From a virus, in the IMG/VR virus record IMGVR_UViG_3300044562_000007: a stretch of 40,533 bases of DNA; one strand, written 5' to 3'. Numbering within the stretch: the first letter of the stretch is position 1; every line of letters starts with the position of its first letter. The notes beneath the pieces were generated by a model. That model did no database searches and was not told the DNA's origin. It saw only the letters and a list, made by a program, of their open reading frames with translations. Below, in pieces: positions 1-40,533 of the stretch. The translations under genes and the position numbers were made by a program.

Positions 1-127
1 TAGTAAGTTTGACGACATCAAGGATCTTGAAAATAACACTCTTGATCCAGCTATTATTGCTACATCAGCATTTGTTACTAACCAATCTGGTTTCAATGTT
101 TTAAGTAAGATGAAAGATGCAAATGGT
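1..127. repeat. Terminal overlap, copy 1 (identical to 40407..40533)
   Basis: Base-by-base comparison of the two window ends. Confidence 0.95.
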
Positions 128-472
128 GATTACTTAATTCAACCTAATGTAACTAATCCAGAAGTTAAGCAAATTGGTGGTCATATTGTACAAGTGATTG
201 CTGATCGCTGGTTGCCAGATGTTTCAGGTTCACACCCACTTTACTTTGGTGACTTGAAACAAGGTATTACCTTATTTGACCGTCAAAGAATGTCAGTCAC
301 TCCAACTAACATTGGTGGTGGTGCATTTGAAACTGATACTACTAAGATTCGTTTCATTGATCGTTTCGATGTTCAACTAATTGATGATGGTGCATTTGCA
401 GCTGCATCTTTTAAGACTGTGGCTGATCAAGCTAAGGGCGCTTCTGACACTGGTACCTCTTCAGGTAAGTAA
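2..472 (+). CDS. Major capsid protein (HK97-like), C-terminal part; continuation of 39637..40533 across the circular junction
   Basis: Position 2 is in frame with the ORF opening at 39637 (770 nt before the junction). It lies directly downstream of the ClpP-like prohead protease. The combined ORF is 413 aa. Confidence 0.85.
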   Translation, partial: SKFDDIKDLENNTLDPAIIATSAFVTNQSGFNVLSKMKDANGDYLIQPNVTNPEVKQIGGHIVQVIADRWLPDVSGSHPLYFGDLKQGITLFDRQRMSVTPTNIGGGAFETDTTKIRFIDRFDVQLIDDGAFAAASFKTVADQAKGASDTGTSSGK

Positions 473-492
473 AAGATAGGAAGTGATCAGCG

Positions 493-855
493 ATGACCAC
501 TATTTTAAAGGTTGACGATGAATTCAAACGGGTGTTGGGATATTTACCTGATGATGACATGCTCGATGATCAGTTAATTCAGCGCATGGCATCTGCTCTT
601 GATGCTGCCGAAATTTACGTACAGGGAGCTGTGGGTGAAAATAAAGCAGATTTTTATCAAAATGAAAAAATTCTTCCACTTTATAAGCTCGCTTGTTATG
701 CAATTGGAGCAAACTGGTTTAATCATCCGTCAACTGCAGTATCTTCCACGACAGCAAAAGCCATTATTGGTCAGCTCCGTGGTTCTTACGATGAGAGCGA
801 GGCGAGTGATGATGGTTCAACTACAGAATCCAGATCGACTAACGGAACCAATTAA
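493..855 (+). CDS. Head-tail connector protein (gp6-like DNA-packaging/connector family)
   Basis: 120 aa immediately after the capsid gene. The N-terminus MTTILKVDDEFKRVLGYLPDDD...LIQ...AAEIYV is typical of gp6-like connectors. AGGAAGTGA RBS upstream. Confidence 0.7.
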   Translation: MTTILKVDDEFKRVLGYLPDDDMLDDQLIQRMASALDAAEIYVQGAVGENKADFYQNEKILPLYKLACYAIGANWFNHPSTAVSSTTAKAIIGQLRGSYDESEASDDGSTTESRSTNGTN

Positions 856-1165
856 CTTCGGTACTGTGGATGATCAGGATTATGACGTAAACGGTGTGTT
901 GAAAAATACATTTGTACAAATAGGAAATCCCACTTTATGTGGTCGGTGGCATTTAACTACTTCACAAATGATTCAACAGGCTGGCTTACAACAGACTAAT
1001 TCATTCATTGTCGTTGTACATCATCGCAGATCGTGGGAAGGAATCACTCATGCCAAATTGAGTGGGACTGTATATGAGGTGTCTGATATTAATCAGGACC
1101 CATACAGGAACCCTACAGCTTACGATCTGCTCACTCTTACTAAAGTGGGTGAGAATGATGGCTGA
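809..1165 (+). CDS. Head closure / head-tail adaptor protein
   Basis: The ORF-track frame 599..1165 is trimmed to ATG 809, which has GAGG 6 nt upstream. About 118 aa in the conserved position. The upstream part of the track ORF overlaps the connector gene out of frame. Confidence 0.6.
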   Translation: MMVQLQNPDRLTEPINFGTVDDQDYDVNGVLKNTFVQIGNPTLCGRWHLTTSQMIQQAGLQQTNSFIVVVHHRRSWEGITHAKLSGTVYEVSDINQDPYRNPTAYDLLTLTKVGENDG

Positions 1166-1622
1166 CTTAGATGAAGATTTGCTTAAATGGTATGAGCAAG
1201 TTGAGAAAACTGCCAAATTAACACCTGCTCAAAAAGCTCAAATTACTGGTGCAGGTGCTAAAGCATTTGCTAACAGCTTAAAGCAAACAACTCCAATGAG
1301 TAGTGAAAATTATAGTGGCGGTCGGTCAGTAGGGCATAATAATCAATTGCATGGCAAAAAACCACGTAAGACTAAGCATTTGAGAGATTCAATTACTTAT
1401 AAGCCAGGCTTTACTTCTGACAAGCTTTTTTCTGGTAATACTTCTGTTGGCTTTGAAGATAAATATCAAGCTATGGTGGCTCGTTTTGTTAATAACGGAA
1501 CTGCTGGAATGAGCCAGAAAAAAGTTAAGAACATGCATTTTATTGAAAAAGCCCAAAATCGAGCTAAAAACGAAATGCTTAAAGCTGAGGCCGAAAAATA
1601 TAAGGAAGTGATGGGCTTATGA
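1155..1622 (+). CDS. HK97 gp10-like neck/tail-component protein
   Basis: The in-frame ATG pair at 1155/1158 overlaps the upstream stop (1163..1165), giving MMADLDEDLLKWYEQVEKTAKLTPAQ. Size and position fit the gp10-like family. Confidence 0.6.
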   Translation: MMADLDEDLLKWYEQVEKTAKLTPAQKAQITGAGAKAFANSLKQTTPMSSENYSGGRSVGHNNQLHGKKPRKTKHLRDSITYKPGFTSDKLFSGNTSVGFEDKYQAMVARFVNNGTAGMSQKKVKNMHFIEKAQNRAKNEMLKAEAEKYKEVMGL

Positions 1623-1984
1623 CAGTAGTCTATGAGGTGTCTCAGGATTTAAATCAAGCAGGCATTAAGGGCTTAGGTCAAGCTTATCCTTTCAGGATTC
1701 CTCCAAGTTCTTTAGTAAAATACCAAGACAAAACTTTAATTGCTGTCTCTGAAGTGTTGGAAAATCCAACTGAGCATGGTAGCAATATTTATAATGAAAT
1801 GTCGGTACAGATTCAAGTAAAAATCTGTTATCCGATTGGTAAACACATTAATACGGACGTTTTTGAACAATCAATAGCGTCTTTTTTTATGCAAAAAGAT
1901 TGGCTCAGACAAGCAAACAGTGGACATTACATTGACGAGTCTGGGCACGCAGAAATTGATTTATTTTTTAAAAGGAGATTTTAA
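1619..1984 (+). CDS. Tail completion/terminator-like protein (assigned by position)
   Basis: 121 aa with an ATGA start-stop overlap with the upstream gene. It sits between the neck proteins and the major tail protein. Confidence 0.45.
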   Translation: MTVVYEVSQDLNQAGIKGLGQAYPFRIPPSSLVKYQDKTLIAVSEVLENPTEHGSNIYNEMSVQIQVKICYPIGKHINTDVFEQSIASFFMQKDWLRQANSGHYIDESGHAEIDLFFKRRF

Positions 1985-1987
1985 AAC

Positions 1988-2662
1988 ATGGAAATTACAG
2001 GTTTAAATGACTTCATCGTGTGGATGTATGATAAATACGGTAATGTAATCACTGATCCAGATTCTGGTGGTTTTCCATACGATGGCGACAAGGGTAAGGT
2101 ATTTACCAAAACAGGACAAGAAATTAAGGGTCTGTTCAAGGTTGACTTGCAATCATCACTTGGTGCTACTCAAGCTAATATCACTGGTTTAGCTCCATCA
2201 GTTAACCGTGTTTATGGTTCTAACTTTGTTGCTGAAGTAAATTCAGGTGCAGAACAACCTTCAATTGCTTTAGCTGCAAATGATATTCCACACGGCGTTT
2301 ATGATCTTTTGACGGGTCTTAAGAAGGATCAAAATGGTGGCTATGCTCGTAAAGGTAAAGTTGAATCAGCTACTGGTGGTGTCATTGTTCACTCATATAA
2401 CACTCACAAGAGCGTTGATATGTATATGGCATTTCCAATGGGCTCATTCGTACCTGGCGAACTTAACATGGGTACTAACACTGAAAATCCTAATGTTGTC
2501 CACGATGCGTTGACTTTGAACGCTCAAGCTCGTGGTAAGGACCAATTGCTTTATGAAAAGTTCTATTCAGATGAACAAGGCTTTGATGTTGATCAGATGA
2601 TCGCTTATATCACTGGCGCTAGTGTAACTGGTGCTACTTCATCCCCCAAAGTAGGCGCTTAG
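1988..2662 (+). CDS. Major tail protein
   Basis: 224 aa directly upstream of the chaperone pair and the tape measure, followed by a strong terminator hairpin. This is canonical siphovirus gene order. Confidence 0.65.
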   Translation: MEITGLNDFIVWMYDKYGNVITDPDSGGFPYDGDKGKVFTKTGQEIKGLFKVDLQSSLGATQANITGLAPSVNRVYGSNFVAEVNSGAEQPSIALAANDIPHGVYDLLTGLKKDQNGGYARKGKVESATGGVIVHSYNTHKSVDMYMAFPMGSFVPGELNMGTNTENPNVVHDALTLNAQARGKDQLLYEKFYSDEQGFDVDQMIAYITGASVTGATSSPKVGA

Positions 2663-2711
2663 TTAATTAGCTGGGTGGGTAGTGGCAGGTAAATCTTAAT
2701 AGCTATTAATT

Positions 2712-2741
2712 AAGGAACGGCTTAAGCCGTTCCTTTTCTTT
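2712..2741 (+). terminator. Rho-independent terminator after the major tail gene
   Basis: Perfect 10-bp stem AAGGAACGGC / GCCGTTCCTT with a TTAA loop, followed by TTCTTTC. Confidence 0.8.
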
Positions 2742-2759
2742 CGAAAGGAAAATTAAAAC

Positions 2760-3113
2760 ATGTCAGTAAAAGTAAACGGAAAGAAATTGCATCTAACTAC
2801 ATTTGAAATTCCAACAACGGGTAAAAACATTCGTAAGTGTTTAGTAGCACAAAAGAATTTTGCAGAAGTTGGTGAAGTTATTGATCACGTTAATACTGAT
2901 GATGACGATTCAATGATTAAGGCATTAGATGCTCAAATTAAATTAATCGACACTTACACAGAATTCTTAAAGCCGATTTTGCACTTGTCAGATGAACAAG
3001 CAAAAAAAGTAGAAGATTCAGATTTTAATGACGTGGTTGAATTTACTAATGAAGTAATTGGCAAGGTCTTAGGTTACGACTCTAGTAAAAGCACAGAATC
3101 AGAAGATAAGTGA
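2760..3113 (+). CDS. Tail assembly chaperone (gpG-like)
   Basis: 117-aa acidic protein immediately upstream of the tape measure gene. Confidence 0.6.
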   Translation: MSVKVNGKKLHLTTFEIPTTGKNIRKCLVAQKNFAEVGEVIDHVNTDDDDSMIKALDAQIKLIDTYTEFLKPILHLSDEQAKKVEDSDFNDVVEFTNEVIGKVLGYDSSKSTESEDK

Positions 3114-3141
3114 TGAAGATCCTGCTAGAGCATATGAACAA

Positions 3142-3324
3142 ATGATCGAGGACTTTGATTACTCGGAGCAACAAATGATCCTAAATGCTCATATGTCTGT
3201 GGATGAATTTGAAAACACCGATTACTACAGACTAATCGAAATTATGAATGCAAAACCACGGGATAAGCGTCCTAAGACGTTGTGGGAATTTGCAGACAAT
3301 TTAGACAAAACAGAAAGGAGGTAA
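3142..3324 (+). CDS. Second tail-chaperone ORF (gpT-like position); possibly expressed as a frameshift extension
   Basis: 60 aa between the chaperone and the tape measure. Its frame is open from 3073 and overlaps the upstream gene by 41 nt in the +1 frame. Confidence 0.45.
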   Translation: MIEDFDYSEQQMILNAHMSVDEFENTDYYRLIEIMNAKPRDKRPKTLWEFADNLDKTERR

Positions 3325-3328
3325 ATGA

Positions 3329-6300
3329 ATGGCAGGAAATATTCCAATGGGATCCATGTCAACTGAAATCAAGTTAAATGGCTCTCAATCAGTTAAAACT
3401 TTACGTGAATTAAAACAAGCCGTTACTCAAGCCACTAGTGCTTGGAAAGCTCAAAGAGCTGAACTGTCTACTATTGGCAAGTCAACAGAAGCTGCAGAAG
3501 CTAAGTATAAAGGCTTAGCAGAAACGATTAAAAAGCAAAAAGATTATATTTCTGGTTTGCAAGAAGCTCAAAAGCACTTAACAGAAGCCCAGAAGTCTGT
3601 TGATCGTTCTACTAAAGAAGGTCGGCAAGAATACGGTAAGTATAATGAAGCTTTGCAGAAAAATGAAACTAGAATTCATTCTGCTGAGCAAAAATTAGCT
3701 TCATTAACTAATCAGCAAACTAAAGCTAAGTCATCTTTGAACTATTACAAGTCTGGTTTAGCTGATGTTCAAAAACAATTAAAAACTAATGAGTCAGTTG
3801 CTAAGTCTTACGTGGTACGACTTGAAGCAGAGGGTAAAGGCTACGAGTCTGCAAAAGCTAAATTAAATTCTTATAAGGATTCTTTAGCTAATTTACGTAA
3901 GCAACAATCTATTCAAACTAGTGAACTCTCTCGTATTGCTCGTGAGACAGGAAAATCAAGCGATGCCTATAAACGTCAAGAGGTCAGAGTTAATCAAACC
4001 GCAACTAGCATTGCTAAATTAAACAGCAAGATTAAATCTAGTCAAACTGAAGTTAATAAATTAAATCCTCATGGTTTTAATAAATTAGCTAATGGTGCCC
4101 AACATGTAACTAATGTGGCTGAAAAAATGAAATCAGGTTTAAAACATGCCTGGGATAATGTTAAAACTGGCGCAACTGCCGCAGCTGCTGGCATTGGTGC
4201 TGTGGGTGCAGCTGCTCTCTCTGGTGCTAAAAAAGCTGGTAATTTACAACAAGTCTATAAAGAAATCACTAACTTAGCAGTTACTGGCGGTGAGAAACAA
4301 CGTGAAGCGATTAAAAATGTAACTGCAATGCAACGTCAAGGTCGTGATATGTCAATCAAGTACGGCAAATCACAACAAAACATTGCAGAAGCTTTCGAAG
4401 ATTTAGTAAAGCGTGGTTACACCACTAAGCAAGCCTTAGGGGCTATGCGAACCGAATTACAAGGCTCAGTTGCTTCAGGTGACGATTTCAAGGACGTTGT
4501 ATCTGTATCAAGTACTGTGCTTGAATCTTTCGGTATGCGTGCTAAGACAGTTGCTCAAATGACCAGCAATACTAAGCGTGCGGTTAACGAATTAGCTTAT
4601 GCGGCTGATATGACTTCCACAGGATTTAAAGACTTAGGATATGGGATGTCCTATGTCGGATCATCTGCTCATCAAGCAGGTTTCAACTTATCTGAAACTG
4701 CTAGTGCAATGGGTATCTTAAGTAATAATGGTTTGGAAGCGTCAAAAGCTGGTACTGGACTTAATCAGGTTATTAACCGTTTGTCTGATGCTACTGGTAA
4801 GTTAGTTAAGGGCGATAAAAAGAATGCGTTAGCTAAATTAGGTATCAAACCTAAAGAAATTACTGATTCAACTGGCAAACTTAAAAACTTAGCTACTGTC
4901 TTTGGTGTTTTAAATAAACACATGAAAGGCATGACTAAGGTTCAAAAAATTAATATCATGAAATCCCTCTTTGGGATGACTGGTGAACAAGCTGGTTTAA
5001 TCTTAGCTAAGTACAACAAGCAACTTGGTTCATTAAGTAAGAATGTTCTTAAAGCTGGTAAGAATGGTAAATATGTCGCTGATTTGTCTGCTAAAAATAG
5101 CCAAACTGCAAAAATGCAGATGGCTAGGTTAAAGCAGGCTGGGAATGCATTTGCCATGACTCTTGGTGCAAAAATGCTACCAGCAATTAATGAAGCTGGC
5201 GATTCTTTAGTTGTCTTTTTAACTAAGTCAAAAGATGGAAAACGTCTTACTAATGATTTTGCTAAGGCTGTGGAAGGCTTAGCAACTGCTTTAGCTAATA
5301 CAATCAAATGGATTGCACATCACAGAACAGAAACTAAATTAATTGCTGAAGGCTTGGGCGCTGCTTATGGTGTTGTAAAGTTAGCCAGTTTTGTCCAATG
5401 GCTTAATAAAACTCGTCTTGCTTTCAAAGGTTTAAGCATTGGCTCCAAGCTACTAAGTGGCTGGGATAAATCTCTAATTCATTTATCCAATGCTAAAACT
5501 AGAATCGGTAAAATTGCTTCTGCAATTGGCAAGCTAAACGGTAAATTTCTAAGTGTTGGTAAAAAACTTGGAACTGCTTTAGGCAATGGACTTAAGAGCG
5601 TTGGCGACAAAGCTTTATCTGCTGGCAAATTCCTTGGTTCAAAAATCACTCAAGGAATTAAAGCAACTATGAAATTTAGCATGGGCAAACGTCTTGCCAC
5701 TGGTGCTTTAGCTGGTGCAGCAGTTGCCACTCCTGAAGTGGTTAATGCTATAAAAGACCGTCGCTCTGCTAATAAACGTTCACAGGACATTGGCGGTGCT
5801 GTGGGTGCATTAGCTGGTGGTACATTAACCAGCATGATACCTGTAGTTGGACCGCTTTTAGCTCCTGTTGGGGCTATTATCGGTAAATATGCTGGTCAAT
5901 GGGGCGGTAAAGCCGTTAATAGTTTCACTAAAGGCTGGCAGAAAAACAAGCCACCTAAAAAGTTCTGGTCTCTTGAAAATCTTGGCTACTCTGCCCATAA
6001 CATGTGGAAGGGATTTAAGAAATCCGTTACTAATGTTGCTAAATGGTTCAAGAAAAATTGGAAAGAAGTTGGAGTTTACTTTATTAGCCCACTCGTCGGC
6101 GCTATCAACTCACTGTATAAACACAACAAGAAATTCCACAAGTGGGCAAATGACTTAGCTAAGGGCTTTAGAAACGCATGGAAGGGCATGACTAAGTGGT
6201 TTAAGAACTTAGGCAAGAATATGGCTAAGGGACTTAAGTCAGCTTGGAAAGGTATGGCTAAATGGTTTAGTAACATTGGCAAGGGCGTGCGTAATGCATG

Positions 6301-9300
6301 GCATTCAATGACCAGTTGGTTTACTAGACTTGGTTCTGCTATGTCTAGGGGACTTAAAGCCACATGGCATACAGTAGCTAGATGGTTTGGCGGTATTGCT
6401 CGTGGAGTCCAACGTGTTTGGTCAGGAGTGCCCCACTTCTTTGGTCGTGTAGGTTCTGCATCAGTAAGACTATTTAAATCAGCATGGCATGGCGTTACTT
6501 CATGGTTTGGCGGTATTATCAACGGTATCAAGAAAGCATGGGATAATTTCTTCGGTGGCATCAGTAGTACCGTTAAAGTCATCGGTAAATTGCTTGGTGG
6601 CAAGGTTAAGGTTGGTAATGTTCATTTAGCAAATGGTACTGATTGGAAGAAGCGTTATGGTTATCCAGCTATCTTAAATGATGGCTCAGATAGCCCAGCC
6701 ACAGGCAATCGTGAGGGCATTCTTAATCCTGACGGCACTGTGGAAGTTCAACAAGGCACTAATGTACCTCGCTGGATTTTCCCATGGCAAGATGTAATCA
6801 ATGCTCACGATATGGCCCGTATTTTTGGACGCTCAGCACGTTTAGCTAACGGTACAGTTAACTTACGCAGTCTTGAAACTAACGACCCTACAAAGCTCTT
6901 ATCAACTCTGACAAGACTTATCAAAAAGAAATACGATGAAGATCGGCAACATCACGAAAAACAGAGACAACGTCATGATCGAAATGATAATGACAGAGCT
7001 GTTGAACGTGAGCGTCTTATTAAACAAGAACACGATGCTAAATCCGAAAGAACTAAAATTGCTAAAGAAATCCGTGAGGCTTTAAGTAAAGGCAGAAATA
7101 CTAAAGGCTTAACTGCTCAATTTAATGCATTAACTAAACATATTTCTAACTTTAAACATTCGATTGCTAAAACAAACCCTCATCATGGTCAAGTGTACGT
7201 TGACGAAGGTCTTTTGATTGGTGCAAAGTCAAGAATTGGTAAATCCAAGTGGATTAGTGATGCATTATTTAAGAAACTGACTACTAAGCCTAAGGCAACT
7301 CATAAACGGGCTTCCACAAGAAAGCATAGAACTACTAGAAGACGTTCCTATAGTTCACGTTCTTACTCTTCTGTATCTGTTCCTAAAGTACGCACTTCAA
7401 ATGTATCTGTTGGAGTCAGTTCTAAATCAGTAATTGTGTCCGCTAAAGTTGTGGGTACTAAAAATGTTAAGGCTCTTGAAAAAACAATGAAGCGGATTAA
7501 GGGCGGTACTCGCAAGATTACTGTTAAAGCTAAAGGTAGTAAGTCGCTTAAATCACTTGCTAAAACTGTTAAAAAAGTTAAAGGCAAGACAAGCTATATT
7601 AAAGTTAAAACTTCTGGTACTCATAGTCTTAAATCTTTAAGTAGTCATATTGCATCTGTACATGAACGAGTAAATTCTTTAAACAAATCTGTTAAAAAGA
7701 CCAAATTTGGTACTGATATTGCTGAACAAGCTGGAAAAGCTACTAAGGCTTTAAAAGGTGAAGGCAATTTTGCTAAAGTAATCAATATCATGTCTAAGAA
7801 ATCTACTAAAGATTTCAAGGACATGGTTAAGAGCATTAACAAAGATACAAATAAAATCAGAAAATCTACAGAATCTGATTTCTCTAATATGTACAAAAAA
7901 TCCTATTCATCTATGAATAGGCTGCACAGTGGTGTAATTAGATTAGCAAAGTCTACTGCTAGTGGTTTTGGCAATGCTATGAAGAAAATGGTTAGTTATG
8001 CTAGTGATTCTATGAGAGGAACTATTAGACAGATTAACCGTGGTATTCGTGGCATTGACCGTGTATTGAAGCAATTTGGTGGTAACAGTAGTGTTATCAA
8101 CCCAGTTCACTTTGCTGGTGGTACTGATGCTAATGGCCGCTTAACTCATGATACTTTAGCAGTGGTTAATGATGCTACTACTGGTCCACGGCAGGAAGCA
8201 ATTGTAACTGACCAAAATGATGTCATTATTCCACACGGCGATAATCGTCCAATGATGCTACGCAAAGGCTGGGGCGTTTTAAATGGCACTCAAACTCAAA
8301 GCTTAGGGCTTCCACACTTTGCTAAGGGTACTGGCGTTAAGAAAGATGCGCTTAGAAAATTAGCTGAAAATTCTTTGAAGCATTTTGCTGATAGTTTCAA
8401 ATCAATGTTCACTAAAAACATTCCTTCAAGTGGCTCAGACTTGACGCAAGGTGCAACTGACTTAGGCAAAAACTCTGGCACTCACTACGGTAATCCGTGG
8501 AGCAATGCAATGTGGACGGTCATTAATAATGCCATTGGCACTGGTGGCGGTACACGAGCAGCATTTCTTAGATATGCTAAAGAAACTTTTGATGGTGTTA
8601 AATACTTAATGGGTGCTGCAAGCAAGACATTATCTGACTGTTCAGGTATGGTAATGCAGGCTTTGAGACACTTCGGAATTGATATTGGTCGTACTACTGT
8701 TGATATGGCTAACAGCTCAGGTACTAAATACTTAGGTAAATCGCTATCTAAGACTAAACCAGGTGACCTTGTAATTTTCGGGCATGGAACTGGTGCAGCA
8801 GGTCACGTTGGCATCATCAATAATCCAGCTAAAGGTACAATGTTCAACGAAACACCACCTTATGCAAGAATCAGTAAGATTTCTGATGCGATGAGCATGG
8901 GCTATGGCTATTACAGAGTTAAAGGCTTGCACGATGCTTCCAAGAATCATCCCAAAGCTGATCCTCGTTTGATGGCTTTAGCAAAGCGTGAACTTGGTCA
9001 TAAAGCTTTAAGTTGGATAAGTGATACATTATCTGAAAATGAAGGCTCAATGGCTGGTAAACCAACTGGTGATCACTTGCATTGGATGAAACAAGCTCAC
9101 ATTCCTGAAAAAGATTGGTCAAGCATTAACTGGATTGTAAGCTCAGAATCTGGCTGGAATCCTCATATTGTCAACCCATCCAGCGGTACTTATGGTTTAG
9201 GACAGATGCAAAGCTATAACTTGCATTATTACACTAGACATGGATCTAAGAGCAATCCTATTGCACAATTAATGGGCATTATGGATTATATTCATGATCG

Positions 9301-9721
9301 TTATGGTTCAGTTGCTAATGCTGTAAGATTCAGAAAGGCTCATAACTGGTATGCTAATGGTGGCATTGCTAACACACCAAGCATATTTGGCGAGGCAGGA
9401 CCAGAAATGGCAATTCCACTAATTCCAAGTAAGTCTACACGTGCTTGGGAGTTAATTGGAAAAGCAGTTGGTATTTTATCTGCTAATAGTAATTTCAATA
9501 ACCAACAACAAGTAAATTCAAAAGAGCAAAAAGAGGAACACGACTTTAGACAAGCCGTGCTTTTGCTTTTGACTGAAATTGCAGGCAAGAGCGATGTGGC
9601 AAAAATTACTCTTACTACACCAGCTGGTCGGGCACTTTGGTCAATTATTCAGCCATTTCAAAAACAAGACATGAAATCAGAAATTACAAGATTAAGGAGG
9701 GGATTAAGCGGTGGAAGATAG
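3329..9721 (+). CDS. Tail tape measure protein (TP901-family core) with C-terminal NlpC/P60-like and lysozyme/transglycosylase-like domains
   Basis: 2130 aa with an N-terminal coiled coil. Core motif ELAYAADMTSTGFKDLGYGMSYVGSSA...GLEASKAGTGLNQV. DCSGMVMQAL...GHVGII (Cys/His peptidase signature) near 8639..8820. SSESGWNP..NPSSGTYGLGQM near 9140..9215. Confidence 0.95.
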   Translation: MAGNIPMGSMSTEIKLNGSQSVKTLRELKQAVTQATSAWKAQRAELSTIGKSTEAAEAKYKGLAETIKKQKDYISGLQEAQKHLTEAQKSVDRSTKEGRQEYGKYNEALQKNETRIHSAEQKLASLTNQQTKAKSSLNYYKSGLADVQKQLKTNESVAKSYVVRLEAEGKGYESAKAKLNSYKDSLANLRKQQSIQTSELSRIARETGKSSDAYKRQEVRVNQTATSIAKLNSKIKSSQTEVNKLNPHGFNKLANGAQHVTNVAEKMKSGLKHAWDNVKTGATAAAAGIGAVGAAALSGAKKAGNLQQVYKEITNLAVTGGEKQREAIKNVTAMQRQGRDMSIKYGKSQQNIAEAFEDLVKRGYTTKQALGAMRTELQGSVASGDDFKDVVSVSSTVLESFGMRAKTVAQMTSNTKRAVNELAYAADMTSTGFKDLGYGMSYVGSSAHQAGFNLSETASAMGILSNNGLEASKAGTGLNQVINRLSDATGKLVKGDKKNALAKLGIKPKEITDSTGKLKNLATVFGVLNKHMKGMTKVQKINIMKSLFGMTGEQAGLILAKYNKQLGSLSKNVLKAGKNGKYVADLSAKNSQTAKMQMARLKQAGNAFAMTLGAKMLPAINEAGDSLVVFLTKSKDGKRLTNDFAKAVEGLATALANTIKWIAHHRTETKLIAEGLGAAYGVVKLASFVQWLNKTRLAFKGLSIGSKLLSGWDKSLIHLSNAKTRIGKIASAIGKLNGKFLSVGKKLGTALGNGLKSVGDKALSAGKFLGSKITQGIKATMKFSMGKRLATGALAGAAVATPEVVNAIKDRRSANKRSQDIGGAVGALAGGTLTSMIPVVGPLLAPVGAIIGKYAGQWGGKAVNSFTKGWQKNKPPKKFWSLENLGYSAHNMWKGFKKSVTNVAKWFKKNWKEVGVYFISPLVGAINSLYKHNKKFHKWANDLAKGFRNAWKGMTKWFKNLGKNMAKGLKSAWKGMAKWFSNIGKGVRNAWHSMTSWFTRLGSAMSRGLKATWHTVARWFGGIARGVQRVWSGVPHFFGRVGSASVRLFKSAWHGVTSWFGGIINGIKKAWDNFFGGISSTVKVIGKLLGGKVKVGNVHLANGTDWKKRYGYPAILNDGSDSPATGNREGILNPDGTVEVQQGTNVPRWIFPWQDVINAHDMARIFGRSARLANGTVNLRSLETNDPTKLLSTLTRLIKKKYDEDRQHHEKQRQRHDRNDNDRAVERERLIKQEHDAKSERTKIAKEIREALSKGRNTKGLTAQFNALTKHISNFKHSIAKTNPHHGQVYVDEGLLIGAKSRIGKSKWISDALFKKLTTKPKATHKRASTRKHRTTRRRSYSSRSYSSVSVPKVRTSNVSVGVSSKSVIVSAKVVGTKNVKALEKTMKRIKGGTRKITVKAKGSKSLKSLAKTVKKVKGKTSYIKVKTSGTHSLKSLSSHIASVHERVNSLNKSVKKTKFGTDIAEQAGKATKALKGEGNFAKVINIMSKKSTKDFKDMVKSINKDTNKIRKSTESDFSNMYKKSYSSMNRLHSGVIRLAKSTASGFGNAMKKMVSYASDSMRGTIRQINRGIRGIDRVLKQFGGNSSVINPVHFAGGTDANGRLTHDTLAVVNDATTGPRQEAIVTDQNDVIIPHGDNRPMMLRKGWGVLNGTQTQSLGLPHFAKGTGVKKDALRKLAENSLKHFADSFKSMFTKNIPSSGSDLTQGATDLGKNSGTHYGNPWSNAMWTVINNAIGTGGGTRAAFLRYAKETFDGVKYLMGAASKTLSDCSGMVMQALRHFGIDIGRTTVDMANSSGTKYLGKSLSKTKPGDLVIFGHGTGAAGHVGIINNPAKGTMFNETPPYARISKISDAMSMGYGYYRVKGLHDASKNHPKADPRLMALAKRELGHKALSWISDTLSENEGSMAGKPTGDHLHWMKQAHIPEKDWSSINWIVSSESGWNPHIVNPSSGTYGLGQMQSYNLHYYTRHGSKSNPIAQLMGIMDYIHDRYGSVANAVRFRKAHNWYANGGIANTPSIFGEAGPEMAIPLIPSKSTRAWELIGKAVGILSANSNFNNQQQVNSKEQKEEHDFRQAVLLLLTEIAGKSDVAKITLTTPAGRALWSIIQPFQKQDMKSEITRLRRGLSGGR

Positions 9722-10481
9722 TTATGCAAATTTAATTTATCAAGGCAAAAAATCAAGTGATTTAGGTGTTTTGATTCAATATCCTTTTAATTTAACTCAT
9801 CCGATTCCTGATATTGATCCTACTCATATCAAAGGAAGATCTGGTGATTTTCTTCAATCTGATAATTCGTATCAAAATGTTACTGAAACATTTAACTGTA
9901 TAATTCAGCGTCAACCTGGTGTTAGTCAGTTTGATACAGAACGTCAAATAATCGATTGGCTGGCTAGCCCAGTTAGTCAAGGCAGAAAGCAATATCAATA
10001 TCTGCAATTCGATATTGATCCAGGGTACGTCTATAACGCAATTCTGCAAAATCCGCCTTCAATTCAGTGGAATGAGAATACTGACACAATGGCAACTGGT
10101 CAGATCACATTTTATTGTGAACCGTTCCAATATCGAATTAATGGAATTGACTATGTACCGCTCCCTGATAACGGCACAGTTATCAATGAAGAAGTGCAAA
10201 ACGCAGTTCCTAATTGGCACTTTATAGCTAATGGAACTTTTATTTTGAATGTAAATGGCTATGAGTATGAATTTGACAATATGTCTGGTGAGTTTTGGCT
10301 CAATGGCGACACAGGAGATGCGTATGACTCAAAAAACAATTTATTCAATAGTCAGATAAAATTTCCTAATCTAGCACCGCCAAAACTAATTCCTGGCAAG
10401 AACACGATCACAATTACTGCTGATTCAGGTTCAACGATTACAAAAGCTGAGTACATGCCTAGATGGAGGAGGTTGATTTAA
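9711..10481 (+). CDS. Distal tail protein (Dit)
   Basis: GTG start with an AAGGAGG RBS at 9693..9699. 256 aa immediately after the tape measure. N-terminus YQGKKSSDLGVLIQ...IKGRSGDF is typical of siphovirus tail-component (Dit) proteins. Confidence 0.8.
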   Translation: MEDSYANLIYQGKKSSDLGVLIQYPFNLTHPIPDIDPTHIKGRSGDFLQSDNSYQNVTETFNCIIQRQPGVSQFDTERQIIDWLASPVSQGRKQYQYLQFDIDPGYVYNAILQNPPSIQWNENTDTMATGQITFYCEPFQYRINGIDYVPLPDNGTVINEEVQNAVPNWHFIANGTFILNVNGYEYEFDNMSGEFWLNGDTGDAYDSKNNLFNSQIKFPNLAPPKLIPGKNTITITADSGSTITKAEYMPRWRRLI

Positions 10482-13400
10482 TGGCAAAAATCGAAATTGG
10501 GACAATACCTGAAGTTAATTTTGACAAATATGATACTTATCTCGACTATCCTCACTTGTATAGCAGCTTAAACGATGATTTTTCTACGCCAGGATTAACT
10601 TTATCTGATGCAATCAGTGTTCAAGTTACCTGTTCTTACAATCAGTATCCAATGCTTACCATGACTTATCCGAGAGATGGTATCCATATGAATGATATTC
10701 AGGAAAACAAGTATTTGATGGAAGATTGTGATTATCGATTTACCCACCAGTTATTTAAAATCACTCATATCACACCTGATTTGGACCAAGTAATTGTGGA
10801 AGCTAAACACATAGCAGCTACCTTAAACGATTCAACTGTACCAAGTGCCATTCAAATGCAAAATGGCACAGCACAGGACGTAATGAACCAAGTATTGAAT
10901 GTGATGCAACCACAACGTGATTTTACTTTCCATAGTAATGTCACAAAAGTAGCTAGTGTAAACATCGAAAAGAATCAGCAGGCAGGAGCTATCTTAATCA
11001 ATCCAGACCAAGAAGGCGATAACCCTACTGATTCAGTTTTGGGCTATTTTGGTGGCGAGCTTCAGTTTGACAATTTTGATATCTATCATGATGAACACTT
11101 AGGTCAAAATAAAAATATTGTCATTAGTTATGGTAAAAACCTACAGTCGTTTCAGCGTGATATCAATACTGAAAATATGTGGACTGGTGCGGTCTTTACT
11201 GCTACTTATACTCCAGGGCAAGCTATTGCTAAAGAAGATTGGAGTGGCTGGGCTAGTTGGCAGAGTGACTACTCCAGTGTAGGTACTTATTCAGCTAATG
11301 GCTCAATCGATGTCTACGATTCTCCTGTGGAAGGACATCACTCAATCGGTCAAATAACTACAGGGACTCAGCTAAAGCTTGGTGAGGTCGTCCACAATGG
11401 AGACATGACACCTGATGGCAAGTATCAGATCAACACGGTTAATAGTGATGATTGGTATCCAATTGAAGGCGGTGGCTGGGTAGATGCACGCTGGATTAAT
11501 TTTGATACCAGTGGTAGCTACATTGTTAACAGTGTTACTGGTGATGCTACTGTGCAGGCTAACAGTCCTTATGATGAATCTGGTGCAGGCACTCGTGTAA
11601 GCATGAGTGGTACTGCTGTAGTTGCATATAAACCTGGTGGTTCAATTCACGTTTATGCTTCACCTGAAATTGGTCCTGATCATGTGAGAATTCCTAACTG
11701 GACTGTTAAAAATGGTACAGTTATACACTATGACATGGTTGAACGTAATCAAAATGGAGACTTATGGTATCGAATTGGTCCTGGGCAATGGCTTTATGGT
11801 CCGCATCTTTCCTTGACGCAAGAGGGAGCGTATAAGTCATACACCAACTCAGGCTATGGCTACTTAAAAGATAAGCAGGTTTTATACCATTGGGATAAGA
11901 AAAATTACAAGATGACTGCTACTACTAAGACAGTTGACTTAGCTAAAAGTAAAAACAAGAAATCCAAGAATTATTGGAAGACTAAGCAAAAGAAGGTCAA
12001 AGTTACTGCTCATAAAGGTAGAGTTATCGTTGATCGTACTATTGTTCAAGATGGCAAAACTTACATGCATACCAAGTATGGGTGGGTATCATCTGGAGCA
12101 ATTGATTATCATAAAAATGGTTCTGTAAAACCTAAAAGTTATGATCAGATTATTAATCAAAAAGTTCAAGATCATAGTAAAGTTGAAATTTATGCTACTC
12201 CTGATAGTCGAAATGCTTTGAACTGGTCAATCCCCAACGGTGCTAGCTCTGCAAATGGTGATTTTACAGTTAATGGTCATGAAGCAAAAGGCGGAGATGG
12301 CAAGACCTATATCGAAGTCACTTATCATGGAAAAACTGGCTGGCTAGTGGAAGACAATATCAATAGCGATAAGTCTACCTTAAACTCAGCCGATGATAGT
12401 AACGATGAAAATTCTGATACAAACAGTGGACCAACTAATGTTGATTTATCACAAAAAGAAGTAACAGTTACAGTCGGACCACTCTATGCTGATGGTTTTG
12501 GCAATAATCCAAATGTTGATAAAGTTAATTCTGTTGATTTATCAAGTAATTTCATACATGACGATCAAGACCTATCTGGGCAACAACCTGATGGGTCTTT
12601 TGCTCCTACGCAAGCTGATATACAGCAGCTTACTAAATTAGGGCAGGATTATATTATTGAACACAGATATGGTCATCCAGAAGTTCAAGATACATTGAGC
12701 TGGCAAGAAATGTCAGGTATCAATGCTGATTGGACTCAAGTTGGTTTGTATGATTATGTCATTGCACAATTTGATAAATATCATTTATCAGAACGTGAGC
12801 AGATCAACACTACCGTCTGGGACGGCTTAGCCCATCATTTTGTTAATGTTTCGATTGGTAAATTGCCAATTACTTGGCAGCACTTACTACTTCAACAGGC
12901 TAAAGAGCAAACTTCCACAGCTATACAAGGACAAGCTGGTAGAACTCAAGGCTGGCTTAATCGTTTTGAAGATATGATGCATTCTGAAAAGTCAGATCGT
13001 AGAGCTAAAGAAAATGCCATGATGGAAGACTTGGGAATGCTACAACATGATGTTACTTGGAAAGATGACAAAGGCAAGGAACACAAGTTAAAAGATGTAT
13101 TCCTTGAAACACGTAAAGATTTTGAAGATCACTTCCAGCAATTAGATGATGATGCCAGCGATATTAAATCTTGGATTGATGCACCTGGCGAAGGCATTAT
13201 TCAAGCCTTACCTAACTGGCAAGCACCTCAACAGCTTACTGCACGTTCGAGCAATGGTGGAAAAATGGTGTTTGGCGGTAATGGCTTGGAATTCTACGAT
13301 GAACGATCGCAGAAGCTTTTAACTGGTATGGACAGTCGTGGTAAGTTGTATGCTGACTCGATCGAGGGCGTAAAAGTCAATGCAATGGAAATCGATGCGC

Positions 13401-14182
13401 TTTTAATGCACGGAAATTTAAAGAGTGAAGATCCAAACGGTTCAATGAAAATTTACATTGGTACTCAAAACCCTGGCTCTACGCTGAATCCTTGGAAATC
13501 AGGGCGAGTCATTTGGGCGGTATCTGATAATTATTCAAGTATGGTCAGCTCTGGGCAAATTGCTACAACGAACGGTGCTGATGTTACTCGTATACACCCA
13601 AGTGCAATTACTGTGGCTGACGATGACAATCAAGTTTTAACTCAAGAAAACTTTGCGGCTCACGCTTACAGAAGAATTAAGTCTTGGGTCAAACTCTGGA
13701 TTGCTGATTGGATCACAATTAACGGCAAAAAGCACACAATCTGGAAAGGCATTGACAATGGTGCTTATATGGGTAAGCTAAGAGATTTGCCTGGTCAAGG
13801 CAAAAATAATTACTCTTACACACCAGGATCCAATGATGATTATGGTTCTGACGAGGGTGCTGAAGGTGACGGTACTGATTTAGGTCGATTTGCAACGCCA
13901 AGCGATATTCAAATTAGCCAGCAAGAGATGCAAAGCCTGCAGAGTTCAATCAATTATTTAAATAACCGCATTTCAGGCCTTACACCTCCTGATCCTTCAA
14001 TAGGTGGTTCAACTGTAATTGGTTCTAGCGATAAATCCAGCATGCTTACTTATACTGAAGCTAGAAACCTTGGTTTACCAACTGGAGTAGAATTAGGCAC
14101 AAAAGATGTGGGCCTCGATGGGAATACGTATATATACTTAATATACACTCCAACAGGGAATGCTCATTGGTTTAGAACGTGA
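10481..14182 (+). CDS. Tail-associated protein (Tal / prophage tail endopeptidase family) with inserted SH3b-like repeats
   Basis: ATG 10481 overlaps the Dit stop (TAATG) and has a GGAGGAGG RBS. About 1233 aa after Dit. Four repeats with GW/WY-containing SH3b-like signatures lie at about 11300..12360. Confidence 0.8.
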   Translation: MAKIEIGTIPEVNFDKYDTYLDYPHLYSSLNDDFSTPGLTLSDAISVQVTCSYNQYPMLTMTYPRDGIHMNDIQENKYLMEDCDYRFTHQLFKITHITPDLDQVIVEAKHIAATLNDSTVPSAIQMQNGTAQDVMNQVLNVMQPQRDFTFHSNVTKVASVNIEKNQQAGAILINPDQEGDNPTDSVLGYFGGELQFDNFDIYHDEHLGQNKNIVISYGKNLQSFQRDINTENMWTGAVFTATYTPGQAIAKEDWSGWASWQSDYSSVGTYSANGSIDVYDSPVEGHHSIGQITTGTQLKLGEVVHNGDMTPDGKYQINTVNSDDWYPIEGGGWVDARWINFDTSGSYIVNSVTGDATVQANSPYDESGAGTRVSMSGTAVVAYKPGGSIHVYASPEIGPDHVRIPNWTVKNGTVIHYDMVERNQNGDLWYRIGPGQWLYGPHLSLTQEGAYKSYTNSGYGYLKDKQVLYHWDKKNYKMTATTKTVDLAKSKNKKSKNYWKTKQKKVKVTAHKGRVIVDRTIVQDGKTYMHTKYGWVSSGAIDYHKNGSVKPKSYDQIINQKVQDHSKVEIYATPDSRNALNWSIPNGASSANGDFTVNGHEAKGGDGKTYIEVTYHGKTGWLVEDNINSDKSTLNSADDSNDENSDTNSGPTNVDLSQKEVTVTVGPLYADGFGNNPNVDKVNSVDLSSNFIHDDQDLSGQQPDGSFAPTQADIQQLTKLGQDYIIEHRYGHPEVQDTLSWQEMSGINADWTQVGLYDYVIAQFDKYHLSEREQINTTVWDGLAHHFVNVSIGKLPITWQHLLLQQAKEQTSTAIQGQAGRTQGWLNRFEDMMHSEKSDRRAKENAMMEDLGMLQHDVTWKDDKGKEHKLKDVFLETRKDFEDHFQQLDDDASDIKSWIDAPGEGIIQALPNWQAPQQLTARSSNGGKMVFGGNGLEFYDERSQKLLTGMDSRGKLYADSIEGVKVNAMEIDALLMHGNLKSEDPNGSMKIYIGTQNPGSTLNPWKSGRVIWAVSDNYSSMVSSGQIATTNGADVTRIHPSAITVADDDNQVLTQENFAAHAYRRIKSWVKLWIADWITINGKKHTIWKGIDNGAYMGKLRDLPGQGKNNYSYTPGSNDDYGSDEGAEGDGTDLGRFATPSDIQISQQEMQSLQSSINYLNNRISGLTPPDPSIGGSTVIGSSDKSSMLTYTEARNLGLPTGVELGTKDVGLDGNTYIYLIYTPTGNAHWFRT

Positions 14183-14192
14183 GGAAAATGAC

Positions 14193-14423
14193 ATGCAAGA
14201 TAAATTAACTGAGACTTTAGCAGTAAATACAGGCAATATGATTGCTAGTTTAAACTTGCAAGTTGCTAAATTACAAACTGCTCATGAAGAGCAAGATGAA
14301 GAAATTACTAAGCTAAAGGCAGAAAACGATAAGTTAAAGATTGAAAATCAAGCGCTAAAAAAGGAAGTGATGAAAAATGAGCCTAGCGCAAATAACACTA
14401 ACAACAAACAAATCAATAAGTAG
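14193..14423 (+). CDS. Small coiled-coil protein (hypothetical, tail-associated by position)
   Basis: ATG 14193 after a GAGGAAAA RBS. 76 aa with a heptad-like segment AKLQTAHEEQDEEITKLKAENDKLKIENQALKKE. Confidence 0.5.
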   Translation: MQDKLTETLAVNTGNMIASLNLQVAKLQTAHEEQDEEITKLKAENDKLKIENQALKKEVMKNEPSANNTNNKQINK

Positions 14424-16179
14424 TGTTGGCGATTATGTTCGAAAAATTGGACAAGGCGAAAAAGGACAGATTTTGCCTGTTTTAGTCACCGATGCAAATG
14501 GCTCTGCTTACGACTTAACTGGCAAGAATCTAGTTTTTTCTGAGAATAAAGATTCAGGTGCGATCATAGTAGATGATGGTTCAGACGTTAATTCGGGCAA
14601 GTTTACTCCAGTTGACTTAAAAAATGGTCGATTTGACTATACTTTGCAAAAACAAGTCTATATGGAAGATGGAGTATGCTGGTTTGATATAACCAATCAA
14701 GATGGGACCGTAGTTGATACAACACGATCCTTTAAGTTTGTCGTGATTCCCGATGTTAAGATTCATGTCAATAGCGATAGCTATGTATCAAGTCTTGATG
14801 GATTAATTACACACGTTAACAGCGCTGGTAATAAGGCTATCGAAGATATTAACAATTTGATAACTCAATTAACTAGTGAAGTTAATGCTAAAAAGAGCGA
14901 AGCAGATAATATTTCTAGTCAGTTGACTAAGAAGTTTGACGATAAGATTACTGATTTAAACAATCAACTATCCGATTATCAAACAAAATATAACAAGCTA
15001 TCAACTGAGTGGGCTAATGAGCTAAAGACTATCAGTGATCAAGCTACTAGTGATATTAATGCTAAGTATGCTCAAAAGCTGGTTGACCTGCAAAATGATT
15101 ACAACAGTTGGAAAAATAAAACAGTAGCTGACTTTAATGCTACTGTTGATCCAATCAAGCAGTCAATTCAAAAAAATACGGCTGACGTAGCGGACGTTAC
15201 TAAGCAAGTCCAATCAACCATCGCTACGATGAACCAATTGAAGCAGGAACTTGACAGTGTAGACTTCACTAAGTTCGTAACTGGCGATCAGATTAAGAAT
15301 TACTACACCAAGACGGAAGTTAACAATATTGTTGCTGATCTTAACGCCAAAATTGCTACGGCTGGTACAGTCAAAACAGTGGATAATATTCAACCTGATT
15401 CAAACGGCAATATTCAAACTGATCACTATACCAAGTCTGAAGTTGATAGCAAGACTTCGGGCACAGTCGTTACTGATTTCAATATTGCAAGTAAGAGGCC
15501 AACCACGGTAACAGATAGCTACACAAACAAATGGCTAGTTGACCAAACCGCACTTTGTCAGTTTGCCGATCAGATCAATCAGCTAAAAGGTCGCCAAAAG
15601 GTTGACGCTCCCGATTTTAATACATTAACCGATACAGGCGTTTACTACATATCTGATCCTGATAAAGGTAAAAATTCTCCATCTGCCAACTGGGGTGTGC
15701 TAGCTGTATTCAACGGCAATGATGCCAGAATGATACAGCTTTATGTTGGTGATCAGGGTGCAAATGCCTTTGTGAGAGCATATGGGATCGGTAATTCTAC
15801 TACGTGGAGTAGCTGGAACAAGATAGCATGGACGAGCGACATCACTAACCTGCAATCACTGATTAATGGCAAAGCTAATTCAGCTGACGTTTATACAAAA
15901 AGTGATACTGACAGTATTGTTAATAACCTGAAAACTTTAATTGCTAATGCTGGCAAGGTTAAGACAGTTAATAATGTTCAACCTGATAGTTCAGGAAACA
16001 TTAATATTCCAGCCCCTGATTTATCAGGTAAGGCTAACCAATCTGACCTGAATAACACTAACAACAGAATTACAGCAATTGAAACGGGATATATGAAAAA
16101 ACCTACCGTAATTAGTAAAGCTGATTACGATAAGCTTGCTACTAAAGATCCAAATACGTTGTATGAAATAACAGAATAA
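14377..16179 (+). CDS. BppU-like upper baseplate / tail fibre protein (candidate receptor-binding protein)
   Basis: The N-terminus GQILPVLVTDANGSAYDLTGKNLVFSENKD resembles the BppU N-terminal domain. It is followed by a long coiled coil and a globular knob-like segment flanked by two GxVKTVNNxQPDSxGNI repeats. Confidence 0.7.
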   Translation: MSLAQITLTTNKSISSVGDYVRKIGQGEKGQILPVLVTDANGSAYDLTGKNLVFSENKDSGAIIVDDGSDVNSGKFTPVDLKNGRFDYTLQKQVYMEDGVCWFDITNQDGTVVDTTRSFKFVVIPDVKIHVNSDSYVSSLDGLITHVNSAGNKAIEDINNLITQLTSEVNAKKSEADNISSQLTKKFDDKITDLNNQLSDYQTKYNKLSTEWANELKTISDQATSDINAKYAQKLVDLQNDYNSWKNKTVADFNATVDPIKQSIQKNTADVADVTKQVQSTIATMNQLKQELDSVDFTKFVTGDQIKNYYTKTEVNNIVADLNAKIATAGTVKTVDNIQPDSNGNIQTDHYTKSEVDSKTSGTVVTDFNIASKRPTTVTDSYTNKWLVDQTALCQFADQINQLKGRQKVDAPDFNTLTDTGVYYISDPDKGKNSPSANWGVLAVFNGNDARMIQLYVGDQGANAFVRAYGIGNSTTWSSWNKIAWTSDITNLQSLINGKANSADVYTKSDTDSIVNNLKTLIANAGKVKTVNNVQPDSSGNINIPAPDLSGKANQSDLNNTNNRITAIETGYMKKPTVISKADYDKLATKDPNTLYEITE

Positions 16180-16196
16180 AGAAAGAAGGTGACCGT

Positions 16197-16688
16197 ATGG
16201 CTCTCACAATAAACGGCAAAAAAGTTCTAGGTTATGCTCTAGGCGAAAATGAGTTTCTTAGTGGAGGAAACCTAAATGCTTTTTACATTGATGCGACACA
16301 GTACGAAGATGTGACACAGTACGAAAGTAATGCTGATCATAATGCCGCTCCATCTTTTACTATTGATATGACAAATTATTTTAAGGAAGCCGATACAAAA
16401 CATCCAGATGTTCAATATTACCAAATTATGACTATCTTAGATTATGAAGATAATGATGGTAGTAGTTTTCGGACTGATCTTATTACGCCATTATTGAAAC
16501 GTGGCGAAATAAATAACAAGCGAAGTGTTGCTGCTGGCAATGGGCAAGCTACAACAGCTTGGTTTACGGACAAAAACACACTAGCTATCAGCAAAAAAAG
16601 TATGTATGACGAAGACGGATATAGATTTACGGGGTGGTTCGCGTACGTGTATGGCTTTACTTCTCAAGATGTAGGAAGTGTTTTATAA
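16197..16688 (+). CDS. Hypothetical structural protein (candidate lower baseplate/receptor-binding protein, by position only)
   Basis: 163 aa with a GAAGGTGA RBS, directly after the BppU-like gene. Confidence 0.35.
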   Translation: MALTINGKKVLGYALGENEFLSGGNLNAFYIDATQYEDVTQYESNADHNAAPSFTIDMTNYFKEADTKHPDVQYYQIMTILDYEDNDGSSFRTDLITPLLKRGEINNKRSVAAGNGQATTAWFTDKNTLAISKKSMYDEDGYRFTGWFAYVYGFTSQDVGSVL

Positions 16689-16739
16689 GCGATTAACTAA
16701 TAAAAAGTAAATAGCATAATCAAGTAAACGACCATGACA

Positions 16740-16766
16740 AACGGCAGTCTAAAACTGGCGTTTTTT
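16740..16766 (+). terminator. Putative rho-independent terminator
   Basis: Imperfect stem AACGGCAG / CTGGCGTT (one G-G mismatch), a 7-nt loop and a T-run. Confidence 0.45.
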
Positions 16767-16809
16767 ATGCAACGACAGTCTTTTTATTTTGGAAAAGGAG
16801 AAAATCTAA

Positions 16810-17205
16810 ATGGATTTATATGGTAACGGTCATAAATTTGTGACTGATGATAAAGTTAATGTAGATGTACCTCTGTATCGTTACATTAATAATGACGACA
16901 CTTGGGTAAACATTCTTGGTGCTGAAAATAATTATAACAGAAAAGTATTGGTTTCTTTTAGAGATGATACTAATGGAAATGGACCAACCATTGGAAATTT
17001 TGGCTCCGGCATTGCCTTTGGCGGTGGGGATACCAAAGGCGTTTTATCAGTGAGCTTTAGCTCGCCCGGAGCTAGAATTGCGGCTGGCAATGGTATTGCA
17101 CCGTTATGGCATGAAGATATAGCGTGGAAGTCCGATATTCAGAATTTAGAACAGGAAATTTCAGATCTTAAAAAGCAAGTCGATCAGTTAAAGCAAGGAA
17201 AATAG
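16810..17205 (+). CDS. Hypothetical protein with a Gly-rich core and C-terminal coiled coil
   Basis: 131 aa with an AAGGAG RBS and the C-terminus NLEQEISDLKKQVDQLKQ. Confidence 0.4.
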   Translation: MDLYGNGHKFVTDDKVNVDVPLYRYINNDDTWVNILGAENNYNRKVLVSFRDDTNGNGPTIGNFGSGIAFGGGDTKGVLSVSFSSPGARIAAGNGIAPLWHEDIAWKSDIQNLEQEISDLKKQVDQLKQGK

Positions 17206-17234
17206 ACACTTACGTTTATGAAGAACGACAGTAG

Positions 17235-17257
17235 ACCGCCACCCAAGGCGGTTTTTT
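17235..17257 (+). terminator. Rho-independent terminator
   Basis: Stem ACCGCC / GGCGGT, loop ACCCAA, followed by TTTTT. Confidence 0.7.
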
Positions 17258-17299
17258 ATGCAAAAGTTTATTTAATTTAAACAAGAAAGGAATTTTAAA

Positions 17300-17854
17300 A
17301 TGGCAGAAACAGAAAACACTCAAAACTTTGTACCGGCTTGGCAAATTCAAGCCGAAAAACTTGAAAAAGTTGTTGCTGACGGTAACGGCGCTCAAGTAGT
17401 TTACAAGTCAAGCAATGACGACTGGTGTGAACCAACCTTAGCAACTAAGGCTTATACAACTAATGACTATCCTTTTGTGGTTGAAAAGCCTGAAGGCTTC
17501 GTTTCGCCGAAATATGATTGGTCTCATCGCAAGTGGGTAGAATCTGCTAACATTGCACAAGGTCAAGACATTGAAAAAATGAAGTCTCAAATTGCTGAAT
17601 TGTCAAAGACCACTGAAACGGTGCAAACTCAACAAAAGAATCAAAATGTTGAATCTGCTCAAAACTCTCAATTGATGATGATGGTTACTAAACAATTAGG
17701 AATTATGAACACTAAGATTGATAACTTAGCTGATAAGATTGCACCAGTGGCACCATCAACACCAACTAGTGAAACTACACCAGTGGCACCAACTCAACCA
17801 ACTACGGCCACTCAAGTGACTACACCAGCGCCAAAGGAAGGGGGCGCACAATAA
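17300..17854 (+). CDS. Hypothetical protein (XkdW-like position) with a Pro/Thr-rich C-terminal tail
   Basis: 184 aa with the C-terminus APVAPSTPTSETTPVAPTQPTTATQVTTPAPKE. It immediately precedes the XkdX-like ORF. Confidence 0.4.
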   Translation: MAETENTQNFVPAWQIQAEKLEKVVADGNGAQVVYKSSNDDWCEPTLATKAYTTNDYPFVVEKPEGFVSPKYDWSHRKWVESANIAQGQDIEKMKSQIAELSKTTETVQTQQKNQNVESAQNSQLMMMVTKQLGIMNTKIDNLADKIAPVAPSTPTSETTPVAPTQPTTATQVTTPAPKEGGAQ

Positions 17855-18006
17855 TGTTTAGCATTTACAAGTTTATGTACGATAACGGTATGTGCGATAA
17901 GAACTGGCTCTTGTCTTGTGTACCTGATGCTAGCTTATCACAAGCTGAATACGATCAAATCGTAGGTGACAAGCATGAAGAAACAAATCAAGCGACTGAA
18001 GGCTAG
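17854..18006 (+). CDS. XkdX-like small phage protein (50 aa; below the ORF-track cutoff)
   Basis: ATG overlaps the upstream stop (TAATG). Translation: MFSIYKFMYDNGMCDKNWLLSCVPDASLSQAEYDQIVGDKHEETNQATEG. The ...AEYDQIVG ending matches the XkdX pattern (..EEY..ITG). Confidence 0.6.
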   Translation: MFSIYKFMYDNGMCDKNWLLSCVPDASLSQAEYDQIVGDKHEETNQATEG

Positions 18007-18394
18007 GCTAACAGTCCGAAACTGCGAAATCTTGATTGGGCTGTTCATGCTAGGGAAGGGATTGTGGTTGCTTCGTGACTCACACTACTTCATTTATCCA
18101 CCGCAGTTTGAGAGTATTGAAAACAGCAGATACATTGATATAGGGCTGATTATTTTAGGTTTATTGCTGATTGTATCTGCTTTTTTAGTGCCTTACATTA
18201 AAGACACAAAGAAAAAAATACAACTCATTATCATCAGTAAAGTATTTCTAGTGATGATTGGCGTTGTGTGCATGATACTAGCACTATTGCAGTACACACA
18301 TGGAATTTTTACACCATATTATCGTATGGGACATTCAGCATGGGGTGACTTAATAATTTTCGGGCTAGTTTATCTGACAGCTTGTGATGCCTGA
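17975..18394 (+). CDS. Membrane protein with about 4 predicted TM segments (lysis-cassette associated)
   Basis: ATG 17975 is preferred over the track GTG 17966. Four hydrophobic stretches of about 15-22 aa. Confidence 0.5.
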   Translation: MKKQIKRLKARLTVRNCEILIGLFMLGKGLWLLRDSHYFIYPPQFESIENSRYIDIGLIILGLLLIVSAFLVPYIKDTKKKIQLIIISKVFLVMIGVVCMILALLQYTHGIFTPYYRMGHSAWGDLIIFGLVYLTACDA

Positions 18395-18409
18395 AAGTGG
18401 GTGTTGTGA

Positions 18410-18643
18410 GTGAATGAAATCGGATATATTCTTACAACCATTGGTGGTGTAATCAGTGCTATCACTCTTTTTTACAAGGCTTTTAGCAGCGATAAACAAA
18501 AATCATTTACTAATGTCATTGCTGAAAAAGACAAAGATTTAAAACAAAAATCTCAAGATGCTGAAATCTACAGAAGACGATGGCTAAAAGCAGAAGCCGA
18601 AAATGACAAATTAAGAAAGGAACTAAATAAAGATGACAATTAA
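18410..18643 (+). CDS. Small protein with an N-terminal TM segment and a C-terminal coiled coil (lysis-associated, hypothetical)
   Basis: GTG start; there is no in-frame ATG. ILTTIGGVISAITLFY is followed by a charged helix. Confidence 0.45.
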   Translation: MNEIGYILTTIGGVISAITLFYKAFSSDKQKSFTNVIAEKDKDLKQKSQDAEIYRRRWLKAEAENDKLRKELNKDDN

Positions 18644-19064
18644 TGATTGGATTGAAGTGGTATTTTTGGCAAGCTGGATTATTTGCTTGATTGGTGTGGG
18701 TGTATTTTCACACATTCACTTCAAGAACAAGAGAGCAGAGCGGTATCGTCAAGATGCCGTTTTTGCTATGGAAAAGTGGGTTGGCTACTACGATAAGCAA
18801 GCAGTTGAAAATCCTGAAAAAGCCGCTGGTGCATTAAATGACGCAGTAAAAGAATTACAAGGCAAAGGCTATAAGATTAACGACCAAAATGTTAAAGAAC
18901 TTGAAGCATTGCGTGAGTGGGCTGTTACTCGCTTGCGTTTTGAACAAGCCAAAGCAGATGTTGATAATACTGTAAAGCCCAAACCTGAAATTGCGGAAAA
19001 TGTACCTGCTAATGAAGTAGTCCAACCAACTGAACCTGAAATAGGTGAAGCAAATGGCAAATAA
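18633..19064 (+). CDS. Holin, LL-H-like family
   Basis: 143 aa with a single N-terminal TM (WIEVVFLASWIICLIGVGVF) and a long hydrophilic helical tail. It lies directly upstream of the endolysin and overlaps it. Confidence 0.65.
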   Translation: MTINDWIEVVFLASWIICLIGVGVFSHIHFKNKRAERYRQDAVFAMEKWVGYYDKQAVENPEKAAGALNDAVKELQGKGYKINDQNVKELEALREWAVTRLRFEQAKADVDNTVKPKPEIAENVPANEVVQPTEPEIGEANGK

Positions 19065-19926
19065 AGAATACCTGGTTGATGTATCTGCTTATCAAGGCAC
19101 ATCTATGGCTCAATATCACAGCCGTGGTGCTACTGGAATTATTGTTAAGGGGACTGAAGGACAATGGTATAGAAATCCGTTAGCAGTTAAGCAAATTGCA
19201 TCTGCTCATTATCATCATATGTGGGTACATATGTATCACTTTGCTAACTTTGGTCATTCAGTACATCAAGCAAAAATGGAAGCTAGAGCATGTTTAGCAG
19301 AAGCTAAGCATCTCAATATCAGTAAAAAACGTTATATTTTCTGTGATTGGGAAGCATCAGCACAGAATTATATTCAAGGCTCAAGATTAGCTAATACCAA
19401 GGCAATTTTAGCTTTCATGATCGAAATCAAAAAAGCTGGCTATAAAGTAGGCTTGTATTCTGGCGCATCAGTTTTAAGGAATAATATAAATACTTCCACA
19501 ATTGTTAAGAAGTATGGCGCTTGCTTGTGGGTCGCTTCATATGCAACTATGGGACGGATTGATACACCTAATTTTGGTTACTTCCCATCTATGAATGGTG
19601 TAGCAATGTGGCAATTCACTGATAACTGGCGTGGGCTTAATGTCGATGGCAATGTCACACTGATTGATTTGCACGCAGTGCATAAAGCTAAGCCAGCAGT
19701 TAAACCAGCAAAGGAAATTCCTAAGATTGTTTATGTTCCTATTATTAATAACAATCCTAACTATCATGTAAGATTGCTAGACAGCAAGGGGCATTATCAA
19801 AAATACATTGCAACCAATACACGCTGGAAGGTGTGGAGTGTTAAAATTATCAAAGGAATGAAATGTTATAGAATTGGCACTGACGCACAGTGGGTGCCAG
19901 CCAAATTTACAAAAATAATCAAATAA
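19054..19926 (+). CDS. Endolysin: GH25 muramidase with a C-terminal SH3b-like wall-binding region
   Basis: YLVDVSAYQG...GIIVKGTEG...YHF is a GH25 signature. ATG 19054 (AGGTGA RBS) is preferred over the track GTG 19045. The C-terminus is YHVRLLDSKGHYQKYIATNTRWKVW. Confidence 0.9.
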   Translation: MANKEYLVDVSAYQGTSMAQYHSRGATGIIVKGTEGQWYRNPLAVKQIASAHYHHMWVHMYHFANFGHSVHQAKMEARACLAEAKHLNISKKRYIFCDWEASAQNYIQGSRLANTKAILAFMIEIKKAGYKVGLYSGASVLRNNINTSTIVKKYGACLWVASYATMGRIDTPNFGYFPSMNGVAMWQFTDNWRGLNVDGNVTLIDLHAVHKAKPAVKPAKEIPKIVYVPIINNNPNYHVRLLDSKGHYQKYIATNTRWKVWSVKIIKGMKCYRIGTDAQWVPAKFTKIIK

Positions 19927-19981
19927 AAAGGAAGTGAAAAAATCAATCCCTCTAAATTTATTAAATCTAAATTTATCAAAG

Positions 19982-20020
19982 AAGCCACTCTGGGATTAAG
20001 TTCCTGGAGTGGCTTTTTTG
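19982..20020 (+). terminator. Rho-independent terminator ending the late/lysis operon
   Basis: 9-bp stem AAGCCACTC / GAGTGGCTT followed by TTTTGTTTTG. Confidence 0.8.
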
Positions 20021-20057
20021 TTTTGTCTCTTTATATAAGGAAGAAAAAATAATTTAC

Positions 20058-20293
20058 TGTTGCACAAATGTTGCACAACAACAAATTAGGGGTAAAAAAA
20101 GACCTTGAAAGATCATTGATCTATCAAGGATTTTGGTTATTACACACGAGTAACTTTACCAGACTTTAAAGCCTTGGTTGAACTAAAATATGTGTTTTTA
20201 GAAAGTCTGAAGAAACACAAAGTACTGATTTTATGGGATTTGGTGTTTTAGAAAATCATAGAAATTTTAACCGTGTTGCACATTTGTTGCACA
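20058..20293. other. Putative attP region with candidate integrase arm-type sites
   Basis: It lies between the late-operon terminator and the 3' end of int. TGTTGCACA occurs four times, as two 11-bp-phased pairs at 20058/20069 and 20274/20285. Confidence 0.5.
20103..20129 (-). terminator. Imperfect 27-bp palindrome; probable int terminator on the minus strand, or the attP core
   Basis: CCTTGAAAGATCA-T-TGATCTATCAAGG pairs at 12 of 13 positions. On the minus strand it is followed by TCTTTTTTT. Confidence 0.45.
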
Positions 20294-21406
20294 TATATCA
20301 TCAAGTGAATTAATGATTTTGCTATCTTGCTTTTCTTTATATTCATCAAGCAAATAAGCATAGATTTTAAGAGTAGTAGTAATATTAGCATGACCAAGAC
20401 GTTTACTAATAGCAGAAATATCTACACCTTTGCTCAAAAGATATGCTACATGAGTATGTCTCAAACTGTGGAAGTGAAAATCTTGTTTATGAATATTGCC
20501 TTGGTCTAATGTACGTCTCAAAAACTGATTTACGGCACTGCTGCTTGGTGGCAATTCAGTACGTGGTGTAGCAAAAACAAAATCTAAGTTATTGGCTTTC
20601 AATTGCTTAATTTTTTTAAGCAAAAACGAATTTACTTTGATTTTTCTTACACTGGATTTTGTTTTAGTAGGCCCAAGTTTCTTAGTATTACAATTCCACG
20701 ATTTTGTAATATTAATGGTGTTGTTTTTGAAGTTAATATCTGACCATTTCAATGCAGATAATTCACCAATACGAGCGCCAGTAAAAATACCTGCTAGAAC
20801 TAAATATTTGCTGGTGTAGCGAGTATTTAAATCAGTCAGGCATAATTGTACCAGCTTACGCAATTCCTTCATATTGAGGTACTGAACGTGCTTTTCAGCG
20901 TTCTTATTACCAGTAATTGTTGTTCGATTAGTAAAATTACGTTCAACCAAGCCGTCTTCTACTGCATTGCCAATACATGACTTAATCATAATATTAGTTT
21001 TACGTACAGTAGCAGGAGCATGTTTTTTGCCTAAATAATTTAAGAACTTTTGGTAATTTGATCTAGTAATATTTTTGATTTTAATATCACCAAAATAGTT
21101 TTCAATGTAATGATAATTTGTAATATACCGTTTTTGAGTTGATTTCCTAATTGAAGGGAATTTATAGGTTTCATACCAAGTTTTGAAATAGTCAGCAAAC
21201 ATAGGATTTTTGATAACATCCACACCTGAAAGAGATGCTGCTTCCATTTTGATGCCATATTCTTGTGCTTCCGCCTTGGTTTTGAAACCACCTTTGGATT
21301 TTTGCCTTAATACTGAAACGTTCTTTTGCTTTTTTCGATCCCAACGTGTCTCACGTTTGGAAAATCTAACATACCAGGTTTTGCCACGTTTCTTTATTGA
21401 TGCCAT
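20267..21406 (-). CDS. int: Tyrosine integrase (site-specific recombinase, phage integrase family)
   Basis: 379 aa with ARIGEL (Arg), HSLRHTH (His-x-x-Arg) and GHANITTTLKIYAYL (His...Tyr) catalytic motifs. Confidence 0.95.
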   Translation of the reverse strand: MASIKKRGKTWYVRFSKRETRWDRKKQKNVSVLRQKSKGGFKTKAEAQEYGIKMEAASLSGVDVIKNPMFADYFKTWYETYKFPSIRKSTQKRYITNYHYIENYFGDIKIKNITRSNYQKFLNYLGKKHAPATVRKTNIMIKSCIGNAVEDGLVERNFTNRTTITGNKNAEKHVQYLNMKELRKLVQLCLTDLNTRYTSKYLVLAGIFTGARIGELSALKWSDINFKNNTINITKSWNCNTKKLGPTKTKSSVRKIKVNSFLLKKIKQLKANNLDFVFATPRTELPPSSSAVNQFLRRTLDQGNIHKQDFHFHSLRHTHVAYLLSKGVDISAISKRLGHANITTTLKIYAYLLDEYKEKQDSKIINSLDDICATNVQHG

Positions 21407-21450
21407 TTTATTTTTACTCCTATTTTGCTAAAATAGGGTAGACGAAATAC

Positions 21451-21468
21451 CACTGATGCCAGTCAGTG
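21451..21468. repeat. Palindromic element copy 1 (contains ACTGATGCCAGTCAGT)
   Basis: CACTGA-TGCCAG-TCAGTG; the 16-nt core is identical to 21511..21526. Confidence 0.8.
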
Positions 21469-21503
21469 TTCGCCACCTTTATTAATAATTTTATTTGGGT
21501 TGT

Positions 21504-21540
21504 CCCACTTACTGATGCCAGTCAGTAAGTGGGCTTTTTT
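21504..21540 (+). terminator. Strong hairpin plus T-run (contains palindromic element copy 2)
   Basis: 12-bp stem CCCACTTACTGA / TCAGTAAGTGGG, followed by CTTTTTT on the + strand. It lies immediately 3' of the minus-strand gene 21548..22177. Confidence 0.6.
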
Positions 21541-21547
21541 GTTTGGG

Positions 21548-22177
21548 TTAGTAGTTAACTTTGAATTTACTGGTTCTCCATTTACCACCATTAATGCTGT
21601 ATTGAACCTTGTAATTGAAAGAATGGTTTTTGCTTAAATGACTTACTGGCAACACAATTGAATATTTTGTGTTCTCAGTGTCTAAATCAACTTTCTTCCA
21701 ATCGTTGTAAGTAGAGAATACCAAGTCCTTGCGATTAGTCTTAGGAGCCCTATTTTCTACTAAACCAGCAGTAGTAATGTTCATTTGATATTTATCATTA
21801 GGAAAACTAGCTATTGCTTGTCCAAATTTAGGTTCCACATCATCATTAGTATTAAATCTTATAAAGAATCTAATAAATCCGTTCACTTTATCACTTGTAC
21901 CTCTAAACTTTTTAGATTTAGCTAGTTGTAAAGTCTGAACATGATAAATTGTAGCTTTGCCAGAAGTTACATTAACTTTATAATTCTTTACTTTGGAAAC
22001 ATCATAATCATAGGTTTTTGTATTGTCTACTATACTATCAAAACTCAGAGAAGCAGGTCGGATACTTGGACCAGCATCCTTTTTAGCCGCAAAGTAGAAT
22101 GCAATAGCAAAAATCACGATTAAAATACCAATTGCGATTAAACAGCCATGATGACTCTTACTTTTATTTTCAGCCAT
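21548..22177 (-). CDS. Membrane-anchored protein, candidate superinfection-exclusion / lysogenic-conversion factor (by position)
   Basis: ATG 22177 with a GGAGG RBS is preferred over the track GTG 22192. It has an N-terminal TM (CLIAIGILIVIFAIAFYFAA) and about 170 aa predicted outside. It is the last gene of the repressor operon, next to int. Confidence 0.45.
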   Translation of the reverse strand: MAENKSKSHHGCLIAIGILIVIFAIAFYFAAKKDAGPSIRPASLSFDSIVDNTKTYDYDVSKVKNYKVNVTSGKATIYHVQTLQLAKSKKFRGTSDKVNGFIRFFIRFNTNDDVEPKFGQAIASFPNDKYQMNITTAGLVENRAPKTNRKDLVFSTYNDWKKVDLDTENTKYSIVLPVSHLSKNHSFNYKVQYSINGGKWRTSKFKVNY

Positions 22178-22210
22178 TTCTAATTCCTCCACAATCCTTC
22201 AGGTTTTACG

Positions 22211-22633
22211 TCACTGTGGACGATAACTGATGGGATTAGGATAAGAACTGAAAACAAATTCTAAAACATAATATTGTTGCTTTGGAATTGCAAAAGCTTT
22301 AGCAAAATCATAGTAAGTAGAATAATGAATATCATTTTCTAAGCAGTAGATTCTTAGCAGATTGATTGCAAATCTGTTGGCTGAAAATTCACCTTTTTCT
22401 CTACCTAAATAAGCTAAATGGTAATATTCAGAATTGCCTTCCACAACATGACCAATTTCATGTGCCAGCATGAATGGTTTTTCATTTTCTTTGTAGTAGT
22501 TGCCATTGAAAATTACTAGCTTAGGATTACACCAACTGTCACTAGGTGCAGTAGATGGCAAATCGTTCTTATAAACAACACCTATGTCATTATCTAAGCA
22601 ATAGTTCATTAGCCATTGCAAAACATTATCCAT
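22211..22633 (-). CDS. ImmA/IrrE-family zinc metallopeptidase
   Basis: HEIGH (HExxH) motif. 140 aa with its start codon abutting the stop of the upstream XRE repressor gene. Confidence 0.85.
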   Translation of the reverse strand: MDNVLQWLMNYCLDNDIGVVYKNDLPSTAPSDSWCNPKLVIFNGNYYKENEKPFMLAHEIGHVVEGNSEYYHLAYLGREKGEFSANRFAINLLRIYCLENDIHYSTYYDFAKAFAIPKQQYYVLEFVFSSYPNPISYRPQ

Positions 22634-22999
22634 TTAATGACTTCCTTTAAATTTATCAGGATGATCTTTTACATATTGTTCTGCAATAGCCCGATACATA
22701 TTTTTAAGATCATCAGGAATAGTGCCACCATACGGCATATCTAAATCAGTCCAAGCAATGCCTGGTTCAGTTTCTTTAAGTGCATCATGAATTGGACTTG
22801 GATCATTAGTTAAACCATTAAGATAATCAGTAGTGGTGTTTAATGCAATGGCTACAGCTTTCAAACTATCAGTAGAAGGCTTTTTCTTTTTCCAACTATA
22901 AATTAAGTTTTTAGCAATACCAGCTTTTTCAGCAACTTCTTGAAGATTGCTGAAATGCCTTTTCTTAGCTAATTCTTGTATTCTTTCGTAAGCAATCAT
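22634..22999 (-). CDS. XRE-family HTH repressor (CI/ImmR-like)
   Basis: The N-terminal HTH is LQEVAEKAGIAKNLIYSWKKKK. It is transcribed divergently from the Cro-like gene across a 268-bp switch region. Confidence 0.85.
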   Translation of the reverse strand: MIAYERIQELAKKRHFSNLQEVAEKAGIAKNLIYSWKKKKPSTDSLKAVAIALNTTTDYLNGLTNDPSPIHDALKETEPGIAWTDLDMPYGGTIPDDLKNMYRAIAEQYVKDHPDKFKGSH

Positions 23000-23053
23000 A
23001 ATAACTCCAAAAACTACCTACAAAATATTTTTACGTTTTAGCATAAAATTTTA

Positions 23054-23082
23054 TTGACATTTTTACGCCATGACGTTATTAT
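23054..23082 (+). promoter_or_regulatory. Candidate rightward early promoter
   Basis: TTGACA (23054..23059), a 17-nt spacer, then TATTAT (23077..23082). The spacer overlaps a TGACGTT repeat. Confidence 0.45.
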
Positions 23083-23107
23083 AATTTTGTAAGTTAATTC
23101 GACAGAC

Positions 23108-23128
23108 AAAACGTCAGATAAAACGTCA
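23108..23128. repeat. Direct repeats AAAACGTCA x2, 12-bp phase (candidate operator half-sites)
   Basis: 23108..23116 and 23120..23128; an inverted partial copy TGACGTT lies at 23071..23077. Confidence 0.5.
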
Positions 23129-23189
23129 AGAAATACGGCAATTAAATAGCTTTAGAAACCGATCTAACGCTTTATTTCTTATACTTTTA

Positions 23190-23209
23190 TTTTACGTCTT
23201 TACGTAAAA
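23190..23209. repeat. Inverted repeat TTTTACGT-CTTT-ACGTAAAA (candidate operator)
   Basis: 8-4-8 palindrome, about 60 bp upstream of the Cro-like start. Confidence 0.5.
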
Positions 23210-23267
23210 AAAGCAACAGTTTTTATGTCTTTTTATCTTACTAAATAAAAATAGCGAGGTGACAAAA

Positions 23268-23456
23268 ATGCCAAGTACAATGCCAGGAAGAGAACTAGTC
23301 AAAAAATATCTTAATGACAACAAGATTAAGATTGGTGATTTAGCCAAAATGTACGGAATGACTAAACAAGATGTAGCTGATTATCTTTCAGGACGTAAAA
23401 CCACGCCTGCAAGTAATCAATTCATTTTGAAGGTTATCCGTGATTTCAAGATTTAG
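23268..23456 (+). CDS. Cro-like HTH regulator
   Basis: ATG 23268 with a GAGGTGA RBS. 62 aa with the HTH IGDLAKMYGMTKQDVADYLSG. It is the first rightward gene opposite the repressor. Confidence 0.6.
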   Translation: MPSTMPGRELVKKYLNDNKIKIGDLAKMYGMTKQDVADYLSGRKTTPASNQFILKVIRDFKI

Positions 23457-23467
23457 AGGTGACAATC

Positions 23468-23767
23468 ATGGAACTCACAATTTCAGAAGATGAACTCACC
23501 AATGCTGTGGATGAAGTCATGGCAAAACGTGGTTATGTTCCTGAAAATCAAATAGTAGGGCGAACCATCAGCATTCAAGAATTTGCTCAAAAATACTGCT
23601 ACCCACACGGATCTGCTTGGGTTAAAAGAAATATTCTATATCCATTCCAACCTGATTGGTGTTCAAACATTCATCCAGGACGGGGTGGCAAAATGACAAT
23701 TTTTGAATATCCTGCAGCCATTTGGATGCAACAACATAGGAAGGAAATTGATTGGGATGCAAAATAA
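23468..23767 (+). CDS. DUF771-like protein (possible excisionase/DNA-binding role; tentative)
   Basis: ATG 23468 with a GAGGTGA RBS. 99 aa, and the sequence resembles DUF771 proteins of lactic acid bacteria phages (recalled, not searched). Confidence 0.45.
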   Translation: MELTISEDELTNAVDEVMAKRGYVPENQIVGRTISIQEFAQKYCYPHGSAWVKRNILYPFQPDWCSNIHPGRGGKMTIFEYPAAIWMQQHRKEIDWDAK

Positions 23768-23912
23768 AAATTTTTATCGTGAATTTAATTTACCGCCTAA
23801 GCCAAAACACGATTGGGAAACCTTAGTAGGCGGAATCATGGTTGGGATCGTAATTTTAGCTTTTAGTCTTTTAAGCTATGGCTTCTGGGACTCACTATTT
23901 CAAATGCTTTAG
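23757..23912 (+). CDS. Small membrane protein (hypothetical)
   Basis: Internal ATG 23757 of track ORF 23703..23912; one TM segment, LVGGIMVGIVILAFSLLSYGF. Confidence 0.35.
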   Translation: MQNKNFYREFNLPPKPKHDWETLVGGIMVGIVILAFSLLSYGFWDSLFQML

Positions 23913-23921
23913 GAGGTAACA

Positions 23922-24035
23922 ATGGAATTAAGTAAAGAAACACAAAACAAAATTTGGGCTACTACTGATGTAGTTACAAGCCAGTACAAAACAGGGAGAA
24001 AACCATCATGGAAGCAAAATCAGGAAAAGAATTAA
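23922..24035 (+). CDS. Small hypothetical ORF (37 aa, not in the ORF track)
   Basis: Strong AGGAGGT RBS at 23911..23917, 4 nt before the ATG. Translation: MELSKETQNKIWATTDVVTSQYKTGRKPSWKQNQEKN. Confidence 0.3.
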   Translation: MELSKETQNKIWATTDVVTSQYKTGRKPSWKQNQEKN

Positions 24036-24340
24036 CTAAAGAAATCAACTACCAAAAAATTGAAAAACAGCGTGACTTTTATGCTGGTTGGGATTGTTTG
24101 ACGGTAGTTGTAGGAAACGCGGTTCATGCAATCGGTCAGGATTGTGAGTACAGAACGCCACTTGACTTTATTGAAGAGCAATTAGCTGATGACCCTGATA
24201 AGTTCATGATTCAAGGTCAATTCACTGATGCTAAAGACATGTACAAGTACTTATTTGAAAATTGTGATAATTGCGAAGAACTAACCAGTTTTCTTGAAGA
24301 CTATTTTGACGGAATGGAGATGGCTGACTATGGAAGATAA
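24008..24340 (+). CDS. Hypothetical early protein
   Basis: 110-aa ORF co-oriented within the early operon. Confidence 0.5.
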   Translation: MEAKSGKELTKEINYQKIEKQRDFYAGWDCLTVVVGNAVHAIGQDCEYRTPLDFIEEQLADDPDKFMIQGQFTDAKDMYKYLFENCDNCEELTSFLEDYFDGMEMADYGR

Positions 24341-24608
24341 GGATCTTAAAGACTTTCAAAATTGGATCAAGAAAACTCAAGATGACACTAACGATTGGGT
24401 AAACTACTTAGTTTGCGAATCCAAGAAAGTAGGTAAGACCTACGCTGGCGCAATCAGATACCTTCAAAGAAGCAAGCCTGATTTTCCCAGAAGTTTCAAG
24501 GCTACTCCCACAGAAAATGTGAGCAATGTAGTACAAAGCATCTATGAAGAGGCAATTTTTAAAGTGCGTGATGAAGCATTAAATAAGGAGATTGAAGATA
24601 ATGACTAA
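24330..24608 (+). CDS. Hypothetical early protein
   Basis: ATG 24330 (MEDKDLKDF...) overlaps the upstream stop; the track start 24294 is probably an over-extension. Confidence 0.5.
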   Translation: MEDKDLKDFQNWIKKTQDDTNDWVNYLVCESKKVGKTYAGAIRYLQRSKPDFPRSFKATPTENVSNVVQSIYEEAIFKVRDEALNKEIEDND

Positions 24609-24849
24609 CATTGATGATTTGCAAAGCTTAATTGATCAACAAGCCCATACAGCATTTGATTCTAAGTTTGACAATGATTGGGATCTTGAAAACGACGATG
24701 CAAGATTAGCTTTTCAAGCATTAAAGAACACAGATGAATTTAAAAAGTTCAGAGATGCAATGATTAAGCAATACAAAGGAAAGATCACTGATGATTTCCT
24801 CCACAAGATTGAAAACATTAAAGAAATAATCAAGCAAGCAGGTGAGTAA
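24601..24849 (+). CDS. Hypothetical early protein
   Basis: ATG 24601 is preceded by an AAGGAG RBS; 82-aa acidic protein. Confidence 0.5.
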   Translation: MTNIDDLQSLIDQQAHTAFDSKFDNDWDLENDDARLAFQALKNTDEFKKFRDAMIKQYKGKITDDFLHKIENIKEIIKQAGE

Positions 24850-24877
24850 TTACTGATGTATGAAACGAGGTATATAA

Positions 24878-25579
24878 ATGAAAGTAATTCATGCAGCTGA
24901 CATTAAAAAGCCTACAGCTTTACGAATCTTATATGGAAATCCTGGAATGGGAAAAACAACAACTATTCAATATATGCCTGGAAGAAAGTTAGTTATTGAT
25001 ATTGACGGAACTTCAAGCGTATTAAAGGGTAAGCAAGACATAGATATTGTTGAAGTTGATCCTAATAACATTCGTGAAGACTTACCAAAGCTTTTAAAAG
25101 ATATTCAAGATAATTATTTAGATCAATATGACAGTATTGCATTAGACAATATTTCCGAATTAGAAAATGCTGTTTTAACAGAATACGGCAAAAAAGGAAA
25201 TAATCATGGCGTTCCTGGCATTCAAAACTATCAGCAACTTCAATTCTTTGAACTTGACTTGATTAGATATATGAAAGCTTGGGATAAAGAAATACTAATT
25301 ACAGCTTGGGAAATGACTGATGAATTTACTGATGAAAATACAGGTCAGTCTTTCACCAGAGCTTATCCACAAATTAGAAAGCCAATTTTAACTAACGTGA
25401 TGGGATTAGCCCTTCAAGTGGGGAGAATTATTATTAGTCCTAAAACGGGAAAGAGAGGAATTACCTTAGCACCAAGTAACGCTATTTTTGCTAAGAATCA
25501 AATTGATGATAGAAAGGTTTCCTTACAGGAAGATTTGTTCAACGGTAAAGAGATTCCTCAAAAGAATGGTAATCATTAA
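24878..25579 (+). CDS. AAA-type ATPase, Sak4-like (RecA-fold single-strand annealing/recombination protein family)
   Basis: Walker A motif YGNPGMGKTT. About 233 aa, followed by a helicase and a DUF669-like gene, which is the usual Sak4 neighbourhood. Confidence 0.7.
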   Translation: MKVIHAADIKKPTALRILYGNPGMGKTTTIQYMPGRKLVIDIDGTSSVLKGKQDIDIVEVDPNNIREDLPKLLKDIQDNYLDQYDSIALDNISELENAVLTEYGKKGNNHGVPGIQNYQQLQFFELDLIRYMKAWDKEILITAWEMTDEFTDENTGQSFTRAYPQIRKPILTNVMGLALQVGRIIISPKTGKRGITLAPSNAIFAKNQIDDRKVSLQEDLFNGKEIPQKNGNH

Positions 25580-26940
25580 TGTACCAACTATTTGATTATC
25601 AACAAAAACTAGTCAATGAGACTAGAGAAAAACTTGCTCAAGGACATCATGGTGTTCTTATAGTTAGCCCACCTGGTAGTGGTAAATCAGTTGTAATTGC
25701 TGAAATAGCTAGATTAACAACACTTAAGAAGAACAGAATATTATTCTTTGTTCATCGTAAAGAATTAGTTAATCAGATCAAGGATTCATTTATTAAGCAA
25801 GATGTTGATTTGAAATATTGCACCATTTTAACAGTAGGCAAGGTAGCTAACAGATTAAATATTCTAGCAAAACCAAGCTTAATCATTGTGGATGAATCAC
25901 AACACTCAAGAGCTAAAACATATCAAAAAATATTTGATTATTATGATGATGTTCCTAGACTAGGATTTACTGGTTCACCATGGCGCTTATCTGGTAAAGG
26001 ATTCAAAGATATTTATTCAGCTATGGTTCAAGGACCAACTACCAAGTGGTTAATTGAGCATCATAAACTTGCTCCATTTACCGTCTACGGCTATCAGCTA
26101 GGCAATAAAAATGTTCTTAAGCATAGTTCTACTGGTGACTATACAAAACAGTCTATGGACGATTTTACGCACTCTATCATACATGGTGACATTGTAAAAT
26201 CATGGCTCAAGTTTGCTAAAGATCGTAAAACTATTATCTATTGCCATTCTACCAGCTTTAGTAAGGAAGTGGCACAGTCTTTTAGGGATGCAGGAATTAA
26301 TGCAGTTCATGCAGATGCTAAAACTCCTGAAGGTAAACGTGACAAGATAATGGCTGATTTTAAAAAAGGTAAGATCAAAATATTATGCAATGTTGATCTA
26401 GTAAGTGAAGGCTTTAATGTTCCTGACTGTTCATGCGTAGTTCTATTAAGACCAACACAAAGCCTAGTAATTTACTTACAGCAATCAATGAGAGCTATGA
26501 GATATCAACCTAATAAACATGCAATCATTATTGATCAAGTTGGCAATTTTGAAAGATTTGGCTTGCCTGATACTGATTACAAGTGGACTTTGGAAGATCG
26601 TGAGAAACATCCACGCAAAGATAGCGGTAGTACAGATGGATTACAAATTAAAACGTGTCCTGATTGTTTTGCAGTTATTAGAGCAGAATGTGTGAAATGT
26701 CCTATCTGTGGTCATGATTTTTCAATTGAAATTAGAAAAATTAAGCAAAAGAAAGATCAGGAATTAAGAGCAATTAAAGTGGAAGAACATACTAGCGAAG
26801 CTTTTACAACCAATTATATTCTTACTCAAAATCCTGCAACTTTTACTACAATGAAACAATTTTACGATTATGCCAAAGCCAAAGGATATAAAAAAGGCTG
26901 GGCATATTATCAAGGAAAAGCCAAAGGCTTAGTACATTAA
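25579..26940 (+). CDS. SF2 DEAD/DEAH-box helicase with a C-terminal zinc ribbon
   Basis: SPPGSGKS (motif I), VDESQH (motif II), and CPDC...CPICGH. Confidence 0.85.
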   Translation: MYQLFDYQQKLVNETREKLAQGHHGVLIVSPPGSGKSVVIAEIARLTTLKKNRILFFVHRKELVNQIKDSFIKQDVDLKYCTILTVGKVANRLNILAKPSLIIVDESQHSRAKTYQKIFDYYDDVPRLGFTGSPWRLSGKGFKDIYSAMVQGPTTKWLIEHHKLAPFTVYGYQLGNKNVLKHSSTGDYTKQSMDDFTHSIIHGDIVKSWLKFAKDRKTIIYCHSTSFSKEVAQSFRDAGINAVHADAKTPEGKRDKIMADFKKGKIKILCNVDLVSEGFNVPDCSCVVLLRPTQSLVIYLQQSMRAMRYQPNKHAIIIDQVGNFERFGLPDTDYKWTLEDREKHPRKDSGSTDGLQIKTCPDCFAVIRAECVKCPICGHDFSIEIRKIKQKKDQELRAIKVEEHTSEAFTTNYILTQNPATFTTMKQFYDYAKAKGYKKGWAYYQGKAKGLVH

Positions 26941-26956
26941 AAAGGAGATATTAAAA

Positions 26957-27484
26957 ATGACTTTATTTACTACTAATTATAACGATTTAAAAAATGACGA
27001 ATATGCACCAATTCCAGAAGGTGAATACGAATGTATTATTGAAGACACTCGCCCTGATGCCACGCCTAATGGAACTGAATACATCAAGATGAACCTCAGA
27101 ATCAGAAAAGACTTGGACAAAGCTCTACCAGATACTAATGGCAAGCAGCATAACCGCATTGTCTTTGTCAATGTCTGGAAACGTAAAAAGACTGGCAAAT
27201 ATGATCCATCTGACCTTAATTACATTATGAAAGCCGCTGGTTATCCTGAAAATACTCCTGTAAAGGATTGGGACGACTGGACAAACAAATTGGTAGGCAA
27301 GCCAGTTAAAGTAAGAGTAACGATCGATAAATCAGAATATCAAGGCAAAACTACTGAAAGAAATCAAGTATGGTGCAATTCATTCAGACCAACTGACTAT
27401 CCTTTGCAAGGAAGAAAACAAGAAGATCCATTCAAAGGCAATGAAGGATCCGATGAAATTAATGATGATGATTTACCGTTCTAA
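26957..27484 (+). CDS. DUF669-like protein with an SSB-type acidic C-terminal tip (candidate phage ssDNA-binding protein)
   Basis: 175 aa ending ...SDEINDDDLPF. It sits between the helicase and the primase. Confidence 0.55.
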   Translation: MTLFTTNYNDLKNDEYAPIPEGEYECIIEDTRPDATPNGTEYIKMNLRIRKDLDKALPDTNGKQHNRIVFVNVWKRKKTGKYDPSDLNYIMKAAGYPENTPVKDWDDWTNKLVGKPVKVRVTIDKSEYQGKTTERNQVWCNSFRPTDYPLQGRKQEDPFKGNEGSDEINDDDLPF

Positions 27485-27535
27485 ATCTAGAAAAGAAGTA
27501 CAACAATGGCTAGCAATAGAAGCGAGGTGAAGCAA

Positions 27536-29854
27536 ATGACTAAATTTAACTATAAAACCATTCCTGAAGAACTGAGAAACTTAAAGCAATGGGGTTTGTT
27601 TCATCTCAAATATGTGCCTGAACGTCATAAAAACACTAAGATACCACTTAATGCTTATAACGGCAAAAAAGGTAAGTCAAATGATCCTTCCACATGGTCT
27701 GACTTCGATACTGCTTTGAGGGCTTTGCATAAATACCCTCAAGCAGATGGCTTAGCATTCTATTTTGCCAATGGCTATGTGGGCTTAGATATTGATTCGA
27801 TTGAAAGCGATTTGCAAGACTATTTTGCTGGTTCGCCAGAGACATTAATTACCACTTTTAGAAATCTTACTAAAAAGACTTACATGGAAGTAAGTCAATC
27901 AGGCAAAGGCATTCACTGTATTTTTAAAGGAAGCATTCCTGGCAAGCATAGACGCAAAGGCAATTATGAAATGTATCAATCTGGTCGTTTCTTTGCCTTA
28001 ACTGGAAACACGATTGGCTCAAACAAAATCCAATCGCTTAATCATGATGAAATGAAAAAGCTCTATGAATTTCTCTTTGGCAAAGACAAAATCGTAAATA
28101 TCGATGATTATCAAGAAAAACCTATTAATAATCTATCAGTAAGTGAAATTATTAATCGAATGCTTACATCTGCCAAAGGGCAAAGGGACAAATTGTTTAT
28201 GCAAGGCGGTTGGGAGAAATTTTATCCGTCTCAATCTGAAGCGGATTTGGCTTTTGCTAATGACTTAGCCTTTTGGACTGGCAAAGACTTTCACAAGATG
28301 GATGAAATTTTTCGAAACTCTAGTTTGATGCGTGAAAAATGGGATGAAAAACACGGCGCTACCACATATGGAATTGCTACCTTAAATAAGGCAATCAATG
28401 ATACTGTTAATACTTTTACTACTGATAATGCAGAAGCTAAAGATGTTTATGGCTTTAATCAAGTTTCTTCGAAGGAAAAGAAAACACCGCCTCGTTCATG
28501 GGATGACATGGGAATGGCGCAAAGATTTTTAGATCGATTTCCTGATAAGTTTCTATATTCATTCACTGATAAAAAGTGGTATGTCTTCAATGGCTCATAT
28601 TGGGAGCAGGATAATCAGGGATTAATCGAAAAAGCCGCTGATGAAGTCATCAATTCACTTAAGACAGAGCCAATCACTATCAGTGATGATATGGATGAAA
28701 AAGAAGCCAAAAAATCTTGGCAACGATTTATCAAAAATGAACGCAACCATGCTGGCAAAGAAAACTTGATTAAAGAGCTAAAGCACTTAGTTCCAGTTTT
28801 ACATAGTCAATGGGACCAGAAAAAAATGGTTTTAAATACGCCATCTGGCTATGTGGATTTAACCAATGGCGTTTTGCATGATCATGATGTAAAAATGATG
28901 TTTACTCAGGAAACAGGAGTAGATTTTACAGAAAAAGTTGACTGCCCACATTGGATTGAGTTTCTAGACCAGACATTCAACCACGATCAAGAAATAATTC
29001 ATTTCGTACAAAAAGCAATGGGATATTCGATGACTGGCTCAAACAGTGAGCAAGTGATGTTTATTCCATATGGCAATGGCCGAAATGGTAAATCAGTATT
29101 TTTAAATGTGTTTAAATACGTTGCTGGATCCTATGCTAAAACCATGAATGCCGAGACCATCATGCAAAAACGCAATAATTCAAGTCAAGGACCCAGCTCA
29201 GATATTGCACGGCTTGAAGGCGCTAGATTAGTAATTTCAAGTGAAGCAAATGAAGGGGACAGACTAGACGAATCATTAGTTAAGCAAATGACTGGTGGAG
29301 ATACATTAGTTGCTCGCTATTCATATGGCAGCGACTTTGAATTTAATCCTGTTTTCAAATTATGGATGGCTACCAATCACATGCCAAATATTCATGGCAC
29401 TGATGAAGGTATCTGGAGAAGATTAGTCATCATTCCTTTCAACCACACTGTTAAAAAAGAAAATGTAGACAAGAATCTTGAAGATAAATTAAGAGCTGAG
29501 TCAATGGGAATTTTAAAGTGGATCATTGATGGAACAATGATGTGGCAAACGGAAGGTTTGAACGAGCCTGATTCTATTAAACAAGCTGGCAAAGACTATC
29601 GTGAAGAAATGGATGTTATTCAAGCATTTATTGATGAAAACTGCCAGATCAATCCTGATTTGTCAGTTAAAGCATCAGAATTATTTGAATCTTATCTGAA
29701 TTGGTCAAAAGAAACAAACAATTGGGATGGAATGTCCAATAACAAATTTGGACGTGAAATTAGCAAGCGATTTAAAAAGAAGCATACCAGAGATGGCTAT
29801 GTTTATTCTGGCTTAGATTTAGTTAAAAATCACTTATATGGTTTTAACAGGTGA
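27536..29854 (+). CDS. Bifunctional primase-polymerase / SF3 (P4/D5-type) replicative helicase
   Basis: The N-terminal prim-pol-like region is LKQWGLFHLKY...GLAFYF...GLDID. The C-terminal Walker A is GNGRNGKS. ATG 27536 (GAGGTGA RBS) is preferred over 27506. Confidence 0.9.
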   Translation: MTKFNYKTIPEELRNLKQWGLFHLKYVPERHKNTKIPLNAYNGKKGKSNDPSTWSDFDTALRALHKYPQADGLAFYFANGYVGLDIDSIESDLQDYFAGSPETLITTFRNLTKKTYMEVSQSGKGIHCIFKGSIPGKHRRKGNYEMYQSGRFFALTGNTIGSNKIQSLNHDEMKKLYEFLFGKDKIVNIDDYQEKPINNLSVSEIINRMLTSAKGQRDKLFMQGGWEKFYPSQSEADLAFANDLAFWTGKDFHKMDEIFRNSSLMREKWDEKHGATTYGIATLNKAINDTVNTFTTDNAEAKDVYGFNQVSSKEKKTPPRSWDDMGMAQRFLDRFPDKFLYSFTDKKWYVFNGSYWEQDNQGLIEKAADEVINSLKTEPITISDDMDEKEAKKSWQRFIKNERNHAGKENLIKELKHLVPVLHSQWDQKKMVLNTPSGYVDLTNGVLHDHDVKMMFTQETGVDFTEKVDCPHWIEFLDQTFNHDQEIIHFVQKAMGYSMTGSNSEQVMFIPYGNGRNGKSVFLNVFKYVAGSYAKTMNAETIMQKRNNSSQGPSSDIARLEGARLVISSEANEGDRLDESLVKQMTGGDTLVARYSYGSDFEFNPVFKLWMATNHMPNIHGTDEGIWRRLVIIPFNHTVKKENVDKNLEDKLRAESMGILKWIIDGTMMWQTEGLNEPDSIKQAGKDYREEMDVIQAFIDENCQINPDLSVKASELFESYLNWSKETNNWDGMSNNKFGREISKRFKKKHTRDGYVYSGLDLVKNHLYGFNR

Positions 29855-30095
29855 TGGATTGTGATGGCTTTGAAAATCCATCACACCTTAGAGCGAGTAA
29901 GGCTGAAGCCTAATTATGTGACGGATTTGCTCTTGCGTGTATAACTTTATATATATATTTATTTATTTTTATTTTCAACTCTTTTTTAAAAAGTAATAAA
30001 TCCATCACAAAGTGACATTAAGCCTTGTGGCTGTAGAGCTAAGATCCGTCACACAATCCGTCATAATCCATCACAAATCCATCACATCCGTCACA
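29850..30095. repeat. Iteron array and AT-rich spacer: putative phage origin of replication
   Basis: Ten copies of ATCC(A/G)TCACA: three inverted (29850, 29860, 29917) and seven direct (29876, 30000, 30044, 30056, 30066, 30077, 30086). They flank 29941..30000, where I counted 5 G+C in 60 nt. Confidence 0.65.
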
Positions 30096-30130
30096 CTTTT
30101 TAGCAGTTAATTAAGGAGAGTGCTAATAAA

Positions 30131-30328
30131 ATGATATTAAAAATAAATTTTAAAAACGGTAATAAGCTCCGTTTTGATGCAAATTATTCTGATCCATCTG
30201 AACTAAAGAACATGCTTAATGATCAAACAGGAATTGGTGACAACTTTTATTACATCAAAGGCAAAGATGGTAGTTGGCTTATAGTTGATTATCAATCTGT
30301 ACAATCTATGGTTCTTTTAGAAAAATGA
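30131..30328 (+). CDS. Hypothetical protein
   Basis: 65-aa ORF with an AAGGAGAG RBS. Confidence 0.5.
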   Translation: MILKINFKNGNKLRFDANYSDPSELKNMLNDQTGIGDNFYYIKGKDGSWLIVDYQSVQSMVLLEK

Positions 30329-30507
30329 TTAAATACTCTAAAAATTCTTGGTATTACAGTGACGGTACCAAGATCGAATTTAAATATCACAACCCACCAC
30401 CTGTGTGGGTGAACAAAGACGGAATTATCAGATTAATTGATTATGACGATAAAAACGATGCTAACGAATTAATTCAAAGATTAGAAAGGATTTTATATGG
30501 TAAATAA
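30325..30507 (+). CDS. Hypothetical protein
   Basis: 60-aa ORF with an ATGA overlap with the upstream gene. Confidence 0.5.
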   Translation: MIKYSKNSWYYSDGTKIEFKYHNPPPVWVNKDGIIRLIDYDDKNDANELIQRLERILYGK

Positions 30508-30817
30508 ATCTAATCCTTTTAAGGACTATACAAATCATTTAGCTGAAATATTACAAGAAAAAAATAAAGCTTATGGTGACAGCTTTACTAAATCGGTTGA
30601 TAAATATGGATTATCAGTAATTGGAGTACGTTTATCTGACAAATATAATCGAATTGAACATTTAATTACCCATCATGAACTTAAAGAAAATGATGAAAGT
30701 TTAGAAGATACACTGTTAGATATGGCAGGATATTCAATTCTTGGATTGAAATATCTTAAGGAGCATGAAAATGGCTATATCAAGGATTTAGAAGGAGAAC
30801 AAGATGAAGATAATTGA
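30497..30817 (+). CDS. MazG-like / DUF1599-like all-alpha NTP pyrophosphohydrolase (tentative)
   Basis: KNKAYGDSF...RLSDKYNRIEHL...ESLEDTLLDMAGYSILGL resembles this family (recalled, not searched). Confidence 0.4.
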   Translation: MVNKSNPFKDYTNHLAEILQEKNKAYGDSFTKSVDKYGLSVIGVRLSDKYNRIEHLITHHELKENDESLEDTLLDMAGYSILGLKYLKEHENGYIKDLEGEQDEDN

Positions 30818-31091
30818 TAAAACTAATGGCAACAGTAAAGAGTGGGGCTATGGAACAGTTTTAAAGTGCTGGGGCCGTAATCCAAAAATGTTTAGTCTAT
30901 TAAAAATTTCTCGTGCCGAAGCTTCGGATAGAGACAGTTACAGACTAGATATATTGCGTGACCAAAGTGCAAATGAAGATATGGTTTGGGATAAAAAATA
31001 TTCAGATATTTTTTCTTTAAAAGATGATCTTAGTAAATACTTCGATCATGTGATGAGAGTTAAGGCGACTATTATTATTGAATATTTATAG
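30804..31091 (+). CDS. Hypothetical protein
   Basis: 95-aa ORF with a GAAGGAG RBS. Confidence 0.5.
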   Translation: MKIIDKTNGNSKEWGYGTVLKCWGRNPKMFSLLKISRAEASDRDSYRLDILRDQSANEDMVWDKKYSDIFSLKDDLSKYFDHVMRVKATIIIEYL

Positions 31092-31146
31092 CAATGAAGA
31101 TCAAGACAAAATTTATAGTTATATTTAATTATTCGAGGTGATATAG

Positions 31147-31320
31147 ATGGGTATTAGATATGGCTTTAACTATCATACTGACGAAAATATCAGTAATCTG
31201 GCAATGATAATTATGCAGAAGGCTAACGCACTCAAGCCTGACTATCTGGAAATTGATGGCCTAGCACATGAAATCATCAAATACTGCCAGCAGGGGATGA
31301 AATACAATGAAAATCATTAA
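31147..31320 (+). CDS. Small hypothetical ORF (57 aa, not in the ORF track)
   Basis: ATG after a GAGGTGA RBS. Translation: MGIRYGFNYHTDENISNLAMIIMQKANALKPDYLEIDGLAHEIIKYCQQGMKYNENH. Confidence 0.4.
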   Translation: MGIRYGFNYHTDENISNLAMIIMQKANALKPDYLEIDGLAHEIIKYCQQGMKYNENH

Positions 31321-31335
31321 AGCAATACAGCACGC

Positions 31336-31647
31336 ATGGCATTGGTGGTGTTCAATATGGGAATAATCAGTTGGTTTGCTAATCATATACTTGAAATTTC
31401 TCTTTATGCATGGATTTTTCTTATGATTCTGGATCTTTACTCTAATCGTAAGAATAAAAAATCAAATAAAGAATTATCAGAAGAAATCCATAAAAGCAAC
31501 AATTTAAACGATCAGTTACTTGAAACTGTTAAAAAATATTGCGATTCAACTGAACGCAAATCGACAGCTCAGGATAATCTAATGTGGGAATCGATATTGA
31601 TCCTTGCTCGTAGAATTCATGATTTGGAGGAACCCAATGCAAGATAA
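31336..31647 (+). CDS. Hypothetical protein with an N-terminal TM region
   Basis: 103 aa with the hydrophobic N-terminus VFNMGIISWFANHILEISLYAWIFLMIL. Confidence 0.45.
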   Translation: MALVVFNMGIISWFANHILEISLYAWIFLMILDLYSNRKNKKSNKELSEEIHKSNNLNDQLLETVKKYCDSTERKSTAQDNLMWESILILARRIHDLEEPNAR

Positions 31648-31978
31648 ATCAGAACATTCTATACAGAAAGAAATTCAGGTGGCTTTGTCACAACATAATT
31701 GTTCAGTATTCCGTACTAATGTTGGTAAGGTTATGACTATTGATCACAGATGGTTTGATACTGGGCTCCCACAAGGCTTTCCTGATCTTATGGGTTATCG
31801 TTGGGTAGATAATCAAATCTTCTTTATTGAAGTAAAAAATAAAACTGGTAAACCTAGAGAAGATCAAATTAGATTTCATGAATTTCTTACATCACATAAA
31901 GTTATTCATGGTATTGCTAGATCTGCCAAAGATGCATTGATGATTGTGGATGGCGCGTTAATAGGTTACGGATATTAA
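31637..31978 (+). CDS. VRR-NUC domain nuclease
   Basis: ATG 31637 with a GGAGG RBS. GFPDLMGY...FFIEVKNKTGKPREDQ matches the PD...ExK signature of VRR-NUC. Confidence 0.75.
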   Translation: MQDKSEHSIQKEIQVALSQHNCSVFRTNVGKVMTIDHRWFDTGLPQGFPDLMGYRWVDNQIFFIEVKNKTGKPREDQIRFHEFLTSHKVIHGIARSAKDALMIVDGALIGYGY

Positions 31979-31997
31979 ATAAAAATGGAGCGATAAA

Positions 31998-32447
31998 ATG
32001 AATCATTTACGTGATATAGACTTTGATGAAACTGCACACAACGTTGATAAACTTTTACGCAAAAAATTACCTTCTCTCGCTTTACGTTGTGGTAGTAGTC
32101 TAACAGAATTATCAAGTCCTAAACTTTCCTTAGCTCCAAGTCATACCAATAGAACTGATATACAAGAAAACATGATTGTTGATTCATTTGGGATCTCTAA
32201 GATTGTAGATGCAATCCACAAAACTATTTTTAGCTGTTCAGACAATTCAAAGATTATCCTAGTCAATTACTACCTATTAAATAAGACACAAGAACAAGTA
32301 ATCATGTTGCTTCCTTATGAGAAGTCTCAATACTATAAAACATTAAAACCAATAGCTTTGGTTGAGTTTGCTGATAGATATGATTACTGGCAATGTCAAT
32401 GTGGTGTTGATCCTGAAGACATTACTGATCTTCATGTATACATTTAG
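31998..32447 (+). CDS. ArpU-family late transcriptional regulator
   Basis: 149 aa, the last early gene before the packaging module. The sequence style (NVDKLLRK...LSxP...NYYLLNKTQEQV) is that of ArpU/RinA-like activators. Confidence 0.65.
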   Translation: MNHLRDIDFDETAHNVDKLLRKKLPSLALRCGSSLTELSSPKLSLAPSHTNRTDIQENMIVDSFGISKIVDAIHKTIFSCSDNSKIILVNYYLLNKTQEQVIMLLPYEKSQYYKTLKPIALVEFADRYDYWQCQCGVDPEDITDLHVYI

Positions 32448-32621
32448 CGGATACTTACTGGAAGTTAGTGAGACTTTCAGCGGACTTCCATAGGCATCAA
32501 CCATGGTTTAATTGATAGTGTCAGATAGTGAAGGAAAAGCTATTTGATATGTGGGTTCAATCTTTATTATTGGAAAACCTCCTTAAAAAATAGTGAGCGT
32601 ACGTGAGTGGCCTCATTTATC

Positions 32622-32646
32622 TACGGTTCGATTCCGTGGACGTACA
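32622..32646 (+). other. tRNA-like 3' fragment (T-arm plus acceptor 3' strand); not a complete tRNA
   Basis: TACGG-TTCGATT-CCGTG (a canonical T-loop sequence) followed by GACGTAC-A. No D arm or anticodon arm can be built upstream. Confidence 0.3.
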
Positions 32647-32775
32647 TAGAAACAACAAAAGCATCATAAATCTGTAATTCTTATCCACTTTGTTGTTTCA
32701 AAGTCGCTGGCATCATTCAATTGATAATTTTTAAACACATTATGTATGTCTTTGCACTGTCAGCAACTAATAAAA

Positions 32776-32808
32776 ACTATTGAGCGTGGAAAACTCAATA
32801 GTTTTTTT
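32776..32808 (+). terminator. Rho-independent terminator
   Basis: 9-bp stem ACTATTGAG / CTCAATAGT, a 9-nt loop, then TTTTTT. Confidence 0.75.
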
Positions 32809-32826
32809 ATTTTTATTAAACAATTA

Positions 32827-32901
32827 AAACGCAATTTTATTGGTATGGAACTAAATAAAAAGTATTTTGAAATAGCTAAGCAAAGAATCGAAAATGCTTA
32901 G
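32827..32901 (+). pseudogene. 3'-terminal remnant of a DNA methyltransferase gene
   Basis: It translates as KRNFIGMELNKKYFEIAKQRIENA-stop. This matches the conserved C-terminal R-x-F-I-G-x-E-x-N..Y..IA..RI motif of N6/N4 DNA methylases. No methylase-like sequence lies upstream. Confidence 0.5.
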
Positions 32902-32922
32902 CTTTTATTTTGGGAGGATAAA

Positions 32923-33474
32923 ATGCCACGAGTGCGCAGATGCCGTTTCCCAAACTGTCATGAGTTTGCCTTTATGCCAAACCATTATTGCAAGAAACAC
33001 ATTGAACACGAAAAAGAATTTCGAGAACGCAATGAACGTTTCCGCCATAAACGCAGCAAGCAGTCACAATGGCGCTACAATCACATTACACGTTACCGTA
33101 ATCCAGTTAAAGCGGAACAAAACAGGTTTTATCATTCAAAACAATGGCGTGAGATGCGATCAATAGTCTTTAAACGTGATTACCATCTATGCCAGTATTG
33201 CAAGACTAGAGGTCAGTTAACCGAAGGTAACATTGTAGATCACGTGCTACCAGTTGAAAGGTATCCAGAACATATGAAAGACTTAGATAACATGGTCACC
33301 TGCTGTGGAAGATGCCACTACTGGAAGACACGTTTTGAAGAGCAATATTACGGGACTGGTCTGCATGGTAAACCAACGAATAATCCACCACTAACGGACG
33401 TAAAATTGATTGCTAAATTATCACAAAGACTTACTAACGAACGACACCGTACAAGCCCATATAATCGTTCCTAA
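32923..33474 (+). CDS. HNH endonuclease (terminase-associated)
   Basis: CQYC...DHVLP...N..TCCGRCH is an HNH/zinc motif. The gene lies directly upstream of terS, as in cos-type HK97-like packaging modules. Confidence 0.9.
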   Translation: MPRVRRCRFPNCHEFAFMPNHYCKKHIEHEKEFRERNERFRHKRSKQSQWRYNHITRYRNPVKAEQNRFYHSKQWREMRSIVFKRDYHLCQYCKTRGQLTEGNIVDHVLPVERYPEHMKDLDNMVTCCGRCHYWKTRFEEQYYGTGLHGKPTNNPPLTDVKLIAKLSQRLTNERHRTSPYNRS

Positions 33475-33514
33475 GCGGTTTTAATATTGGCACTTATGAT
33501 TACACATGACGCTG

Positions 33515-33585
33515 ATTTTTTTTGCCCCCGCCCTCGTTTTGGACGTTAGGGAGCCGCATCCGTGTCGTTCGCTTGTGTCACAAAC
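33515..33585. other. Candidate cos region
   Basis: A locally GC-rich tract (GCCCCCGCCCTCG at 33524..33536, plus GGGAGCCGCATCCGTGTCGTTCGC) in the HNH-terS intergenic space. Confidence 0.4.
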
Positions 33586-33619
33586 AAAATTTTGAAAGTT
33601 TTTGAAAGGGGGCTGAAAC

Positions 33620-34072
33620 ATGAACAAAGTTGATCTATCAAAGCCAAAAGTACCTAATCAAGCACCTAAATGGCTTGGAACTTACGGCAAATACCTGTAC
33701 CCAAAGCTTGCCACTTATCTAAATAAGAATGACAAAATCTTACGAGCTGATGAATATTTACTTCAACAATACTGTTCAGCCTACGACACCTACCGCATGG
33801 CTTATGACGATATTCAAGAACATGGTATTCAGCAACCTATCTATAAAACCGTCATTTCTCCTGTGGATGGAAAGGTGGCAGCTAAGAACTTTCAAGGATA
33901 CAAGAAAAATCCAGCTTATCAGATTATGTCTGATTCGCTAAAGCAGATGAACACGATAGGTAAAGAACTGGGCTTAAGTCCAAAAGCTAGAAACCAGTTA
34001 ATGGAACTGAATACACCTAAAAATGATGATGCTAAATCAGCTGTTGCAAGTTTAAAGGAGTTTTTCGCATAA
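33620..34072 (+). CDS. terS: Terminase small subunit (P27-like family)
   Basis: 150 aa with PKWLGTYGKYLYPKLATYL...LLQQYCSAYDTY, typical of P27-type small terminases. It lies between the HNH and terL genes. Confidence 0.8.
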   Translation: MNKVDLSKPKVPNQAPKWLGTYGKYLYPKLATYLNKNDKILRADEYLLQQYCSAYDTYRMAYDDIQEHGIQQPIYKTVISPVDGKVAAKNFQGYKKNPAYQIMSDSLKQMNTIGKELGLSPKARNQLMELNTPKNDDAKSAVASLKEFFA

Positions 34073-34076
34073 AAAA

Positions 34077-34094
34077 ACGACCATTATCGGTCGT
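34077..34094 (-). terminator. Hairpin terminator (minus-strand T-run; may also attenuate terS read-through)
   Basis: Stem ACGACC / GGTCGT with a 6-nt loop. On the minus strand it is followed by TTTTTTT. Confidence 0.55.
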
Positions 34095-34221
34095 CTTCAT
34101 TTAGCATTTTTTGTACTGCTTCTTCTATCAGATTAGCTGCACTTGTATGTTTCTTTATTGCTAGAATTTTCAGTTTTTCAATTAAGTTTTCATCTAAAGT
34201 GGTAGTAAATTTTTTCTTCAT
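34084..34221 (-). CDS. Ribbon-helix-helix (CopG/Arc/MetJ-like) DNA-binding protein, 45 aa (not in the ORF track)
   Basis: Translation: MKKKFTTTLDENLIEKLKILAIKKHTSAANLIEEAVQKMLNEDDR. The layout is a beta-strand, helix, helix. GGAG RBS lies 7 nt upstream. Confidence 0.65.
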   Translation of the reverse strand: MKKKFTTTLDENLIEKLKILAIKKHTSAANLIEEAVQKMLNEDDR

Positions 34222-34242
34222 AATTATTCTCCTTACTTTTTA

Positions 34243-34292
34243 ATTATATCACTAATACGTATCTTGTCATTATACGTAAATACGTATATAAT
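34243..34292. promoter_or_regulatory. Back-to-back divergent promoters with TACGTA palindromic operators
   Basis: Plus strand: TTGTCA (34264..34269), 17 nt, TATAAT (34287..34292). Minus strand: ATGACA (34270..34265), 16 nt, TGATATAAT (34251..34243). Palindromes are ATACGTAT at 34255..34262 and TATACGTA-AA-TACGTATA at 34271..34288. Confidence 0.55.
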
Positions 34293-34311
34293 ATATGTGA
34301 GGTGAGAAATA

Positions 34312-35655
34312 ATGCCAAAAAGAAAAACAAATGCAGAATTTAGAAAACAAGTCTTTGATTTAGTTGGTGATGAATATGAATTCTTAGAGCCGTACCAAGG
34401 TCGTAAATTTAAAATTTGGGTTAGACATAATAAATGTAAAAGAAATTATAAAACAACGCCTGATACATTTTTATGTGGTTCTCGATGCCCATATTGTGCG
34501 AGAAAAATAAATTCCGAAAAGCACAGAAAAAGCCCAGAACAGTTTGCAAAAGAAGTTTTCAAATTAGTGGGTAATGAATACACTTTTTTAGAACCATATA
34601 AAGGTGTAGATATTAAAATTAAAGTTAAACATAATTTGTGTGGAAACATTTATGAGGTAACTCCGGATAATTTTTTAAGAGGTAAAAGATGTCCTTATGA
34701 GATGACAGGTTATCGCAAGCAAATGACTGAAAAAATCAACAAAAAATTAGCAATTAAGCATTTGCAATTAGTTCATTCATATAGTGGATCAGCACATAGA
34801 CTTTTAATCTTTTGCCAAAAATGTCATTTGTATTTTTATAGTTATTATTATTCAATAAAAGACAATTCAATAAGTTGCCCATTTTGTCACAAAAATAAAA
34901 TGGTTTCTATATGGGATGAATTTATGTTTAAAAAATATTTAGCCAAAGAAACTAAAAATGAATACAAATTAATTTCTTCTTTCGATGGAGTTGATAAACC
35001 TATAAAGCTACTACATATTAAATGCGGACATATATATAAGGTGAGACCAGCAGGATTTATAAGAGGATTTAGATGTGCTTTTTGTCGCTATAAAAAATTA
35101 AGCCAAAAATTTAGAATGTCACAAGAAAATTTTGCTAAAAGAATGCAACAAAAACATGGCAATGAATATGAAATTTTGGGTAAATACATTAACGCAAAAA
35201 CTAAAATAAAGTTTTTACATAGAAATTGTGGTAGAACTTTTTACACAGTGCCATATAGTATTTTAAATGGAACTGGATGCCCTTATTGTTGCCAAAGCCA
35301 TGGTGAAAAATTTATAGCTCAATATTTAAAAAAACATTATATTAAATATAATATTCAAAAGAGATTTGAAAATTGTAGAAATAAACGATCACTACCATTT
35401 GACTTTTATTTGCCAACATTGAAAACATGCATAGAATTTGATGGCCAACAGCATTATGAGCCAATAGATTTTTTTGGTGGTCAAATGCAATTTGATAAAC
35501 AACAACAAAATGATGCAATTAAAGATAATTTTTGCCAAAAACATCATATTAGATTAATTCGTATTAGGTATGATCAAAATGTAAATGAAGTTTTAAATCA
35601 TGAATTAAAACCAATTAAAGAATCTATAAATTATAAGCAGTTATCACTTTTATAA
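34312..35655 (+). CDS. Five tandem Zn-ribbon-like modules fused to a C-terminal Vsr/DUF559-like (PD-(D/E)xK-type) endonuclease domain
   Basis: 447 aa. A module of about 55-60 aa repeats five times: F..V..LVG.EY..L..Y.G...KI...H..CG..Y...P..FL.G..CP.C. The C-terminus LPFDFYLPTLKTCIEFDGQQHY...IRLIRI matches the ..DF......E.DG..H signature. Confidence 0.7.
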   Translation: MPKRKTNAEFRKQVFDLVGDEYEFLEPYQGRKFKIWVRHNKCKRNYKTTPDTFLCGSRCPYCARKINSEKHRKSPEQFAKEVFKLVGNEYTFLEPYKGVDIKIKVKHNLCGNIYEVTPDNFLRGKRCPYEMTGYRKQMTEKINKKLAIKHLQLVHSYSGSAHRLLIFCQKCHLYFYSYYYSIKDNSISCPFCHKNKMVSIWDEFMFKKYLAKETKNEYKLISSFDGVDKPIKLLHIKCGHIYKVRPAGFIRGFRCAFCRYKKLSQKFRMSQENFAKRMQQKHGNEYEILGKYINAKTKIKFLHRNCGRTFYTVPYSILNGTGCPYCCQSHGEKFIAQYLKKHYIKYNIQKRFENCRNKRSLPFDFYLPTLKTCIEFDGQQHYEPIDFFGGQMQFDKQQQNDAIKDNFCQKHHIRLIRIRYDQNVNEVLNHELKPIKESINYKQLSLL

Positions 35656-35664
35656 CTGTTTTTT
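35638..35664 (+). terminator. Rho-independent terminator at the end of the nuclease gene
   Basis: Stem CAGTTAT / ATAACTG with a 7-nt loop, followed by TTTTTT. It ends 22 nt before the terL ATG. Confidence 0.65.
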
Positions 35665-35686
35665 ATATGGTGAGGGGAGTGATGAA

Positions 35687-37579
35687 ATGAAAATTGATCT
35701 AACAAAAACTCATGATGTTTTAGGCACTTATAAAGTGATTAATTGGGCTAAGATAAAGAACAAATATCATGATGCTGGGACAAAATATTGCTTTGATGTT
35801 TTAGATGGCAAGAAACAAGCAGGATACAATATTCAGTTAGCTTGTTTTCGCCATTTAAGAGACCTGCAAAGGCAAAACACTAAAGAATTTCCTTATCATT
35901 ATGATATTAAACAAGTAGATCGACTTTTAAAGTTCGCTTCTATTTCGCCTAATGTTGATACTGGTGAGCCTACTAAATTAATGGACTGGCAGAAATTTAT
36001 TTTTAGTCAAATGATGGGCTGGCGTGATCGGGATGATGATAAACGATTTACCAGAGTTATTGTCTCTGTCTCACGTGGGCAAGGGAAAACCTATTTGATG
36101 GCAATTTTAGTAGCTTATAGTTTTCTAATTGAGTCTTTAGGGCTAGAAAACCAAGATTATTTAGTTGCTTCCATTAATTACAAGCAAACTATGAAAATCT
36201 TTGGCTATATTAAATCAATGCTTAGAAAAATTATTAATATTGAGCCATTTAAATCATTAGCTAAAGATGCTGGCTTAGAGCTACAATCTGAACAAATTAT
36301 TGAAAAGAAAACTAATAATATTTTAAGAGCCATTTCTCATGAAGCTGGGCAATACGACTCATATCACTTTAGAACTGCCGTTTTTGATGAAATTGGTGAA
36401 GTGAATACACGGAAAAGAATTTCTAAAATTATTTCTGGTCAAGTTAAGGTTAAAAACCATCAATTTGTGCAGATATCTACTGCTTATCCTGATCCTACAG
36501 TGCCATTTCACGAAGACGAAAAAATGGTTATTCAAGCTATGGAACAAGATTTCAAGCGTGAAGCTGATAGCTATCTAGGTTTAATCTGGTCACAGGACTC
36601 AGAAAATGAAGTTTATGATCCTCAAACATGGATTAAGTCCAATCCGCTTTTAGGCTTGCCAGATCAAAAAGAGAATCTATTGTCTGGCTTAAAAGATAAA
36701 CGTGATAATGACTTATTAACTGGTAATATTGCGGACTTTGAAAACAAGAACTTAAACTTGTGGCTGAAACAGTCAACCACAAGCTACTTAAATCTTAAAG
36801 ATGTTGAAAAGGCTGTTGATGATAGTTTTAAGATTGACGGTTTAAAAGCCTACATGGGCTTGGACTACTCAATGTTTTCAGATAATACAGCGGTTGGTTT
36901 TGCATTTCCTTATACTACTGCTGATGGTGTTCACAAATGGCATATGATGCAGCACTCTTTCATTCCGTGGCGACAAGCTGGGAGCATTGAAGCTAAAGAA
37001 AAACAAGATGGCTTGCCCTATCGTGAGTTAGCTAAGAAAGGCTATTGTACAATTACAGGACATCCACAAGGAATTATTAACCCTGAAGAAGTTTACAAGT
37101 GGATTCTGGACTTCACGCAGAAACATCATTTACAGGTTATCTTCTTCGGTTACGACCGTTATGGTAGTTATCAAGTTAAAAACATTACTGAAAGCTTGAA
37201 TGCCAATACGGATTGGATGATTCAAGATGTTAAACAACAAACAAGTGAGCTAGCTAATCCAACTAAGTTTCTACAAGAATCTTATGCAACTGGTAAAATC
37301 ACTCGTTTTGATGATCCAGTTGAAGAAAAAGCTCTTCTTAATGCTGTTGTTAAAGAAGATAAAATTGGTATTCAAATTGATAAAGTGAAAGCCACACTAA
37401 AGATTGATGTGGTTGATGCTGAAATTGATGCGATGTATCAAGCAATGTATCATTTTGAAGATTATGGCTTGATTAATGATAAGTCGCATGAAGTTGAAAG
37501 AATGACACAGAAGCAAGTACTAGATTGGTTTAACAATCCCAAATCTGGATTGCTGGGAGATGATTATTATTCTGATTAA
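35687..37579 (+). CDS. terL: Terminase large subunit
   Basis: 630 aa with the ATPase P-loop-like VSVSRGQGKT and a C-terminal nuclease region. It lies upstream of the portal gene. Confidence 0.95.
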   Translation: MKIDLTKTHDVLGTYKVINWAKIKNKYHDAGTKYCFDVLDGKKQAGYNIQLACFRHLRDLQRQNTKEFPYHYDIKQVDRLLKFASISPNVDTGEPTKLMDWQKFIFSQMMGWRDRDDDKRFTRVIVSVSRGQGKTYLMAILVAYSFLIESLGLENQDYLVASINYKQTMKIFGYIKSMLRKIINIEPFKSLAKDAGLELQSEQIIEKKTNNILRAISHEAGQYDSYHFRTAVFDEIGEVNTRKRISKIISGQVKVKNHQFVQISTAYPDPTVPFHEDEKMVIQAMEQDFKREADSYLGLIWSQDSENEVYDPQTWIKSNPLLGLPDQKENLLSGLKDKRDNDLLTGNIADFENKNLNLWLKQSTTSYLNLKDVEKAVDDSFKIDGLKAYMGLDYSMFSDNTAVGFAFPYTTADGVHKWHMMQHSFIPWRQAGSIEAKEKQDGLPYRELAKKGYCTITGHPQGIINPEEVYKWILDFTQKHHLQVIFFGYDRYGSYQVKNITESLNANTDWMIQDVKQQTSELANPTKFLQESYATGKITRFDDPVEEKALLNAVVKEDKIGIQIDKVKATLKIDVVDAEIDAMYQAMYHFEDYGLINDKSHEVERMTQKQVLDWFNNPKSGLLGDDYYSD

Positions 37580-37751
37580 GACATTATTTAAAAATATTTG
37601 GAAATTCTTAGATGTATTGTTTTATGTTTTAGGCTTTGGTTCAATAGTCGGAGCCTTATTTTTATGGTCGCCAATTGCAGGTTGGATAGGTTTAGGAATT
37701 GCATTAATTTTGACTGGCTTATTGATTGATTTGCTTCCAAAAGATAAGTAG
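37560..37751 (+). CDS. Small membrane protein (2 TM), hypothetical
   Basis: 63 aa, very hydrophobic, between terL and the portal gene. Confidence 0.45.
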   Translation: MIIILIKTLFKNIWKFLDVLFYVLGFGSIVGALFLWSPIAGWIGLGIALILTGLLIDLLPKDK

Positions 37752-37767
37752 GAAGGAGGTGAATTAG

Positions 37768-38922
37768 ATGCCAGTTTTTAATTTTAATAAGAATTCAAGG
37801 CAGACAGTTGACTTAGATTCAACTGACTTTATTGATTACTTGACTGGTGGAAATAATGCAAAGTATGTAACTGCTGATCAGGCATTACAGAATTCTGACT
37901 TGTATTCTTTGATTTCTCAGCTCTCTGCTGATTTAGCGCTGGTGGTTTTTCGGACTCCCTCGCAAAGAATACAAAAATTTCTAGCTAATCCAAGCACAGA
38001 TACAAATGGATTTAGTTTTTGGCAAGGCATGTTTGCTCAATTGCTGTTAGATGGAAATGCCTATGCTTACCGTTGGCAAAATGACAATGGCGTGGATTTA
38101 TATTGGGAAGGTTTAAGACCCTCACAGGTCAATGTTTATAAGGATTTAGACGGTCAAGGTTTACTTTATGATGTTGACTTTGATGAGCCCAACATTGGAG
38201 CAATCAGTAATATCCCACAAGGCGAAATGATTCATTTTAGATTAATGTCTAAAAATTCGATTGGCATTAAAGGATATTCTCCATTGCGTGCTTTAACAGA
38301 CGAACTTGCAATTAAGAATAAATCTAACGATTTAACTAAAAGTGCATTAGATCAATCAGTTATGGCACCAGGGATTTTGACAATTCAAGGCGGTGGTTTG
38401 CTTGATGAAGGCAAGAAAGCTGCCAGAAGCCGTGCTTTTGTTAGACAACAGAAAAGCTCTGTTAATGGTCCAATCGTCTTAGATGATCTTGAAACTTATC
38501 AACCACTTGAAATCAAAAGCGATGTTGCTAAGCTATTGGCTCAAGTAGATTGGACTAGCAAACAAATTGCTAAAGTCTATGGCTTACCAGATAGCTATTT
38601 AAACGGTGCTGGTGATCAACAGTCTAATCTTGATCAAGAAAATAATCAGTATGCTAAAGCCTTGAAACGCTTTATTGGTCCTATTGTTAGTGAACTTAAC
38701 AATAAATTGAATACTACTGTTACTCCTGACATGCGTCCATCTGTGGATGCTATTGGTGATAGTTTTGCAGGCAGGATTTCAAATATGGTGAAGGATAATG
38801 CGATTTCTGCCACTCAAGCCCAATTTATTTTGAAGAGATTAGGTTATTTTCCACAAGATTTGCCTGCATATCAACCACAGGAAGGAAGTGAAAGCAATGA
38901 AAACAATTCAAATGAAGGGTGA
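37768..38922 (+). CDS. Portal protein (HK97 family)
   Basis: 384 aa between terL and the prohead protease, with an AGGAAGGAGGTGA RBS. Confidence 0.9.
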   Translation: MPVFNFNKNSRQTVDLDSTDFIDYLTGGNNAKYVTADQALQNSDLYSLISQLSADLALVVFRTPSQRIQKFLANPSTDTNGFSFWQGMFAQLLLDGNAYAYRWQNDNGVDLYWEGLRPSQVNVYKDLDGQGLLYDVDFDEPNIGAISNIPQGEMIHFRLMSKNSIGIKGYSPLRALTDELAIKNKSNDLTKSALDQSVMAPGILTIQGGGLLDEGKKAARSRAFVRQQKSSVNGPIVLDDLETYQPLEIKSDVAKLLAQVDWTSKQIAKVYGLPDSYLNGAGDQQSNLDQENNQYAKALKRFIGPIVSELNNKLNTTVTPDMRPSVDAIGDSFAGRISNMVKDNAISATQAQFILKRLGYFPQDLPAYQPQEGSESNENNSNEG

Positions 38923-39616
38923 AGTCATTCCTGATGACTATTCAGATGTTTATGACTGGTTAAATTATCAATACTTTAGTCCAAAATCTGTCACTGATGC
39001 TTTAAAAAATGCTAATGGTGAAGATGTAACTTTAGAAATCAATTCACCAGGTGGCTATATCGATGCAGGTTCTGAAATTTATACAGAACTAATGGAATAT
39101 CAAGGCAAAATTAATGCTAATATTGTTGGCTATGCTTGTTCTGCTGCAAGCTGGATTGCATTAGCGGCTGATCATGTTGCAATGTCACCAACTGCACAAA
39201 TGATGATTCATAGAGCCAGTGGTGGCGCTATTGGTAATAGTTCTGATATGAAGAGCGAATACAATGCATTAGATCAAATGGATAAGTCTTTTGTTGATTT
39301 ATATGCCAAACGAACAGGTAAGTCACCAAATGAAATTTATCAAATGATGGTTGATACTACTTGGATGAATGCAAAAACCGCTGTTGAAAATGGTTTTGCA
39401 GATGAAGTGATGTTTGAAAACAAAGAACCAGCGTTAGTTAATGCTGATGGTTCTTTATCAGTAAAACCAGAAATGATCAATAAGATCAAGAATCTACTCC
39501 ATCGTGATTCTAATCTAGGCAAAAAGACCAATGATGTCTCTAAACCCATTGAAAACAAAGAAAAACAACCAAAGAAGAGCAAGAAAAATGATCTTGCTCT
39601 TTTACTTTGGTCTTAA
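38897..39616 (+). CDS. Prohead maturation protease (ClpP-like, S14 family)
   Basis: INSPGGYIDAGSEIY...GYACSAASWIALAADH...MIHRASGG is a ClpP-type motif. ATG 38897 is preferred over the track GTG 38888. Confidence 0.9.
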   Translation: MKTIQMKGEVIPDDYSDVYDWLNYQYFSPKSVTDALKNANGEDVTLEINSPGGYIDAGSEIYTELMEYQGKINANIVGYACSAASWIALAADHVAMSPTAQMMIHRASGGAIGNSSDMKSEYNALDQMDKSFVDLYAKRTGKSPNEIYQMMVDTTWMNAKTAVENGFADEVMFENKEPALVNADGSLSVKPEMINKIKNLLHRDSNLGKKTNDVSKPIENKEKQPKKSKKNDLALLLWS

Positions 39617-39636
39617 TTTAGGAAAGGTGGTCCCAA

Positions 39637-40533
39637 ATGGGAATTAATGAATTACATGATGATTGGTTATCAAAGAGTAATAAGGTAACTGATCTTTTTA
39701 ATAAGAAGATGGCATTAAATTCAAAGTATAATGCTAGTTTTGATTCAATGACTGATGAACAAAAGACAGCTTTGAAAAATGAAATGACACAAGCTGCTAA
39801 AGATTACACTGATGCTGTGGAAGCTCGTGATTACTCAAAGCAACTTTTGGATGATGCTAGAAATGCTGAAAAGCCAGTTAACAAGAAACCAGTTGAACCT
39901 AAGAAATCAGAAAAAGAATTGGCTAAGGACATCAAGAACAAGTTTGTAGCTAACTTCAAGAATATGGTTACTTCAGGCACAATGCCAGACGGCTCAAAAA
40001 TTTCAGGTGATGATTCTAATGCAGGCTTAACCATTCCTGACGATGTTCAAACTGCTATTCATACTTTAGTACGTCAATATGCATCACTTGAAAGCTTAGT
40101 AAACGTTGAAAATGTTTCAACTTCACATGGTTCGCGTGTTTATGAAAAGCTTGCTGATATTACTCCTTTAGTTAACTTAGATGATGAAAAGGCACAAATT
40201 GGTGACATCGATGATCCTAAGCTTACTCTAGTTGAGTATGTTATTCATCGCTATGCAGGTATTACCACTGCTACTAACACTCTTTTGGCAGATACTGCTG
40301 AAAACATTTTAGGTTGGTTAGAGCAATGGGCAGCACGCAAGGACGTTGTTACTCGTAATCAAGCTATTTTGGCTGTTATGGGCAAGGCACCTAAGAAGCC
40401 TACTATTAGTAAGTTTGACGACATCAAGGATCTTGAAAATAACACTCTTGATCCAGCTATTATTGCTACATCAGCATTTGTTACTAACCAATCTGGTTTC
40501 AATGTTTTAAGTAAGATGAAAGATGCAAATGGT
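39637..40533 (+). CDS. Major capsid protein (HK97-like), N-terminal part including the scaffold-like delta domain; continues at 2..472 through the circular junction
   Basis: ATG 39637 after a GGAAAGGTGG RBS. The frame is open to the window end (299 codons). The first ~110 aa are a coiled-coil, Lys-rich region, typical of capsids processed by a ClpP-like protease. Confidence 0.9.
   Translation, partial: MGINELHDDWLSKSNKVTDLFNKKMALNSKYNASFDSMTDEQKTALKNEMTQAAKDYTDAVEARDYSKQLLDDARNAEKPVNKKPVEPKKSEKELAKDIKNKFVANFKNMVTSGTMPDGSKISGDDSNAGLTIPDDVQTAIHTLVRQYASLESLVNVENVSTSHGSRVYEKLADITPLVNLDDEKAQIGDIDDPKLTLVEYVIHRYAGITTATNTLLADTAENILGWLEQWAARKDVVTRNQAILAVMGKAPKKPTISKFDDIKDLENNTLDPAIIATSAFVTNQSGFNVLSKMKDANG
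40407..40533. repeat. Terminal overlap, copy 2 (identical to 1..127)
   Basis: Base-by-base comparison of the two window ends. Confidence 0.95.

Follow-up and report, generated by a model that had tools for sequence, protein, structure and literature searches.

The DNA analysed here (the window, 40,533 nt) belongs to a temperate siphophage of Lactobacillus (helveticus group). Its terminase genes are separated by a two-gene insert that fills positions 34073-35686, from the terS stop codon to the terL ribosome-binding site. The insert holds a minus-strand gene for a 45-amino-acid (aa) ribbon-helix-helix (RHH) protein (34084..34221), a 90-nt divergent promoter region and a plus-strand open reading frame (ORF) for a 447-aa nuclease (34312..35655); both ORFs are present exactly as an initial annotation of the sequence had drawn them. 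It is flanked on the left by the small terminase gene terS (33620..34072, plus strand; Pfam Terminase_4, E = 6e-20; phrog_83) and on the right by the large terminase gene terL (35687..37579, plus strand; Pfam TerL_ATPase and TerL_nuclease). A canonical packaging HNH gene lies upstream of terS (32923..33474; phrog_144, E = 8e-37).

Similarity to relatives ended at 34065-34070 on the left, the insert beginning directly past the terS stop, and restarted at 35682-35686 on the right, 1-5 nt ahead of the terL ATG; because homology breaks at these points, the boundaries first proposed are accurate. The insert has a GC content of 27% versus 36%, the nuclease gene (0.273), the RHH gene (0.29) and the intergenic region (0.233) all lying below terS (0.377), terL (0.347) and the window as a whole (0.364). 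Among pieces of its size across the window, the nuclease gene ranks in the lowest 0.1%, and the AT-richness that hand-counted samples had indicated therefore holds.

The predicted presence/absence polymorphism was also found: terS and terL are adjacent (gap of at most 56 nt) in 80 of 94 related loci, and in two loci (L001 and L002) the site is empty and spans 6 nt. In the closest relatives the junction is filled by other cargo, with identical boundaries. Such cargo includes HicA/HicB (L024), a DNA methyltransferase and small ORFs, none of them homing genes, so location alone is no proof of homing. Searching the 5-kb region with megablast against 50,697 phage records, we found no close deposited phage; the sole match was terS, at 71%, to L. 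gasseri phage phiadh. An intron-borne nuclease was considered and rejected, as Rfam scans detected no RNA family in the window and none, intron or otherwise, at the cassette in three related loci. A foreign insertion in the terS-terL junction is supported.

The N-terminal part of the 447-aa protein strings together five treble-clef Zn-finger modules that resemble CapR/DUF4379, each of ~60 aa (34333..35295, plus strand), identified by Pfam, alignment and structural modelling. The modules start at residues 8, 75, 138, 200 and 270 (approximate limits 34333-34509, 34534-34713, 34723-34899, 34909-35097 and 35119-35295). The five tandem copies initially described align mutually on H/C-x2-C ... C-x2-C, columns that are invariant in 47 sequences. 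Their unit had been thought unplaceable in any named family, yet both DUF4379 (34.8 bits, cut-off 24.5) and CapR (27.7 bits, cut-off 24.2) scored above cut-off. An AlphaFold model of the whole protein (pLDDT 87) showed repeating helix-strand-strand-strand-helix units. No Pfam match to a NUMOD/HTH motif was obtained in this N-terminal part, which consists of the Zn-finger modules. Module 2 has, as previously reported, lost a Cys (CPYE) that is there in at least 90% of 46 homologues, and module 3, the most divergent, has CCCC instead of HCCC; the DNA-binding array could therefore be partly degenerate.

The array is followed by a C-terminal Vsr-like PD-(D/E)xK nuclease domain (35296..35652, plus strand). 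Because whole-chain Foldseek was diluted by the bead-like model, the domain was modelled separately (pLDDT 91, pTM 0.82). Against the PDB it matched Vsr (1cw0_A; probability 1.00, TM 0.57, rmsd 3.4 Å) as well as PvuRts1I, AbaSI and RAP-domain proteins, with weak E-values of about 1e-2; 169 viral structures matched at E ≤ 1e-3, several of them annotated as homing endonuclease or group I intron protein. A profile comparison with E. coli Vsr was not significant (probability 0.1), so the relationship to Vsr is one of fold only. PDB sequence searches with the single sequence and with a 47-sequence profile returned nothing meaningful and no match to I-Bth0305I, which (as 3R3P) was also not within the top 50 Foldseek PDB matches of the domain. 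A conserved E...D...E...H...D pattern is compatible with the EDxHD motif, and the family-invariant residues E332, D364, E375, Q380, H381, D401 and K404 are all intact. The fold supports the Vsr-like assignment made from the sequence at the outset.

By sequence, the nuclease is ordinary for phages and a member of an already described family. It matched phrog_559 (E = 2e-106) and phrog_9084 'homing endonuclease' (E = 2e-30). Homologues at E ≤ 1e-5 numbered 1183, with 94-100% of the query covered; among phage records, 531 matched, 240 of them covering at least 80% of the query, and many were annotated as homing endonuclease or group I intron protein. Phrog_559 and many RefSeq homologues carry the label 'HNH endonuclease', an identity we rejected: there was no Pfam HNH match and the fold is PD-(D/E)xK/Vsr-like. 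The label appears to be a misannotation. Apart from 99% identical twins in two loci (L120 and L131), identity to any other family member found was at most about 40%.

CapR/DUF4379/DUF723-like modules joined to an EDxHD/Vsr-like nuclease were described in 2025 as a large group of homing endonucleases (PMC12350094), and tandem CapR-type Zn-finger arrays are known from homing endonucleases, frequently next to terminase genes (PMC10055350). Members of that group have three to five tandem CapR/DUF4379/DUF723-related modules; the present array has five, though module 2 is without one ligand. With PHROG 559, the 1183 homologues and the published group in view, the domain architecture is not the undescribed one that it first seemed. 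Nor is the association with a regulator wholly new: that Arc homologues adjoin homing endonuclease genes has been remarked in passing in a preprint on IS605 Arc (bioRxiv 10.64898/2026.09.24.754181), and that remark is all we found in the literature on RHH-homing endonuclease pairing.

The product of the minus-strand gene, an Arc/CopG-like protein assigned by Pfam, PHROG and homologues, carries an RHH fold signature: it scored above cut-off against DUF6364 (29.0 bits, cut-off 27.3) and RHH_3 (22.6 bits, cut-off 21.6), fell slightly below it against RHH_1 (19.7 bits, cut-off 20.5) and matched phrog_3180 'Arc-like repressor' (E = 8e-13). Its close homologues formed 14 clusters, every one with the identical gene arrangement. 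The gene ends in an intrinsic terminator (34077..34094, minus strand), a hairpin followed by a U7 tail, with a folding energy of −15.1 kcal/mol (z = −4.35) that none of 200 shuffles equalled; the hairpin is kept in two related loci (L018 and L021), and on the plus strand it has a weak T-tract. The terminator scan predicted none from the nuclease stop (35655) to terL. The cassette, credited initially with promoters and terminators of its own, thus has the promoters described below and a terminator for the RHH gene, but none predicted after the nuclease.

The 90 nt between the two genes (34222..34311) form a divergent promoter/operator region, recognized by promoter scan, repeats and conservation. 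The nuclease promoter comprises TTGTCA (34264-34269), a 17-nt spacer and TATAAT (34287-34292) on the plus strand, and a ribosome-binding site (GAGGTG) stands immediately 5' of the nuclease ATG; the RHH promoter has its −35 at 34270-34265 and its −10 at 34248-34243 on the minus strand. These are the region's two best promoter-like sites, each with 11 of 12 consensus positions on its strand and both intergenic. Promoter-like sites over the whole region were not more common than in shuffles (16 versus 14 ± 3.6), so what supports the call is how good and how well conserved the two sites are, not site frequency. Repeat analysis identified three ACGT-centred boxes, a predicted operator, at 34255-34262, 34271-34278 and 34281-34288. 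They overlap both promoters and are clustered far above chance, with three of the window's eight copies of TACGTA lying within 31 nt of the intergenic region, and relatives either conserve them or vary them symmetrically. Nine other distinct cassettes keep both promoter elements and boxes, and similarity stops at the nuclease ATG. A very strict exact search with a 29-nt operator/promoter string found one viral contig and one 2.8-kb metagenome-assembled genome contig cut at that point. From sequence, the 45-aa protein is predicted to be the cassette's own transcriptional repressor, binding the ACGT-centred boxes.

The RHH repressor and promoter unit recurs beside at least three kinds of homing nuclease. 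RHH genes were divergent from the adjoining nuclease gene in all 37 loci with enough sequence, and their partners were CapR-Vsr, HNH/HNH_5 and I-HmuI-like (NUMOD4-HNH_3) nucleases; RHH-nuclease cassettes span three unrelated nuclease architectures and three genomic sites. Two RHH families were distinguished, with 16 of 45 residues identical (36%). Each has its own conserved operator-like repeats over conserved back-to-back promoter elements, the repeat of the second family differing from the ACGT-centred boxes. One RHH family occurs with unrelated nucleases (HNH and Vsr-like) and one nuclease with two RHH families: the 99% twins in L120 and L131 are paired with a different RHH. Regulator and nuclease thus exchange independently, with breakpoints at the nuclease start codon. 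Homing-endonuclease-like nucleases without an RHH are also present in these phages (L022 and L074), and a related cassette (L117) has a truncated HNH nuclease (262 versus 290 aa). Because the RHH stays with terS in two comparisons, a role as a terS-linked packaging factor was considered; family-B RHH cassettes lie upstream of terS or downstream of the lysin gene, and because the constant neighbour of the RHH across sites is the nuclease, this role was rejected.

Mosaic breakpoints coincide with the cassette edges. An HNH cassette (HNH-255) and its terS were 93-100% identical over five loci (four distinct sequences, two loci being identical), and the terL next to it was 61-84% identical among the distinct sequences. 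The window and an L. helveticus prophage (L131) were 95.4% identical from the nuclease ribosome-binding site (34304) onward, and their RHH genes and promoters were unrelated.

Taken together, the evidence favours a mobile two-gene unit, a repressor-controlled free-standing homing endonuclease, to which we give a probability of roughly two in three. The initial annotation had offered a free-standing homing-type endonuclease with a modular array as its simplest reading, and membership of phrog_559 and phrog_9084, the absence of intron RNA from the Rfam scan and the polymorphism of the junction support it. According to this model, the five independently folded modules, arranged as beads on a string, would read a long DNA target, which the Vsr-like PD-(D/E)xK domain would cut. 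If the cell also held a related insert-less phage or prophage, the enzyme would probably cut at or near its empty terS-terL junction, and recombinational repair would copy the cassette, with adjoining packaging-gene sequence, into the cut genome. The two promoters stand back to back and share −35 sequence; by binding boxes between the nuclease −35 and −10 and inside its own promoter spacer, the RHH protein would limit nuclease synthesis to a low level in lysogens. If the cassette entered a cell with no RHH protein, a burst of nuclease could follow, and late-operon read-through from terS towards terL may also express it.

Other roles can be weighed against this homing model. Kept by the RHH protein at a low constitutive level in the lysogen, the nuclease might defend the prophage by superinfection exclusion, cutting incoming related phages that lack the cassette (or bear the target), to the benefit of host and prophage and not of the gene's own spread. 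Its sigma-70-type promoter, independent of the late operon, would suit such a role, as would the defence-like morons (HicA/HicB and the DNA methyltransferase) at the same junction in relatives and weak PADLOC matches between the nuclease domain and defence components of the PD-(D/E)xK type (PDC-S69, E = 5e-5). Yet no PADLOC system model (PADLOC-DB 2.0) matched past the generic nuclease fold, the RHH protein had no match at all, and the partner nucleases are all of homing type (CapR arrays, I-HmuI-like NUMOD4-HNH_3 and HNH_5). The cassettes also have essential packaging genes as neighbours, and sharp mosaic breakpoints fall at their position, as homing predicts. Neither an anti-phage role nor the competition for packaging sites suggested initially gained positive support. 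We think exclusion unlikely as the main role; the two activities are not mutually exclusive, so the choice is partly one of emphasis. Decay or domestication of the nuclease, leaving either a functionless protein or an array that serves only as a DNA-binding regulator, would account for the lost fourth Zn ligand of module 2 (CPYE) and the divergence of module 3. It has a precedent in CapR, a repressor derived from a homing endonuclease that acts in PLE satellites (PMC10055350), and a parallel in the truncated HNH nuclease of the L117 cassette. The ORF is nonetheless full length, the family-invariant residues of the nuclease domain are all there, its model is confident (pLDDT 91) and a 99% identical copy is retained in L120 and L131 beside a different RHH, which makes decay improbable.

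A toxin-antitoxin-like pair, in which the RHH protein would neutralize the nuclease by direct binding and so stabilize the cassette or prophage, seems very unlikely. Many type II antitoxins are RHH proteins, in L024 the junction is taken up by a genuine pair (HicAB), and there was a weak match to Pfam Antitox_RHH (E = 0.0044, below cut-off). The 45-aa protein is, however, a bare fold with no toxin-binding extension, and the two genes are divergent and form no operon. The cross-pairing of RHH proteins and nucleases (HNH with Vsr-like nucleases, and two RHH families) fits control at the DNA level far better, and each RHH family keeps its own conserved operator-like repeats. The position of the nuclease gene between terS and terL also invites comparison with HK97-type HNH proteins that assist terminase at cos, and help with cos cleavage is known from HNH proteins encoded beside terminase genes (PMC10055350). 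A packaging accessory of this kind is scarcely credible here: the canonical packaging HNH is already encoded upstream of terS (32923..33474), 80 of the 94 related phages carry nothing between terS and terL, and cassettes differ in the type of nuclease they encode and are also found past the lysin gene, at a site apart from the packaging genes.

Returning to the homing cassette, its nuclease shares with the published group (PHROG 559; PMC12350094) three to five Zn-finger modules of ~60 aa followed by a Vsr-like domain of ~100-120 aa, and it matches the same Pfam signatures. Published examples reside in group I or II introns of jumbo and lytic phages, whereas this cassette is free-standing, in the terS-terL junction of a temperate phage, and has a dedicated RHH gene. 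The EDxHD prototype I-Bth0305I (PDB 3R3P; PMC3239194) is likewise phage-borne, with an N-terminal modular DNA-binding part and a C-terminal Vsr-like PD-(D/E)xK domain; it differs in being intron-encoded and in using NUMOD/HTH-type DNA-binding motifs where the cassette nuclease has Zn-finger modules. T5orf172 homing endonucleases of ICP1 and other phages (PMC10055350) resemble it in their beads-on-a-string Zn-finger arrays and their terminase or other essential-gene neighbours. They also show domain shuffling and location at genetic-exchange boundaries, and the cassette shows the same breakpoint pattern; their catalytic domain, in contrast, is T5orf172/GIY-YIG-like and not Vsr-like PD-(D/E)xK, and no dedicated repressor has been described for them.

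For the regulatory part, the closest analogue is the repression of tnpB by Arc, which controls tnpB/tnpA in IS605-family transposons. IS605 Arc, too, is a tiny RHH protein of a selfish element, encoded divergently from the nuclease gene, and experiments showed that it represses tnpB by binding motifs that overlap the −35 and −10 elements of back-to-back promoters (bioRxiv 10.64898/2026.09.24.754181), as the boxes of the cassette do. That element is a transposon with the RNA-guided nuclease TnpB, and repression there is experimental; for the phage homing cassette it is a prediction. The C proteins of restriction-modification systems and I-TevI are also alike, in that a small operator-binding repressor or autoregulator sets the timing and level of a potentially toxic mobile-element nuclease. 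C proteins belong to the HTH class and are usually encoded in the same direction as the nuclease, and I-TevI represses its own promoter with no separate regulator.

The nuclease itself is a further member of a large, described group of phage homing endonucleases to which the label 'HNH' is often wrongly given; less expected, and worth follow-up, is the regulatory layer. To our knowledge, what is known of the control of phage homing endonucleases comes almost wholly from lytic T4-type phages (late promoters, translational control and I-TevI autorepression). In a temperate phage, the lysogen must tolerate a site-specific nuclease, and a swappable RHH/operator module would be a simple answer. Such a module recurs across three nuclease architectures and three insertion sites with two RHH specificities, and parallels the control of TnpB by Arc. 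We tentatively suggest, as a possibility that may well prove wrong, that the RHH protein and its operator promoters are a portable platform from which temperate phages of Lactobacillales express free-standing homing endonucleases, with unrelated nucleases (Vsr-like, HNH_5 and I-HmuI-like) exchanged at the start codon under a control resembling zygotic induction. The nuclease would then be silent in lysogens and produced in a burst when a naive cell is entered or through late read-through. The cassette, with its predicted operator, 45-aa repressor and defined empty sites, offers a natural test system for the effect of homing endonucleases on packaging-gene mosaicism, and may yield tools such as compact repressor/operator pairs and modular Zn-finger DNA-binding arrays. 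If the platform exists, it could explain how selfish genes that make double-strand breaks persist in prophages, and their nucleases could serve as weapons between prophages besides acting as gene drives.

The gene content of the window is that of a temperate siphophage (tape measure, GH25 lysin, integrase, D5-type primase, portal and ClpP protease). The order, from tail and lysis genes through integrase, replication and packaging to the first head genes (portal and ClpP protease) at the window end, points to a complete, circularly permuted genome of ~40.5 kb, either of a phage or of an excised prophage; attP would be expected between the lysin gene (end 19926) and the integrase gene (20267–21406, minus strand). 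Pfam and PHROG matches agreed with the initial annotation in naming the genes that flank the cassette as terS (33620–34072; Terminase_4, E 6e-20) and terL (35687–37579; TerL ATPase and nuclease domains, phrog_9, E 2e-133). An HK97-type packaging HNH gene of the usual kind (32923–33474) precedes terS. Both ORFs claimed between the terminase genes were recovered, namely the 45-aa ribbon-helix-helix (RHH) ORF on the minus strand (34084–34221) and the 447-aa nuclease ORF on the plus strand (34312–35655). The reported AT-richness also held: GC content is 0.273 in the nuclease gene, 0.29 in the RHH gene and 0.233 in the intergenic region, versus 0.377 in terS, 0.347 in terL and 0.364 overall, and only 0.1% of same-sized windows match the nuclease gene in AT-richness. 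The composition of the cassette is foreign.

The insertion is real and well delimited. We collected 97 loci with terL relatives, all from Lactobacillaceae-type prophages and viral contigs. The terS–terL gap was 56 nt or less in 80 of the 94 loci where it could be measured, including the empty sites of L. kimbladii and L. huangpiensis (gap 6 nt), bearing out the presence/absence polymorphism proposed among relatives. The closest relatives (terL 81–88% identical) carry different cargo at the junction: RHH plus a 255-aa Zn-ribbon/HNH nuclease (L018), RHH plus a 331-aa CapR/DUF723-Vsr nuclease that has only 25% identity with the window nuclease (L021), an N6/N4 DNA methyltransferase (L022, 5242–5964), a HicA/HicB toxin–antitoxin (L024, 3306–3936), a 43-aa ORF (L019, 2232–2363) or a 46-aa ORF (L026, 5741–5881); small ORFs also occur there in further relatives. 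DNA homology between the window and its closest relatives ends at 34065–34070 and restarts at 35682–35686, exactly at the stop codon of terS and the ribosome-binding site of terL. In this phage group, the terS–terL junction acts as a hot-spot for cargo in general. The HicA/HicB, methyltransferase and 43-aa and 46-aa ORF cargoes have boundaries identical to those of the nuclease cassette.

Directly upstream of the packaging HNH gene, the window retains a DNA methyltransferase remnant (32800–32898; C-terminal 33 aa only) that is 67% identical to the end of the methyltransferase filling the L022 junction; cargo of this kind apparently occupied, then decayed at, the junction neighbouring terS–terL. 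In three loci (L134 and L135, both 608–2515, and L117, 2–1454), terL itself is split into a TerL_ATPase part of 229 aa and a TerL_nuclease part of 356 aa, ~150 nt apart. Rfam found no intron between the parts, and the split may stem from a frameshift, a misassembly or some unmodelled intervening element.

The five tandem modules of the nuclease begin where the initial annotation placed them (residues 8, 75, 138, 200 and 270), and an H/C-x2-C ... C-x2-C pattern aligns all five. Module 2 ends in CPYE, and the homologue alignment agrees that a last Cys has been lost there: of 46 homologues, at least 90% carry the fourth Cys at this position. The module had been said to fit no named family; in fact both DUF4379 (‘probable treble clef zinc finger’; 34.8 bits, cut-off 24.5) and the CapR homology domain (27.7 bits, cut-off 24.2) match above the Pfam cut-off. 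A confident AlphaFold model from 47 sequences (pLDDT 87) predicts five copies of a unit made of one helix, three strands and another, short helix, followed by an alpha/beta domain. Modelled alone (pLDDT 91, pTM 0.82), this C-terminal domain matches the Vsr-like branch of PD-(D/E)xK nucleases, with Vsr (1cw0_A) found by Foldseek at probability 1.00, TM 0.57 and 3.4 Å rmsd over 104 columns, although E-values against the PDB are only ~1e-2. PvuRts1I, AbaSI and RAP-domain proteins are further fold matches; I-Bth0305I (3R3P) is absent from the top 50. In addition, 169 predicted viral structures match at E ≤ 1e-3, several of them named homing endonuclease. The modelled fold supports the Vsr-like nuclease domain that had been proposed, and all seven family-invariant residues (E332, D364, E375, Q380, H381, D401 and K404) are present. 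No PDB entry matched the nuclease by sequence, and profile comparison with E. coli Vsr was not significant, with PFDFYLP...IEFDG and RPDFVV...IFTHG aligned in the expected register.

The whole protein belongs to phrog_559 (E 2e-106) and also matches phrog_681 and phrog_9084 (‘homing endonuclease’). It has matches in 531 phage records (tblastn), mostly from phages of Staphylococcus, Enterococcus, Bacillus, Streptococcus, Lactococcus and Lactobacillus, and 1183 homologues at E ≤ 1e-5 in a large protein database, where the best is ~40% identical, a 99% twin aside. Jumbo phages, AR9 and PBS1 among them, have several copies each, some of which bear the annotation homing endonuclease or group I intron protein. 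The label ‘HNH endonuclease’ is widespread for phrog_559 and RefSeq homologues (for example, NC_029058.1 2825–3949, NC_031039.1 and NC_043027.1); the 447-aa protein contains no HNH motif and its catalytic domain is Vsr-like PD-(D/E)xK, and the label looks like a propagated misannotation.

The architecture had been presented as undescribed, a headline claim that fails because the nuclease belongs to a described homing-endonuclease group. Thousands of UniProt matches have been recognised as a large, previously overlooked outgroup of EDxHD/Vsr homing endonucleases (PMC12350094), and tandem CapR-type Zn-finger arrays have been described as ‘beads on a string’ DNA-binding modules in phage homing endonucleases that often adjoin terminase genes and sit at genetic-exchange boundaries (PMC10055350). 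The proposed reading of the protein, a free-standing homing endonuclease whose recognition array is modular, is sound, and Rfam detected no intron in the window.

Upstream of the nuclease, homology with L018 and L021 extends from terS across a terminator hairpin, the RHH gene and all of the intergenic region, and ends at the nuclease start codon. Promoter scanning placed two promoters back-to-back with overlapping −35 elements: the nuclease promoter on the plus strand (TTGTCA 34264–69, 17 nt, TATAAT 34287–92) and the RHH promoter on the minus strand (34270–34243; ATGACA, 16 nt, TATAAT with a TG extension). Three ACGT-centred boxes, ATACGTAT (34255–62), TATACGTA (34271–78) and TACGTATA (34281–88), lie there, one in the RHH-promoter spacer and two inside the nuclease promoter, between its −35 and −10; of the eight TACGTA copies in the window, three fall within 31 nt here. 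Across ten distinct cassettes, the −10, −35, GAGG ribosome-binding site and boxes are conserved or vary with inverted symmetry kept (for example, TATACACA-AATA-TGTGTATA in L021), and no similarity is left past the nuclease ATG. RHH and promoter are a conserved module on which the nuclease is swapped. Of the promoters and terminators attributed to the cassette, the two promoters and an intrinsic minus-strand terminator of the RHH gene were found, but a terminator scan found none between the nuclease gene and terL, so late terS-to-terL transcription would read through the cassette.

In every context retrieved, the window RHH and its 14 close homologue clusters sit between terS and terL and have a divergent nuclease gene as neighbour, encoding either an HNH/HNH_5 protein (255, 285, 290 or 293 aa) or a CapR/DUF723-Vsr protein (331–341 aa). 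The nearest RHHs (84%) have HNH partners, so the Vsr-type partner in the window reflects a swap. Conversely, the 99% twin of the window nuclease, in contig L120 and L. helveticus prophage L131 (GCA_013281095.1), sits behind a different 45-aa RHH (family B; 16 of 45 positions identical) and an unrelated intergenic region with its own repeats. The window and L131, its closest named relative in the packaging region, are 95.4% identical from 34304 (the nuclease ribosome-binding site) to beyond terL, with unrelated RHH and promoter. L131 also encodes a 202-aa NUMOD4-domain protein (6339–6947), a further HEG-like gene, upstream of its packaging HNH.

Family-B RHHs were likewise always divergent from the nuclease in the contexts retrieved, with a CapR-Vsr protein, HNH_5 proteins (214–251 aa) or I-HmuI-like NUMOD4-HNH_3 proteins (194–209 aa) as partners. 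RHH and nuclease are strictly adjacent and swapped independently, and each RHH family has operator-like repeats of its own. Cassettes were found at three sites: between terS and terL, between the packaging HNH gene and terS, and downstream of the lysin gene. The last is seen in Leuconostoc-type prophages (L138–L140), where a family-B RHH and an I-HmuI-like nuclease lie behind the GH25 endolysin, at the end of the prophage; the L138 RHH (4001–4138) has an RloB/AAA_21 (OLD/Gabija-like) gene pair beside it. Overall, 37 of 145 loci had an RHH with an adjacent nuclease, and all ‘RHH-only’ cases among close homologues were interrupted by a contig end. Two loci have an HEG-like nuclease without RHH, so the regulator is not obligatory. 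A hybrid nuclease in a Logan contig (L126, SRR11482338; 293 aa, 42–923, minus strand) combines an HNH/HNH_5 catalytic domain with a CapR/DUF4379-like Zn module at its N terminus, where it has 32% identity with the window protein over 165 aa. This hybrid shows that nucleases of both types, Vsr and HNH, share the Zn module on the same RHH platform. In L117 (1641–2429), an HNH nuclease on this platform is cut to 262 aa, missing the end of the HNH motif. The intact copy in L118 has 290 aa, and the two are 99.6% identical; the L117 version looks like a decaying cassette.

Identity changes sharply across the cassettes. The five loci with the 255-aa HNH cassette (four distinct sequences; L101 = L103) are 93–100% identical in terS, RHH and nuclease, but the distinct sequences are only 61–84% identical in the first 600 nt of terL. 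The window shares 97% protein identity in terS with the L026–29 group and only 67% in terL, whereas with L018 it shares 88% in terL and only 58% in terS. Breakpoints therefore fall at either edge of the nuclease ORF, as expected if nuclease-induced breaks seed recombination, a process proposed in PMC10055350.

We infer that the nuclease would cut cassette-free alleles near the junction and that the cassette would spread by their repair. Loss of a Zn ligand in module 2 suggested instead a decayed or domesticated copy, against which stand the intact catalytic residues and the 99% twins. A prophage defence or exclusion function is less likely and could coexist with homing: the nuclease has an independent promoter and relatives carry defence-like cargo at the same site, but PADLOC matches are weak and at fold level only. 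The cassette varies in presence and position, which disfavours a role as a packaging accessory.

As for regulation, the RHH may bind the ACGT boxes and repress both promoters, keeping the nuclease low in lysogens; expression would then come as a burst in RHH-free cells or by late read-through. A toxin–antitoxin pair is disfavoured, as the genes are divergent; a bare 45-aa RHH fold whose partners are nucleases of unrelated folds speaks for DNA-level control rather than antitoxin-like neutralization. The closest experimental precedent for this putative repression is the IS605 Arc protein, which binds motifs overlapping the −35/−10 of divergent promoters and represses tnpB; the same study remarks that Arc homologues neighbour homing endonuclease genes (bioRxiv 10.64898/2026.09.24.754181). 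The literature searched mentions the RHH/operator platform only in passing, and the added value of this cassette lies in that platform, common to several nuclease classes.
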